DNA of 64,000 nucleotides from Alphaproteobacteria bacterium (GCA_963665325.3 CAXXWS020000003.1:640001-704000), one strand, 5' to 3'; positions 1 through 64,000 are shown, counted from the first letter of the stretch. The notes: generated by a model from the sequence alone, not told the origin. Numbers and translations: made by a program.

Positions 1-2311
1 CATCCATTGCAATCTCTGCGTGCGCGCCTGCCGGGAAGTGCAGGTCAACGATGTTATCGGCATGGCCGGCCGCGGCGCGGGGACGAAGATCGTCTTCGAT
101 TTCGACGATCCCATGGGCGCTTCGACCTGCGTGGCCTGCGGCGAGTGCGTGCAGGCCTGCCCGACGGGCGCGCTGATGCCGAAGACGGCGCTCGGCGCGC
201 CGCCGCCCGACCGGCAGGTGGAGAGTGTGTGCCCCTATTGCGGCGTCGGCTGCCAGATCACCTATTCGATAAGCGGCGACCGGCTGGTTTCGGTCGAGGG
301 CCGCGACGGTCCGGCCAATGAGCAACGGCTCTGCGTCAAGGGACGCTTCGGGTTCGACTACATCTCTCATCCGGAGCGGCTGACCCGCCCGCTGGTCCGC
401 CGCGACGACGCACCGAAAGGCCTGAATGTCGATCCGGCCCGGCCGCTGACCCATTTCCGCGAGGCGACCTGGGCAGAGGCGCTGGACAGGGCCGCCGCCG
501 GCCTCGTGGCCGCGAAGGAGGCGCACGGCCCCCGCGCGCTCGCCGGCTTCGGCTCCGCCAAGGGGTCGAACGAAGAAGCCTATCTGTTCCAGAAACTGGT
601 CCGCACCGGCTTCGGCTCCAACAATGTGGACCACTGCACCCGCCTCTGCCACGCCTCCTCCGTGGCGGCGCTGCTGGAAGGCATCGGCTCGGGCGCGGTC
701 ACTGCGACCTTCAACGAGGCCCGGAATGCGAACGCGCTGATCGTCATCGGCGCCAACCCGACCGAGAACCACCCCGTCGCCGCCACCTATTTCAAGCAGG
801 CGGCGAAGCGCGGGGCGGCGCTGATCGTCATGGACCCGCGCGGCCAGGCGCTGAAACGCCATGCGACGCACATGCTGCAGTTCCGGCCCGGCCGCGATGT
901 GGCGATGCTGAACGCGATCATGCACACCATCGTCGCCGAGGAGCTCTACGACCGCCAGTATGTCGCCGCGCACACCGCCGATTTCGAGGCGTTGAAGGAC
1001 CATCTTGCCGCCTTCCCGCCCGAGGAGATGGCGCCGCTTTGCGGCATCGACGCCGCGATGCTCAAGGAGGTTGCGCGCGTCTATGCGCGGGCCGACCGCG
1101 CGATGATCTTCTGGGGGATGGGCGTCTCCCAGCATGTCCACGGCACCGACAATGCCCGCTGCCTGATCGCGCTTGCGCTGATGTGCGGCCATGTCGGCCG
1201 GCCGGGCACCGGCCTCCACCCGCTGCGCGGGCAGAACAATGTGCAGGGCGCGTCCGACGCCGGCCTCATCCCGATGATGTATCCCGACTACAAGCGCGTT
1301 GCCGAGCCCGAGGCCCAGGCCCGATTCGAGGCGGCCTGGGGGGTGGAGCTGGACCCGGAGCCCGGCCTCACCGTGGTCGAGATCGTGGATGCGATCCACA
1401 AGGGCGGCGTGCGCGCCATGTACATCATGGGCGAGAACCCGGCGATGTCGGACCCCGACGCGACCCATGCCCGGGAGGCGCTTGCCAAGCTCGACCATCT
1501 GGTGGTGCAGGACCTGTTCCTGACCGAGACCGCGATGTTCGCCGATGTCGTGCTGCCGGCTTCGGCCTGGCCGGAGAAGGACGGGACCGTCACCAACACC
1601 AACCGCCAGGTGCAGCGCGGGCGCAAGGCGTTCGATCCCCCGGGCGAGGCGCGGGAGGACTGGCGGATCATCCGGGACATCGCCCGGCGCATGGGCCTCG
1701 ACTGGAACTACAGCCATCCGCGCGAGGTCTATGCCGAGATGGCAGGGCTGATGCCGTCGCTCGACCATATCGACTGGGAGCGGCTGGAGGCCGAGAGCGC
1801 GGTCACCTATCCGTCCGACGGGCCGGACCATCCGGGCCATCCGGTCGTGTTCGCCGACCGCTTCCCGACCGGCGACGGCCGGGCGCGGTTCGTGCCGGCC
1901 GACATCGTGCCGCCTGCCGAGGAACCCGACGCGGAGTTCCCGATGGTGCTGACCACCGGGCGGCAGTTGGAGCACTGGCACACGGGTGCCATGACTCGGC
2001 GCGCGAGCATGCTGGACGCCATCGAGCCCGAGGCCACCGCCAGCCTTGCGCCGGCGGACCTGCGCGCTTTGGGCCTTGTCCCCGGCGACCGTGTGCGCGT
2101 CGAGACCCGGCGCGGCGCCATTGAGCTTACCGCGCGCATGGACGGCGCGGTGCCGGCCGGTCTTGTCTTTGCGCCCTTTGCCTATGTCGAGGCGGCGGCC
2201 AACGTGCTCACCAATCCGCAGCTCGACCCCTGGGGGAAGATTCCGGAATTCAAGTTCTGCGCCGCCCGGGTTGTGCCGGCCGGGGAAGGGACGGCGGCAG
2301 AACGCCCGTGA
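1..2311 (+). CDS. fdhF: Molybdopterin formate dehydrogenase alpha subunit (FdhF/FdsA-like), 5' truncated by window edge
   Basis: Frame is open from position 2 (IHCNLCVRACREVQ). Ferredoxin motif CVACGECVQACPTGAL, Fe-S motif CPYCGVGC, catalytic CTRLCHASS, RGQNNVQG and C-terminal TTGRQLEHWHTG are present. Confidence 0.93.
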   Translation, partial: IHCNLCVRACREVQVNDVIGMAGRGAGTKIVFDFDDPMGASTCVACGECVQACPTGALMPKTALGAPPPDRQVESVCPYCGVGCQITYSISGDRLVSVEGRDGPANEQRLCVKGRFGFDYISHPERLTRPLVRRDDAPKGLNVDPARPLTHFREATWAEALDRAAAGLVAAKEAHGPRALAGFGSAKGSNEEAYLFQKLVRTGFGSNNVDHCTRLCHASSVAALLEGIGSGAVTATFNEARNANALIVIGANPTENHPVAATYFKQAAKRGAALIVMDPRGQALKRHATHMLQFRPGRDVAMLNAIMHTIVAEELYDRQYVAAHTADFEALKDHLAAFPPEEMAPLCGIDAAMLKEVARVYARADRAMIFWGMGVSQHVHGTDNARCLIALALMCGHVGRPGTGLHPLRGQNNVQGASDAGLIPMMYPDYKRVAEPEAQARFEAAWGVELDPEPGLTVVEIVDAIHKGGVRAMYIMGENPAMSDPDATHAREALAKLDHLVVQDLFLTETAMFADVVLPASAWPEKDGTVTNTNRQVQRGRKAFDPPGEAREDWRIIRDIARRMGLDWNYSHPREVYAEMAGLMPSLDHIDWERLEAESAVTYPSDGPDHPGHPVVFADRFPTGDGRARFVPADIVPPAEEPDAEFPMVLTTGRQLEHWHTGAMTRRASMLDAIEPEATASLAPADLRALGLVPGDRVRVETRRGAIELTARMDGAVPAGLVFAPFAYVEAAANVLTNPQLDPWGKIPEFKFCAARVVPAGEGTAAERP

Positions 2312-3432
2312 TCCGGGGCGGCCCCGCTCTTGCCGGCTGCCTGTTGCTGGCTGCAACGTCGTTTCCGGGCTTGGCGGCGGGCGCGCGTATCGTATCCGTC
2401 AACCTGCCGCTGCCCGCAGCCCATCCGGTCGCGGCTTCGGGATGGCGCGCTTTCGTCGAGGCGGCGGAGCAGGACGGGCAGTTCGAATTCCAGCTGTTTG
2501 TGGACGGCTCGCTGCTCGGCCGGGGCCGCGCGATGGCCGGTCTCGCGCATGGCGATGCGAAAATGGGCTACGCAACCTTCGCGGCTCACCCGGCAGGTCT
2601 CCGGCACCGGGTGACGCTCGGCCGCCTGGCGCTGGCCGGTCCCGACCCGGTTGCCGGCGCAGCCGCTATGACCGAGTTCGTCATGCTGCATTGCCCGTCA
2701 TGCCTGGAAGCCCTGGCGAAGCGCGGTGTCGTCTTCCTCGGCAGCCATGCGGCGGGACCCTTCCACCTGCTCTCGCCCGCGCCGCTGGCCCGCGCAGATA
2801 CCCTGGAGGGCGTGCGCATCGCCAGCCCCGGCCCCCCCTGGAATGCCCTGCTGCGCCGTCTTCACGGCCAGCCGGAGGCCGTCACCGGGAGCCTGGCGGC
2901 CGCGCTTGCGGACGGGCGGATCGATGCCGTTCTCGGCCCCGTCGCGCTGCTCGCCGACGCGCCGCTTGCGCGCCAGGTCCGCGCTGTTACGGCCATGCAT
3001 CTCGGCGTTTACCGGGTGTCGAGTCCGTTTTCCGCAAATCTAGGCTTCTGGCGGACATTGGCCCCAGAGGAACGGGCCGCTCTGCTGGACGCCGCACCGC
3101 TCGGCCTCGCCGCCGCTGCGCTTGCCTACCGGGCCGCGGACGAAAAGGCCCGCAAGGCGATGGCACAGGCCGGCACTGCCTTCAGCCGCGCGCATCCGGC
3201 GCTGGTGAAAGGGGCGATCGGGTTCGACGCCGGGGACGGGACGGTGGAACTGCGCTCCGAAGGCGATGGAGCGAACGCCCTGGCGGCCCGCTTCCGCCGG
3301 CTGCATGACAAATATGCGAGCCTGTTCGCCGAGGATAAACTGTCGATCAGGTCGGTCGCCGACGTCCTGCAGCGGGAAATATTCGACCGGCTCGACATCG
3401 AATTATACGGCCTGGGACTGGTCCGGCCGTGA
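2308..3432 (+). CDS. TRAP transporter substrate-binding protein (DctP-like)
   Basis: Signal peptide, AHPV..GWRAF, FVDGSLLG, LEGVRI and ALADGRIDAV resemble DctP family motifs. Overlaps fdh stop (GTGA). Confidence 0.7.
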   Translation: MIRGGPALAGCLLLAATSFPGLAAGARIVSVNLPLPAAHPVAASGWRAFVEAAEQDGQFEFQLFVDGSLLGRGRAMAGLAHGDAKMGYATFAAHPAGLRHRVTLGRLALAGPDPVAGAAAMTEFVMLHCPSCLEALAKRGVVFLGSHAAGPFHLLSPAPLARADTLEGVRIASPGPPWNALLRRLHGQPEAVTGSLAAALADGRIDAVLGPVALLADAPLARQVRAVTAMHLGVYRVSSPFSANLGFWRTLAPEERAALLDAAPLGLAAAALAYRAADEKARKAMAQAGTAFSRAHPALVKGAIGFDAGDGTVELRSEGDGANALAARFRRLHDKYASLFAEDKLSIRSVADVLQREIFDRLDIELYGLGLVRP

Positions 3433-4004
3433 GGCTCGGAATCGTTTCGGACCTGCATTGCAATATTGCGGGACTCGAAGAGGCCGCCCGGCTCATGGGA
3501 CCGGTGGACGACCTGTTGTGCCTCGGGGATTCCATCTACGAATACCGGTTCTCCAACGAGGTCGCCGCCTTCCTGCGAGACCGGGGCGTAAAGACGATCC
3601 TCGGCAACCACGAAGAGGTGTTCTTCGGCCTCGGCGGCGAGCGCGCGCGGCAGGCGGACTGGATCGACCCGGAGCTGATGGCGTGGCTCGGCAGCCAGCC
3701 GCGCACAAGGCGGCTCGACTATGGCGGAAAGACCCTGCTGATGGTCCATTCGACCGCCTGGGAGCCTTACGGCGCCTATGTCTATCCGCACAGCCGCGAG
3801 TTCCGCCGTTTCGGCGAGGCTGAGGCGCACTTCGTGCTCTACGGCCACACACACATGCAGGTGGCCGAGCGTGTCGGCGAGGTTCTGGTCGTCAATCCGG
3901 GCTCGGCCGGCGATGCGCGCGATCACGCCAACGGCCGCCGGCTGAGCTTCGCCGTGCTCGACACCGAAACGGAAGCGGTGGAGTTTACGGACTTCACCGT
4001 GTGA
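3429..4004 (+). CDS. Metallophosphoesterase (calcineurin-like, YfcE/MJ0936 type)
   Basis: SDLH, LGD, GNHE, GHTH and NPGS motifs. Confidence 0.9.
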   Translation: MRLGIVSDLHCNIAGLEEAARLMGPVDDLLCLGDSIYEYRFSNEVAAFLRDRGVKTILGNHEEVFFGLGGERARQADWIDPELMAWLGSQPRTRRLDYGGKTLLMVHSTAWEPYGAYVYPHSREFRRFGEAEAHFVLYGHTHMQVAERVGEVLVVNPGSAGDARDHANGRRLSFAVLDTETEAVEFTDFTV

Positions 4005-4143
4005 CGCCCCCTGCCTTGTATGCCGTCCCCGGCCGCCGTCCCGGCGGTTGTGGGTTCGCCCCGAAACGCGGTCTAATCGGGCAGGTTTGCGCTCCAGCGG
4101 GAGGATCCCGGCGAATGCGCCCGACAGCCCGGACCGGACACCG

Positions 4144-5580
4144 ATGACATCGACGATCTCGCTGCCGGTGTGGCTGTTCGTCATCATCGTGGCGCTCGCG
4201 GTGTTCGCGGCGGTGGACGAGGTCTTCCTTCCGGGCCTGCGCTGGTATCTGCGCCGGCGCGTCAACCGGGCCATCGCCGAGGTGAACGCCCGGTTCGGCC
4301 TGGAACTGCCGACCTTCCAGCTGACCACCCGCCGGGTGCTGATCGACCGCCTCGTCTTCGACCCCGAGGTCATGCGGACCGTCGGAGAGGTCGCCGCGGG
4401 GCGCGGCGTGGAGCGCGAAAGTCTGATGGCGGACGTCTCCTCGATCGCCCGCGAGATGGTGCCGGCCTTCAACGCCTATTTCTATTTCAAGCTGGGCTAC
4501 TGGATCGCCCGCCGGCTGCTGCGCGGCTTCTACCGCGTCCGGCTGGGTTTCGCCCATGAGCGCGCGGCGGCGAAGGCGCCGCCGGACACGGCCGTCGTCT
4601 TCTTCATCAACCATCGCAGCAATGTCGATTACCTGCTGGTGACCTATCTCGCCGCCCGCTCGGTCGCGCTGTCCTACGGCGCCGGCGAGTGGGCGCGGAT
4701 CTGGCCGCTCCGCAGCCTGCTGCGCCTTGCCGGCGTCTATATCCTGCGCCGCGACTCCGGCGACCCGCTCTATCGCAAGGTGCTGGAGCGCTATGTGCAG
4801 ATGGCGACGGAGGCGTGCGTCCCCCATGCGATCTTCGCCGAGGGGAAGCTGTCCCGCGACGGCATGATCCGCCAGCCCAGGCTCGGCATGCTGGGCTACA
4901 TCACCAAGACCTTCGATCCCGCGGGCGCCTACGATATCGAGTTCATTCCCGTGGCGACCAATTTCGATCGCGTGATGGAGGAGCGCACCCTGGTCGCCAA
5001 TCCCGATGCCGACTTCAAGGGACGCGGGGGCCGGTTCGTGTTCGGCTCCACCCTCGCCTTCTTCGCCCGGATGGTGTGGCGGAAGATTCAGGGACGGTGG
5101 CCCGGCTTCGGGATGGCCTGTGCTAATTTCGGCGAGCCGGTCTCGCTGAGGGAATGGTCGCGGGAAAGGGGCGTGGACTTCTCCAGGCTGGACCGGGACG
5201 CCCTGTTCGCAGCCGTCGAGGAGCTGGGCGACGAGCTTACGCAACGGATCGTCGATGTCGTGCCGGTGCTGGCCGTGCCGGTCGTCTCTACCGTTTTGCT
5301 GGAGGCCGACGGGCCGCTCGACGGCGAAGCGATAAAACGCCGCGCGCTGCAGTGGCTGGATGACGCGCGCGCGCTCGGTGCCCATATCGGCATGAAGGAA
5401 GGCGGCGAGGCCGCGAACATCGAAACGGCGGTGCAGTCCTTGCGCAAGCGTCGGCTGATTACAGAAAAGGACGGCGGGTTCGCCCCGGAAGAGCGCCAGC
5501 GCCCGCTGCTGGACTATTACGCAGCGTCGATCCGGCAATTGCGCACCCATCTCGAGCGGAAGCGGGCCGACGCTGAATAG
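4144..5580 (+). CDS. Glycerol-3-phosphate/phospholipid acyltransferase (PlsB-like)
   Basis: NHRSNVD (HX4D) motif and FAEGKLSRDG motif, with an N-terminal TM helix. ATG 4144 chosen within ORF 4048-5580. Confidence 0.82.
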   Translation: MTSTISLPVWLFVIIVALAVFAAVDEVFLPGLRWYLRRRVNRAIAEVNARFGLELPTFQLTTRRVLIDRLVFDPEVMRTVGEVAAGRGVERESLMADVSSIAREMVPAFNAYFYFKLGYWIARRLLRGFYRVRLGFAHERAAAKAPPDTAVVFFINHRSNVDYLLVTYLAARSVALSYGAGEWARIWPLRSLLRLAGVYILRRDSGDPLYRKVLERYVQMATEACVPHAIFAEGKLSRDGMIRQPRLGMLGYITKTFDPAGAYDIEFIPVATNFDRVMEERTLVANPDADFKGRGGRFVFGSTLAFFARMVWRKIQGRWPGFGMACANFGEPVSLREWSRERGVDFSRLDRDALFAAVEELGDELTQRIVDVVPVLAVPVVSTVLLEADGPLDGEAIKRRALQWLDDARALGAHIGMKEGGEAANIETAVQSLRKRRLITEKDGGFAPEERQRPLLDYYAASIRQLRTHLERKRADAE

Positions 5581-5602
5581 TCCCGCAAATCGCGGCCTTC
5601 CG

Positions 5603-6970
5603 GTGCCGGAACTCATGATTGCATGCCTCCGTTCGCCGCTTGGCGGCCTGTTCGCGCGGCCCTGGTTCGACCGCGCGGCGCTGGCGTTCCTGTCCGGCTG
5701 GTTCTTCCCGCTGTCCCGGCTCTGGGCGGCGGCGCGGGCCGCGGAAGGTTCCGTCGAGCGCTATCGCGCCGAGGTCGGCATATCGCCGTCCCCCCGCATG
5801 GAGCGCGCGCTGGAATCGCGGCTCGCCCGCTTCGAGCAGGTCCGCGCGCAGGCCCTGCAAAGCGAGCGCGCTTGGGAGGACGCCTTTTTTCGCCCCGCTG
5901 CCCCGTCCCCGGCCGCGCTCGGGGAGGCGGAGCGGGCGCGGCTGCTCGACCGCCATGCCTACAATGTGCTGCGCCGCAGCTTCGCGCCCTTCGCGGCCTG
6001 GGGCCGGGCCGCCCCGTTCCGCTGGCGCATCCCGGAGCCCGCAGAGGTGGAGGCGCTCTATGGCGGCCTCCTCGCCGAGCCCGCACGTGCCTTTGCCGTT
6101 CCCGATCCCATGCCGTCCGTCCGGATCTCGCACGCCTTCCCGGCCGCGCCCGGCAGGCGGGACTACTGGATACGCTTCCCCTCCCCGTCGAGCCGCATGG
6201 GCGACGAGGTCATCGCGCGGGTGTACGAACCCGCCGGCGCCGCCGACCCGCCGACCCTGATCTTCGGCCACGGCATCGGCGTCGAGTTCGACCATTGGCG
6301 CGGCGTGGCGGACGAGACCGAGGGGCTTGTCGCGATGGGCGTGCGGGTGGTGCGCCCGGAAGCGCCCTGGCACGGCCGGCGGGTCCTTCCCGGGCGCTAC
6401 GGAGGCGAGCAGTTCGTGGCGACGGCGCCCTGCGGCGCCTTCGACCACTTCACCGCCGCCGTGCGCGAATGGGCGGTGCTGATCGACTGGTGCCGGCGGG
6501 TGGGCCGGGGGCCGGTCGCCATCGGCGGCAGCAGCCTCGGCGCGATGACGGCGCAGATCGTCTCCGACCGGGCGCGCGGCTGGCCGGAGCGGCTCAGGCC
6601 CGATGCGATGTTCCTGGTCACCCATTGCGGGCGCATCGAGGAGGCGATGCAGGGCTCGCTCGCCCGGGCCTGGGGCATCGCCGGCGCCACCATGGCGCAT
6701 GGCTGGACGCCGGAGCTCGCCGGGCGCTTCATGTCGCTGCTGGACCCGGTGGACGAGACCTCTGTCGCGCCGGAGAACATCGTCAGCGTCCTCGGCGCCT
6801 ATGACCGGGTTACGCCCTATGGCGGCGCGCGGGCGCTGATCGACCGCTGGGGCGTGCCGGCGGAGAACCGCTTCATCTGGCGCCGGGGCCATTTCAGCGT
6901 GCCGCTCACCATGCTGCGCAACCGCGCCCCGCTCACCCGCTTCCGCGAGGTCATGGCCGGGCTCGCCTGA
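5603..6970 (+). CDS. Alpha/beta hydrolase family protein
   Basis: GSSLG nucleophile elbow, YDRV acid and GHFS histidine near the C-terminus. Start may be ATG 5615. Confidence 0.7.
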   Translation: MPELMIACLRSPLGGLFARPWFDRAALAFLSGWFFPLSRLWAAARAAEGSVERYRAEVGISPSPRMERALESRLARFEQVRAQALQSERAWEDAFFRPAAPSPAALGEAERARLLDRHAYNVLRRSFAPFAAWGRAAPFRWRIPEPAEVEALYGGLLAEPARAFAVPDPMPSVRISHAFPAAPGRRDYWIRFPSPSSRMGDEVIARVYEPAGAADPPTLIFGHGIGVEFDHWRGVADETEGLVAMGVRVVRPEAPWHGRRVLPGRYGGEQFVATAPCGAFDHFTAAVREWAVLIDWCRRVGRGPVAIGGSSLGAMTAQIVSDRARGWPERLRPDAMFLVTHCGRIEEAMQGSLARAWGIAGATMAHGWTPELAGRFMSLLDPVDETSVAPENIVSVLGAYDRVTPYGGARALIDRWGVPAENRFIWRRGHFSVPLTMLRNRAPLTRFREVMAGLA

Positions 6971-7049
6971 GCGGACGCGGTTTGCAGGCCGGCGGGGCAG
7001 GCGCTAAACAACGGGCGAACGGGAACGCCATTGGCAGGAGAGGGAAACG

Positions 7050-7721
7050 ATGGGCGAGTGGATCGAGATCGCGGCGGGAGACGGCTTCGCGATGGGCTGC
7101 TACACGGCCGCGCCGGCGGGTGCGCCGAAGGGCGGCATCCTGGTCATCCAGGAGATTTTCGGCGTCAACGCGCATATCCGCGAGGTGGCGGACGGCTATG
7201 CGGCCGACGGCTATGTCGCCTGGGCGCCGTCGCTCTACGACCGGGCCGAGCGGCGCTTCGAGTGCGGCTACACGCCGGAGGACATCGCCAAGGCACGCGA
7301 CATCATGGTCGCCTCGCCGTTCGAGGCGGCGGTCCAGGACATGGCCGCGGCGATCGGGGTGCTCCGGGCTGCGGGCGCAGGCAAGATCGGCTCCGTCGGC
7401 TATTGCTGGGGCGGGTCCGCCTCCTTCCTGGTCGCCACCCGCATCGGGGTCGACGCCAGCGTCTGCTACTATGGCGGGCAGATTGCGCCCCGCAAGGACG
7501 AGCAGGCGAAGAACCCGCTGCTGATGCATTTCGGCGAGCAGGACCACGGCATCCCGATGGAAGATGTGGAGGCGATCCGCGCCGCCCAGCCTGAGGCCGA
7601 GGTGCATATCTACCCCGCCGGCCACGGCTTCAACTGCAGCCATCGCGGCGACTTCCACCCGGAGTCCGCGAAGCTCGCCCGCGACCGCAGCCTCGCCTTC
7701 TTCGCCAGCCACATGGGCTGA
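7050..7721 (+). CDS. Dienelactone hydrolase family protein
   Basis: QEIFGVN, GYCWGG and AGHGF motifs; AGGGA SD upstream. Confidence 0.92.
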   Translation: MGEWIEIAAGDGFAMGCYTAAPAGAPKGGILVIQEIFGVNAHIREVADGYAADGYVAWAPSLYDRAERRFECGYTPEDIAKARDIMVASPFEAAVQDMAAAIGVLRAAGAGKIGSVGYCWGGSASFLVATRIGVDASVCYYGGQIAPRKDEQAKNPLLMHFGEQDHGIPMEDVEAIRAAQPEAEVHIYPAGHGFNCSHRGDFHPESAKLARDRSLAFFASHMG

Positions 7722-7750
7722 GCGGGGACCTTCCCCCGGCCCCATGAAAC

Positions 7751-7789
7751 CCCCCTCTCCCCGCTTCCGGGGAGAGGCTGGGAGAGGGG
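7751..7789. repeat. REP-like palindromic element
   Basis: Perfect 10-bp stem CCTCTCCCCG-CTTC-CGGGGAGAGG (7754-7777) followed by CTGGGAGAGGGG, intergenic. Confidence 0.55.
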
Positions 7790-7824
7790 CGCTGCGGCCC
7801 CGCCGGGTCGGAAGAGGAACCCCG

Positions 7825-9099
7825 ATGCCGCATATCGCCATGGTGATTCCCTCGCTTGCGGGCGGCGGGGCGGAACGGACGGCGCTCCGGACAGTGGCCG
7901 GGCTGGCGGCGCGGGGGCACAAGGTCGATATCGTGCTGTTCTCCCCGCATGTCGCCTATCCGCGCGAGGTGCCGGCGGCGGCGCGGCTCATCGTGCTGTG
8001 CGGGCGGCGGGCATGGGCGCAGCGCGACCCCTCCGCCATGCCGGCAAACACGCAATGGCGCCCGGAGCGCGCGCCGCTCCTGCAAGGGGCAGGGCTCGCG
8101 GCCGGCCTCGTGCGCGACTTCCCGGCCGCCGCGCATATGCTGCTGCGCCGCGCCGCGCTCGCCCGCGCGCGCCGCCTCGCCCAATATGCGGCGCAGGAGA
8201 GGCCGGACATAGTGTTCGCCAACCTCCCCCAGGCGGAGCATGCGGCCTTCTACGCCGCCCGCCTCGCCGGCCCGCGCGCCTTCCCGCCGGTGGTGCCGGT
8301 CGTCCGCAACGTGGAAGCCCCCGGCACGCGGCACTCGCGGCGGCGCCGGCTGCTGTTCCCCTCGGCGGCGCATGTCGTGGCGGTCTCGCAGGGCGTCGCG
8401 GAAAGTGTCGCAGAGGCCGTCGGTGTGCCGGAGGAACGGCTTTCGGTCATCTACAACCCGGCCGTGACGCCGACGGCGCTCCGGCGCGCGGAGGAGGCGC
8501 CGGACCATCCCTGGTTCGGGGACGGCGGCCCGCCCGTGGTGCTGGGCGCCGGGAGGCTGGCGCGGCAGAAGGACTTCCCGACACTGATCGAAGCCTTCCG
8601 GCTCGTGCTGGCGGAGCGGCCCTGTCGGCTGCTGGTCCTCGGCGAGGGTCCGATGCGCCCCGATCTGGAAGGCCGGGTGCGTGCGCTCGGCCTGGAGGGG
8701 CAGGTGTCGCTGCCGGGCTGGGTGGAGAACCCCTATGCCTTCATGGCCCGCGCGGCGCTGTTCGCGCTCTCGTCGCGCCATGAGGGCTTTCCCGGTGCGC
8801 TGGTCGAGGCGCTGGCCTGCGGCTGCCCGGCGGTCTCGACCGACTGCCCGGCCGGCCCTGCGGAAATCCTGGAGGACCCGACCCTGCTCGCCCCGGTCGG
8901 CGACGCCGATGCGCTGGCCGGGGTCATGCTGCGCGCCCTCGCTCGCCCGGCGGACAAGCCTGCGCTCCGGGCGAGGGCGGCGCGGTTCTCAATGGAGCGC
9001 GCAGCGGCGGGGTATGAAAGGGTTGTCGGGCGGGCGTTGCAATATCGGGACGGCGTTCGCAGTCAGCCGGGTAGGTCTCCGGGGCCGCGCGATCCGTAA
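7825..9099 (+). CDS. Glycosyltransferase family 4 (GT-B)
   Basis: LAGGGAER, GRLARQKDF and SRHEGFPGALVEALACG (EX7E) motifs. ATG 7825 is in frame with ORF 7564-9099. Confidence 0.9.
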   Translation: MPHIAMVIPSLAGGGAERTALRTVAGLAARGHKVDIVLFSPHVAYPREVPAAARLIVLCGRRAWAQRDPSAMPANTQWRPERAPLLQGAGLAAGLVRDFPAAAHMLLRRAALARARRLAQYAAQERPDIVFANLPQAEHAAFYAARLAGPRAFPPVVPVVRNVEAPGTRHSRRRRLLFPSAAHVVAVSQGVAESVAEAVGVPEERLSVIYNPAVTPTALRRAEEAPDHPWFGDGGPPVVLGAGRLARQKDFPTLIEAFRLVLAERPCRLLVLGEGPMRPDLEGRVRALGLEGQVSLPGWVENPYAFMARAALFALSSRHEGFPGALVEALACGCPAVSTDCPAGPAEILEDPTLLAPVGDADALAGVMLRALARPADKPALRARAARFSMERAAAGYERVVGRALQYRDGVRSQPGRSPGPRDP

Positions 9100-9878
9100 G
9101 TCACGATCCGACCGCGCTGGCGGGTGCGCACGGTGAAGCCGGCATCGCGAAGCAGCGCCTCGCAGGCATCGCTGGTCCGGCTGCCCTTGCGTTCGGGGCC
9201 GGTGTCGATGGCGATGCGCGCCGTCCGCCGGAGCAATTCCCGCCCGCCCTCAAGCGCTTCCGGCTCCGCGCCTTCGGCATCGCATTTGAGGAAAGCCAGT
9301 TCGTCGATCCCGTGTTCCTCGGCGATCCGGTCCAGCGTGGTAGCCCGGCGACGCACCGTGCCCGTGGCCATTTCCGGATTGTCCGCACCGAAAATCGAGC
9401 TGTCCGCCAACGACGCCGAGAGATTGAAAGTCAGCTCTTCCTCCGCGTTCCAGACCAGCGCGTCGATGACCGTCGCCGACTCCTTCCCGGACATATTCCG
9501 TCTGAGGCAGGCCAGCGCGTCCGGGTCGGGTTCGACCGCATAGACGGCCCGCCCCTCGTTCAGGGCCAGCAGCGAGAGCTCCCCGGCATGGGCACCGACA
9601 TCAAGAAGCGGTCCGGGCGGCGGCGCCAGCGCGGTGAACAAATACTTCTTGTCGAGGTTACCCAGGCGGGCGGCCAATCCCCTCTTGTAACGCCGCCAGC
9701 TTGCCGGCGAAACGCGGAACACCGAGCCGTCCGGCGCCGTAATCCGGCAGTAGCCGTCTACTTCCCGCAATTGCAGCGGGACTCGCCGTTGATAGCCTAC
9801 TGAGGCATAGAACCGGTGGCGTGCGAATTTGAACCGCTCGGCCGGCGACAGCCCTCTGGCGTCCTTGCGAACCGTCAT
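9063..9878 (-). CDS. FkbM family methyltransferase
   Basis: LDVGAHAG, AVEPDP, TTLD and LKCDAEGAE motifs. Start inferred at ATG 9878. Confidence 0.85.
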   Translation of the reverse strand: MTVRKDARGLSPAERFKFARHRFYASVGYQRRVPLQLREVDGYCRITAPDGSVFRVSPASWRRYKRGLAARLGNLDKKYLFTALAPPPGPLLDVGAHAGELSLLALNEGRAVYAVEPDPDALACLRRNMSGKESATVIDALVWNAEEELTFNLSASLADSSIFGADNPEMATGTVRRRATTLDRIAEEHGIDELAFLKCDAEGAEPEALEGGRELLRRTARIAIDTGPERKGSRTSDACEALLRDAGFTVRTRQRGRIVTYGSRGPGDLPG

Positions 9879-9994
9879 GTATTCCCGCTTGCCCTGCACC
9901 TGCCCGCCTGGAGCAACGCCTTGGCTCTTATCACGACGCCGGCCCGGTGTCTTGCTGCCGGTAAAGCTGAGCGGCGCTCGGGGCCGGAAGAGCG

Positions 9995-10897
9995 ATGACA
10001 CCCCTCCGGTTGATCCCCAAGCGCCTGCTGCCGCGCAATGCGTGGGGAGACAAGGAGTTCTGCCGGCGCCGGTTCGTCCGGAGGCAGGGGCGGCGGCCGG
10101 AACTGCGCGATCCGAGGCGACTGACCGACCAGCTTTACCGGATCAAGACGGACGGCTCGTTGCTGGACCCGCTATGCCAGTTCGTGACCGACAAGGAGCA
10201 TGCGAAGCAGTATATCGAGGGCGTGATCGGCCCCGGCTGTCTGCCGGAGACCTACCGGGTGCTCAAGAATGCCGAAGACATAAGCGGCTTCGTCCCCGAC
10301 CGCGTTCCCTGTGTGCTGAAGCCCACGCATCTGAGCGGTCCGGTTCTCTTCCATACCGACCCGGACGAAGACATTGACCGCGGTCTGCTTTGCGAATGGC
10401 TGAAGAAGGAGCGGTACAGCAACACAAGGGAGGCCAACTACCGCCATCTCCAGCCGAAGATCATCATCGAGGAGTTCTTTTCCCAGGACGGACTGCCCGT
10501 GCCCAAGGACTACAAGCTGTTCTGCTTTCATGGCGCGCCGAAGCTGATCCAGGTGGATGACGGACGTTTCGGGCACCACACGCGGAACTTCTACGATATG
10601 AGCTGGAACCGGTTGCCCGTGACCTTTCGTTATCCGGCCGGTCCCGAGGACGAGAAGCCGCCTCTTCTGAAGGAAATGTGGGAGATTGCGTCCCTGCTCG
10701 CCTCGGCGTTTTCATTCGTTCGTGTGGACCTGTTTGCAAGCCGGACGGGGATTTGCGTCGGAGAACTGACATTCTGTCCCGAAGGCGCGAACGCCCCGCT
10801 TCTTCCCGACGCCGCCGACATCGAGCTCGCAAGGCTCTTCGACCCCGACTACCGACTGGACGCGTGGGCCTGCGCCGAGGCCTGGGCGAAGGGATGA
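9995..10897 (+). CDS. TupA-like ATP-grasp amidoligase
   Basis: DKEHAKQY, VLKPTHLSG, IIIEEF, DYKLFCFHG, FVRVDL and GELTFCP match the TupA ATP-grasp pattern. Confidence 0.87.
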   Translation: MTPLRLIPKRLLPRNAWGDKEFCRRRFVRRQGRRPELRDPRRLTDQLYRIKTDGSLLDPLCQFVTDKEHAKQYIEGVIGPGCLPETYRVLKNAEDISGFVPDRVPCVLKPTHLSGPVLFHTDPDEDIDRGLLCEWLKKERYSNTREANYRHLQPKIIIEEFFSQDGLPVPKDYKLFCFHGAPKLIQVDDGRFGHHTRNFYDMSWNRLPVTFRYPAGPEDEKPPLLKEMWEIASLLASAFSFVRVDLFASRTGICVGELTFCPEGANAPLLPDAADIELARLFDPDYRLDAWACAEAWAKG

Positions 10898-11006
10898 TCG
10901 ACGGGCGGGCGCCTGGTGCCGAAATAGGGATTCCGGAAACTTTTCACTAATCGACCCGCGGGGGCTTGTGTTCTGAATATCTGTGTTAGGATAGGAACAG
11001 GGAGAT

Positions 11007-11037
11007 GGGCGGCCACCGGAGCCGTCCTTTTCTTTTT
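11007..11037 (+). terminator. Intrinsic terminator
   Basis: GGGCGGC-CACCGGA-GCCGTCC stem followed by TTTTCTTTTT. Confidence 0.65.
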
Positions 11038-11386
11038 CGGGCAGGGAGCGGCAACCGGGGCCGCAAAACCCGGCGGGGGCGGACAGGAGAGGTGCGCCCG
11101 GCGTTTGCCTCGCGCGCGAGCGCAATCAGGCGCGCGAACTGCGCCGGCGCTGACGGGCGCACGCCCGCCCGCGATACGCGCGGAACAGGGTCCCTCCGCG
11201 AGCCGGTGGCAGTGAGAACGGAAAGGAACGAAACAGGATGCAGGAACGGCATGCAGGACGCATCCCCCCTTTCGCCGCATGCGGGCCGGGAGGGCTCCGG
11301 CGCAACCTCGCCCCGGCTTCCCTGCCGGGACGAGAACAGGCGGGGTCCGGGGCGTCGGGGTGGGGCGGCTGTTCGTCGATCCATGC

Positions 11387-11472
11387 CTATGCGAAAAACT
11401 TATGTCACCAAGAAGAAAACGGTATTGGTCCTTATCGAGTGCGGGTGCCAGATTGCGTTTGTCCGGTTCGGA
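11387..11472 (+). promoter_or_regulatory. Conserved promoter-like block, copy A (homologous to 61463-61548)
   Basis: Ungapped 86-nt alignment with 61463-61548, 58 identities by manual count. Contains TTGGTC-N18-CAGATT, then GTCCGGTTCGGA. Confidence 0.6.
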
Positions 11473-11572
11473 TCGGACCGCCGTCCCCGGCGCTTCGGTC
11501 CAGTAGCGGTTTCCTCCCCCGCGACCGGCAGCGCAGCCGGCGGGCCCCCCCACCCGCCGGCTGCCTTTCCTT
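11461..11572 (+). ncRNA. Putative cuckoo-like sRNA (copy A, no ORF)
   Basis: 5' hairpin GTCCGGT-TCGG-ATCGGAC, hairpin with TTTCCTCCC loop, then 12-bp stem GCAGCCGGCGGG/CCCGCCGGCTGC (11533-11564) and a pyrimidine tail. Homologous to the module at 61779-61852. Confidence 0.55.
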
Positions 11573-11693
11573 GCGGCCGGTGCGGACCCCGCCGCGGAAA
11601 AACCCGTGGTAAAATGCGCGCGGGATGGAACCTCTAAAGCCTTCCCCGCCCGCGGGCCGGGAAAGGGAGAAGCGGCAGCCGCTCGTGGCGGCG

Positions 11694-11761
11694 CATGACA
11701 AAACATGACATTTCATGACATTCCGCGAAGGTCCCCCGCGCGCTGCGGCGGGCGCATGACA
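11694..11761. repeat. Phased CATGACA direct repeats
   Basis: CATGACA at 11694, 11704 and 11714 (10-bp period), and again at 11755. Confidence 0.7.
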
Positions 11762-11821
11762 GGCGGGGGCTGTCCGGGCTAGAATCGCCGGGAGTTTTCT
11801 ACAGCCGCGGGGAGAGAAAAA

Positions 11822-13522
11822 ATGGCAGGCGACCGGCATCCTTGGCTCGCGAGCTACCCCGACCATGTGAACTGGGACGCGGAGATTCCCGAAGGCCCGC
11901 TCTTCGCGATCCTCGACGACTCCGTCCGCCGCTTCCCGGACAATGAGGCGATGGATTTCCTCGGCAAGACATACAGCTATGCCGAGCTCGGGCGGATGGT
12001 GGACCGCGCCGCCGCCGGCTTCCGCTCGCTCGGCGTGGAGAAGGGCGTCAAGGTCGGGCTCTTCCTGCCGAACTGCCCGCAATTCGTCGTCTCCTTCTTC
12101 GGCATCCTAAAGGCGGGCGGCACGGTGGTGAACTACAGCCCGCTCTACTCGGAGGAGGAGCTCGCCCAGCAGATCGAGGATTCCGAAACCGACATCATGG
12201 TGACGCTCGGCCTCACGGCGCTCTATCCCAAGATGGCGGCGCTGCTCCGGAAAACGCGCATCCGCACGCTCGTGGTCGGCCAGCTGCAGGACGTGCTGTC
12301 CTTCCCGAAGAACCTGCTCTTCCCGCTGTTGAAGCGCAGCGAGCTCGCGAAGGTGCCGGACGACGAAGAGCATGTGGCCTTCCGCCGCCTGCTCGACAAT
12401 GACGGCAGCGGCGAGCCGCCGGAGATCGACCCGCGCGAGGACGTCGCCGTCTTCCAGTACACCGGCGGCACGACCGGCGTGCCGAAGGGCGCGATGCTCA
12501 CCCACGCGAACCTGCACGCCAATATCCACCAGGCGCTGCTCTGGAATCCGTCGCTGGAGCCGGGCCGGGAACGGATGATGGGCGTGCTGCCCTTCTTCCA
12601 CGTGTTCGCAATGTCGGTGGTGATGAACTTCACCATCGCCATCGGGGGCTCGATCGTCATGCGCCCGCGGTTCGAGCTCGATCCCGTGTTGCAGGACATA
12701 ACCAAGAAGAAGCCGACGCTGTTTCCCGGCGTGCCGACCATGTACACCGCTATCGTCAACCACCCGAAGCTGTCGAGCTTCGACCTCACCTCGATCAAGA
12801 CCTGCATGTCGGGCGGCGCGCCGCTGCCGCTGGAGATCAAGCGGCGCTTCGAGGAGCTTTCGGGCTGCAAGCTGGTCGAGGGCTACGGGCTGACGGAATC
12901 CGCGCCGATCGCCGCCTCCAACCCGTTCGAGGGCGTCAACAAGGAAAGCTCGGTCGGCCTGCCCGTCCCCGGCACCACGATCACCATCGTGGACAAGGAG
13001 GACCCGCTGAAGATCCTGGCCCAGGGCGAGGACGGGGAGATCTGCATCTCCGGCCCGCAGATCATGAAGGGCTACTGGCGCCGCGACGACGCGACGGCCG
13101 AGACCATCGTCGAGGGCCGGCTGCGCACGGGCGATGTCGGGCACCTGGACGAGGACGGCTACCTGTTCATCATCGACCGCAAGAAGGACCTCGTGCTGGT
13201 CAGCGGCTACAATGTCTTCCCGCGCAATGTCGAGGAGGCGATCTACCGCCATCCCGCCGTCGAGGAAGTCACCGTCATCGGCATTCCGGACGACTACACC
13301 GGCGAGGCGGTCAAGGCGTTCGTCAAGCTCGGCGAGGGCCAGGCGCTGGATGCGGACGGGCTGCTGGAGTTCCTCCGCGACAAGCTCGGCCGCCACGAGG
13401 CGCCGAAGCATATCGAGTTCCGCGACGAGCTGCCCAAGACCATGATCGGCAAGCTCTCCAAGAAGGAGCTGGTCGCGGAAGAGGCAGCAAAGCGGGAAGC
13501 GGCGGAAGCTTCGTCGGGGTAA
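11822..13522 (+). CDS. fadD: Long-chain fatty acid--CoA ligase (FadD/PimA-like)
   Basis: QYTGGTTGVPKG, EGYGLTE, RTGD and PKTMIGK adenylation motifs; GGAGAG SD. Confidence 0.88.
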   Translation: MAGDRHPWLASYPDHVNWDAEIPEGPLFAILDDSVRRFPDNEAMDFLGKTYSYAELGRMVDRAAAGFRSLGVEKGVKVGLFLPNCPQFVVSFFGILKAGGTVVNYSPLYSEEELAQQIEDSETDIMVTLGLTALYPKMAALLRKTRIRTLVVGQLQDVLSFPKNLLFPLLKRSELAKVPDDEEHVAFRRLLDNDGSGEPPEIDPREDVAVFQYTGGTTGVPKGAMLTHANLHANIHQALLWNPSLEPGRERMMGVLPFFHVFAMSVVMNFTIAIGGSIVMRPRFELDPVLQDITKKKPTLFPGVPTMYTAIVNHPKLSSFDLTSIKTCMSGGAPLPLEIKRRFEELSGCKLVEGYGLTESAPIAASNPFEGVNKESSVGLPVPGTTITIVDKEDPLKILAQGEDGEICISGPQIMKGYWRRDDATAETIVEGRLRTGDVGHLDEDGYLFIIDRKKDLVLVSGYNVFPRNVEEAIYRHPAVEEVTVIGIPDDYTGEAVKAFVKLGEGQALDADGLLEFLRDKLGRHEAPKHIEFRDELPKTMIGKLSKKELVAEEAAKREAAEASSG

Positions 13523-13735
13523 GGTCCCGGGCGGCTCCTGCCATGAGGGCGCGACAGGCGCAGCGATGAACGACGGCCGCCCGAGCTTCATCCTGTTGGT
13601 GACCGACCAGCAGCGCGCCGACCATCTGGGCTGCTACGGCCATCCCGTGCTGCGGACGCCGGCCATCGACGGGCTGGCGCGCCGGGGCGTGCGATACGAC
13701 AACTGCCATGTCGCCAGCCCCGTCTGCATGCCTAA

Positions 13736-15805
13736 CCCAAGTTTAACGTTTTGGTGGCCGATTTTGTCGAGGTTGGCCGGCGCGGTGTCATCAAGCCATT
13801 GATATTGCTGGATTGAGGTTTCCGGGGGCGCAATGTAGTGCCATAATATTTTCACTTGGGGATTTCGAGACCTTGCGCCCGCTCCTATGCTGTGCGCCAT
13901 GTTCATTCGCCGCACCAGGACCGGAACCGGCGAGCGCGGCGAGGTCTATTATTCCCATCGCCTTGTTCGCTCGGAGCGCGACGGCGGGAAGATCCGCCAG
14001 CGCACCCTGCTCAACCTGGGGAGCGACTTCCCTGTCGAGCGGCGGCACTGGGCGGTGCTGTGCAGCCGGATCCAGCAGCAGCTCGACCGCCAGGCCGAGC
14101 TGGTTTCGCTGTCCTGTCCGGAGGAGGTCGAGCGGCACGCCCAGCGCATCGCCGCGCAATTGCTCAACAGCGCGCCGTCCGGCGGGACCGGGCGCCCTGA
14201 CCTGCAGACGGTGGATGTCGGCTCCCTGGAGCTGATCCGCCCGCGTTCGGTCGGCGTCGAGCATGTCGGGCTGTGGGCCATGGAGCGGCTCGGCCTGGAG
14301 GCTTTGCTGGAGCGCCTGGGCTTCAACGGCACGCAGCGCGCGCTCGCCATGGCCACCGTGATCGCGCGCATGGCGGCGCCGGGCTCGGAGCGCGCCTCCT
14401 GGCGCTGGCTGTGCGAGCGTTCGGCGCTCGGCGAGTTGCTGGGGGTGGACTTCGAGCGCATGAGCATGATGCGCCTGTACCGCGCCTCCGACGCCCTGAT
14501 GGCGCAGCGCGCGGCGATCGAGGCGCATCTGTTCGATCGGGCGACGGATCTGTTCGGCCTGCGCCACACGGTGACGCTGTACGACCTGACCAACACCTTC
14601 TTCGAGGGCGCGGCGGCGGCCCAGGCCAAGGCCGAACGCGGCCATTCCAAGGAGAAGCGCTCGGATTGCCCGCTCTTGACCCTGGGGCTGGTGCTCGACG
14701 GCTCGGGCTTCGTGCGCCGCTCCGAGGTGTTCTCGGGCGCGGTCAACGAAGACAGGACCCTGGCGTCGATGCTCGGCGCCCTGGGCGCGCCGGCGGACGC
14801 GCTGGTGGTGATGGATGCGGGGATCGCCACCGAGGCCAACATCGCCTGGCTGCGCGCGAACGGCTACCGCTATCTCGCGGTCAGCCGGGAACGCACCCGC
14901 CGCTTCGATCCCGAGCTGGCGCTGGCCATCGAGACCCGGTCGCGCCAGACGGTCCATGTCCACAAGGCGGTCGACGCCGAAGCTGGAGAGGCGCGGCTCT
15001 ACTGCTACTCCGAGGCGCGGGCGAAGAAGGAACAGGGCATCGCAAACCGCTTCGCCGCGCGCTTCGAGGGCGAGATGCAGAAGCTCCACGACGGCCTCAA
15101 GCGGCCGCGCACCCGCAAGCGGCTCGACCATGTCTGGCAGCGGATCGGCCGGATCAGGGAGAAGAGCCGCGGCGCCGCGGCCCACTACGACATCGACGTC
15201 ATCGCCGACGAAAGCGGCGAGAAGGCCCGGGCCGTCACATGGGAGCGCCGCCCGCTCGCCGGCACCATGGCCACCCATCCCGGCGTTTACTGCCTGCGCA
15301 CCAACGTCGAGGACTGGGACGAGGAGGCGCTGTGGCGGACCTATACCTCGCTCACCGATGTGGAGGCGGTGTTCCGATCGCTCAAGTCGGAACTCGGCCT
15401 GCGCCCCATCTTCCACCAGACCCAGAGGCGCTCCGACGGCCACCTGTTCATCACCGTGATCGCCTACCAGATGGTGCAGACCATCCGCCGGCGCCTCGCC
15501 GAGCACGGCGAACACGCCAGCTGGGCCAGCCTGCGAGCCATCCTCGAAGGCCAGCAGCGGGTCACCGCGACCTTCAGGCGCAAGGACGGACGCACCTTGC
15601 ATGTCCGCAAGGCCACACGGGCCGAGCCCGAACAGCAAGAAATCTATCGCGCGCTCGGCATCGACCCCGCCCCTGGAGGCATCAGGAAAATGATCGTCTG
15701 ATCCCGAACCGGGCGAAATAACCGAAATGTAGTGCCAGACGCGAAATTATTGCTCCGTAAGGCATTGATAATCAATGATCTTCAAAATGCTCTGTTAAAC
15801 TTGGG
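13736..15805 (+). mobile_element. IS1634-family insertion sequence, 2070 bp
   Basis: Perfect 12-bp terminal IR CCCAAGTTTAAC (13736-13747) / GTTAAACTTGGG (15794-15805). Flanking duplication CTAA (13732-13735, 15806-15809), or CTAAC if the left end is 13737. Confidence 0.92.
13899..15701 (+). CDS. IS1634-family DDE transposase
   Basis: N-terminus MFIRR..YYSHRLVRSERDGGKIRQRTLLNLG; YDLTNTFFEG, GHSKEKRSD, VVMDAGI and VEAVFRSLKSELGLRPIFHQ. Confidence 0.9.
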   Translation: MFIRRTRTGTGERGEVYYSHRLVRSERDGGKIRQRTLLNLGSDFPVERRHWAVLCSRIQQQLDRQAELVSLSCPEEVERHAQRIAAQLLNSAPSGGTGRPDLQTVDVGSLELIRPRSVGVEHVGLWAMERLGLEALLERLGFNGTQRALAMATVIARMAAPGSERASWRWLCERSALGELLGVDFERMSMMRLYRASDALMAQRAAIEAHLFDRATDLFGLRHTVTLYDLTNTFFEGAAAAQAKAERGHSKEKRSDCPLLTLGLVLDGSGFVRRSEVFSGAVNEDRTLASMLGALGAPADALVVMDAGIATEANIAWLRANGYRYLAVSRERTRRFDPELALAIETRSRQTVHVHKAVDAEAGEARLYCYSEARAKKEQGIANRFAARFEGEMQKLHDGLKRPRTRKRLDHVWQRIGRIREKSRGAAAHYDIDVIADESGEKARAVTWERRPLAGTMATHPGVYCLRTNVEDWDEEALWRTYTSLTDVEAVFRSLKSELGLRPIFHQTQRRSDGHLFITVIAYQMVQTIRRRLAEHGEHASWASLRAILEGQQRVTATFRRKDGRTLHVRKATRAEPEQQEIYRALGIDPAPGGIRKMIV

Positions 15806-17276
15806 CTAACCGGGCAAGCCTGATGACCGGGCGCATGCCCTCGCTGCACGGCGTGCGCATGAACGGCATCCCGCTGTCGACCGATGCGGTGACCTTCGTG
15901 GACCTCCTGCGCGACGCCGGTTACCGCACGGCGCTTATCGGCAAGAGCCACCTGCAGAACTTCACCGGGCAGCCGGCCTATGGCGAGCCCCGGCCGGAAC
16001 GGAGCGGGTTCCACCGCGCGGGCGGCGCGCTTGCCGAGGCGAGCCGGCAGGATTTCCGCGCGCCCGCCTACAGGCAGGAGGTGCCGCCCACCGGGCCCGG
16101 TTCCGTGGCGCTGCCGTTCTACGGTTTCGACCATGTGGAGCTCGTTACCGGGCACGGGGACGCCTGCGGCGGCGACTACGGGCGCTGGGTGCGCGAGCGG
16201 GAGCCGGGCGTGGAGAGGCTGCTCGGCGCCGGGAACCAGCTTGCTCACGACTATGTCTGTCCGCAGGCCGTGCGCACGGCGCTGCCGGAGGAACTCTATT
16301 CGACGAACTACATCGCCGAGCAAGCGGTTTCCTGGCTCGATGCGGTGGGCGGCGAGCCGTTCTTCCTCATGGTCTCCTTCCCCGACCCGCACCATCCGTT
16401 CAACCCGCCGGGGCGCTACTGGGACGCCTACCGCCCCGAAGATATGCCGGTTCCTGCCGCCTTCGAACGCAATGACTGGACGCCGCCGCCGCATGTCGCG
16501 GCCCTCCACCGGGAGCGGGAGGAAGGCGAGGCCGCGCTCCGGGGCATGAACAGCATCGGCTGCACCTTGCAAGAGGCGCTCGAAGCCAGGGCGCTCACCT
16601 GCGGCATGATCGAGATGATCGACGCCGCCGTCGCCCGCGTGCTGGCCGCGCTGGACCGGAGCGGCGGGGCCGGAAGCACGGTCGTCGCATTCACCAGCGA
16701 CCATGGCGACCATCTGGGCGACCACGGCCTGCTGCTCAAGGGCGCCGAGCCCTATCGGGAGATCACCCGCGTGCCCCTGATCTGGGCCGACCCGGACGGG
16801 CCGTCGGGCGCAACGGAAGACGGCATCGCGCAGACCCTCGACATCCCGGCCACCATCCTCGAACGGGCGCGCATCGAGCCGTTCCACGGCATGCAGGGCC
16901 GCAGCCTGCTCGGCGGCCCTGCCCGCGATGCAGCGTTCATCCAGTACGACCACCAGCGGCCCCATCCCGGCCTTGGCGGCCCGCCGCGGGTGCATACGCT
17001 TGTGGACCGGCGCTGGCGGCTGAGCGTCTTCGAGGGGCAGGACTGGGGCGAGCTCTACGACCTCGAAGCCGACCCGGACGAGCTCCGCAACCTCTGGGAC
17101 GACCCCGCCGCCGCGAGGGACAAGGCCCGGATGATTGAGCGGCTCCTCAGGGAAGAAATCGCCGCCGTGGACCGCTCGCCGTTCCCCACCGCGAGGGCAT
17201 AGGAGCGCCTCGCTAACGCCGGCCTGCGGGTGTAGGCTGGACGGGTATTGCAACTAACCGGGAGAGGGTCCGCGCC

Positions 17277-18110
17277 ATGGGGCAATTCGACCGCGCCGGC
17301 GAGGATGTCGGCAATATCGTCACGCTGGAGCATGTCAATGTCCTGGTGCCGGACCAGGTCCGCGCGACGGACTTCTATGTCACCGCGCTCGGGCTCACGC
17401 GCGACCCCTACCTGGTGACCGGCACGAACAATATGTGGATCAATGTCGGGCAGAGCCAGTTCCACCTGCCGGTCGGCGAGGCGCAATGCCTGCGCGGCCG
17501 GACGGGGCTCGTCATGCCGGATCTCGACGCGCTGGCGGCCCGGCTCGACACCGCCGGCGTGGCCTATGAACGGAAGGACGGCCATATCGACACGGCCTGC
17601 CCCTGGGGCAACCGCATCCGCGTGCACGGCCCGAACGAGGGGCGGACGCTCGCCATGGACTATGTCGCCTTCGACGTGCCCGAGGGTACGGCCGAGGCAG
17701 CGGCCGCTTTCTACCGCGAGGTCTGGAAGTCGGCGGCCTGGGTGGACGAGGATGGCGTCGGCCACGCCTCGGTCGGGCGCGGACAGGAGCTGCGTTTCGT
17801 CGAAACCGCCGAGCCGCTGCCCGACTATGACGGCCACCATATCGCGATCTATGTCGCGGATTTCTCCGGTCCGCACCGCTGGCTGGACGAGCGCGGCCTT
17901 GTGTCCGAGGAAAGCAACCGGTGGCAGTACCGCTTCCTCGACATCGTCGATCCGGGCACGGGCGAGCCGGTGTTCCGCATCGAGCACGAGGTGCGCTCGA
18001 TGACCCACCCGATCTACGGGCGCCAGCTGGTCAACCGCAACCCGGCGGTCACCAACAACGACTTCGTGCCGGGCCATGAGGCTGCTCCCTGGATGGCGCC
18101 GCCGGCGTAA
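17277..18110 (+). CDS. VOC/glyoxalase superfamily protein
   Basis: LEHVNV..PD....DFY..LGL, QFHL and HHIAIY patterns. Confidence 0.75.
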   Translation: MGQFDRAGEDVGNIVTLEHVNVLVPDQVRATDFYVTALGLTRDPYLVTGTNNMWINVGQSQFHLPVGEAQCLRGRTGLVMPDLDALAARLDTAGVAYERKDGHIDTACPWGNRIRVHGPNEGRTLAMDYVAFDVPEGTAEAAAAFYREVWKSAAWVDEDGVGHASVGRGQELRFVETAEPLPDYDGHHIAIYVADFSGPHRWLDERGLVSEESNRWQYRFLDIVDPGTGEPVFRIEHEVRSMTHPIYGRQLVNRNPAVTNNDFVPGHEAAPWMAPPA

Positions 18111-18143
18111 CCCGCTCCCGGTTTTCACGGGCGCGGGCGTCCT

Positions 18144-18170
18144 TGTCGCGAAAATGTCGGGCCTGTGTCG
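18144..18170. promoter_or_regulatory. Triple TGTCG direct repeat, putative operator
   Basis: TGTCG at 18144, 18155 and 18166 (11-bp period), about 60 bp upstream of the XRE gene. Confidence 0.5.
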
Positions 18171-18228
18171 TGGTCATTGCCCCCTAAGAAGGCCATAGCG
18201 GCCGGCAGGAACGGCGGGAGGGGCATCC

Positions 18229-18732
18229 ATGATCGTCCGGAAGCTGCGCATCGAACAGGGGCTCTCCCAGGAGCAACTGGCGTCGATGGCGGGCATCAGC
18301 GTGCGCACGCTCCAGCGTATCGAGCGCGGCGCGAACGCAAGCTCCGAGACGCTCAAATGTCTCGCCGCCGTTCTGGAAACCGACTTCTCGGCACTCAGAA
18401 ACGGGCAAGACATGACAAGCGCAACCGACGCCTCCCTCCCGGACCTCCCCGATGACGAACAGAAGGCCATGGAGTATGTCCGGGACATCCGGTCCTTCTA
18501 CACCCACGCGATCCAGTATGCCGTCGTCATTGCCGGCCTGGCCGTCGTCAACCTCTTCACCAGCCCGGGCTATCTCTGGTTCCTCTGGGCCGCCTTCGGC
18601 TGGGGCGTCGGGCTCGCCGTTCATGGCCTGAGCGTCTTCGAGGTCGTCAACCTGTTCGGCGACGGCTGGGAGAAGCGGCAGGTCGCGAAGAGGCTCGCAA
18701 GGAGCCGGCGGGACCGGGTCGGAGGGTCGTAA
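18229..18732 (+). CDS. XRE-family HTH regulator with C-terminal 2TM domain
   Basis: LSQEQLASMAGISVRTLQRIERG HTH, followed by FYTHAIQY...WFLW..GWGVGLAVH two-helix membrane domain. Confidence 0.87.
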   Translation: MIVRKLRIEQGLSQEQLASMAGISVRTLQRIERGANASSETLKCLAAVLETDFSALRNGQDMTSATDASLPDLPDDEQKAMEYVRDIRSFYTHAIQYAVVIAGLAVVNLFTSPGYLWFLWAAFGWGVGLAVHGLSVFEVVNLFGDGWEKRQVAKRLARSRRDRVGGS

Positions 18733-18749
18733 ACCGCCCCGGACCGGCC

Positions 18750-19592
18750 CTACTCCTCCAGCGTCGGGCCGGCGCCGGTGACGCGGGTCTGGCGCATGCG
18801 GCGGCGGTAGCGGTCGGCGTCGTAGCCCGCACCCCGGTGCAGCAGGCAGCGATTGTCCCAGATCACCAGGTCGCCCGGCTGCCAGCGGTGGCTCAGCACA
18901 TGCTCGTCCGCCGTCATCTCTTCCAGCAGCCCGTCCAACAGCGCGCGGCTGTCCTCGAACTCCCAGCCTTCGATCTCGCGGGCATGCGAGCCGATATAGA
19001 GGTTCTGCGCATCGTTCCCCGGGTTGCGGCGCACCAGCCGCTGGCGCACCGGCGGCAGCGAGGCGGCATGCGAGGGCGTCACCGCGTCGGGCGCAACCTT
19101 GGAGCGCGAGAACACATAGTCGTGGATGCAGACCTGCGGCGCGAGCCGCTCCTGCTCGTCTTCCTCGATACGCTCCCACGCGGCGCGCTGGCTGACGAAC
19201 AGCGTCTCCCCGCCCTCGTCCGGCACCTCGTAGGCGCACATGATCGAGACGAACGACGGCACCGCGCGGAACGAGGAGTCGGAGTGCCACATATTGTTGC
19301 CGGTCTGGAAGATCGTGCGCTTGTGGGCGCTGCCCGCCACGGTGCCGTCGGGCTGCACATTGCCGATGGTGCCGAAATACTCGATCCGCCCCTCCTGCCC
19401 GAGCAGGACATGGTTCGGCTCCGGCTCGCCCAGCATCCGGGTGAAGGCGAGATGCGCCTCGTCTCCCTCCGCCGCGCCCGGCACATGCACGAAGGAATAG
19501 CGGTCGATGGCCGCCCGCACCTCGTCCATGTCGAGGCCGCTTATGGGGCGGCTGTCGAGCCGTGCGCCGAATTCGGGGTGAAGCGGGGTCAT
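18750..19592 (-). CDS. TauD/TfdA family Fe(II)/2-oxoglutarate dioxygenase (TfdA-like)
   Basis: WHSDSSF, GGETLF and WDNRCLLHR motifs. ATG 19592 overlaps the upstream gene's stop. Confidence 0.9.
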   Translation of the reverse strand: MTPLHPEFGARLDSRPISGLDMDEVRAAIDRYSFVHVPGAAEGDEAHLAFTRMLGEPEPNHVLLGQEGRIEYFGTIGNVQPDGTVAGSAHKRTIFQTGNNMWHSDSSFRAVPSFVSIMCAYEVPDEGGETLFVSQRAAWERIEEDEQERLAPQVCIHDYVFSRSKVAPDAVTPSHAASLPPVRQRLVRRNPGNDAQNLYIGSHAREIEGWEFEDSRALLDGLLEEMTADEHVLSHRWQPGDLVIWDNRCLLHRGAGYDADRYRRRMRQTRVTGAGPTLEE

Positions 19593-20398
19593 GCGCTCCC
19601 CTCCAGGGTCAGTTGGAAACGGGTCACCTCGTCCATGCCGTCGCCGAACCAGGCGTCGATGGCGGCCTCGCGGCGGCCGAGATAAAGGGGCCTGCCGTCC
19701 TCGCCCAGCACCATCGGCAGGTCGTGGCCCGGAATCAGCACCGTGTCCGGCCGCGCACGCCAGAGCCCGCGGATCATCTCTATGGAAGCGCGCGAGATTG
19801 CGGCGTCGAAGGTCATGTCGACATCGCCGGAGACGAGCTCCGCGCGGTTCTTGGCGGCATCGCCCGTGAACACGACATCGCGCCCGGCGCCGGCGAGGTG
19901 GAATACCAGGCAGCCCGGTGTGTGCCCCGGCGCCAGATGAGCCGTAATGCCGGGGAATACGTCCTCGCCGTCCGCCACCCGCTCGGTCTTCGGGAAGAGC
20001 CCGAGCTCGCGCACATAGAGTTCCGGCACCACCGTCTCGCCCCAGGGCTCGCCCGCCGCCCAGTCGAGCTCGACCGCGCCGACGACTACGCGCGCCTTCG
20101 GGAACAGCACCCAGTTGACCGCGTGGTCGTAGTGAGTGTGGGTCAGCAGCAGGTCGGTGATGTCCGAGGGCCTGAGGCCGCGCCGTTCCAGTTCGGCGGC
20201 GAGCAGCTTGCGATGGCCGAACGCGCCGCAATCCACCAGTGCCAGCCGGTCCCCGTGCCGGATCAGCACGATGGTGCTCCAGCCGAGCGAGCCGTGGCGG
20301 ACCGATTTGCCGGGGAAGCCGGTGACGAGGATGTCGATCTCCCAGCCGCCGACCGCGAAGGCCGACCCGTTGACCGGTTCCGGATTTTGCTGCGTCAT
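19589..20398 (-). CDS. Metallo-beta-lactamase fold hydrolase
   Basis: THTHYDH, PGHTPG, TGDA and PGHD motifs. Confidence 0.9.
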   Translation of the reverse strand: MTQQNPEPVNGSAFAVGGWEIDILVTGFPGKSVRHGSLGWSTIVLIRHGDRLALVDCGAFGHRKLLAAELERRGLRPSDITDLLLTHTHYDHAVNWVLFPKARVVVGAVELDWAAGEPWGETVVPELYVRELGLFPKTERVADGEDVFPGITAHLAPGHTPGCLVFHLAGAGRDVVFTGDAAKNRAELVSGDVDMTFDAAISRASIEMIRGLWRARPDTVLIPGHDLPMVLGEDGRPLYLGRREAAIDAWFGDGMDEVTRFQLTLEGSA

Positions 20399-20448
20399 GG
20401 CGGCGAGCATAGCCGGCCCGGCAATGAGGACAAGGAGGAGCGGCCCCC

Positions 20449-21642
20449 ATGAGCGCGGCCCTGAACGGCGTCAGGATCATCGACATGACCCACAACCAGG
20501 CAGGCCCCGCCTGCACGCAGGTGCTGGCCTGGCTGGGCGCGGAGGTCATAAAGCTGGAGGAGCCGGGCAGGGGCGAGGCCGCGCGCCGGGCGATGCCCGA
20601 CATTCCGGGCGAGGACGGGCTGTTCTTCCTGGTGCTGAACGCCAACAAGAAGAGCCTGACGCTCAACCTAAAGACCGAGGACGGCAAGGCGCTGTTCAAG
20701 CAGCTGATCGCCGAGGTGGACATGCTGGTCGAGAACTTCTCGCCGGGCGCGCTCGACCGCCTCGGCCTCGGCTATGACGTGCTCGCGGAGATCAATCCGC
20801 GCCTCATCTACGGCACTATCAAGGGCTTCGGCAGCTACGGGCCCAATTCAGGCTACAAGGCCTTCGAGCCCATCGCTCAGGCCATGGGCGGGGCGATGAG
20901 CGTCACCGGTTTCCCCGAGAACCCGCCGACCTACACCTGGCCGGCCATCGGCGACTCGGGCACCGGCATGCATCTCGCCATAGGCCTCCTGGCCGCGCTG
21001 CAGCAGCGCCATCAGACGGGCAGGGGCCAGAAGGTCGAGGTCGCGATGCAGGAGGCAGTGGTCAACATCCTGCGCGTCAGCCTGCGCGACCATCAGCGCC
21101 AGGGCATTGTGCAGCCCCGGCGCGGCAACCAGCTCGGCCAGACCGTGCCCGGCTCCACCTATCCCTGCGCGCCGGCCGGGCCGAACGACTATGTCTATAT
21201 CTTCTGCCAGCCGCAGATGTATGAGGGCTTCCGGCGCGTGCTAGGCATGCCGGAGCTCGACGACCCGCGCTTCGAGACGCCGGCGGGCCGCTGGGAGCAC
21301 CGCGAGGAATACAATGCGCTGGTGGAAAGCTGGACCCGCCAGCGCGGCAAATACGAGGTCATGGAATTGCTCGGCGCCGCCGGCGTGCCCTGCGGGGCCT
21401 GCCAGGACACGGGCGAGGTGCTGGCCGACCCGCATCTGCGCGAGCGGGAGATGATCGTGGAGGTCGATTACCCCGGCCGCGGCGCCTACCAGACCGTCGG
21501 CTGCCCGATCAAGCTTTCCGACTCCCCCGCCGACATCCGCCGCCCGCCGACGCTGAGCGAGCACACGGACGAAGTGCTGGCCGAGCATTGCGGGGTGGAT
21601 GCCGATACTGCGGCGCGGCTCAGGGAAGAGGGGGTTATCTGA
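20449..21642 (+). CDS. frc: CoA-transferase family III (formyl-CoA transferase-like)
   Basis: QAGPACTQ, LNANKKS, VENF and IGDSGTGMH (catalytic Asp); AAGGAGG SD. Specific substrate is not proven. Confidence 0.7.
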   Translation: MSAALNGVRIIDMTHNQAGPACTQVLAWLGAEVIKLEEPGRGEAARRAMPDIPGEDGLFFLVLNANKKSLTLNLKTEDGKALFKQLIAEVDMLVENFSPGALDRLGLGYDVLAEINPRLIYGTIKGFGSYGPNSGYKAFEPIAQAMGGAMSVTGFPENPPTYTWPAIGDSGTGMHLAIGLLAALQQRHQTGRGQKVEVAMQEAVVNILRVSLRDHQRQGIVQPRRGNQLGQTVPGSTYPCAPAGPNDYVYIFCQPQMYEGFRRVLGMPELDDPRFETPAGRWEHREEYNALVESWTRQRGKYEVMELLGAAGVPCGACQDTGEVLADPHLREREMIVEVDYPGRGAYQTVGCPIKLSDSPADIRRPPTLSEHTDEVLAEHCGVDADTAARLREEGVI

Positions 21643-21699
21643 ACCGAATAGCGACGTGTCCCGCTTGCACGGTCCCGCCAGTCGCAGAATCGACATCGG

Positions 21700-22431
21700 A
21701 TGAGTCCTTCCGGGCCGGGCGTGGACTTCGGATGGGGACTCCAGGGACTCCTGTCGCTGCTTCCGAAGAGCGATGTCGTCGTCATCGTGGACGTGTTGTC
21801 GTTTTGCACGGCCGTCGATATCGCCACGTCCCGGGGGGCCCGGGTCCTTCCCTTTCCCCACGGGCATTCCGACGCCGAAAGTTACGCGAAAAGCCGCGGC
21901 GCTGTCCTTGCCCGGCCCCGGTCGGCAGGCGGTGGGCAGTTCAGCCTTTCTCCCGAGACATTGAAGACCGTGACGAATGGAACGCGGATCGTCCTTCCTT
22001 CGCCGAACGGGTCGAGGCTGTCTCGGGAAACGGGCGGTGTGCCGACATTTGCGGGTTGCCTGCGCAACGCGGCCGCTATCGCACAGGCTTCGTCGTCGCT
22101 GGGTTCGTCCATCGGGGTTGTAGCGGCAGGCGAGCGTTGGCCGGACGGCAGCTCGCGCCCGGCGATCGAGGACCTCCTCGGGGCAGGAGCGATAATCGAG
22201 AACATGACGGCGCGGCCGTCTCCGGATGCGGAAGCGGCCTGCGCCGCCTTTCATGCGCTTCGGGATCGGCTCCAGGATGTCATTCGCGACTCGCAATCGG
22301 GCCGGGAACTCATCGAGGCGGGCTATGCCGTAGATGTAGAGATCGCGGTCGATTTGGACGCTAGCCGCACGGCGCCGTTTCTGCACGGTGACGGCTATTC
22401 CAGCGCGTCACCGGATCGGTTTCGAAAATGA
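21700..22431 (+). CDS. 2-phosphosulfolactate phosphatase (ComB family)
   Basis: VIVDVLSF, SLSP, PSPNGS, LRNA, AAGERW and IEDLLGAG motifs. Confidence 0.85.
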   Translation: MSPSGPGVDFGWGLQGLLSLLPKSDVVVIVDVLSFCTAVDIATSRGARVLPFPHGHSDAESYAKSRGAVLARPRSAGGGQFSLSPETLKTVTNGTRIVLPSPNGSRLSRETGGVPTFAGCLRNAAAIAQASSSLGSSIGVVAAGERWPDGSSRPAIEDLLGAGAIIENMTARPSPDAEAACAAFHALRDRLQDVIRDSQSGRELIEAGYAVDVEIAVDLDASRTAPFLHGDGYSSASPDRFRK

Positions 22432-22464
22432 GTGCGCAAGCGACGTCTGGCACCGCCCAGGCCC

Positions 22465-23556
22465 TCACCCCCGCTGTGCAATCGCCCAGCCGGTCTCCGC
22501 CAGTTGCCGCGCCTTGGCGCCGCGCTGTACGGCGTCGGGGGAGCTGGCGTTGCCGTCGAGGCCGCGCTTGTAAACCCCCTGGCTGATGGCGGCGAGGCGG
22601 AAGAGCGAGAAGGCGAGGTAGAAGGGCCAGTCGGGGATGCCGCCGCGGCCGGTCCGCTCGCAATAGGCGGCGACATAGTCCTCCTCGCTCGGGATGCCGG
22701 TCGCGTCATAGTCCATGTCGCCCAGGAAGCCGCGCAGATCGTCGCCGGCATGATAGGGCAGGCAGTTATAGGCGAGGTCCGAGAGCGGGTTGCCGAGCGT
22801 GCCGAGCTCCCAGTCCACCACCGCCAGCACGCGCGGCTCGCCCGGGTGGAGGATCATGTTCTCCAGCCGGTAGTCGCCATGCACAATCGTGGTTTCGTCG
22901 TCCGCCGGCATGTTCTCGCCGAGCCACGCCGCGAGATTGTCCATCTCCGGCACCTCGTCGGTCTTGCTCATCTCGTACTGGCCGGCCCAACGGCGCACCT
23001 GGCGGGCCATGTAGCCGCCTTCGCGCCCGTAGTCCTCCAGCCCGACGGCGCGGAAGTCGACCTTGTGCAGCGCGGAGAGTGCAGCGTTCATGGCGTCGTA
23101 GGTGGCGGCGCGCTCGGCGGGCGGCAGGTCGGGCAGGGTGAGGTTGCGCGCCACCCGCCCCTCGACATGCTCCATGATGTAGAAGGCCCTGCCGATCACC
23201 GCCTCGTCCTCGCAGAGCGCCCAGGTCCGGGCCACCGGAACGTCGGTGTCGGCAAGCGCGGAAATTACCCGGTATTCGCGGTCCACCGCATGGGCGGAGG
23301 GCAAGAGCTTGCCGGGCGGCTTCTTGCGCAGCACATAGCGCCGCCCGTTGCCGTCCTCCAGCAGGAAGGTCGGGTTCGACATGCCGCCCCGGAATTGCGA
23401 AACCGAGAGCGGCGGCGCGAAGCCCGGAACCTCGCGCCGCATGAAATCCGAAAGCCGGTCCTCGGGAAAGCGGTGCTGGTCCAGCACCGGCGCAGCCACG
23501 GCGGTGGTGGTGACCGGCGGCTCGGCGGTGGTTTCGGCGGATGCCTGGGCAGTCAT
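22465..23556 (-). CDS. Phosphotransferase family protein (APH/ACAD10-like)
   Basis: GGMSNPT, LRKKPPG, AHAVDRE, HGDYRLEN and DWELGTLG motifs. Confidence 0.9.
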   Translation of the reverse strand: MTAQASAETTAEPPVTTTAVAAPVLDQHRFPEDRLSDFMRREVPGFAPPLSVSQFRGGMSNPTFLLEDGNGRRYVLRKKPPGKLLPSAHAVDREYRVISALADTDVPVARTWALCEDEAVIGRAFYIMEHVEGRVARNLTLPDLPPAERAATYDAMNAALSALHKVDFRAVGLEDYGREGGYMARQVRRWAGQYEMSKTDEVPEMDNLAAWLGENMPADDETTIVHGDYRLENMILHPGEPRVLAVVDWELGTLGNPLSDLAYNCLPYHAGDDLRGFLGDMDYDATGIPSEEDYVAAYCERTGRGGIPDWPFYLAFSLFRLAAISQGVYKRGLDGNASSPDAVQRGAKARQLAETGWAIAQRG

Positions 23557-23701
23557 CGCAGCGTCGCTCCTTTGCGCCGTGCGAAGACTAGCCCGGATTT
23601 CTTGCCGAGGTCACGGCCGGCGTCCCGTCCGGGCGTGCGTCCTGCGTTCGCCATGCGTGCGCGCGCAGACCGCGCGCCGGCGCGGACGGAACCGGTGCGC
23701 G

Positions 23702-24253
23702 CTATTCCCTGGGGGCGTATTTGGCGAGGATGCGCTGGAGGGTGCGGCGGTGCATGCGCAGCCGGCGCGCCGTCTCCGAGACATTGCGTCCGCACTGCTC
23801 GTAGATGCGCTGGATGTGCTCCCACCGCACCCGGTCGGGCGACATCGGCAGTTCCGGGGGTCCCGGCGGGTCCGCGCCCATGTGCTTCAGCGCCGTTTCG
23901 ATGGCGTCGGCGTCTGCCGGCTTCGGCAGGTAATCGATGGCGCCCACCTTCACGGCCGCCACGGCGGTCGCGATATTGCCGTAGCCGGTGAGGATGATCG
24001 CGCGGCTTTCCGGGCGGACGGTCTGGAGGTGGGAGACCACGTCGACGCCGCTGCCGTCGCCGAGCCGGAGGTCCACCACGGCATAGTCCGGCGGGTCGAT
24101 ATCCACCGCCGCCTTGCCGTCCGCGACCGAGCCCGCCGTGCGCACGTCGAAGCCGCGCCGCTCCATCGCCCGCGCCAGCCGGTTGAGGAAGGGCGGGTCG
24201 TCATCGACCAAAAGGAGTGTGCCGGCGTCGCCGGAGCCTATCTGTTCGTTCAT
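23702..24253 (-). CDS. regA: Redox response regulator RegA/PrrA/ActR
   Basis: LTGYGNIATAVAAVK and WEHIQR..EQCGRNVSETARRLRMHRRTLQRILAK are diagnostic. Confidence 0.97.
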   Translation of the reverse strand: MNEQIGSGDAGTLLLVDDDPPFLNRLARAMERRGFDVRTAGSVADGKAAVDIDPPDYAVVDLRLGDGSGVDVVSHLQTVRPESRAIILTGYGNIATAVAAVKVGAIDYLPKPADADAIETALKHMGADPPGPPELPMSPDRVRWEHIQRIYEQCGRNVSETARRLRMHRRTLQRILAKYAPRE

Positions 24254-25548
24254 CGCTCCCCACCCATGCTCGAAGGTTCAAGTATCACGCGAGGCCACAA
24301 CACCTCAACCTCCGCGCCGCCCTGGGGCCGGTTGAGGAAGGTGACGTCGGCCCCGGTGCGCTCCAGCAGCGTGCGCGCGATGAAGATGCCGAGGCCCATA
24401 TGGCCGTCGCTGCCCCGCCTCGTGGAAAGATAGGGCTCCCCGAGGCGGCCCAGCAGCGCCGCCGGGAAGCCCGGCCCGTCGTCGGAGATCGTCACGCCGA
24501 CCCGTTCCGCGTCCCAGACGATCGACGCATCGACGCGGCTGCGGGCGAATTGCAGCGCGTTGGACAGGATGTTGCCGAGGCCGTTCACGAGTTCGGGGCG
24601 CCGTTCCAGGGCCGGCTCCGGCGAACCGTCCCGCGCGCGGCCGAGGATCGTCAGATCGACCGTCTCGCGCCGGTGCGGGCCGGCCGTGCTGTCGATCAGG
24701 GCAGTCAGCGGCATCCTGAGATAGTCGACGCCGCGCGCATCCGGGTGCCGGGACAGTTCGGTGAGGATCTCCTTGCACCGCTCGGCCTGGCTCTTCAGCA
24801 GGCGCGCGTCCTCGGCGAGCGGGCTGTCGGGCGGCACCTCGCGCACGAGTTCGGACGCGACAACGGTGATGGTGGCGAGCGGCGTGCCCAGTTCGTGCGC
24901 GGCCGCCGCGGCGAGCGTGCCGAGGTCGGCGACGCGCTGCTCGCGCGCCAGCGCATCCTGCGCGGCGGAAAACGCATCCATCATCCGGCGCCGCTCGATG
25001 GCCACCTGGCCCACATAGACCGCCAGGAAGGCGATGGCGGTGATGGTGGCGAACCATATGCCGAGCACGAGGTCCGGCGGCATGGTGGGCGGCGGTCCGT
25101 CCCAGGGCAGCGGCATATGCCAGACCGACAGCACGCTCGCGGCGGCCGCAGCCAGCACGACGAGCTTGATGCAGCTTGCCCGGGACAGGACCGACGCCGC
25201 CACCGTCACCGGGGCCAGCAGCAGGAGCGCGAACGGGTTCTGAAGCCCGCCCGTGAGGAAGAGCAGCAAGGCGAGCTGGAGCGTGTCGAAGGCGAGGAAG
25301 CCGAAGGCCTGCGGCTCGGGCAGACCGGCCCCGCCGCGATGGTGCAGGCTTGCGTAAAGGTTGACCGCCGCCGACATCGCGACGACCGCCGCCGCCGCCT
25401 CTATCGGCAGCCGGTAACCGAAGCCGAAATGGACGATCAGCACCGTGCCCGCCTGCCCCGCCACCGCAACCCAGCGAATCAGGACCAGCGTGCGCGTCTG
25501 CACGATGCCGGTCTCGCCCCGGGGCGGCGCGGGCTCTAAAACCTTCAT
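24250..25548 (-). CDS. regB: Redox sensor histidine kinase RegB/PrrB/ActS
   Basis: RWVAVAGQ, GGLQNPF quinone-binding motif, AHELGTPL and GLGIFIA. Start 25548 or 25590. Confidence 0.95.
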   Translation of the reverse strand: MKVLEPAPPRGETGIVQTRTLVLIRWVAVAGQAGTVLIVHFGFGYRLPIEAAAAVVAMSAAVNLYASLHHRGGAGLPEPQAFGFLAFDTLQLALLLFLTGGLQNPFALLLLAPVTVAASVLSRASCIKLVVLAAAAASVLSVWHMPLPWDGPPPTMPPDLVLGIWFATITAIAFLAVYVGQVAIERRRMMDAFSAAQDALAREQRVADLGTLAAAAAHELGTPLATITVVASELVREVPPDSPLAEDARLLKSQAERCKEILTELSRHPDARGVDYLRMPLTALIDSTAGPHRRETVDLTILGRARDGSPEPALERRPELVNGLGNILSNALQFARSRVDASIVWDAERVGVTISDDGPGFPAALLGRLGEPYLSTRRGSDGHMGLGIFIARTLLERTGADVTFLNRPQGGAEVEVLWPRVILEPSSMGGER

Positions 25549-25593
25549 GGGCGGCGGGCGCTCCTCCGCTGCTGTCGGAGAGGGAAGCATAGC

Positions 25594-26346
25594 ATGAGCG
25601 AATGGGCCGTTTCGGTGCGGGAGCTCTCGAAGGAATTCGGGGCCGTGAAGGCCGTGGACGGGCTGACCTTCGACCTCGAGCCCGGCGGCATCGTTGCCCT
25701 GCTCGGCGGCAACGGAGCCGGCAAGACGACCACCATAGCCATGCTGCTCGGCCTGTTGCTGCCGACCTCCGGGACGGTGCGGGCGCTAGGCGCGGACATG
25801 ACCCGCGACCGCTACCGGGTGCTCGGGCGGATGAATTTCTCCTCCCCCTATGTGGAACTGCCGGGCCGGCTGACGGCGGAGGAGAACCTGCTGGTCTATG
25901 CCCGCCTTTACGGCGTGCCGCAGGCGGGGCGGCTGGTGCGGGAACTCGCCGGGACGCTGGAGCTCACCCCGTTCCTGAAACAGCGGACGCGCACGCTGTC
26001 GGCCGGGCAGAAGTCCCGCCTGGCGCTCGCCAAGGCGCTGGTGAACGAGCCGCAGCTGCTGCTTCTCGACGAGCCCACAGCCTCGCTTGACCCGGAAACC
26101 GCCGACTGGGTGCGCTCATACCTCGCCGCCTATGTGAAGCGGACCGGCGCCACCATCCTGCTCGCCTCGCACAACATGCTGGAGGTGGAGCGGCTGTGCC
26201 GCGACGTGCTGATGATGAAGGCGGGCCGGCTTGTGGACCGGGGCGCCCCGGACGCGCTGATCGCGCGCTACGGGCGGCAGACCATGGAGGAGGTGTTTCT
26301 GGACATTGCGCGCGGCGAGGCTAGCCTCCGTCCGCGGCCTCCGTGA
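25594..26346 (+). CDS. ABC-2 type transporter ATP-binding protein
   Basis: GGNGAGKTT, LSAGQ and LLLDEPT motifs. Confidence 0.92.
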   Translation: MSEWAVSVRELSKEFGAVKAVDGLTFDLEPGGIVALLGGNGAGKTTTIAMLLGLLLPTSGTVRALGADMTRDRYRVLGRMNFSSPYVELPGRLTAEENLLVYARLYGVPQAGRLVRELAGTLELTPFLKQRTRTLSAGQKSRLALAKALVNEPQLLLLDEPTASLDPETADWVRSYLAAYVKRTGATILLASHNMLEVERLCRDVLMMKAGRLVDRGAPDALIARYGRQTMEEVFLDIARGEASLRPRPP

Positions 26347-27439
26347 CCTGGGTGAGGCGCGTGCGGAACTTGTCCGTCTTGTAGTCGGTCACGCGGTAGG
26401 CCCATCCGCCGGCCGTGGCATTGATCTTCCCGAGCTCCCCGGCCACCTCGCCCGGCGTCTTCAGCGCCATTTGCAGGGACCCTTCGAGCTTGTCGGCGTC
26501 CATCGTCCTGCGGGCCTCCAGCAGAGGTTCCACGCGCGGGTCCGCGGTCCCGGGCGATGCGGCAAGCGCGACCCAGTAGTCGCCGTCCTGCTCGACCATC
26601 CGCACCTCGACGACCAGCCCGTCGAAGGTCTCGAAGCGGCCGGCGACCAGGGGCTCTGAGAAGTCAACCTCGGCGGCGGGGCGCACATCGTCGAAGATCA
26701 GGAAGTCGAGCCAGCTCGTAAGCGGCGACAACTCGTGGTTCGCTTTCGCCTTGCGGCCTTCCGGCAGCGGCTCTTCCAGTTTCCAGTCTGTTTCCTCCGG
26801 CCCGGCCTTGGAAACCGTGACCGTCTCGCCGTCGGCGTGGGTCAGGCGCGTGCGCTGGATGCGGCGCTGCTCCACATTGCAGATATTGCGGTTCAGGAAG
26901 CGCGTCAGCAGTTGCACCGGCTGGAAGTCGCCCTTGGCAAGCCATGATTGCGCTTCTCCGCTCCTGCGCACGAACACGCCGCCGCCCGCTTCTTCAGGGC
27001 GCGCAAAACCGACCAGCAGGTCCGCCGCCGTCTCACCGCCGGCCTTCGCCACGATCCGGATGGACTGCGCGCCGGACTCGCCGAGGTCCTCCACCCGGAT
27101 CTTCGCATAGAGCGCAGGCTTGCTCGTGCGCGGCTCGATAAGCTCGATGCGCGCCAGGTCGAAAAGCATCCCGCTCAGCATCTTGAAATCGGCGGGGTAG
27201 CCATCGCGCTGCGCCACGCCCCAGCGCCCGTCCTCGCGCCGCGCCGACACGGTGCCGTCGGCCGTCGTCGAAACCTCCACGAAGTCGATGTCGTTCACGC
27301 GTTCCAGCAAGCCCGGATACAGCATGGTACCGGCAACGGGGTCGGCGCCGCGGACGCGCTCATCCACCAGAACGGCAATGGCTGCGACAGCCGCGGCGAC
27401 CGTCAGGACCAGCAGAAACAGGAAACTGCGGGGCTTCAT
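26321..27439 (-). CDS. DUF4340 domain-containing protein
   Basis: N-terminal TM, W......YPAD motif, and position after a GldG-like gene. Confidence 0.75.
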   Translation of the reverse strand: MKPRSFLFLLVLTVAAAVAAIAVLVDERVRGADPVAGTMLYPGLLERVNDIDFVEVSTTADGTVSARREDGRWGVAQRDGYPADFKMLSGMLFDLARIELIEPRTSKPALYAKIRVEDLGESGAQSIRIVAKAGGETAADLLVGFARPEEAGGGVFVRRSGEAQSWLAKGDFQPVQLLTRFLNRNICNVEQRRIQRTRLTHADGETVTVSKAGPEETDWKLEEPLPEGRKAKANHELSPLTSWLDFLIFDDVRPAAEVDFSEPLVAGRFETFDGLVVEVRMVEQDGDYWVALAASPGTADPRVEPLLEARRTMDADKLEGSLQMALKTPGEVAGELGKINATAGGWAYRVTDYKTDKFRTRLTQVTEAADGG

Positions 27440-27447
27440 GGGCGTCG

Positions 27448-29433
27448 CTAACCCCCTTGGGCCGTGCGCCGGCGGGCGCGCCGGGCGTATGCGACCACCA
27501 CAGCGAAGATGGCGACCAGCGCCGGGACGAGAGCGATGTTGATGAGTTCCAGCCGCGAGGTCAGCGCCTCGACATCGCGGCGCAGGCGGTGCTGGACATC
27601 GCGAAGTTCGCGGCGCAGGCGGATCACGTCGGCGCGCAGGGTCTTGAGCGAGCTAGTCTGGGCCGTTGTCATCACCACCTGCTCTTCCGACGAAGGATCC
27701 CTCTCGAGCCGGTTCAGCCGCTGCAGCGCCTCCTCCAGACGGTCGAGCAGTTCCTTTTCCTTTGCCCGGTGCTTGCTCTCCGCCTCGCGCCTGATGTCGT
27801 CCACCAGGGTGAAGGGGCGCTGGAAACTGCCGCGCGAACGCAGCGAGACGAGATCGTCCCGCCCGGTCATGTTTTCGACCGCATTCAGGAAGAAGGCCGC
27901 ATTGTCGGCCACCGCCTGGCCGGTGCGCCCGCCGTCCAGCGCGCTCGCGACCATCCACATCGGGTCGGCGAGCATGTCGACATCGGCCACCGCGATGACA
28001 TCCATCGGCGCAGCGGACCGCGCCAGATGAGCCGCCTTCAGGGCTTCCCACGCGGCCCTGGCCTCTTCGTCGACTTCCGGCTCTTCGCCCTCGGCCGCCT
28101 GCTCTCCGTCGTCCTTCGCCTTCGGCTCCGGCGGCCCGTCGGGGAAAGCGCTTTCGACTTCGCCCGAAAGCCTCGCGGCCAGAACCAGCGGTTCCTCGGC
28201 CGGCTTGAAGGCGTGGAGAACGGCGAGCGGATCGACGGGCCCCTGCAACAGCGACACCGGCACGGTGCCGCCGTCCTTCGAGGTGGTCACGAGCGGCGTC
28301 ACCGAGGCGCCGGCGCTGTCGAGCAACCGGAAATGGCCGGGCGAGGCGATGTTCAGGAGCGAGAGATCCGCCGCGATCGAATCCGCGCGCGAGATCCCCC
28401 TCCTGTCGATGCCGAGCCATAGCGGATAGTCCACCGCCATCAGCCGGGTTTGCGACCGGTCGGGCACCTGCACCCGGCGCGCGAGGCTGGAATCGCCCGC
28501 CAGCTCGCCCGCCGGCATCTCTATGCCCCATGCCTCGAACAACCGCCCGAGATTGGAGGCGAAACCGGCTGGCGGCCTCCCGCGGCGGGGATCCTGCACG
28601 TTTTGCGCCTCGCCCTCGGAGTGCGGGTCCACGAAGACGAGCAGCTTGCCGCCGCGCAGGACAAACTGGTCGAGCGCGTAGAGGGTTTCGTCGGTGAGGT
28701 GCTTGGGATGCACGAGCACGACCACATCGATACCCTCCGGCACCGATGTCGCCGTGCTGATGATCTGGCGCACATCCACCGAAGCCAGCAGCAGGTTGTA
28801 GATCGTCCAGGCGTCGTTCTGGCCGCGGCCGGACTGGGACATCGGCGATCCCGCAATCGGCAGGCCGGTAATCAGCCCGACGGCGGGCCGCTCCGGATTG
28901 GCCAGGCTGTGGACGATGCGCGCGATGTCGTATTCGAGGTCGCGCTCGCGGGCCTCGTCGAAGAACGGGATCAGTTCGACATCGTCCGTCGAGTTGGTGC
29001 CGGCGAGGCCGAAAAAGACGCGCTCCCCGGTGCGGTCCACGGGAAGGCCCTGGAGGCCGAAGGCATCGGCCCGGTCCTCGGCGTCGGTGAACGGCTCGGG
29101 ATCGAAGACCTGCAGTTCGATCTTGCCGTCGGAAATGGCGGCGAATTCCTCTAGCAGGTCGCGCACATGGCGCGCATAGACGCCCACCTGCGGGATTTCC
29201 CGCGCGATCCGGCTGGAAAAGTAGAAGCGGAGCACGATCGGCTCGTCGATGCTGCTCGCCACCCGCTTCGAATCCTCCGCAAGCGTGAAGGCGCCCTCTT
29301 CGGTCAGGTCGAGGCGCGCATGGCGCAACAGCCGGTCCGTCAGGGTGACCCCCGCCAGGAACAATATCGCCAGCAGGACCAACGCCAGCCTGGCGAACAG
29401 GCCGCGTTGCCGGGAACGCTCCATCGCCGCCAT
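27448..29433 (-). CDS. GldG-like ABC transporter auxiliary component
   Basis: RLDLTE...FTL, DPEPF, LEYDI and YALDQFVLRGGK, with N- and C-terminal TMs. Confidence 0.85.
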   Translation of the reverse strand: MAAMERSRQRGLFARLALVLLAILFLAGVTLTDRLLRHARLDLTEEGAFTLAEDSKRVASSIDEPIVLRFYFSSRIAREIPQVGVYARHVRDLLEEFAAISDGKIELQVFDPEPFTDAEDRADAFGLQGLPVDRTGERVFFGLAGTNSTDDVELIPFFDEARERDLEYDIARIVHSLANPERPAVGLITGLPIAGSPMSQSGRGQNDAWTIYNLLLASVDVRQIISTATSVPEGIDVVVLVHPKHLTDETLYALDQFVLRGGKLLVFVDPHSEGEAQNVQDPRRGRPPAGFASNLGRLFEAWGIEMPAGELAGDSSLARRVQVPDRSQTRLMAVDYPLWLGIDRRGISRADSIAADLSLLNIASPGHFRLLDSAGASVTPLVTTSKDGGTVPVSLLQGPVDPLAVLHAFKPAEEPLVLAARLSGEVESAFPDGPPEPKAKDDGEQAAEGEEPEVDEEARAAWEALKAAHLARSAAPMDVIAVADVDMLADPMWMVASALDGGRTGQAVADNAAFFLNAVENMTGRDDLVSLRSRGSFQRPFTLVDDIRREAESKHRAKEKELLDRLEEALQRLNRLERDPSSEEQVVMTTAQTSSLKTLRADVIRLRRELRDVQHRLRRDVEALTSRLELINIALVPALVAIFAVVVAYARRARRRTAQGG

Positions 29434-29437
29434 CGCC

Positions 29438-30172
29438 TCAGTCCGCCTTCTTCAGATCGACCGTTATGGCGGCCGCGGCCAGCCAGATGCCGATTGCGAG
29501 CGCGTAATAGACGAGGTCCCTGAGGTCGATTACGCCTTTGACGATATTGTTGAAGTGGCTGAGCAGGCTGAACGAGGCGAGCGTTTCCAGAAGTTCCGCC
29601 GGAACCGCGTCTCCCAGGACAGGCCGCACGACTCCGGCGCCCAGCACATTGAACAGGAAACACACGGTCACGGTCAGCACGAAGGCGATCACCTGGTTCC
29701 GGGTGAGCGCGGAGAGGCACGAACCGATGGCGAGATAGGCGCCGGCCATCAGGAAGGAGCCGATATAGCTGGCCGCGACGACCCCGTTGTCCGGCTCCCC
29801 CAGATAGTTGACCGTGAGCCAGATCGGGAAGGTCAGCGCCAGCGCCAGCCCCGCGAACATCCACGCCGCCAGGAACTTTCCGACCACGGCTGCAGCGGTC
29901 GAGACCGGCAGGGTCAGGAACAGTTCGATCGTGCCGGTCTTGCGCTCCTCGGACCACAGCCGCATCGAAATCGCCGGCATGAAGAAGAGGTAGAGCCAGG
30001 GGTGCCACTGGAAGAATGACAGCAGGTCCGCCCGACCGCGCTCGAAGAAGGCGCCGACATAGAAGGTCAGCGCCGCCGCCAGCGCCAGGAAGAGGACAAT
30101 GAACACATAGGCGACCGGCGTGATGAAATAGCCGGCGAACTCCCGCCGGAACACATGGGCGACGCTAGACAT
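29438..30172 (-). CDS. ABC-2 permease (GldF-like)
   Basis: REFAGYF.TP.AY, PAISMRLWSEERKTGTIE and GKFLA; six TM segments. Confidence 0.9.
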   Translation of the reverse strand: MSSVAHVFRREFAGYFITPVAYVFIVLFLALAAALTFYVGAFFERGRADLLSFFQWHPWLYLFFMPAISMRLWSEERKTGTIELFLTLPVSTAAAVVGKFLAAWMFAGLALALTFPIWLTVNYLGEPDNGVVAASYIGSFLMAGAYLAIGSCLSALTRNQVIAFVLTVTVCFLFNVLGAGVVRPVLGDAVPAELLETLASFSLLSHFNNIVKGVIDLRDLVYYALAIGIWLAAAAITVDLKKAD

Positions 30173-31130
30173 GCTCAGGCGCCTCCCCTTCGGGCTGCGT
30201 CATGCGCCGGAAGACGTCGTCGAGCGCCCCGGTCTCCGTCCGTAGGTCGTTCACCTCCCAGCCGTGGGCCTGAATCAGCAGCCCGACATCCGCAAGGATG
30301 GGCCCGCCGTCGCGGGAGAGCGCCGTAAGGCGCACGGCGTCGGGGTCCGCCTGCCTGCGTTCTACCGCCTCCACCCGGTCCAGACCCTCGAGCGAGGCGG
30401 CGGCAGCATCGGCGAACCGGGCGCCGAGCGTCAGCGAAACGGCGTTGTGCAGCGGCGACCAGGCGGCGAGGTCCGCGGGCGCGGCATCCGCCAGCAGCCG
30501 GCCCCCGGCGATGATTGCCGCCCTGGTGCAGACGGCATCGACCTCCTCGAGGATGTGGGTCGAGATCACGATGGCCTTGGAGGGGCGGATTTCGCGGATG
30601 AGCGCGCGCATTTCGTGTTTCTGGTTGGGGTCCAGCCCGTCGGTCGGCTCGTCCAGGATCAGCACCGGCGGGTCGTGCAGCAGCGCCTGGGCGAGGCCGA
30701 CACGGCGCTTGAAGCCCTTGGAAAGCGTATCGATGGGCTGGGCCAGCACCTCGGCGAGGGCGGTGCGCTCGACGGCCAGCCCAATGGCAGCCCGGCCCCG
30801 CCGGCCCGAGAGGCCCCGCATGGCGGCCACGAAGGCGAGAAAGGCGCCGGCGGTCATGTCGCCGTACAGCGGCGCGCCTTCCGGCAGGTAGCCCAGATTG
30901 CGCTTGGCCGGAATCGGGTGTTCAGTCACGTCGTGGCCGCAAATTGCCGCGCGGCCCTCGGTCGGCGCAAGGAACCCCGCGATCATCTTCATCGTCGTGG
31001 ACTTGCCCGCGCCGTTGGGTCCGAGAAAGCCGAGCACTTCGCCCGCGCCCACCTCTAGGTCCACGCGGTCCACGGCCACATGCGCATCGAAGCGCTTTGT
31101 CAGACCCTGTGCGGCAACCAGCGCCAACAT
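30165..31130 (-). CDS. ABC transporter ATP-binding protein (GldA-like)
   Basis: GPNGAGKST, LSKGFKRRVG and LDEPTDGLDPNQ motifs. Confidence 0.92.
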   Translation of the reverse strand: MLALVAAQGLTKRFDAHVAVDRVDLEVGAGEVLGFLGPNGAGKSTTMKMIAGFLAPTEGRAAICGHDVTEHPIPAKRNLGYLPEGAPLYGDMTAGAFLAFVAAMRGLSGRRGRAAIGLAVERTALAEVLAQPIDTLSKGFKRRVGLAQALLHDPPVLILDEPTDGLDPNQKHEMRALIREIRPSKAIVISTHILEEVDAVCTRAAIIAGGRLLADAAPADLAAWSPLHNAVSLTLGARFADAAAASLEGLDRVEAVERRQADPDAVRLTALSRDGGPILADVGLLIQAHGWEVNDLRTETGALDDVFRRMTQPEGEAPEHV

Positions 31131-31256
31131 TCCATTCCCAATCCCGGCGGCCCCTCTGCGGGCCGCTCCGGCCGGCGCGGGAGATACCCAACCGCACCGC
31201 GACGCGCTACTTAACTATTGGTAAGGTTCCGCCCCCCAAGACCGGATCCTCATGCC

Positions 31257-32678
31257 ATGTCCGACGAACTTTACCGACTGACGGCCCGCGAAACGATCAC
31301 GAGGCTCAAGGCCGGCGAAATCACGCCGCTCGACGCCATCGACGCCGCGCTGGCGCGTATAGAGGCGGTTGACGGCCGGGTCAATGCGCTGCCGACGCTC
31401 GTCCCGGAACGCGCGCGCGACCGGGCCCGCAAGCTGATGGAGCGCCCGCCTGCCGAACGCGGCCTGCTGGCCGGCCTGCCGGTGGCTATCAAGGACCTGA
31501 ACCCGGTCGAGGGCGTGCGCACCACATACGGCTCGCCGATCTATGCGGACCATGTGCCGGACGCCTCGGACATCGCAGTGCTGCGGATCGAGGCCGCGGG
31601 CGGTATCGTGCTCGCGAAATCGAACACGCCCGAATTCGGCGCCGGCGGGCAGACCTTCAACGAGGTGTTCGGCGCGACCCGCAACCCCTGGAACACCTCG
31701 CTCACCTGCGCAGGCTCCTCGGGCGGTGCCGCGGTGGCGCTCGCCACGGGCCAGGTGTGGCTCGCGCACGGATCGGACCTCGGCGGCAGCCTCCGCACCC
31801 CGGGCGCCTTCTGCTCGGTGGTCGGCCTGCGTCCGTCGCCCGGCCGCGTGCCCAGGGGGCCTTCCGACGGCAGCTTCAACTACCTCTCCGTGAACGGCCC
31901 GATGGCGCGCAATGTCGCGGACGCCGCCCTGTTCCTGGATGTCATGGCCGGCCTCGATCCGCGCGACCCCCTGTCCTGGCCTGCCCCTTCCGTACCCTAC
32001 CGCGACGCCGTCGCCGCGCCGGCCAGGCCTCGCCGCATTGCGTTCAGCCCCGATCTCGGCTTCATGCCGGTCGATCCGGAAGTGCGGGACATCTGCGCCC
32101 GCGCCATGGCCCAATTCGAGACGATGGGCGTGGCCGTGGAGGAACGCACACCCGACTTCTCCGGAGCGATGGATGCGTTCCACACCTTCCGCGCCGTCCT
32201 GTTCGTCACCGACCATGCGGAGCGGATGAGGGCGCATCGCGACAAGTTCAAACCGGAGATCCTCTGGAATTACGACAAGGGGCAGGCCCTCACGGCCGGG
32301 GACATCGCCCGCGCCGAGTCCACTCGTGTTGCGCTCTTCGAGCGAATGGCGGATTTCTTCGGGGAGTTCGACCTGCTCGCCTGCCCGACGGCGGCGGTGC
32401 CGCCCTATTCGGTGGACCAGCGCTATGTGGACCGGATCGGCGACACAGTGTTCGACAACTATGTGGACTGGATGGGCCTGCAATGCGCGGTCACGGTCAC
32501 ATCTTCGCCCGCGATCAGCATTCCCTGCGGTTTCACCGCGGACGGACGCCCTGTCGGCCTGCAACTGGTCGCCCGGCCGCGCGGCGAGGCGGAGCTGCTC
32601 CAGGCGGCGGCGCTGTTCGAGCAGGCGGCCGGCCTCGACCGCCTGCTACCCATCGACCCGAGGGACCCTGCTTCCTGA
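31257..32678 (+). CDS. Amidase signature family protein
   Basis: IKDL, GSSGGAA and GSDLGGSLRTP motifs. Confidence 0.92.
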   Translation: MSDELYRLTARETITRLKAGEITPLDAIDAALARIEAVDGRVNALPTLVPERARDRARKLMERPPAERGLLAGLPVAIKDLNPVEGVRTTYGSPIYADHVPDASDIAVLRIEAAGGIVLAKSNTPEFGAGGQTFNEVFGATRNPWNTSLTCAGSSGGAAVALATGQVWLAHGSDLGGSLRTPGAFCSVVGLRPSPGRVPRGPSDGSFNYLSVNGPMARNVADAALFLDVMAGLDPRDPLSWPAPSVPYRDAVAAPARPRRIAFSPDLGFMPVDPEVRDICARAMAQFETMGVAVEERTPDFSGAMDAFHTFRAVLFVTDHAERMRAHRDKFKPEILWNYDKGQALTAGDIARAESTRVALFERMADFFGEFDLLACPTAAVPPYSVDQRYVDRIGDTVFDNYVDWMGLQCAVTVTSSPAISIPCGFTADGRPVGLQLVARPRGEAELLQAAALFEQAAGLDRLLPIDPRDPAS

Positions 32679-32690
32679 GGCGCTGTCCCG

Positions 32691-33071
32691 TCAGGGAAGG
32701 ACTTCGATGGAATCGACTTTCCCGACATAGAAGGCGGCATGGCCGGCGATGGCCGCGCATTCGTCGTACGGTTCGGGATAGCTCCAGACCGCATCCTCGG
32801 CGATCCGATCGTCCACCGCGAGCGTGCGATAGCGGGCGTCGCCCTTGAATGGGCAGTGGCTCGTCCGCTCGCTGGGCCGCATCAGGTCGAGGTTCAGGTC
32901 GGCCTCGGGGATGTAGTGGACCGGCGGATAGCCGCTCTCGCGCATGAGCAGCGCCCGGCGGCTCTCGGCCACGGTCTGGCCGGCGAAGGTCACCACGACC
33001 CGGCCTTCGGCGGGCCCGATGTCTACGCGGTGGTCGGGACGCTTGCGGAAACCTGGGGCGGGGTTGGGCAT
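32691..33071 (-). CDS. DUF427 domain protein
   Basis: HCPFKGDA, AVWSYPEP and IAGHAAFY; ATG 33071 within the long track ORF. Confidence 0.88.
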   Translation of the reverse strand: MPNPAPGFRKRPDHRVDIGPAEGRVVVTFAGQTVAESRRALLMRESGYPPVHYIPEADLNLDLMRPSERTSHCPFKGDARYRTLAVDDRIAEDAVWSYPEPYDECAAIAGHAAFYVGKVDSIEVLP

Positions 33072-33079
33072 GGCGTTGT

Positions 33080-33721
33080 TCACCTTTCTCCCCTGAGGGC
33101 GTTTACGAAGTCGGTCAGGCCCGTCTGCCGTGTGCGCCGTCGCCTCTCGGCGTGGAGAATGCTGCGCACCTCGGCAATACTGGCCTCCAGGTCGCTGTTG
33201 ATGACGACATAGTCGTATTCCGCGTAGTGGCTCACCTCGTCGAGCGCCTTCGCCATACGCGCGCGGACGACCTCTGCGCTGTCCTGGGCGCGGGTGTGCA
33301 GGCGTCGTTCCAGTTCCTCTATGGAAGGTGGCAGCACGAAAACGCCGACCAGGTCCGTCCGGGCCTTCTCGGCAATCTGCTGCGCGCCCTGCCAGTCGAT
33401 GTCGAACAGCATGTCGCGCCCTTCCTCCAGCGCCGCTTCGACAGGCGCGCGCGGCGTGCCGTAGCGGTGCCCGAAGACATCCGCATGTTCGAGGAACGCG
33501 CCCGCCTCGACCATTGCCCGGAACCTGACGTCGTCCACAAAAAAGTAGTCGCGGCCGTCCACCTCGCCCCTGCGGGGCCGCCGGGTCGTGGCGCTTACCG
33601 AGAGCGTGATGTTCTGCTCCCTTTCCAGCACAGCGCGGCTGATCGTGCTCTTGCCGGCCCCGGAGGGCGAGGACAGCACCAGCATCAGGCCGCGCGTTGC
33701 AACGGGTCGGAGCGGCTTCAT
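33080..33721 (-). CDS. gmk: Guanylate kinase
   Basis: SSPSGAGKST, SATTR.PR.GE, YGT and DIDWQGA motifs. Confidence 0.97.
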   Translation of the reverse strand: MKPLRPVATRGLMLVLSSPSGAGKSTISRAVLEREQNITLSVSATTRRPRRGEVDGRDYFFVDDVRFRAMVEAGAFLEHADVFGHRYGTPRAPVEAALEEGRDMLFDIDWQGAQQIAEKARTDLVGVFVLPPSIEELERRLHTRAQDSAEVVRARMAKALDEVSHYAEYDYVVINSDLEASIAEVRSILHAERRRRTRQTGLTDFVNALRGER

Positions 33722-34557
33722 TCGATGTTCCGCGCCTGCTCGCGGAAGGCTTCCAGAACGGACTTGAGGTCCAGCACCGTGCGCGTGAGATCCAGGTCTG
33801 CCGACTTGGAACCGAGCGTATTCGCCTCGCGGTGAATTTCCTGGCAGAGGAAGTCGAGCTTGCGTCCGACCGCCTCCCCGGACGCGAGCAGGGCCGCGGC
33901 CGCCTCCAGATGCGCGTCGAGCCGGTCGAGTTCCTCGCGGACATCCGCCTTCCCGGCAAGCAGCGCCACTTCCTGGGCAAGTCGTTCCTCAGGAAGGTCG
34001 GCGTCCAGCGCAGCGACGGCCGCGGCAAACCTGTCCCGCAGAGCCGCCGGTTGGGTCGCCGCCGTGTCCCGCGCCGTCCGGGCCTGCTCCCGCATGGAGA
34101 GGAGATGCGCGTCGAGCGCCGCGCCGAGCGCCCGGCCCTCCGCGCGCCGCGCCTCCAGAAGCCCGTCCAGCGCCTCCTCCAGGGTCGCAAGCAGCGCCGC
34201 TTCATCCCGCTCCTCGGCCCCCGGATCGGCCGCTTCGATGACGCCGCGCAGCGCCATCAGCCCTGCGATGTTCCCGCCTCCCCGCCGGCCCGCGACATCT
34301 GCCAATTCGTCGAGCCACTCTTCGTCCACCCGGTAGCGCTGCCGGCCCGACGCCTGTTCGAAGCGCAGTTCCAGCGTGATGCTGCCGCGCGCGAACCGGG
34401 CCTGCACCGCCTGGCGGACTTGCGGCTCCAGCCCGTCCCAACCGGAAGGCAGGCGCAGGCGCAGGTCGAGGCCGCGATGGTTGACCGAACGGGCCTCCCA
34501 GCTCCAGTCGGGCCCGGCCGCCGAGGCGAAACCGGTCATGGATGAGAGCGGCGTCAC
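33718..34557 (-). CDS. yicC: YicC/YloC family endoribonuclease
   Basis: SMTGFA, RSVNHRGLD, EELDRL and GRKLDFLCQE..REANTLGSK...REQ..NIE. GTG start overlaps mltG stop. Confidence 0.93.
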   Translation of the reverse strand: MTPLSSMTGFASAAGPDWSWEARSVNHRGLDLRLRLPSGWDGLEPQVRQAVQARFARGSITLELRFEQASGRQRYRVDEEWLDELADVAGRRGGGNIAGLMALRGVIEAADPGAEERDEAALLATLEEALDGLLEARRAEGRALGAALDAHLLSMREQARTARDTAATQPAALRDRFAAAVAALDADLPEERLAQEVALLAGKADVREELDRLDAHLEAAAALLASGEAVGRKLDFLCQEIHREANTLGSKSADLDLTRTVLDLKSVLEAFREQARNIE

Positions 34558-35528
34558 TGCAAGGGCCTCGACAGCCTGCGGTAGCGGGCCACGTTCCGGT
34601 TGTGCTCGCGAAGAGTGCGCGCGAACCGGTGGCCTCCGGCGCCGTCGGCGACGAAATAGAGCGCATCCGTCCCGGCCGGCCGGGCCGCAGCCTTCAGGGC
34701 CGCACGGCCGGGGTTGGCGATCGGCCCGGGGGGCAGTCCGCGGATGCGGTAGGTGTTGTAAGGGTGGTCCACACGCAGGTCGGCGCGGGTGAGCGGGCGG
34801 CCCAACTCCCGCCTGCCGCCTGTCAGAGCATAGATGACGGTCGGGTCGGTCTGGAGGCGCATGCCGCGTTTCAGGCGGTTGACGAACACGCCTGCGATCT
34901 CGGCGCGCTCTCCCGAAACGCCGGTTTCCTTCTCGACGATCGAGGCGAGCGTGAGCAGTTCGGCCTCGCTCTTCAGCGGCGAACCCGCCGGCCGTTCGCG
35001 GAACAGTCCCGCAAGCGCCTTGTCCATGGCGCGCTGCATGCGGGCGACCAGGTCCGCGCGGCTGTCTCCATGGCTGTAGTGGTAGGTCTCCGGCAGCAGC
35101 CGCCCCTCGCCGGGATCGGGTGGCTCGCCGACCAGCGCCTCGGCGCCCCGCACCAGATCGAGCACCGCCGAGGTCGTGAGCCCTTCGGGCACCGTCAGCC
35201 GGCGCACGACCGTCCGGCCCGCCACCAGCAAATCGCGAACCGACGCGGCGCTGACCGCAGCGGGGAAGGCGTATTCGCCGGCCTTCAGGCGGTGCTGCGC
35301 GCCGTCCACGATCACGAAGAACCGAAACGCCAGCGGACTGCGCAGCACCCCCCGTTCGGTGAGCAACTCCGCCAGCGGTGCGAGGCCAGCGCCTTTCGGC
35401 ACGACGATCCGGCGCTCCTCGTCGAGCGGGCCGGGCGCATGGAAATCCTCCCACGCACGCAACGCGAACCCGGCGGCTGCCGCCGACAACAGTGCCAGAA
35501 AGACGCCGACAAGCCGACGGCGGCGCAT
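34554..35528 (-). CDS. mltG: Endolytic transglycosylase MltG
   Basis: LASIVEKET, VFVNRL..GMRLQTDPTV and GLPPGPIANPG; follows fabF. Confidence 0.96.
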   Translation of the reverse strand: MRRRRLVGVFLALLSAAAAGFALRAWEDFHAPGPLDEERRIVVPKGAGLAPLAELLTERGVLRSPLAFRFFVIVDGAQHRLKAGEYAFPAAVSAASVRDLLVAGRTVVRRLTVPEGLTTSAVLDLVRGAEALVGEPPDPGEGRLLPETYHYSHGDSRADLVARMQRAMDKALAGLFRERPAGSPLKSEAELLTLASIVEKETGVSGERAEIAGVFVNRLKRGMRLQTDPTVIYALTGGRRELGRPLTRADLRVDHPYNTYRIRGLPPGPIANPGRAALKAAARPAGTDALYFVADGAGGHRFARTLREHNRNVARYRRLSRPLQ

Positions 35529-35534
35529 GCAGGC

Positions 35535-36797
35535 TCAGGGCGCGCCGGAGAAGACCAGCGACGTGTTGGTGCCGCCGAACCCGAAGGAGTTCGAAACCGC
35601 ATGGTCGATCCTGCGTTCCTTCGCCGCACCGGGCACGAGGTCGAGGTCGCAGCCTTCCGACGGGTCTTCGAGATTGAGCGTCGGCGGCGCGATACCGCAC
35701 TGCACGGCCTTGATGGTGAAGATTGCCTCGATGGCCCCGGCCGCGCCGAGCAGATGGCCGTGCGCCGACTTGGTGGACGACATCGACAGCCGGTAGGCGT
35801 GGTCGCCGAACAGCCGCTTCACGGCCCCGAGCTCGATCTCGTCGCCGAGCGGCGTCGAGGTCCCGTGGGCGTTGATGTAGTCGATGCTGTCAGGATCGAG
35901 CCGGGCCCGCTTGAGCGCCGCCTCCATGGCGCGGTAGCCGCCGTCGCCGTCGGCCGCCGGGGCGGTAATGTGGTGGGCGTCGCCGGAGAGGCCGTAGCCG
36001 ACGACCTCGGCATAGATCCGGGCCCCGCGCGCCTTGGCGTGCTCATACTCCTCCAGCACGACGCAGCCCGCGCCCTCGCCCATGACGAAACCGTCGCGCT
36101 CCTTGTCCCACGGCCGGGACGCGCGCTGCGGCTCGTCGTTGAAATTGGTCGAAAGCGCCCGCGAGGCGGCGAAACCGGCGATGCCGAGACGGCAGATCGC
36201 GGCTTCCGCCCCGCCGGCTACCATGACATCGGCATCGTCCAGGGCGATCAGGCGTGCCGCGTCGCCGATGGCATGGGCGGCCGTGGCGCAAGCCGTGACG
36301 ACCGAATGGTTCGGGCCCTTGAAGCCGTATTTGATCGAAACCTGGCCGGAAACGAGATTGATGAGCGCGGAGGGGATGAAGAAGGGGCTGATTCGCCGGG
36401 GGCCGCGTTCCTGGAGCAGGATCGAGGCGTCGTGGATGGTCTGCAACCCGCCGATGCCGGAGCCGATCATGACGCCGCTGCGGTTGCGGTCCTCGTCGTC
36501 CTCCGGCTCCCAGCCCGAATCCTCGACCGCCTGGTCCGCCGCGACCATGCCGTAGACGATGAACGGGTCCAGCTTGCGGCGGTCCCTGGCGGGCAGCCAC
36601 TCATCGGGATCCCAGTAGCCGTCCTCGCGGCTTCCCGCCGGCAAATTCGCGGCGATCCGGCAGGGCAGGTCGGATACGTCGAAGGACTCGATGGGACCGA
36701 TGCCGGACTCGCCTGCGACCAGTCTTTTCCAGGAAGGCTCGACGCCGACTCCCATCGGCGAAACCAGCCCCATCCCGGTGACCACGACACGGCGCAT
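35535..36797 (-). CDS. fabF: 3-oxoacyl-ACP synthase II
   Basis: TACAT, INAHGTSTPLGD, GHLLGAAG and SNSFGFGG motifs. Confidence 0.97.
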   Translation of the reverse strand: MRRVVVTGMGLVSPMGVGVEPSWKRLVAGESGIGPIESFDVSDLPCRIAANLPAGSREDGYWDPDEWLPARDRRKLDPFIVYGMVAADQAVEDSGWEPEDDEDRNRSGVMIGSGIGGLQTIHDASILLQERGPRRISPFFIPSALINLVSGQVSIKYGFKGPNHSVVTACATAAHAIGDAARLIALDDADVMVAGGAEAAICRLGIAGFAASRALSTNFNDEPQRASRPWDKERDGFVMGEGAGCVVLEEYEHAKARGARIYAEVVGYGLSGDAHHITAPAADGDGGYRAMEAALKRARLDPDSIDYINAHGTSTPLGDEIELGAVKRLFGDHAYRLSMSSTKSAHGHLLGAAGAIEAIFTIKAVQCGIAPPTLNLEDPSEGCDLDLVPGAAKERRIDHAVSNSFGFGGTNTSLVFSGAP

Positions 36798-36817
36798 GCC
36801 GTTTCTCCCCGGCAGCG

Positions 36818-37051
36818 TCAGGCGTTTTCGTTGATGTAGTCGATCGCGTTCTTGACCGTCACGATCTTCTCGGCGGCATCGTCGGGAATCTCGACGCCGA
36901 ACTCCTCCTCGAACGCCATGACCAGTTCCACCGTATCGAGGCTGTCCGCGCCCAGGTCATCGATAAAGCTCGCCCCTTCCACGACCTTGCCCTCGTCGAC
37001 GCCGAGATGTTCCACGACGATTTTCTTCACGCGATCGGCGATATCGCTCAT
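36818..37051 (-). CDS. acpP: Acyl carrier protein
   Basis: [20 protein letters not shown]. Confidence 0.98.
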
Positions 37052-37159
37052 CTAATCTTTACCCTTCGGATTGTTTGCAGGCTTGCCGCACCGGCGTTGA
37101 GGCCCCCAATATGCGGACACGGCTCTTAGCACAGCCCGCACGGGCGGGCCAGAGCCGCG

Positions 37160-37894
37160 TCATATCATCGCCATGCCGCCATTTACGTGCAAGGTATGAC
37201 CGGTGACATAGGCCGCTTCGTCGCTGGCGAGGAAGACCGCGGCGGCGGCAACGTCTTCGGGAAGGCCGAAACGCCCGGCCGGCACCCGGTCGAGCGCCGC
37301 ATCCCGCTGTTTCTCGTTCAGGTCCTGCGTCATGGCGGTGTCGATGAAGCCGGGCGCAATGCAGTTGACCGTCACGCCGCGCCCCGCGACCTCGGCGGCA
37401 ACGGCCTTGGTCATGCCGATCATGCCGGCCTTCGATGCCGCGTAGTTCGCCTGCCCCGGATTGCCGGTGACGCCGACCACGGAGGACACCGCGATAATGC
37501 GTCCGTTCCGCCGGCGCATCATGCCGCGCAGCGCCGCGCGGGCGAGGCGAAAGCCGGCGGTCAGGTTGATGTCCAGAACCGTCTGCCAGTCCTCGTCGCG
37601 CATGCGCAGGAAGAGGCCGTCGCGCGTGACGCCGGCATTGCTGACCAGGATGTCGAGCGGCCCCAGCGCCTCTTCGGCCCGGGCGACCAGGCCGTTCACA
37701 GCCTCCGGGTCGGCGAGGTTGCAAGGCAGGACGGCAGCGCCCTCGATTTCGCCGGCGAGCGCCTCCAGCGCGGCTTCGCGGGTGCCGGAAAGGCCGACCC
37801 GGGCGCCCTGCTCGGCGAGCGCCCGCGCGATGGCGGCGCCGATGCCGCCCGAGGCGCCGGTGACCAGCGCCGTTCTGTCCCGGAGATCGAACAT
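37160..37894 (-). CDS. fabG: 3-oxoacyl-ACP reductase
   Basis: MFDL..TGASGGIG, NAGVTRD, GNPGQANYAASKAG and HVNGGM; adjacent to acpP. Confidence 0.95.
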   Translation of the reverse strand: MFDLRDRTALVTGASGGIGAAIARALAEQGARVGLSGTREAALEALAGEIEGAAVLPCNLADPEAVNGLVARAEEALGPLDILVSNAGVTRDGLFLRMRDEDWQTVLDINLTAGFRLARAALRGMMRRRNGRIIAVSSVVGVTGNPGQANYAASKAGMIGMTKAVAAEVAGRGVTVNCIAPGFIDTAMTQDLNEKQRDAALDRVPAGRFGLPEDVAAAAVFLASDEAAYVTGHTLHVNGGMAMI

Positions 37895-37914
37895 GGGTTG
37901 CGCGGCCGCCTTTC

Positions 37915-38691
37915 CTAACGGTCGAGAGCGAGTTCTGACATCGGGTAGCCGGCGCTGCGGGGAATGCGCAAGACCCGCCCGGCGGGCGTGGCCGCGATGC
38001 GCGTCATCACCGTCTCCACCGGCTCCGCCGCCGCGCGGCGCAGCGCGTCCTGCACATTGCGCGAACGCGCCAGCCTGGAAAGAATGGCGCGGGTCGGGAA
38101 CATGATCGGCCGGCTCCCTTCGGCGGCGTCGCGAAGCGCGGCCTCCGGGCGGATCCATAGCGAGTCCACAGACTCGGAGCCGTCATGGCTGCCATCCTGG
38201 CTCGGCGGCAGGGCGGCCAGATAGAAATGCACATCGAAGCGTCGCGCCGAGTTTTCGGGCGTGATCCAGTGTGCGCAATGGCAGAGTGCGGCCGTGTCGG
38301 CGACAAGGTCCTCGGCTTCGAGGAAGCTGGCGAACGACACACGGCCCGAATGCACCGCAACTCGCCAGCGCGCCTCGATCCGCGCCCCGTCCTCCGGTGC
38401 CAGCATGTTATCGGCTCGCAGTGCCAGCAGGACCCCGGTCTCCTCGAACGCCTCGCGCACGCCGGCAATACGGTGCGCTCTCGCCGCCTCGCCGAAGCGG
38501 CCTGTCGTCCGGACGGCTAGCGCAGGATCGGCATCTTCCGGATCGACCTTGCCGCCGGGAAAGACGAGCGCGCCGGAGGAAAAGTTGAGCTCCGGGCTGC
38601 GCAGCACCATGAAGACTTCGAGGCCGGCCGGGCCGTCGCGCAGGATCAGCACGCTGGCGGCGGGTTTCGGGATGGCCGGAGGACGCTCCAT
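37915..38691 (-). CDS. NUDIX hydrolase (Nudt19-like)
   Basis: VFPGGKVD...REAFEETG, WITP, RRFDVHFY and FPT motifs. Confidence 0.85.
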   Translation of the reverse strand: MERPPAIPKPAASVLILRDGPAGLEVFMVLRSPELNFSSGALVFPGGKVDPEDADPALAVRTTGRFGEAARAHRIAGVREAFEETGVLLALRADNMLAPEDGARIEARWRVAVHSGRVSFASFLEAEDLVADTAALCHCAHWITPENSARRFDVHFYLAALPPSQDGSHDGSESVDSLWIRPEAALRDAAEGSRPIMFPTRAILSRLARSRNVQDALRRAAAEPVETVMTRIAATPAGRVLRIPRSAGYPMSELALDR

Positions 38692-38757
38692 ATGCGCCCT
38701 TATAGCGGCGGCGGACCGGAAGGGCACGGGCAATCCGTCACGCCGGACCCTTCGGGA

Positions 38758-38816
38758 CTTGAAATCCGTACAGTTCCGGTACAGTTTCCAATCCGGAGCG
38801 AATGACTACGGATTGG
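38758..38816 (+). promoter_or_regulatory. suf promoter/operator region, putative Rrf2 binding sites
   Basis: Inverted repeat CCAATCCG-N13-CGGATTGG (38788-38816), preceded by a second AATCCG-initiated site with GTACAGTT twice at 11-bp spacing. Confidence 0.5.
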
Positions 38817-38820
38817 GGCG

Positions 38821-39257
38821 ATGCTGAGACTGAGCCGGATGAACGACTACGCCGTCGTCGTGCTGGGGCAGCTTGCGTCCCGGCCCGAACGGCCGCGTTC
38901 GGCGAGCGAAGTGGCGGAGGCGACCGGCCTCGCCGCCTCGACCGTGTCCCAGGTGCTGAAGGCGCTGGCCCATGCCGGGCTGGTCGCGTCGGTCCGGGGG
39001 GCGCATGGCGGCTATACGGCCGACCGGCCGGCGGAAGAGATTTCGGTCGCCGAGATCGTGCTGGCCGTGGACGGGCCGGTGGCGCTGACCGCCTGCGTGG
39101 ACGGCGGCGACTGCGCCATCGAGGCGACCTGCCTGCTGCGAGGCTCCTGGGACCGGATCAACAGCGCCGTCCGGGACGCGCTGGAAGCGGTGACCCTCGC
39201 CGACATGCTGGCGCCCATGCGCGACTTCTCGCGGTTCGAGCCCAGGGAGATGCGGCC

Positions 39258-39261
<4 letters not shown>
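38821..39261 (+). CDS. SUF system Fe-S cluster assembly regulator (Rrf2 family)
   Basis: [18 protein letters not shown] and three Cys (TAC...DC..EATC). Confidence 0.9.
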
Positions 39262-40711
<1,450 letters not shown>

Positions 40712-40712
<1 letters not shown>

Positions 40713-41461
40713 TGCTTGAAATCCGCGATCTCCACGCCTCGGTCGAAGGCCAGGCGATCCTGAACGGGGTCGATCTTTCGGTCGGCGCCGGCGAGGTGCA
40801 TGCCGTCATGGGGCCGAACGGCTCCGGCAAGAGCACGCTCTCCTATGTGCTGTCCGGCCGCGAGGGCTATGCGGTGGACCGGGGCGAGGTGCTTTACGAC
40901 GGCCGCGACCTGCTGGAACTGGAGCCGGAGGAGCGCGCGGTGGCGGGGCTGTTCCTCGCCTTCCAGTATCCAGTCGAGATTCCCGGCGTCGGCACGATGA
41001 CCTTCCTGCGCACGGCGCTGAATGCGGTGCGCCGCAGCCAGGGCGGGGACGAGCTCGACGCCATGCAGTTCCTGCGCGTCGTGCGCCAGAAGGCGCGGGC
41101 GCTCGGCATCGGCGACGACATGCTGAAACGCGCGCTGAATGTCGGCTTCTCCGGCGGCGAGAAGAAGCGCAACGAAATGCTGCAGCTTGCGGTGCTGGAG
41201 CCGCGCCTTGCGATCCTCGACGAGACCGACAGCGGCCTCGACATCGACGCGCTCAAGATCGTCGCGGAAGGCGTGAACGCGCTGCGCTCGCCGGACCGGG
41301 CGATGCTCATCATCACCCACTATCAGCGCCTGCTGGACCATATCGTGCCGGACCGGGTGCATGTGCTGGCGAAGGGCAGGATCCTCCGTTCGGGCGGCAG
41401 CGAACTCGCGCACGAACTGGAGGCGAAGGGCTACGCGGAAATCCTGAGCGAGGCGGCATGA
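40712..41461 (+). CDS. sufC: Fe-S cluster assembly ATPase SufC
   Basis: GPNGSGKST, FQYPVEIPGV, GFSGGEKKRNE and ITHYQRLL. Confidence 0.97.
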
Positions 41462-42663
41462 CGCTCGGCGTCGATACCTACCGGGAAGCGTTCGAGAGCA
41501 TTCGCGGCTCGCTCCCGGGCGAGCGCGAAACCGCCTTCGAGGCCTTCGCCGCGAAAGGCTTCCCGACCAACCGGGTAGAGGCGTGGAAATATACGAGCCT
41601 GCGCCCGCTCGCGCGCCAGCGCTTCGCGCCGGCCACGCCCGATAAGGAAGCTGAGGTTCCGCTGCTGGGCGAAGGGCCCCGTATCGTGCTGGTCAACGGT
41701 TTCCTCCGCGAAGACCTTTCGACCGTGCCCGTCGAACGCTGGGCCGGGCCCAACGGAGCGGCGGATGCGGAAGGCGAGCCGCTGGTCGCGCTCAACGCCG
41801 CCATGGCGGGCGACGGCTATGCGCTGACCGTCGGGGACGTCCGGGAAGAGCCCATCGAGATCGTCCACGCCACGGTCCCGGGCCCGACCGGCCCGGTGGC
41901 GCAGTCCCGCAACCGCATCGTTATCGCGTCCGGCGGTGCAGCGCATGTCATCGAGCGGCATATCGGGCTCGGCGCGGGCGCCTATTTCGTCAACGGCGTC
42001 ACCGAGGTCGAGGTGGCGGCCGGCGGGCGGCTCCGCCACACAAAGCTGCAGGACGAAGGGGCGGACGCCCATCATCTCTGGTTCATGCCCGCGCGGCTCG
42101 GCAGCGACGCGGTGCTGGAGAGCACGGTCTTCACCTTCGGCGCGCGGCTCTCGCGCAACCAGATCGAGGCGGACATCCTGGGTGAAGGCGCAGAACTCTC
42201 GCTCAAGGGCGCCTACGCCGTCTCCGGGCGGCAGCTTGCCGACCACACGAGCCGCATCGAGCACCGCGCGCCGGGCGCGACCAGCCGGCAGGTCTACAAG
42301 GGCGCCATCGGCGGGCAGGCCCGTGGCGTCTTCCAGGGCCATATCGTCGTCGCCGAGGGTGCGCAGAAGACGGACGGCCACCAACTCAACCGCGCTCTGC
42401 TGCTCTCCGGCCGGGCCGAGATCGACGCCAAGCCGGTACTCGAAATCTATGCCGACGACGTCCAGTGCAGCCATGGCGCTACGGCCGGCGACATCGACGG
42501 CGACGCCCTGTTCTACCTGCGCTCGCGCGGCATTCCCGCCGACGCCGCCCGCGGACTGCTGGTGCGCGCCTTCCTCGCGGAAATACTGGATGGGGTGCCG
42601 GAAGGCGCGCTGCGGTCTGCGGTCGAAGAACGAATAGACGGATTTCTGGAGGCCGGCGCATGA
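41458..42663 (+). CDS. sufD: Fe-S cluster assembly protein SufD
   Basis: EAWKYT, LEIYADDVQCSHGAT and FYLRSRGI. Confidence 0.95.
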   Translation: MTLGVDTYREAFESIRGSLPGERETAFEAFAAKGFPTNRVEAWKYTSLRPLARQRFAPATPDKEAEVPLLGEGPRIVLVNGFLREDLSTVPVERWAGPNGAADAEGEPLVALNAAMAGDGYALTVGDVREEPIEIVHATVPGPTGPVAQSRNRIVIASGGAAHVIERHIGLGAGAYFVNGVTEVEVAAGGRLRHTKLQDEGADAHHLWFMPARLGSDAVLESTVFTFGARLSRNQIEADILGEGAELSLKGAYAVSGRQLADHTSRIEHRAPGATSRQVYKGAIGGQARGVFQGHIVVAEGAQKTDGHQLNRALLLSGRAEIDAKPVLEIYADDVQCSHGATAGDIDGDALFYLRSRGIPADAARGLLVRAFLAEILDGVPEGALRSAVEERIDGFLEAGA

Positions 42664-43913
42664 GCCCGGACAGCACCCCTGCCTTGAGGCCGAACTACGA
42701 TGTGCTGGCGATCCGCCGGGACTTCCAGATCCTCGCGCGCGAGGTGTTCGGCAAGCCGCTGGTCTATCTGGACACGGGCGCGAGCGCCCAGAAGCCGCGC
42801 CAGGTCATCCGCGCCATGACGCAGGTGATGGAAGAGACCTATTCCAACGTCCATCGTGGCGTGCATTTTCTCTCCCAGGCCTGCACGGACCAATTCGAGG
42901 CGGCGCGGGAGACGGTGGCGCGGTTCATCAACGCGCCGGAAGCCGACGAGATCGTCTGGACGCGCGGCGCCACGGAAGCCCTCAACCTTGTCGCGGCCAC
43001 CTGGGGCCGGGCGAATATCGGGCCGGGCGACCGCATCGTCATCTCGACCCTTGAGCACCACTCCAACATCGTGCCCTGGCAATTGCTGCGCGACGAGACG
43101 GGCGCGGAACTCGCGGTCATCCCCGTGGACGATGCGGGCGAGATCGATCTCGACGCCTATGCCGGCCTGCTGGACGGCCGGACGAAGCTCGTATCGGTCA
43201 CCCATGTCTCCAACTCCATCGGCACGGTGCTGCCGATCAAGCAGATGGCGCAGATGGCGCACGACAAGGGTGCGCTGTTCATGGTGGACGGCTGCCAGGC
43301 GGCGCCGCACATGCCCGTCGATGTGCAGGACCTCGACGTCGATTTCTACTGCTTCTCCGGACACAAGACCTACGGGCCGACCGGCATCGGCGCGCTCTGG
43401 GGCCGCAAGACGCTGCTCGACGCCATGCCCCCCTATCAGGGCGGCGGCGAGATGATCGCGCATGTCACTTTCGAGAAAAGCACCTTCAAGGATGCCCCGC
43501 ACAAATTCGAGGCCGGCACGCCCGCCATCGTCGAGGCGGTGGGGCTGGGCGCGGCGCTCGATTATATCGAGGCCATCGGGCGCGACGCGATCCTGGCGCA
43601 CGAAACGGACGTCGCCGAATATGCCCGCGAGCGGCTGGCCGCGGCGCCGGGCGTGCGAATCGTCGGCGATGCGCGGGAGCGGGGCGCCATCGTCTCCTTC
43701 ACCATGGAGCAGGCGCATCCACACGACATCGGCACGATCATCGACCGGGCGGGCGTTGCGGTGCGCGCGGGCCATCATTGCGCCTTCCCCGTCATGGAGC
43801 GCTTCGATGTCGGGGCGACGGCGCGGGCGTCCTTCGGCCTTTACAACATGAAGAGCGAGGTGGACCGGCTGATCGAGGCGCTGGACGAGGTCGCGGAGAT
43901 CTTCGGGCGATGA
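42660..43913 (+). CDS. sufS: Cysteine desulfurase SufS
   Basis: YLDTGASAQKP, FSGHK (PLP Lys) and RAGHHCA. Confidence 0.96.
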   Translation: MSPDSTPALRPNYDVLAIRRDFQILAREVFGKPLVYLDTGASAQKPRQVIRAMTQVMEETYSNVHRGVHFLSQACTDQFEAARETVARFINAPEADEIVWTRGATEALNLVAATWGRANIGPGDRIVISTLEHHSNIVPWQLLRDETGAELAVIPVDDAGEIDLDAYAGLLDGRTKLVSVTHVSNSIGTVLPIKQMAQMAHDKGALFMVDGCQAAPHMPVDVQDLDVDFYCFSGHKTYGPTGIGALWGRKTLLDAMPPYQGGGEMIAHVTFEKSTFKDAPHKFEAGTPAIVEAVGLGAALDYIEAIGRDAILAHETDVAEYARERLAAAPGVRIVGDARERGAIVSFTMEQAHPHDIGTIIDRAGVAVRAGHHCAFPVMERFDVGATARASFGLYNMKSEVDRLIEALDEVAEIFGR

Positions 43914-44377
43914 ACGAACTGCGCGAGCTTTACCAGGAGGTCATCCTCGACCACGGCCGCAATCCTCGCAATTTCCGCCGCATCGAGGACGCCGACGGCG
44001 AGGCCAGGGGCGACAACCCGCTCTGCGGCGACCGGGTGCATGTCTTCGTCAAGCTGGACGGAACGGGCGGGCTCGGCGACGTGGCCTTCCAGGGCCGCGG
44101 CTGCGCGATCTCGACGGCGTCGGCCTCGATGATGACCGAACTGCTGAAGGGGCGGAGCGAGGCGGAGGCCCGCCGGCTGTTCGAAGTGTTCCACGCCGTC
44201 TGCACGGACGAGGCGTTCGACCCGCTGGACGTGCCGGCGGAGTTCGAGGACGAGGCGGACCGGCTTCAGGTCATGGCGGGTGTGCGCCAGTTCCCGATGC
44301 GGGTAAAATGCGCGACGCTGCCGTGGCATACTTTCACGGCTGCGCTCGACGGCAAGCAGTCGGCGACAACGGAGTAG
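43910..44377 (+). CDS. sufU: SUF system NifU-family protein SufU
   Basis: LYQEVILDH, NPLCGD, GCAIS and RVKCATL. Confidence 0.93.
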   Translation: MNELRELYQEVILDHGRNPRNFRRIEDADGEARGDNPLCGDRVHVFVKLDGTGGLGDVAFQGRGCAISTASASMMTELLKGRSEAEARRLFEVFHAVCTDEAFDPLDVPAEFEDEADRLQVMAGVRQFPMRVKCATLPWHTFTAALDGKQSATTE

Positions 44378-44394
44378 GCGGGGACAGGGCGACA

Positions 44395-44793
44395 ATGCAA
44401 GGGACCATGCCCTTCGAACAGTGGATGGGCGGCGAGCCGCTGCAGGAGTTCCGCGCCGAGGCGGGAGCGCCGCTGGAGCCTGGCTCGTCCATTGCGCCGC
44501 GCGAGAACCTCGTCGCAGCGCTCAAGACCGTGTACGATCCCGAGATTCCGGTGGACATTTACGAACTCGGCCTCATTTACGACCTTGAGCAGTCCGAGGA
44601 CGGGTCGGTGCGGGTCGAGATGAGCCTGACCGCGCCCGGCTGCCCGGTCGCCGGCGAGATGCCCGGTATGGTGGCGGACGCCGTGGCGGGCGTGCAGGGC
44701 GTCGGCGAAGTAGAGGTGCGGTTGGTGTGGGAGCCGGCATGGACCATGGAGCGCATGAGCGAAGAAGCCCGCCTCGCGCTCGACATGTGGTGA
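44395..44793 (+). CDS. sufT: SufT/DUF59 Fe-S assembly protein
   Basis: DPEIPVDIYELGLIY, LTAPGCPVA and WEPAW. Confidence 0.9.
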   Translation: MQGTMPFEQWMGGEPLQEFRAEAGAPLEPGSSIAPRENLVAALKTVYDPEIPVDIYELGLIYDLEQSEDGSVRVEMSLTAPGCPVAGEMPGMVADAVAGVQGVGEVEVRLVWEPAWTMERMSEEARLALDMW

Positions 44794-44809
44794 GGACAGG
44801 GAGGCCGAT

Positions 44810-45145
44810 ATGCCCGAGCCGATGATCCGGATGACGGACGCCGCCGCCGAGCGGGTGCGCCATCTCATGTCGCTTTCCGAAGAGCCCGCCGTCGGCCTGC
44901 GCGTCGGCGTGCGCACGCGCGGCTGCTCCGGCCTGTCCTACTCCGTCGAATATGCGCAAGAGCGCAAGCCCTACGAGGAGGCCATCGAGACGGGCGGCGT
45001 GACCGTCCTGATCGACCCGACCGCAGTCATGTTCCTGATCGGCTCGGTGATGGACTACAAGGAAGGCATGTTCGAATCCGGTTTCACCTTCGAGAACCCC
45101 AACGCCAAGGGCACCTGCGGCTGCGGCGAAAGCTTTCACGTCTGA
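44810..45145 (+). CDS. sufA: A-type Fe-S carrier (SufA/IscA)
   Basis: GCSGLSY and CGCGESF. Confidence 0.92.
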   Translation: MPEPMIRMTDAAAERVRHLMSLSEEPAVGLRVGVRTRGCSGLSYSVEYAQERKPYEEAIETGGVTVLIDPTAVMFLIGSVMDYKEGMFESGFTFENPNAKGTCGCGESFHV

Positions 45146-45259
45146 CAGAACGCGAACAAGCGGGAGCCCTCTGCCGACGGCTTGCCGCCGGGACTTGAAC
45201 CGAACGGTCGCCGGAACGATATTGGCGGCTGGTACCGACAACGCTAACGGGGACCGCAA

Positions 45260-46021
45260 ATGGCCTTCGACAATCTGAGGACGACGGCGCGCGCCGGCGC
45301 CCGCACGACCGCCCGCACGACGGAACTCGATGCCGGTCTGCGCAAGCATATGCTCGGCATCTACAACTACATGGCTTCGGGCGTGCTGCTCACGGGCATC
45401 GTCGCCTATCTGGTGTTCACCATGGCCGTGGTGCAGGGGCCGGGCGGCCAGATGGCGCTGACCCAGTTCGGGCAGGCGATCTACCTCTCGCCGCTCAAAT
45501 GGGTGCTGATGCTCTCGCCGCTGGCCTTCATCCTGGTGTTGAGCTTTGGCCTCCAGCGTTTGAGCGCGACCGCGACCCAGGGCCTTTTCTGGGCGTTCTG
45601 CGCGCTCATGGGTGCGAGCATCAGCTCGATCTTCCTGGCCTATACGGGCGTCAGCATCGCGCGGGTGTTCTTCATCACCGCGGCCGCCTTCGCGGGCCTC
45701 AGCCTCTACGGCTACACGACGAAGCGCGACCTGTCGGGGATGCGCTCCTTCCTGGTGATGGGGCTGATCGGCATCATCATCGCGTCGCTCGTCAACATCT
45801 TCCTCGCCTCGAGCGCGCTCCAGTTCGCCGTGTCGGTGATCGGCGTGTTGGTCTTCGCAGGCTTCACCGCCTACGACACGCAGCGCATCAAGAGCGAGTA
45901 CTATCACGGCTACGACGCCGCCACGATGGCCAAGAAGTCGGTGATGGACGCGCTGTCGCTCTATCTGAGCTTCATCAACATGTTCCTGCTGCTGCTGCAC
46001 CTGTTCGGCAGCAGGGAGTAG
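45260..46021 (+). CDS. Bax inhibitor-1/YccA family membrane protein
   Basis: DAGLRKHML.IYNYM, YGYTTKRDLS, TAYDTQ and LYLSFINMF; about 7 TM segments. Confidence 0.92.
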   Translation: MAFDNLRTTARAGARTTARTTELDAGLRKHMLGIYNYMASGVLLTGIVAYLVFTMAVVQGPGGQMALTQFGQAIYLSPLKWVLMLSPLAFILVLSFGLQRLSATATQGLFWAFCALMGASISSIFLAYTGVSIARVFFITAAAFAGLSLYGYTTKRDLSGMRSFLVMGLIGIIIASLVNIFLASSALQFAVSVIGVLVFAGFTAYDTQRIKSEYYHGYDAATMAKKSVMDALSLYLSFINMFLLLLHLFGSRE

Positions 46022-46022
46022 A

Positions 46023-46331
46023 TCAGAGGCCGACTCTCACCGTTCCCGCGTCGTCGATCACCGGGCGCTTCACCAGGGCCGGATGCGCCAGCATCAGGCC
46101 CTGCGCCCGGCCGGCGTCGAGCCCCGCCTTCTCGGCGTCGTCGAGTGCCCGCCAGGTCGTGCTGCGCCGGTTGAGCAGCGCCTCCCAGCCGAGCGCGCCG
46201 ATCCAGCGGTCCAGCATGGCGGCGTCCAGCCCGTCCTCGCGCAGGTCGTGGAACCGGTGCTCGCGGTCCGCCAGCGCCTTCCGCGCCTTGCGGCAGGCAT
46301 CGCAGTTCTTCAGGCCATAGACGGTCAGCAT
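46023..46331 (-). CDS. ArsC/Spx (YffB-like) family protein
   Basis: YGLKNCDACRKA, LLNRRSTTWR and LVKRPVI. Confidence 0.9.
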   Translation of the reverse strand: MLTVYGLKNCDACRKARKALADREHRFHDLREDGLDAAMLDRWIGALGWEALLNRRSTTWRALDDAEKAGLDAGRAQGLMLAHPALVKRPVIDDAGTVRVGL

Positions 46332-46440
46332 GAGGCGCCTCTCCTGTACGGACGGATTTGCGATAGTCGCACGGGCTTTCCCGGATCGGAAGCGGCGGAA
46401 GGGCCCCTGAATATGCCCATCAGCGCCGAGGAGACCGCCC

Positions 46441-47322
46441 ATGCAGGGTCCTGAAAGCCACTCCTATTTCTCCCAGCGCCTGCGCTTGCACTATGTCGAT
46501 TGGGGCAATCCGGACGCGCCGCCGCTGTTGCTGATCCACGGCGGACGGGACCATTGCCGCAATTGGGACTGGGTGGCCGAGGCGCTCCGGAACGACTACC
46601 GCATCGTCGCCCCGGACCTGCGCGGCCACGGCGACAGTTCCTGGTTCGTCGGCGGCGCCTACGCGATGGCGGATTATGTCTATGACATCGCGCAGCTCGT
46701 CCATCAGAAACAGCTCGCCCCGGTCACCGTCATCGGCCACTCGCTCGGCGGCTCCGTCGCGCTCCACTATGCCGGCGTCTATCCGGAGACGGTGAAGGCG
46801 CTGGTCGCCATAGAAGGGCTCGGGGCCTCGCCCGCGCAGATCGAGGCCCGCAACGCCCGTCCCATCGACGACCGGCTGCGGGAGTGGATCGACACGCAGC
46901 GCGGCCTCTCCGGCCGGCTGCCGCGCCGCTACGACTCGCTGGAAGACGCCTACAGGCGGATGCAGGAGGCCAATCCCCACCTGACCGAGGCCCAGGCGCG
47001 GCACCTCACCGTCCACGGGGCGAACCAGAACGAGGACGGCACCTATAGCTGGAAGTTCGACAATTACAGCCGCGCCGACCGCCCCGTCGGCATCTATCCG
47101 GAGGAGAGCTTCCGACTCTGGTCGCGGATAAGCTGCCCGACGCTTCTTGTGCGCGGCCTCGAAAGTTGGGTCGGCAACCCGGAGGAGGACGGGCGCGCCG
47201 CCCATTTCCGCGATGCCCGCTTCGTCGATGTCGCCGGCGCCGGCCACTGGGTGCATCACGACCGGCTGGAGCATTTCCTTGGCCTTGTGCGCGGCTTCCT
47301 TGCGGAGGCGGAGGCGGCCTGA
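46441..47322 (+). CDS. Alpha/beta hydrolase
   Basis: IHGGRD, DLRGHGDS, GHSLGG and GHWVHH. Confidence 0.9.
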   Translation: MQGPESHSYFSQRLRLHYVDWGNPDAPPLLLIHGGRDHCRNWDWVAEALRNDYRIVAPDLRGHGDSSWFVGGAYAMADYVYDIAQLVHQKQLAPVTVIGHSLGGSVALHYAGVYPETVKALVAIEGLGASPAQIEARNARPIDDRLREWIDTQRGLSGRLPRRYDSLEDAYRRMQEANPHLTEAQARHLTVHGANQNEDGTYSWKFDNYSRADRPVGIYPEESFRLWSRISCPTLLVRGLESWVGNPEEDGRAAHFRDARFVDVAGAGHWVHHDRLEHFLGLVRGFLAEAEAA

Positions 47323-47344
47323 CGAATCGTGATAGCCTGACCCC

Positions 47345-49531
47345 ATGGACGACGCCCTGCCTGCTGTTTCTGCCGTCGAGCCGGCCTGGCTCGCCGGTCT
47401 GAATCCGCCGCAGCGCGAGGCGGTCGAGACGCTGGAGGGGCCGCTGCTGGTGCTCTCCGGCGCGGGCACCGGCAAGACGCGGGTGCTGACCGCGAGGCTG
47501 GCCCAGCTGCTGTCCGAGCGTCGGGCATGGCCCAGCCAGATTCTCGCCGTCACCTTCACCAACCGGGCGGCGCGGGAAATGCGCGAGCGGGTGGACGCGC
47601 TGATCGGCGGGATGAGCGAGGGTCTTTGGCTCGGCACCTTCCACGCGCTCGGCCTGCGTATATTGCGCCGCCATCCTGAGCTGGTGGGCCTCAGGCCGTC
47701 CTTCTCGATCCTTGACCCGGACGACCAGGAACGGCTCCTCAAGCAGGTGCTGGCGGACGCGAATGTGGATGCGAAGCACTGGCCGGCGCGCCAGCTTTCA
47801 ACCATCGTCCAGCGCTGGAAGGACAAGGGGTGGCGCCCGGACCAGGTGCCGGCCCACGAGGCGGGCAGCTTCGCCAACGGCCGCGCGCCGGCGCTCTACG
47901 AGGCCTACCAGGAGCGGCTCGAACAGCTCAACGCCGTCGATTTCGGCGACCTTCTGCTCCACAACCTGACGATCTTCCAGCGCGACGCGGAGGTGCTGGC
48001 GCAATATCAGGAACGGTTCCGCTACATCCTTGTGGACGAATACCAGGACACCAATGTCGCCCAGTATCTCTGGCTCCGCCTGCTCGCCCAGCGCCGCCGC
48101 AATATCTGCTGCGTCGGCGACGACGACCAGTCGATCTATGGCTGGCGCGGGGCGGAGGTCGGCAACATCCTGCGCTTCGAGAACGACTTCGAGGGCGCCA
48201 GGATCGTCCGGCTGGAACAGAATTACCGCTCGACCGGCGACATTCTGGGCGCCGCCTCCGGGCTGATCGCCAATAATCGCGGCCGGCTCGGCAAGACGCT
48301 CTGGACGACCCGCGAGGACACCCGCCCGATCACCGTCCACACCGTTCCCGACGGGGAAGCGGAGGCGCGGCTTGTCGGCGGGGAAATCGAGGCGCTGCAA
48401 CGCGCCGGGACCGGCCTCGGACAGATGGCGGTGCTGGTGCGCGCGTCCTTCCAGATGCGCGCCTTCGAGGAGCGCTTCGTCGCGCTCGGGCTGAATTACC
48501 GGGTCATCGGCGGCCCGCGCTTCTACGAGCGCCGCGAGGTGAGGGACGCCGTCGCCTATCTGCGCGCCGTCCTGTTCCCCGAGGACGACCTTGCCTTCGA
48601 GCGGATCGTCAACCTGCCGAAACGCGGCATCGGCGACGCCACCCTGCAGCCGGTGCATCGGCTCGCCCGCGCCGAGCGGATTCCGCTTTCCGAAGCCGCC
48701 CGCCGGGTGGTCGAGACGGAAGAGTTGAAGGTCCGCGCGCGTAATATGCTGGCAGGCTTCTGCCGCGCCATCGACGGCTGGCGCGCCCGGCTCGGCAGCG
48801 AGCCCCATGCAGACCTTGCGGACGCGATTCTCGAAGAGAGCGGCTACCGCGAGATGTGGCGGAAGGACAAGGGGCTCGACGCGCCCGGCCGGCTGGAGAA
48901 TCTGGGCGAGCTCGTGCAGCAGATTGCCCGGTTCGACGCCCTCGAGGAGTTTCTGGACCATGTCTCCCTGGTGATGGAGGCCGAGGGCGGCAGCGAGGCC
49001 GAAAGCGTCTCGCTGATGACGCTGCACGGCGCCAAGGGGCTCGAATTCGACATCGTGTTCCTGCCCGGATGGGAGGAAGGCCTGTTCCCGCACCAGCGCG
49101 CCATGGACGAGAACGGTCTTGCCGGGCTGGAGGAGGAGCGCCGCCTCGCCTATGTCGGCATCACCCGCGCCCGCCGGCATGTCACCATCACCTCCGCCAT
49201 GAGCCGCATGGTCATGGGGCGGTGGCTCAGCCCCCTGCCGTCCCGCTTCATCGACGAGTTGCCGGACGAGCATGTGGAGCGGCAAACGGATACCGGTTTC
49301 GGCGAGGCCCCCGCCTGGCGCTACGGCGCGGGCACCGGGCGCGTGATCGATGCGCCTGCCTGGGAAGTCGCCCCCCGCCCGGATCGCACCGGCCAATTCG
49401 AGGTCGGCCAGCGTGTATTCCATAACAAATTCGGCTACGGGGCCGTGCGCGCCATCGACCGCGAAAAGCTGACCGTCGCCTTCGAGACCGGCGACAAGAA
49501 AGTGGTTGGCAGCTTCGTAGAGCCCGCCTGA
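47345..49531 (+). CDS. uvrD: ATP-dependent DNA helicase UvrD/PcrA
   Basis: GAGTGKT, VDEYQDTN, VGDDDQSIY, NYRS, HGAKGLEF and EERRLAYVGITRA. Confidence 0.96.
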   Translation: MDDALPAVSAVEPAWLAGLNPPQREAVETLEGPLLVLSGAGTGKTRVLTARLAQLLSERRAWPSQILAVTFTNRAAREMRERVDALIGGMSEGLWLGTFHALGLRILRRHPELVGLRPSFSILDPDDQERLLKQVLADANVDAKHWPARQLSTIVQRWKDKGWRPDQVPAHEAGSFANGRAPALYEAYQERLEQLNAVDFGDLLLHNLTIFQRDAEVLAQYQERFRYILVDEYQDTNVAQYLWLRLLAQRRRNICCVGDDDQSIYGWRGAEVGNILRFENDFEGARIVRLEQNYRSTGDILGAASGLIANNRGRLGKTLWTTREDTRPITVHTVPDGEAEARLVGGEIEALQRAGTGLGQMAVLVRASFQMRAFEERFVALGLNYRVIGGPRFYERREVRDAVAYLRAVLFPEDDLAFERIVNLPKRGIGDATLQPVHRLARAERIPLSEAARRVVETEELKVRARNMLAGFCRAIDGWRARLGSEPHADLADAILEESGYREMWRKDKGLDAPGRLENLGELVQQIARFDALEEFLDHVSLVMEAEGGSEAESVSLMTLHGAKGLEFDIVFLPGWEEGLFPHQRAMDENGLAGLEEERRLAYVGITRARRHVTITSAMSRMVMGRWLSPLPSRFIDELPDEHVERQTDTGFGEAPAWRYGAGTGRVIDAPAWEVAPRPDRTGQFEVGQRVFHNKFGYGAVRAIDREKLTVAFETGDKKVVGSFVEPA

Positions 49532-49549
49532 GCGAGGACAACAACGCCG

Positions 49550-50335
49550 ATGACCGGACCTGCCGTTCTGGAGCGCCGCGAAGGCGCCATTGCCGTCGTG
49601 ACGCTGAACCGCCCGCAGGCGTTGAATGCGCTCGACCTGGAGATGCGGGACCTGCTGCCGCGTGTGCTGAACGCGCTGAACGACGACGATTCGGTGCGGG
49701 CGGCAGTGTTGACCGGCGCCGGCGAGCGCGCCTTTTCCGCCGGGCAGGACCTGAACGACTCCGCCGGCTTCGACGAGAAGACCGTGCAGGAACATTTCCT
49801 GCATCTGGGCGCGCTCTACCAGTCCGTGCGGGCGCTGGAAAAGCCCATCGTCGTGGCGCTCAACGGGCTCGCTGCCGGGTTCGGCCTCCAGACCGCGCTT
49901 CATGCCGATATCCGCATCGCCCATCCCGGGGTGCGCATGGGCCAGCCGGAGGTGCGCGCAGGCATTCCGAGCGTCGTCGGCCCCTTCATCATCGAGCGCG
50001 TTGTCGGCCATGCCCGCGCGGTCGAGCTTTCGCTCACCGGGCGGCTGCTGGACGCCGAGACCTGCCTCGCCTGGGGCCTGGTCAATGAGATCGTCCCGCC
50101 GGAGCGCGTAATGCCGCGGGCGATGGAACTTGCCGGGGAACTGGCGACCCTGCCGCCGCTCGCCGTCCGGCTGACCAAGCGCCGCCTGCTGGAACGCACG
50201 CAGTCCGGATACGACGAGACCGTGCAGGCCGCGATGCGCTTCCAGGAAGCCGCCTATCTCGACGGCGAGCCGCAGCGCGTCGCAGCCGCCTTTTTCGAGG
50301 AGCGGGCGCGAAGACGCAACAGGGGGAATGCGTGA
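49550..50335 (+). CDS. Enoyl-CoA hydratase/isomerase family protein
   Basis: LNRP..LNAL, AFSAGQDL and GQPEV. Confidence 0.88.
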   Translation: MTGPAVLERREGAIAVVTLNRPQALNALDLEMRDLLPRVLNALNDDDSVRAAVLTGAGERAFSAGQDLNDSAGFDEKTVQEHFLHLGALYQSVRALEKPIVVALNGLAAGFGLQTALHADIRIAHPGVRMGQPEVRAGIPSVVGPFIIERVVGHARAVELSLTGRLLDAETCLAWGLVNEIVPPERVMPRAMELAGELATLPPLAVRLTKRRLLERTQSGYDETVQAAMRFQEAAYLDGEPQRVAAAFFEERARRRNRGNA

Positions 50336-51150
50336 TGGGGAAGGGCCGGATCGGGACAGTCGAGCGGGACGGGGCGCGGACCGTCTATGAGGTGCATGGC
50401 GATGCGGATGGAGCCGCGCTGCTCTTCGGCCATGCGCAGATCCTCTCGCGCGCCCAGTACGCGCCGCAGATCGAAGCCTTCGCGGGCCGCTACCGGGTAA
50501 TCGCGCTGGACTTTCGCGGTCACGGCGCGAGCCCGGTCGGTCCTGCGTCCTACAGGATGGAAGACCTGGCGCTCGACGCGGTTGCGGTTTTGGACGCGGA
50601 GGGTATCGACCGGGCCCATTATCTGGGTTCCTCGCTGGGCGGCATGGTCGGTTTTGCGCTTGCCGTGGAACACGCGTCGCGCCTGGCGAGCGTGACCTTC
50701 CTCGCAACCCAGGGCGTGCTGCCGGCCGCCAATGGCGAGCGGATTCGAAGGACCGCCGCCCGCATCGCCGCAGAGGGCGACAGCATGGCGCCGGCCGCCG
50801 AGGAAATCATGGCCCGCTACACGACCGAAGCCTGGCGCACCGACAACCCGGCCAGCCATGCACGGCTGATCGAAATCGCTTCCGCCAACCCGCTCGCGGG
50901 TTATGTCCATTCGGGCGGCGCCATCATGGACATGGACTTTGACGGTCGGCTCGGCGAGATCGAGGTGCCCACGCTGGTCGTTGCGGGCGAGCACGACGTG
51001 CCGACCCCGCCAGAACGGATGGCGCTCTACCGCGACGAAATCCGGGGCGCGGAAATGGCGGTGATCGAGGGCGCGGGCCACTTCCCCAATTGGGACCGGG
51101 CCGAGGCGTTCAACCGCGTCTATGCGGAGTTCCTGAACCGGGCCGGTTGA
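50332..51150 (+). CDS. Alpha/beta hydrolase (PcaD-like)
   Basis: DFRGHGAS, GSSLGGMVG, GEHD and GAGHF. Confidence 0.85.
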   Translation: MMGKGRIGTVERDGARTVYEVHGDADGAALLFGHAQILSRAQYAPQIEAFAGRYRVIALDFRGHGASPVGPASYRMEDLALDAVAVLDAEGIDRAHYLGSSLGGMVGFALAVEHASRLASVTFLATQGVLPAANGERIRRTAARIAAEGDSMAPAAEEIMARYTTEAWRTDNPASHARLIEIASANPLAGYVHSGGAIMDMDFDGRLGEIEVPTLVVAGEHDVPTPPERMALYRDEIRGAEMAVIEGAGHFPNWDRAEAFNRVYAEFLNRAG

Positions 51151-51284
51151 CGGCCCCGGCGGTGGACTCCTTTCGCGCGGCTTGCTAGAGCGTTGCCGCT
51201 ATGGACGGAACCGTTCCTGTCTCATTCTTTGCCGGCTGCGGCGGCTCGCCGTCCCCCGCGAATACCCCATAGGCGCGGGCCCTC

Positions 51285-52274
51285 ATGCCGACTGCGCAGA
51301 AACCGCTCGTCATCGTCACGCGCAAGCTCCCCGACGCGGTGGAAACCCGCATGATGGAGCTGTTCCGCACCGAACTGAACGACAGCGACCGGCAGATGGA
51401 CCGGGAGGAGCTGTTCGAAGCCATGGGCCGGGCGGACGCGCTGGTGCCGACGGTGACCGACCGGATCGACGCAGAGTGCCTGGAGGCCGCCGGCCCGCAG
51501 CTCAAATTGCTCGCGAGCTTCGGCGCAGGCGTGGACCATATCGACCTGGCGGCCGCGCACGAACGGGGCATTGCGGTCACCAACACGCCCGGCGTGCTGA
51601 CCGGCGATACGGCCGACATGACGATGGCGCTGATCCTGTCGGTTTCGCGCCGGCTCGCGGAGGGGGAGCGCCTGGTGCGGACCGGCGGCTGGGTCGGCTG
51701 GGCGCCGACCGCGCTTCTCGGCCACCGGATTTACGGCAAGCGGCTCGGCATTGTCGGCATGGGCCGGATCGGGGCTGCGGTTGCGCGGCGCGCCCGCGGC
51801 TTCGGCATTTCGATCCACTACCATAACCGCCGTCGCACGGACCCGGATATCGAGGCCGAACTGGAGGCCACCTACTGGGAGAGCCTCGACCAGATGCTGG
51901 CGCGCATGGATATCGTGTCGATCAACTGCCCGCGCACGCCGGCGACCTACCACCTGCTGTCGCGCCGCCGCCTCGCGCTGATGAAGCCGCACGCCTATAT
52001 CGTCAACACTTCGCGCGGCGAGGTGATCGACGAACCGGCGCTGGTGGACGCCCTGCTTGCCGGCAAGCTCGCCGGCGCGGCCCTGGACGTGTTCGAGCGC
52101 GAGCCCGCCATCGACCCGAAGCTGCGCGACCTCGACAATGTGGTGCTGCTGCCGCACATGGGCTCGGCCACGCTGGAAGGCCGCCTGGAGATGGGCGAGC
52201 GGGTGATCGTCAACATCAAGGCCTTCGTGGACGGCCACCAGCCGCCGGACCGCGTGCTGGAACAGTTCTTCTGA
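51285..52274 (+). CDS. D-isomer 2-hydroxyacid dehydrogenase (glyoxylate/D-glycerate reductase)
   Basis: VTNTPGVLT, GMGRIG, NTSRG, LDVFEREP and LPHMGSAT. Confidence 0.92.
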   Translation: MPTAQKPLVIVTRKLPDAVETRMMELFRTELNDSDRQMDREELFEAMGRADALVPTVTDRIDAECLEAAGPQLKLLASFGAGVDHIDLAAAHERGIAVTNTPGVLTGDTADMTMALILSVSRRLAEGERLVRTGGWVGWAPTALLGHRIYGKRLGIVGMGRIGAAVARRARGFGISIHYHNRRRTDPDIEAELEATYWESLDQMLARMDIVSINCPRTPATYHLLSRRRLALMKPHAYIVNTSRGEVIDEPALVDALLAGKLAGAALDVFEREPAIDPKLRDLDNVVLLPHMGSATLEGRLEMGERVIVNIKAFVDGHQPPDRVLEQFF

Positions 52275-52302
52275 GGCGGCGCGGCCGGGACGCCGCCAGG
52301 CG

Positions 52303-52623
52303 CTACTCCGCCATGACCTGCGCCTTGGCCTCCTGGAGCAGTTCGTCCATGCGGTTGCGCAGGCGCCGGGCGTCGGTCTCTATGCCCTGCGCCTCGAGAT
52401 CGGCCAGCACCTTCTCCAGCACATCCTCGTCGCCGGGACGCTCGAAATCGGACTCAACCACGGTGCGGCTGTATGCTTTCAGGTCCTCGCCTTCGAGCCC
52501 CCATTGGGCGCCCGCCCACTCGCCGAACAGCCGGTTGCGCCGGGCCTGCACCTTGAAGCGCAACTCCTCGTCGTGGCTGTATTTGGTCTCGAACTGCTTT
52601 TCGCGGTCTGCGAAGGTCGCCAT
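52303..52623 (-). CDS. DUF1476 protein (zeta subunit, F1Fo-ATPase inhibitor)
   Basis: TFADREKQFETKY.HDEELRFK..ARRN.L.G.W and DF..PGDEDV. Confidence 0.9.
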   Translation of the reverse strand: MATFADREKQFETKYSHDEELRFKVQARRNRLFGEWAGAQWGLEGEDLKAYSRTVVESDFERPGDEDVLEKVLADLEAQGIETDARRLRNRMDELLQEAKAQVMAE

Positions 52624-52703
52624 GCGGGTCGTCCCCCTGCTGCTTGGTCGGGCGGGTTGCGGGCGATATATAGCCAGTCTCGCCTCGGAATTGCATAGCC
52701 TCC

Positions 52704-53453
52704 ATGTGTACTGTCGTCCTGCTCCGCAGGCCCGGCCATGCCTGGCCCGCGATTATCGCCGCGAATCGCGACGAAGCGGTGAACCGCCCCTGGCGGCCGC
52801 CGGCCCGCCACTGGCCTGACCGGCCGGGCGTGCTCGCCGGCCTCGACGAGGAGGCAGGCGGCAGCTGGATGGGGCTGAACGAGGCGGGCGTCATGGCGGC
52901 CATCCTCAACCGGCGCGGTTCGCTCGGCCCCGCCACCGGCAAGCGCACGCGCGGCGCGCTGGTGCTGGAGGCGCTCGACCACGACACTGCCGGCGCGGCG
53001 GCAGCGGCCATGGCGCAGGTGGACGGAAGCGCCTATCGCAGCTTCAACATGCTCATCGCCGACCGGGAAGACGCCTTTTGGATCCGGCATGCGGGCGGGC
53101 GCGGCGTATCGGCGCAGCCTGTCGGCGCCGGCCTGTCCATGCTGACCGCATGGGACCTCAACGACCGCATAAACTCCGACCGCACCGATTGTTACCTGCC
53201 CCGCTTCGAGGCCGCTCGTCCCCCGGACCCGCATGCCCCGGACGGCTGGACGGATTGGGAGACACTGCTCGCTTCTGAGGAAACCGCGCCCGGCGTTTTC
53301 GATCCCAACGGCGCCATGCATGTGCGCACCGACTGGGGCTTCGGCACGGTCTCGCGCGCCCTGCTCGCCCTCCCGGCGGACGGAAATACCGCGCCGGTCT
53401 GGCGTTTCGCCAGCACCTGGCCTGAAACCGGCGGTTACGTGGAGCTTCATTGA
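52704..53453 (+). CDS. NRDE/TANGO2 family protein
   Basis: Begins MCT, followed by AANRDE, GGSWMG.N and RG.LV. Confidence 0.9.
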   Translation: MCTVVLLRRPGHAWPAIIAANRDEAVNRPWRPPARHWPDRPGVLAGLDEEAGGSWMGLNEAGVMAAILNRRGSLGPATGKRTRGALVLEALDHDTAGAAAAAMAQVDGSAYRSFNMLIADREDAFWIRHAGGRGVSAQPVGAGLSMLTAWDLNDRINSDRTDCYLPRFEAARPPDPHAPDGWTDWETLLASEETAPGVFDPNGAMHVRTDWGFGTVSRALLALPADGNTAPVWRFASTWPETGGYVELH

Positions 53454-53545
53454 GAATAGGCGCCGGGCTTGCTATATCGGATTCGGCGACCCGCAGGCCC
53501 GGCGCTTTGCCGGTCTTCCGTCGGGGCGGCACTCGGTGAACATCC

Positions 53546-54304
53546 ATGGCAAGACGTAAACGCATCTACGAAGGCAAGGCCAAAGTTCTTTACGAAGGCC
53601 CCGAGCCCGGAACGCTCGTCCAGTATTTCAAGGACGATGCGACTGCCTTCAACAACCGCAAGAAAGCCACGATCTCCGGCAAGGGGGTACTCAACAACCG
53701 CATTTCCGAATATCTGATGGTCCGGCTCCAGGAGATGGGCATCCCGACCCATTTCGTGCGCCGGCTGAACATGCGCGAGCAGCTGATCCGCGAGGTCGAG
53801 ATCATCCCGGTCGAGGTGGTTGTGCGGAACATCGCCGCCGGATCGCTGGCCAAGCGCTTCAAGATCGACGAGGGCACGCCGCTGCCGAGGTCCATCGTCG
53901 AGTATTATTTCAAGAACGACGAGCTCGACGACCCGATGGTCACGGAGGAGCACATCACCGCCTTCGGCTGGGCCTCGCCGCAGGACCTCGACGACATTTT
54001 CAACCTGGCGCTCAGGGTCAACGACTATCTGAGCGGGCTGTTCCTGGGCGCGGGCCTCCGTCTGGTCGATTTCAAGGTGGAGTTCGGGCGCCTCTACACC
54101 CAGGAGGATGTGCGGATCGTCCTGGCCGACGAGATCAGCCCGGACAGTTGCCGGCTCTGGGACCTGCAGACGAACGAGGTGCTCGACAAGGACCGGTTCC
54201 GCCGCGATATGGGCGATGTCGCGGAGGCTTATCGCGAGGTAGCCCGGCGCCTCGGCATCCTGCAGGAAAACAACGTCGAACCCTTGCCGAAGGCGAGCGC
54301 GTGA
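53546..54304 (+). CDS. purC: SAICAR synthase
   Basis: [36 protein letters not shown] and DKDRFR. Confidence 0.98.
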
Positions 54305-54540
54305 AGGCTCGGGTGCTGGTCATGCCCCGCGCCGGCGTGCTGGACCCGCAGGGCAAGGCGGTTGCGCAGGCGCTGGCGGGGCTGGGCTTCGCGGGTGTGG
54401 AGGCGGCGCGGCAGGGCAAGGTGCTCGAGCTGGAGCTTGCGGAAACCGATCCGGCCGCGGCCGAGGCTGCGCTTGCGTCCATGTGCGAACGCCTGCTCGC
54501 CAACCCGGTTATCGAGGATTACACGATCGAGATCGCATGA
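54301..54540 (+). CDS. purS: FGAM synthase subunit PurS
   Basis: VLDPQG, RQGK and [10 protein letters not shown]; GTG start overlaps purC stop. Confidence 0.95.
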
Positions 54541-55186
54541 AGGCGGTCGTCATCGTCTTTCCTGGGTCGAATTGCGATCGTGACGCCCGGGTCGCGCTCG
54601 AAGCGGCGGCGGGCCGCCCTCCGGCGATGGTGTGGCACGGCGACCCGGAACTGCCGCCGGCCGACCTGGTGGTGCTGCCGGGCGGCTTTTCCTATGGCGA
54701 CTATCTGCGCCCCGGCGCCATGGCCGCGCGTTCGCCGGTGATGCAGGCTGTCATCCGGGCCGCGAAGCGCGGCGTGCGGGTGCTCGGCATCTGCAACGGC
54801 TTCCAGGTTCTGACCGAATGCGGCCTCCTGCCGGGGGCGCTGTTGCGCAATGCCGGGCTCCGCTTCGTCTGCCGGCCGGCGCGCCTCCGCGTCGAGACCT
54901 CCGACAGCCCGTTCACCGGCGGCTACAGACCGGGCGACGCGCTGCAAATGCCGGTCGCGCACCATGACGGCAATTATTTCGCCGACGCGGCTGCGCTCGA
55001 CCGGCTGGCCGGCGAGGATCGCATCGCGTTCCGCTATCTCGACAACCCGAACGGCTCGGCCGGAGACATTGCCGGCATCCTGAACGAAGGCCGCAACGTG
55101 CTCGGCATGATGCCGCACCCGGAACGCGCCGCAGATGCGCTCCTCGGCGGCACGGACGGCCGGGCGATGTTCGACGCACTCGCCGC

Positions 55187-55190
<4 letters not shown>
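54537..55190 (+). CDS. purQ: FGAM synthase subunit PurQ
   Basis: [27 protein letters not shown] and MMPHPER. Confidence 0.97.
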
Positions 55191-57355
<2,165 letters not shown>

Positions 57356-57367
57356 GGGACGCAGCGC

Positions 57368-57607
57368 ATGCCTATGCAGGCGGAAGAAATCGAGCGCCTG
57401 ATTCGCGAGGCACTGCCCGATGCCGAGGTCACGATCGAGGATCTCGCGGGCGACGGCGACCATTACGCCGCCCGCGTCGTGTCGGAAGCGTTCCGGGGCA
57501 AGCCCCGCGTGCAGCAGCACCAGATCGTTTACAGGGCCTTGCAGGGCCGGATGGGGGGCGAGTTGCACGCGCTTGCGCTGCGCACCGCCGCTCCGGAAAC
57601 TTCTTGA
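57368..57607 (+). CDS. bolA: BolA family protein
   Basis: GDGDHY, F.GK.RVQQHQ and LHALAL. Confidence 0.93.
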
Positions 57608-57624
57608 AAACCGGGAGAACACCG

Positions 57625-57963
57625 ATGAGCGACGCAATCGCAAGCATCCAGGAAACCGTCAACGGCAACGATGTCGTGCTGTTCATGAAGGGCACGCCCG
57701 TCTTTCCGCAATGCGGCTTCTCCTCGGTGGTCGCCGGCGTGCTGAACCATATGGGCGTCAAATACCATTCGGTGAACGTGCTGGAGGACATGGGCGTCCG
57801 CCAGGGCATCAAGGAGTTCGCTGGCTGGCCGACCATCCCGCAGCTCTATGTGAAGGGCGAGTTCGTCGGCGGCTGCGACATCATCCGCGAAATGTGGGAT
57901 GCCGGCGAGTTGCAGGGCTATCTGAACGAGCAGGGCGTCGAAACGCCCGGCATGGCGGCCTGA
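57625..57963 (+). CDS. grxD: Monothiol glutaredoxin Grx4
   Basis: [20 protein letters not shown] and GGCDI. Confidence 0.96.
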
Positions 57964-57991
57964 CAACTGCGTTTCCCGGCCCCCGCCGGGT

Positions 57992-58933
57992 TCACGCCTC
58001 GCCGCGAAGCGCCGCAGAGACCACGGCTTTCGCTGCGGCCGGATAGCCATTTGCCGTGACGGTCAGGTCGTCGCGCAGGATCTTGTGGAACGCCGGCAGC
58101 TTGTGGAACGGCACCGTGGGATGGACATGGTGCTCGACATGGTAGGGCATGTTCCACGCAACGAAGCGCACCAGCGCATTGGTGAAGGTCGTGCGGGTGT
58201 TCCGGAGCATTTCGGGCACATGCGGGCAGCCCGTGTGCTCGGCGAGCAGGTAGAGGCGCAGGAAGGGTTGTCCCAGCATGAGCGGCAGCAGCCATAGCCA
58301 CAGCAGGGCGGTCGTATCGAAATGGACCGAGAGCGCCGCCGCTGCCGCGTAGAAGACCAGCAACCACCGGGCTTCGCGCACCACCGCGCGCCGCCCCGAC
58401 GGCGGAACGAAAGCGTCGCGGTTCCGGCCTGCCGCATTGACGAACAGCATCCGCCCCTCCCGGGCCCAGTAGGATCCGCCCGCTATATGCCAGGCGAGGC
58501 CAGGCTTCGACCGGGGCACCGGCCGCGCCAGCTCCGGGTCGTGCGCCGGGTCGTGGGTATGGCGGTGATGCGCCAGATGGAAATGGCGGAACCAGACCGA
58601 CGGCAGGAAAACGAGGAACCCGATTATCCGTGCCGCCGCGCCGTTCAGCCAGGTGCTGCGGAACGGCGTCCCGTGCACGGCCTCGTGGAGCAGGCAGAAC
58701 AGGAAGGCCAGCAGGATGCCGTGGGGCAGCAGCAGGAGCGGCCAGCCGGGCACTTCCAGCGCAATAAGCGATCCCGTGGCGCCGAGCGCCGTCAGATGGC
58801 CTGCAAGATGGACGAGGCCCTTGCGGTCGGAGCGTTGCAGGAGCCTCTGCCGCTCGTCGCCGCTCATGCGGGCCAGAATCGTACGGCGATCCGGAACCTG
58901 GCCCGACGGCCGCGAAGGATCCAGCGCCTGCAT
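57992..58933 (-). CDS. Fatty acid desaturase-like membrane diiron protein
   Basis: His boxes HEAVH, HLAHH, AEH and YHVEHH. Confidence 0.87.
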   Translation of the reverse strand: MQALDPSRPSGQVPDRRTILARMSGDERQRLLQRSDRKGLVHLAGHLTALGATGSLIALEVPGWPLLLLPHGILLAFLFCLLHEAVHGTPFRSTWLNGAAARIIGFLVFLPSVWFRHFHLAHHRHTHDPAHDPELARPVPRSKPGLAWHIAGGSYWAREGRMLFVNAAGRNRDAFVPPSGRRAVVREARWLLVFYAAAAALSVHFDTTALLWLWLLPLMLGQPFLRLYLLAEHTGCPHVPEMLRNTRTTFTNALVRFVAWNMPYHVEHHVHPTVPFHKLPAFHKILRDDLTVTANGYPAAAKAVVSAALRGEA

Positions 58934-58935
58934 CG

Positions 58936-59550
58936 CTACCGGGAGTAGAACTCCACCACCAGATGCGGCTCCATGCTCACGGCGAAGGGCACGTCGGCAA
59001 GACCGGGACCGCGCTGGAAGGTGCCTTTCAACTCGTTGAAATCCACCGCGAGATAGTCCGGCACGTCGCGCTCGGCCGATTCGATGGCCTCCAGCACCAG
59101 CGCCATGTTGCGCGATTTCTGCTTCACCTCGATCGTGTCGCCGTCGCGCACCCTGTAGGAGGGGATGTTGAGCCGCCGCCCGTTCACCCGGACATGGCCG
59201 TGGTTCACGAACTGGCGCGCGGCGAAGATCGTCGGCACGAATTTCATCCGGTAAACGACGGCGTCGAGGCGGCGCTCCAGCAGCTCGATCAGGTTCTCGC
59301 CCGTGTCGCCGCGCCGGCGCACCGCCTCGTGGTAGAGGCGGCGGAACTGCTTTTCGGAAATGTCGCCGTAATGGCCTTTGAGCCGCTGCTTGGCGCGCAG
59401 CTGGAGGCCGAAATCGGTGGGCTTGCGCCGCCGCTGCCCGTGCTGGCCGGGCCCGTATTCCCGGCGGTTGTAGGGGCTTTTGGGCCGCCCCCAGAGATTG
59501 ACGCCGAGGCGCCGGTCGATCTTGTGTTTAGCGCTTTCGCGTTTTGCCAT
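58936..59550 (-). CDS. rpsD: 30S ribosomal protein S4
   Basis: [32 protein letters not shown] and VEFYSR. Confidence 0.98.
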
Positions 59551-59694
59551 GGCTTTTTGCCGCTCGCTTTCGCGTTTCTTTTTGTCCCGATAGGTCCAGA
59601 CACGAATGCAAGGACGGGGCGCAGCGCCCGCGTTCTCGGGAATGGCGCGGGTTATAGCGCCGCCGGGGCCATTGTCAAACCGGGGCGGGCCTAC

Positions 59695-60555
59695 TTATTC
59701 GGGCGGCTTGCCTCCCGGCCATACCGGGCTCCCGGCGAGGTCCGGCCATCCGATAGGCGCGCGGCAGCCTTCCGCCGCTGCGGCGGGGTCGAGCGCCGCA
59801 TCCCAGTTTCCCGCGACATAACGGTGCCCGTTCCAGGCGCCTCCCTCATCGGAGCACAGCCACAGCACCGGCGGCACCATCGCCGAGGGCCGGACCATCG
59901 CCGCGCGGTCGATGCCGGACTCTTCGGGCACCATCGGGGTATCCGTCGGGCCGCCGGGGACAACGACATTCACGGTCACCCCACTGTCGCCGAATTCCGT
60001 GGCATGGCCGGCGGACATCGCCTCGAAGCCGGCTTTCACGGGTCCGTAGGGATGGAACTTCCCGCGCAGCATGGTGAAGAAGCTGGTGGTGACATTGACG
60101 ATGCGCCCCCATCTCCGGTCGAGCATCCCCCCGACCGAGGCGCGGGTCATGTACCACGCCCCGGACAGGTTCACCGCGACGAACCGGTCCCAGACCTCGG
60201 GGTCTATCTCGTGGATTTCGACCAGGTTCGTCATGTGGTCTGCCCGGATGACGCCCATACCCAGCGCACCGTTATTGACGAGGATATCCGGCCCGCCCAG
60301 GCGTTCCCGCACCCGCCCGACCGCCGCCTCGCACTCGGCGCAGCTCGAAATGTCCACCCGCGCCGTAATCAGCCGGCCGGCGGAGGCGTCCGCCTCGTGC
60401 CCCGCCGCAAGCCCGGCGAGCCGCTCCTCGTCGATGTCGAGCGCCGCCACCTTCGCACCCGCGCCCAGCAGTCCGGACACGAATTCCTGCCCGATCCCCC
60501 CGGCCGCCCCGGTCACGATGGCGACCCTGCCTTCGAGTTCCCCGGTCATCTGCAT
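59695..60555 (-). CDS. SDR family oxidoreductase
   Basis: VTGAAGGIG, LVNNG and YGPVK (YxxxK). Start inferred at ATG 60555. Confidence 0.88.
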   Translation of the reverse strand: MQMTGELEGRVAIVTGAAGGIGQEFVSGLLGAGAKVAALDIDEERLAGLAAGHEADASAGRLITARVDISSCAECEAAVGRVRERLGGPDILVNNGALGMGVIRADHMTNLVEIHEIDPEVWDRFVAVNLSGAWYMTRASVGGMLDRRWGRIVNVTTSFFTMLRGKFHPYGPVKAGFEAMSAGHATEFGDSGVTVNVVVPGGPTDTPMVPEESGIDRAAMVRPSAMVPPVLWLCSDEGGAWNGHRYVAGNWDAALDPAAAAEGCRAPIGWPDLAGSPVWPGGKPPE

Positions 60556-60719
60556 TCTCCCGTCTCGAAATCGTCGCGGCACTGTATTCCCCATCGTCCC
60601 GGAGTGCAGCCGGGAAAGCGCTCCGGACCCGATACCTTCGCCGATCATTGTCTGGGTTTCCGGCAGCGTCCACACTCGCCGCAGAGCGAGGACGGCCGGG
60701 CAGTATCGGGAAGAGTCGA

Positions 60720-61373
60720 ATGACGGAAGAAAGCAGTCCTGCGCCCCCGTCCCGGGCCGGCGCGGTTCAGCGGTGGCGGGAAGGGCTGGCCGCGCTTGCG
60801 GAGCGGGACGGGCGCATCCGGGCGGCGCTGGCCGAGGTCGGGACGCCGCCGATGGCGCTCCGGGGTGCCGGCTTTGCGGCGCTGCTCAGGGCGATTGCGG
60901 CGCAGCAGGTCTCGGCCGCCTCGGCGCGGGCGATCTGGGGGCGGCTGGAGGCAGCGGCCGGCGGCAGGGTTACGCCCGGGACGGTGCTGGCGCTCGGGCC
61001 GGAGGGGCTTCGCGCCGCCGGGCTCTCGTGGCCCAAGGCGGGTTATGCGCTCGCCATCGCCGGTGAGCTTGCGTCCCGGCGCGTCTCGCTCCGGCGCATC
61101 GCGCGGATGCCGGACGAAGAGGCCATCGCCGCACTTTCGGCGCTCAAGGGCATCGGGCGCTGGACGGCGGAAGTCTGGCTGCTGTTCGCGGCAGGCCGCC
61201 CCGACATCTGGCCGGCTGGCGACCTCGCGCTATGCGCCGCCCTGCAAAGGACTCTCGGCCTCGATGCCCGCCCCACGCCGCAGCAGGCCGCGCGGCTCAC
61301 GGAAATCTGGTCGCCCCACCGCAGCGCCGCCGCCATCCTGCACTGGCACATCTACCGCACCTCACCCTCCTGA
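60720..61373 (+). CDS. alkA: DNA-3-methyladenine glycosylase II (AlkA family)
   Basis: QQVS, HhH motif LKGIGRWTA, PAGDL and WSPHRS. Confidence 0.88.
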   Translation: MTEESSPAPPSRAGAVQRWREGLAALAERDGRIRAALAEVGTPPMALRGAGFAALLRAIAAQQVSAASARAIWGRLEAAAGGRVTPGTVLALGPEGLRAAGLSWPKAGYALAIAGELASRRVSLRRIARMPDEEAIAALSALKGIGRWTAEVWLLFAAGRPDIWPAGDLALCAALQRTLGLDARPTPQQAARLTEIWSPHRSAAAILHWHIYRTSPS

Positions 61374-61462
61374 GCGCGCTTGCGGGACGCCCGGATCGTC
61401 ATTCCGATACCGCGCCATCCAGGGCTGCAAGGCCTGGCGGCGCTGTCCCGGAACGGTCATTG

Positions 61463-61548
61463 CTATGTGAAATAGTTATGGTTGATAGAGGTAATCGGTA
61501 TTGGTTCTTATAGGAAGCCTTCGCCAATCTGTAGATGTCCGGTTCGGA
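61463..61548 (+). promoter_or_regulatory. Conserved promoter-like block, copy B (homologous to 11387-11472)
   Basis: AT-rich; TTGGTT-N18-CAATCT, then GTCCGGTTCGGA; 58/86 identical to copy A. Confidence 0.6.
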
Positions 61549-61608
61549 GTTCACCGGTGCCGGGCAAACGGTTCGAAGGTGACGGCGGAACGCCGCAGAG
61601 AGGCAAAA

Positions 61609-61785
61609 ATGGAAGTTCGACAAGAAGCAGCGAGCCTCGACAGGAATGCCGAAGAGCGCAAGCGGCGGCGCCGGGCCCTGGCGGTCTTGGGGATGGCGCT
61701 GGCCGTGCTGGTCGTGGCGGTCTTCGCGACCTCGGTCGACCCGGCCCCGGCCCAGGCCTGCTTCCTTGGCATCCCCTGCTGGTAA
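61609..61785 (+). CDS. 58-aa putative secreted peptide precursor (signal peptide plus CFLGIPCW)
   Basis: AGAGG SD 5 nt before ATG; basic RKRRRR, hydrophobic ALAVLGMALAVLVVAVFA, PAPAQA cleavage site, then 8-aa two-Cys tail. Flanked by its own promoter-like block and terminator. Confidence 0.65.
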   Translation: MEVRQEAASLDRNAEERKRRRRALAVLGMALAVLVVAVFATSVDPAPAQACFLGIPCW

Positions 61786-61849
61786 CAGTTTCCTCCCCTG
61801 CTACCGGCAACGCAGCCGGCGGGCCCCCACCCGCCGGCTGCTCTCTTTT
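61779..61849 (+). ncRNA. Cuckoo-like two-hairpin 3' module/terminator (copy B)
   Basis: CTGGTAACAG-TTTCCTCCC-CTGCTACCGG hairpin, then 12-bp stem GCAGCCGGCGGG/CCCGCCGGCTGC (61812-61841) and TCTCTTTT. Confidence 0.55.
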
Positions 61850-61993
61850 GCGCAGGGACCTCCCGCAGACGGGAAGCGAGACAGAACGACGGAACATGAC
61901 ATCCGGAGGACAAGACACGACACATCCAAGGCGGTTCCGCGCCCCGTTTCGCCAGTGTGACGCGAAGGTGGGAGGCGGCGGTGGGCGTGCGTC

Positions 61994-62590
61994 TTACGCG
62001 CGCGTGACCACCAGCCACTCCTTCACCCGCGCTTCCGGGTCCGGGTTCAGCGTGATGTCGGTGACGGCGGAGAGAATGTCGGCGCCGGCCTCCAGCACGC
62101 CGGGCGCGCGCTCGACGGTCAGGCCGCCGATGGCGACCAGCGGCATCGCGCCGACGCGCCGCTTCCACTCGCCGACCCGCTCCAGCCCCTGCGGGCCGAA
62201 GCGCATCTGCTTCAGGATCGTCGGATAGACCGGCCCGAGCGCCACATAGTCGGGCTCCATCGCCAGCGCCCGCTCGAGTTCCGCATCGTCATGCGTGCTG
62301 ACGCCAAGTTGCAACCCCGCCGTGCGGACCGCATCCAGGTCGGCCCCGTCCAGATCCTCCTGGCCGAGATGGACGAAATCGCAGCCTTCCTCGATGGCGA
62401 GCCGCCAGTAGTCGTTCACGATCAGCTGGCAGCCATGCGCCTCGCAAACCGCCTTCGCGGCGCGGACCTCGGCGCGCACTTCGGCCTCGGGACGGTCCTT
62501 GACGCGCAATTGCACCAGCCGGATGCCGTGCGGCACCAGCCGTTCGCACCATTCCGCGCTGTCGAAGATCGGGTAGAACGGGTCAAGCAT
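61994..62590 (-). CDS. thiE: Thiamine phosphate synthase
   Basis: VQLRVK, IVND, VHLGQED, GVSTH, LGPVYPT..K and AIGG. Confidence 0.96.
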
Positions 62591-63359
62591 CGCCGAGCAC
62601 GGCGCGGCCGATGACGGGCGTGGAAGGCCGGGCCATGTCGCGCGGCTCCATCGGGTCCGCCTCCCAGGCCGTGCGGCCGGCGGCCACCGCCTGCGCGAAG
62701 GCGCCCGCCATCATGGCCGGGTCGCCCGCCTTCGCGACGGCCGTGTTCAGCAGCACGGCATCGTAGCCGAGCTCCATCGCGGCGGCCGCATGGCTCGGCA
62801 GGCCGATGCCGGCATCCACCACCAGCGGCACATCGGGGAAATGCGCCCGCATGGCGCGGAGCGCGAAGACATTGTTGAGTCCGCGCCCGCTGCCGATGGG
62901 CGCGCCCCAGGGCATCAGCACCTCGCAACCGGCCTGGAGCAGCCGCTCCGCCACCACCAGGTCCTCCGTGGTGTAGGGGAAGACCTTGAAGCCGGAATCG
63001 GTGAGGATGCGCGCCGCTTCCACCAGGCCGAAGACATCCGGCTGGAGTGTGTCGTCCTCGCCGATCACCTCCAGCTTGATCCAGTCGGTCTCGAACACCT
63101 CGCGGGCCATCTCCGCCGTCGTCACCGCCTCGCGGACGCTGTGGCAGCCGGCGGTATTAGGCAGCACGCGCACGCCGAGCGAGCGGATCAGCTCCCAGAA
63201 ACCCTGGCCCGCCCGCGCCGCGCCCGACTCGCGCCGGAGCGACACGGTGACGACCTCGACGCCGGACGCGCGGATCGCCTCGCCCAGGACCGCCGGAGAG
63301 GGATATTGCGCCGTGCCGAGGAACAGGCGCGACGAGGGCTCGAAGCCGTAAAAGTCCAA
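62583..63359 (-). CDS. thiG: Thiazole synthase
   Basis: [23 protein letters not shown] and VDAGIG.PSHA. Confidence 0.97.
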
Positions 63360-63365
63360 AGCCGT

Positions 63366-63569
63366 TCAGCCTCCCTGCATTGGCGCCACGATTTCGACCG
63401 CGTCGCCGTCGGAAAGCGGCGCGGACGCCCTCAGCCCCTTCGGCAGGAAGGTGCCGTTGAGCGCCGTCGCCACCACGGCCCCGTTATAGCCCTTTTCATC
63501 CAGAAGGTCGGCAAGCGTCGCGGCCTCCGTGCGGAGCGTCTCGCCATTCAGTTCGATGCTGACCGTCAT
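63366..63569 (-). CDS. thiS: Sulfur carrier protein ThiS
   Basis: 67 aa with ATALNG and C-terminal MQGG. Confidence 0.96.
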   Translation of the reverse strand: MTVSIELNGETLRTEAATLADLLDEKGYNGAVVATALNGTFLPKGLRASAPLSDGDAVEIVAPMQGG

Positions 63570-64000
63570 GTCCGCACCCCTTCGCCGAGCACCATGTCCG
63601 CGGCCCTGGCCGCCATCGCCGGGGCGAGCAGGAAACCGTGGCGGTAGAGGCCGTTTACATGGAGCCGCCTGCCGTCGCGGACAACCCGGGGTAGGTTGTC
63701 GGGGAAGGCAGGGCGCGCATCGGTGCCGATCTCGACGACTTCCGCCTCGCCGAAGGCCGGATGGAGGGCATAGACGGCGCTCAACAGCTCGACCATGGAC
63801 CGCGCCGTGATGCGCTTGCGTTCGTCGTTCTCGATGGTGGTCGCGCCCAGCATGTAAACGCCGTCGCCGCGCGGCACGAGATAGATCGGAATACGCGGAT
63901 GGATGAGGCGCACCGTGCGGGTCAGCGCCACCTCGGGGCTGCGGATATAAAGCATCTCGCCCTTCACGCCGCGCAATTCCGGCAGGCGGTCCGCCGCCGC
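63566..64000 (-). CDS. thiO: Glycine oxidase ThiO, 5' part outside window
   Basis: RGVKGE, IYLVPR, RPAFPDNLP and NGLYRHGFLLAP; directly upstream of thiS. Confidence 0.9.
   Translation of the reverse strand, partial: AAADRLPELRGVKGEMLYIRSPEVALTRTVRLIHPRIPIYLVPRGDGVYMLGATTIENDERKRITARSMVELLSAVYALHPAFGEAEVVEIGTDARPAFPDNLPRVVRDGRRLHVNGLYRHGFLLAPAMAARAADMVLGEGVRT

Follow-up and report, generated by a model that had tools for sequence, protein, structure and literature searches.

Does the short unit that lies between an HhH-GPD glycosylase ORF and thiE encode a small exported peptide, a regulatory RNA, or both? The unit belongs to the window, the whole stretch of 64,000 nucleotides of alphaproteobacterial DNA that was analysed. 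It is flanked upstream by the glycosylase ORF (60648-61373, +) and downstream by thiE (61994-62590, -; Pfam TMP-TENI), which is convergent with the micro-gene. The thiE gene is part of a compact minus-strand operon of ordinary appearance (61994-64000), the other ORFs of which (62583-63359, 63366-63569 and 63566-64000) we take from their translations to be thiG, thiS and thiO. The original prediction described a stand-alone small gene with a promoter-like block, a Shine-Dalgarno sequence (SD), a 58-codon ORF and a terminator, and all of these are present in the sequence, arranged as follows.

61463-61514 (+): AT-rich promoter/operator block, with CTATGTGAAATAGTTATGG, AATCGGTATTGG at 61493-61504 and TTCTTATAGG, in surrounding DNA of about 70% G+C
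61536-61565 (+): putatively functional stem-loop of the 5' UTR, TGTCCGGTTCGG ... GCCGGGC, paired in the minimum-free-energy fold
61597-61603 (+): SD AGAGAGG, as read from the sequence, 5 nt before the ATG at 61609
61609-61785 (+): ORF of 58 codons, with ATG at 61609 and the C-terminal end ...DPAPAQA-CFLGIPCW-TAA
61609-61758 (+): leader of 50 codons, with basic N-region RKRRRR, uncharged segment ALAVLGMALAVLVVAVFATSV and DPAPAQA
61759-61785 (+): tail CFLGIPCW and stop codon, conserved across the family
61777-61809 (+): hairpin HP2, with its 5' arm at 61777-61788 and an anti-SD-like loop, UUUCCUCCC, at 61789-61797
61812-61850 (+): intrinsic terminator, with a 12-bp stem (61812-61841; 11 pairs are G-C), the C-rich loop CCCCCA and a U-rich tail, TCTCTTTTG standing directly 3' of the stem

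Judged singly, none of these features goes beyond chance. Open frames of 58 codons are common in G+C-rich DNA; a terminator scan of the unit gave one site against 0.6 expected in shuffled sequences; a sigma-70 consensus scan of the unit gave no site; and the fold of the entire transcript is not unusual (z = -1.66, with 5 of 100 shuffles folding equally well). As the single features were not significant, relatives had to supply the test, and it is conservation that raises the unit above chance, in that the entire unit recurs in relatives with the frame kept, with synonymous variation in the tail and with a codon-position period of three.

The relatives define a family of very small proteins. 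A word-indexed protein search at near lengths gave no match for the ORF product, and a six-frame search of 41 related genomes gave clear matches confined to the genus of the window, together with a second copy in its own genome; the translations from the genus terminate in CFLGIPCW, CFLGIPCR or CLLPGIPC. A profile built from seven genus proteins and searched against 1.84 billion representatives (E <= 0.001) matched 16 proteins, 15 of them 48-71 residues long and the sixteenth, P0002, a frameshifted long gene call. The 15 matches and the window protein form an alignment of 16 rows (A5), in which all 16 clusters share a basic N-end, a hydrophobic segment, A-x-A and the end [C/S/G][F/L]x(P)GIPC[W/R]. 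M1, A(-3), A(-1), G, I, P and C do not vary in any row; the N-end is basic but variable, the hydrophobic segments are unrelated in sequence, and conservation extends upstream of the putative mature peptide as P-E-P-A-x-A. Intact homologues end at the same residue as the window protein or at most one residue off. Among proteins of 110-2000 residues, the word-indexed search matched only P0001 and P0002 (125 and 192 residues), both of them frameshifted family copies that carry the ORF partly in frame and the remainder in another frame. No homologue thus continues into a larger domain, an outcome that had been raised against the existence of a complete small gene, and the only longer calls are these frameshifted copies. 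None of the refuting outcomes named in the original prediction came about outright.

A scan of metagenomes returned eight loci, three of them nearly the same as the window unit, four distant (L106-L109) and one a non-member (L110). The distant loci have an identical CFLGIPCW end and retain the promoter core AAGAAAAC.GTATT, and HP2 and the terminator module are absent from them. The organisms that bear the family are known only as metagenome-assembled genomes. A sample of 400 other genomes across the class gave one marginal match (E 9.9e-4) with a stop codon inside, and we treat the family as not found in this sample. A Pfam scan of the window protein found no family over threshold, and an NCBIfam scan covered all 16 members of A5; both gave only sub-threshold matches to membrane segments, and neither scan placed the proteins in a curated family of small proteins or RiPP precursors. 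The best score in the ESM Atlas (0.78) was to unnamed clusters and is uninformative, and the peptide strings of the family were not found in the literature searched. This is an undescribed family of small proteins, which no curated Pfam or NCBIfam model covers.

To judge from the sequences compared, the evidence on translation is mixed within the genus and decisive outside it. In all eight genus ORFs GC3 (0.76-0.93) exceeds GC1 (0.68-0.79), which in turn exceeds GC2 (0.47-0.63), and the eight ORFs, aligned as protein, remain in frame all the way from start codon to tail although their lengths differ. At the second position of the 176 codons of the hydrophobic segments there are 83 T, 73 C, 20 G and no A, so that the segment stays uncharged despite a divergence of about 30%. 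Differences between the genus ORFs are spread evenly over the three codon positions (0.37, 0.33 and 0.35), and dN/dS of the leader is 0.62-1.48 in nine genus pairs, which indicates that ordinary purifying selection is lacking beyond the tail and the hydrophobic character. The tail codons of 14 loci differ almost only synonymously, by Ala GCC/GCG, Leu CTT/CTC/CTG, Pro CCG/CCC, Gly GGC/GGG/GGA/GGT, Ile ATC/ATT/ATA and Cys TGC/TGT. Position -2 is unconstrained (Q, H, N or Y), and F/L and one C>S make up all the non-synonymous changes of the tail. That variation across 14 loci is almost confined to synonymous change implies that the ORF is translated. Selection acts on the peptide tail even where the RNA module is absent, the tail being, on this reading of the alignments, the part that is under protein-level selection and the ORF a real gene. 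We regard ORF 61609-61785 as very probably a translated gene.

The protein has the sequence pattern of a substrate of Sec and signal peptidase I, namely a basic n-region, 19-21 uncharged residues, Ala at -3 and -1 (in 16 of 16 clusters and also at 14 of 14 loci) and Pro at -4 or -6 in most family members; signal peptidase I prefers small residues at -3 and -1, leaves -2 free and commonly has a Pro nearby. A Tat signal was rejected, as adjacent RR occurs in only 10 of the 16 clusters in our own reading of A5, the others having RH, QR, GR or no pair. A lipoprotein signal for signal peptidase II was also rejected. The lipobox consensus is L-[AS]-[GA]-C with an invariant Cys at +1; P-A-[QHNY]-A-C misfits it, and 3 of the 16 clusters have S or G in place of the Cys at +1. 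At about 19-21 residues, the hydrophobic segment is on the long side for a Sec signal that is cleaved and could equally serve as an uncleaved membrane anchor.

The original prediction read the protein as a pre-peptide that would release an octapeptide closed by a Cys1-Cys7 ring. A leader that is variable yet hydrophobic, an invariant A-x-A and a nearly invariant tail agree with the pre-peptide part of this proposal; the ring is not universal. The last Cys is present in all 16 rows of A5 and the first in 13, with S or G in the other three clusters, and one genus copy has Ser in place of the last Cys. Most members could form a disulfide between their two Cys, but it cannot be essential to every one of them. 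The most economical reading of the protein is a leader with a short Cys peptide. Release of the tail as a free peptide seems to us a serious possibility that falls somewhat short of an even chance, and its release together with closure of a disulfide ring would be rather unlikely.

The RNA that carries this ORF appears to have a role of its own. In a nucleotide alignment of the copies, the best-conserved stretch consists of the last codons and about 65 nt past the stop codon; the promoter-proximal block is well conserved too, and the coding body less so. The 5' arm of HP2 (61777-61788) is made up of the final two sense codons (Cys and Trp), the stop codon and the next three bases. A DNA search found the 3' stretch to be far more widespread than the ORF, with one further copy within the window itself. 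A covariance model of HP2 and the terminator (R1), run on the genus of the window and on two sister genera, found 28 copies in 13 of 16 genus species, 1-3 per genome, and no copy in the 20 genomes that represent the sister genera.

Model-guided alignment of 26 distinct rows replaced a MAFFT/RNAalifold consensus that had recovered HP2 in part only, because its 3' arm was misaligned. In these 26 rows, 7 of the 12 pairs of HP2 have compensatory changes on both sides, 91.5% of the cells are paired against 19-54% when the partners are slid, and none of 500 shuffles reaches the observed covariation values, counts that lean towards structure because the structure was used to fit the alignment and its rows are related. 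Eleven of the 12 pairs of the terminator stem never vary in the 26 rows, which is uninformative on structure either way; the terminator loop is C-rich, with CCUCCCCU in four copies. The hairpin upstream of HP2 differs between copies. CCUCC stands in the HP2 loop of all 28 copies and the full nonamer CCUCCUCCC in two; as every SD complements CCUCC, the loop motif alone is no proof of regulation in trans. Weak matches to Rfam Acido-1, ctRNA_pGA1, F6 and BjrC80 cover the terminator hairpin only and were rejected as G+C-rich hairpin look-alikes. Taken as a whole, the 3' module probably has an RNA-level function beyond termination.

The fate of the ORF among the copies is consistent with such a function. 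The 28 copies comprise 9 with a leader-type ORF that includes the hydrophobic segment (8 intact and one with a TAG), 2 from which the segment has been deleted and 17 without such an ORF, 4 of which are as short as 157-160 nt, measured from promoter motif to terminator. The TAG, in copy G013a, is in frame just upstream of the tail; copy G011b has Ser for the last Cys; and copies G010a and G004a have an in-frame deletion of 45 nt that removes the hydrophobic segment. In each of these, and in the frameshifted gene calls P0001 and P0002, the RNA module is intact. Where the hydrophobic segment is missing, the open frames run through a homologous upstream stretch in a frame that differs between copies, according to our own three-frame reading, and we treat these frames as not conserved. 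As an account of the unit, the original prediction is supported in part, and it overlooked the RNA-level module, the 17 paralogues without the hydrophobic-segment ORF and the copies in which the ORF is decaying.

One of the copies without an ORF lies in the window.

11387-11573 (+): second, short family member without an ORF, with promoter motif (11413-11428), 5' stem-loop, CCUCC hairpin HP2 and terminator

It is located between a gene for a TupA-like ATP-grasp protein (9995-10897) and a gene for an AMP-binding enzyme (11822-13522), a site that is occupied by ORF-bearing copies in other species. The short form is orthologous in four species, among which it is 78-88% identical, while the adjoining coding genes are 80-91% identical and the intergenic DNA on either side of it does not align. 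That the short form is about as conserved as coding genes, between flanks that cannot be aligned, implies selection on its RNA or control region, and these comparisons argue for such selection as being independent of any peptide. In a separate arrangement upstream of the AMP-binding gene, a tandem of two copies spaced by about 700 nt occurs in L019 (G010:C159, 2200-3224) and in L020 (G004:C279), with one copy of the pair deleted for the hydrophobic segment and the other intact.

The known systems that come closest are the cuckoo RNAs of the ar14 family. According to the available text of a 2015 survey, cuckoo RNAs occur in Rhodobacteraceae, in four families of Rhizobiales and in the unclassified Polymorphum gilvum (PMC4615179), and the available text on NfeR1 of Sinorhizobium meliloti describes anti-SD loops that block ribosome binding sites (PMC10746234). 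As far as these texts describe them, cuckoo/ar14 RNAs, including NfeR1, resemble the present module in having adjacent hairpins with C/U-rich anti-SD loops, covarying stems and a terminator as last hairpin, and several copies per genome at unrelated intergenic sites, and ar14 aligns to paralogues here; they differ in that here there is one constant loop motif only, a peptide ORF forms the first part of the RNA, and the uncultured lineage stands outside the taxa reported by the survey (PMC4615179). The scores remained below the Rfam gathering score of ar14 (RF02344; 58.8 bits), at 25.6 bits for the window copy, which was unreported in a second scan, and 30.3 and 40.7 bits for paralogues, and nothing in the whole genome exceeded the cut-off. 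In the best of these alignments (40.7 bits, E 4e-4) CCUCCU within the C-L-L-P codons is placed in the first ar14 hairpin loop. Nor does the unit fall within the cuckoo definition as it is given in the available text of Reinkensmeier and Giegerich (2015), which calls for two to four adjacent hairpins, each loop with CCUCCUCCC. As formal membership failed, we file the unit as one that would work like a cuckoo RNA rather than as a member.

[quoted passage not shown] The likeness, as far as that text extends, lies in a small ORF that is accompanied by 3'-UTR anti-SD sRNAs, in that case CcsR1-4 (PMC8034643); the difference is that the present ORF overlaps the hairpin and codes for a pre-peptide of export type, and that processing of its transcript is putative. 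DUF1127 (PF06568) had no match in the window ORF in the Pfam scan, nor anywhere in the genome.

More distant analogies exist for each of the two proposed roles. In SgrS/SgrT and RNAIII/delta-haemolysin a single transcript serves both as the mRNA of a small peptide and as a base-pairing partner of other mRNAs; these have no sequence relationship to the present family, in which base-pairing is a proposal. The precursors of heat-stable enterotoxin and of Gram-positive pheromones consist mostly of leader and release a short mature peptide with Cys; there is no homology to them, the mature part here would have 7-9 residues and at most one disulfide, and dedicated processing or export genes are absent nearby. 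To our knowledge, hardly any pre-peptide of export type whose mature part is so short has been described in Gram-negative bacteria.

The unit is also independent in its surroundings and control. The neighbourhoods are alkA/thiE, TupA-like ATP-grasp/AMP-binding enzyme, PhoX/gcvT and DUF427/diacylglycerol kinase; conserved neighbours, a modifying enzyme and a dedicated exporter were sought in the gene neighbourhoods of the compared loci and none was found, which agrees with the original prediction of a stand-alone small gene without adjacent modifying enzymes, its neighbours differing between loci. All 25 copies examined have the promoter motif, with the consensus yATGyGAAAAAnTTATG-N11-AAGAAAACGGTATTGG-yTCTTATC; 21 of the 25 have the 5' stem-loop motif TGTCCGGTTCGG with at most two changes, and the other ORF-bearing copies have a purine-rich GGAG-type SD at the homologous place. 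That the promoter/operator is conserved and private to the unit points to regulated production of the peptide. The promoter block further contains a consensus inverted repeat, AAGAA-N11-TTCTT (61493-61509), the left half of which is degenerate in the window copy, and this repeat hints at an operator site for a regulator that acts as a dimer. A genome-wide scan for the promoter motif (at most three changes) gave 29 sites, of which 3 are family copies and a few others precede unrelated genes, and no regulon could be named from it.

A weak hint of an abundant small transcript comes from four RNA-library contigs of 159-281 nt, one from each of four libraries in four studies, which lie wholly within the unit and may stem from DNA in the libraries. 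The contigs 61541-61821, 61574-61818 and 61612-61828 are 95-99% identical to the window and terminate at 61818-61828, within the terminator stem; contig 61432-61590 is 90-95% identical.

The reading that we prefer, and to which we give about an even chance, is that of a dual-function RNA, that is, a pre-peptide mRNA that doubles as riboregulator, with a translated ORF and an RNA function. An independently transcribed micro-gene would yield pre-peptides that end, across the family, in a tail of 7-9 residues, C[F/L]L(P)GIPC[W/R]. The leader would insert N-in via Sec/YidC so that the tail reaches the periplasm; signal peptidase I would most likely cut after A-x-A and free a short peptide, here CFLGIPCW, the two Cys of which may then oxidise. 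In the genus the transcript would have a second role, in which a hairpin made of the last codons and the 3' UTR exposes CCUCC ahead of the invariant terminator, and the full transcript, or a processed 3' fragment, would pair with the SD regions of target mRNAs in the manner of cuckoo RNAs, CcsR and NfeR1. The module is shared with 27 paralogous or orthologous loci, the majority of which have lost the peptide ORF.

At the protein level, this reading has to be weighed against one in which the product is an uncleaved, N-in, single-pass micro-membrane protein, whose periplasmic tail of about 15 residues (..PAPAQACFLGIPCW) acts while tethered and might bind or modulate a membrane sensor, a transporter or a redox enzyme. 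All 16 clusters have some 19-21 uncharged residues, which is transmembrane length, the basic N-end agrees with the positive-inside rule, and conservation of P-E-P-A-x-A reaches beyond the putative mature peptide. The same region, however, has an invariant Ala at -3 and -1, a free -2 and Pro at -4/-6, the classic pattern of signal peptidase I as commonly stated, and the sequence of the membrane segment itself is not conserved. We consider a tethered product possible, if doubtful.

At the RNA level, it could be argued that the family consists only of non-coding sRNAs and that the ORF, never translated, merely follows from G+C-rich sequence and from constraints on the RNA. Absence of the ORF from 17 of 28 copies and a dN/dS of about 1 in the leader would fit, as would the overlap of the tail codons with the HP2 stem, the alignment of the type-2 CCUCCU stretch to the first ar14 hairpin loop and, in our own reading, the differing frames in which copies without the hydrophobic segment read their homologous upstream stretch. 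Against this, tail variation is synonymous also in lineages without the HP2/terminator module, codon-position periodicity is strong, with A at position 2 in 0 of 176 hydrophobic codons, and the same protein layout recurs in sixteen divergent clusters, so we hold a purely non-coding unit to be very improbable. Scarcely any probability goes to a system like type I toxin-antitoxin, in which the mRNA of a hydrophobic toxin would be silenced either by the anti-SD hairpin within it or by an antisense RNA, and the decayed copies would be toxins that have been inactivated. Such a system would account for a small, hydrophobic product, a long and structured 5' UTR, several paralogues per genome with frequent decay of the ORF, and an anti-SD element within the same mRNA, but conservation falls on the extracytoplasmic tail and A-x-A rather than on the membrane segment, and the ORF-less copies are conserved rather than decaying.

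Within the genus the copies form a series, from ORF-bearing copies through segment-deleted or frameshifted copies to ORF-less copies of 160 nt, all with the same promoter and anti-SD hairpin. It is a rare natural series in which to study the origin of dual-function RNAs and of sRNAs derived from 3' ends, and cuckoo-like regulators would extend beyond the taxa of the 2015 survey. The family also defines a peptide that can be searched for, CFLGIPCW and its variants, with a conserved cleavage-type site. More speculatively, and with distinctly less confidence than in the dual-function reading itself, it may be proposed that the lineage exports peptides of 7-9 residues, freed by signal peptidase I from the products of stand-alone micro-genes, as a diffusible signal or as a thiol or metal ligand, that in the genus the 3' end became a cuckoo-like anti-SD riboregulator, and that the ORF-less copies persist as sRNAs, which would make the series a visible record of sRNA genes born from a protein-coding gene; we consider this combination unlikely as a whole.

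Some further observations concern the genome of the window. Promoter/operator-like sites with two changes from AAGAAAACGGTATTGG and with AT-rich DNA upstream stand before unrelated ORFs at G000:C3:362781 (+) and G000:C1:1951003 (+), and these sites may reflect a shared regulon, or chance. The three family copies of the genome share one contig of 1.1 Mb, and the third of them (G000:C4:243754-244130, -) has an intact ORF of 60 codons with the end CLLPGIPC. An ORF for an SbmA/BacA-like transporter (L016:3360-4655) is located about 3 kb from this third copy.
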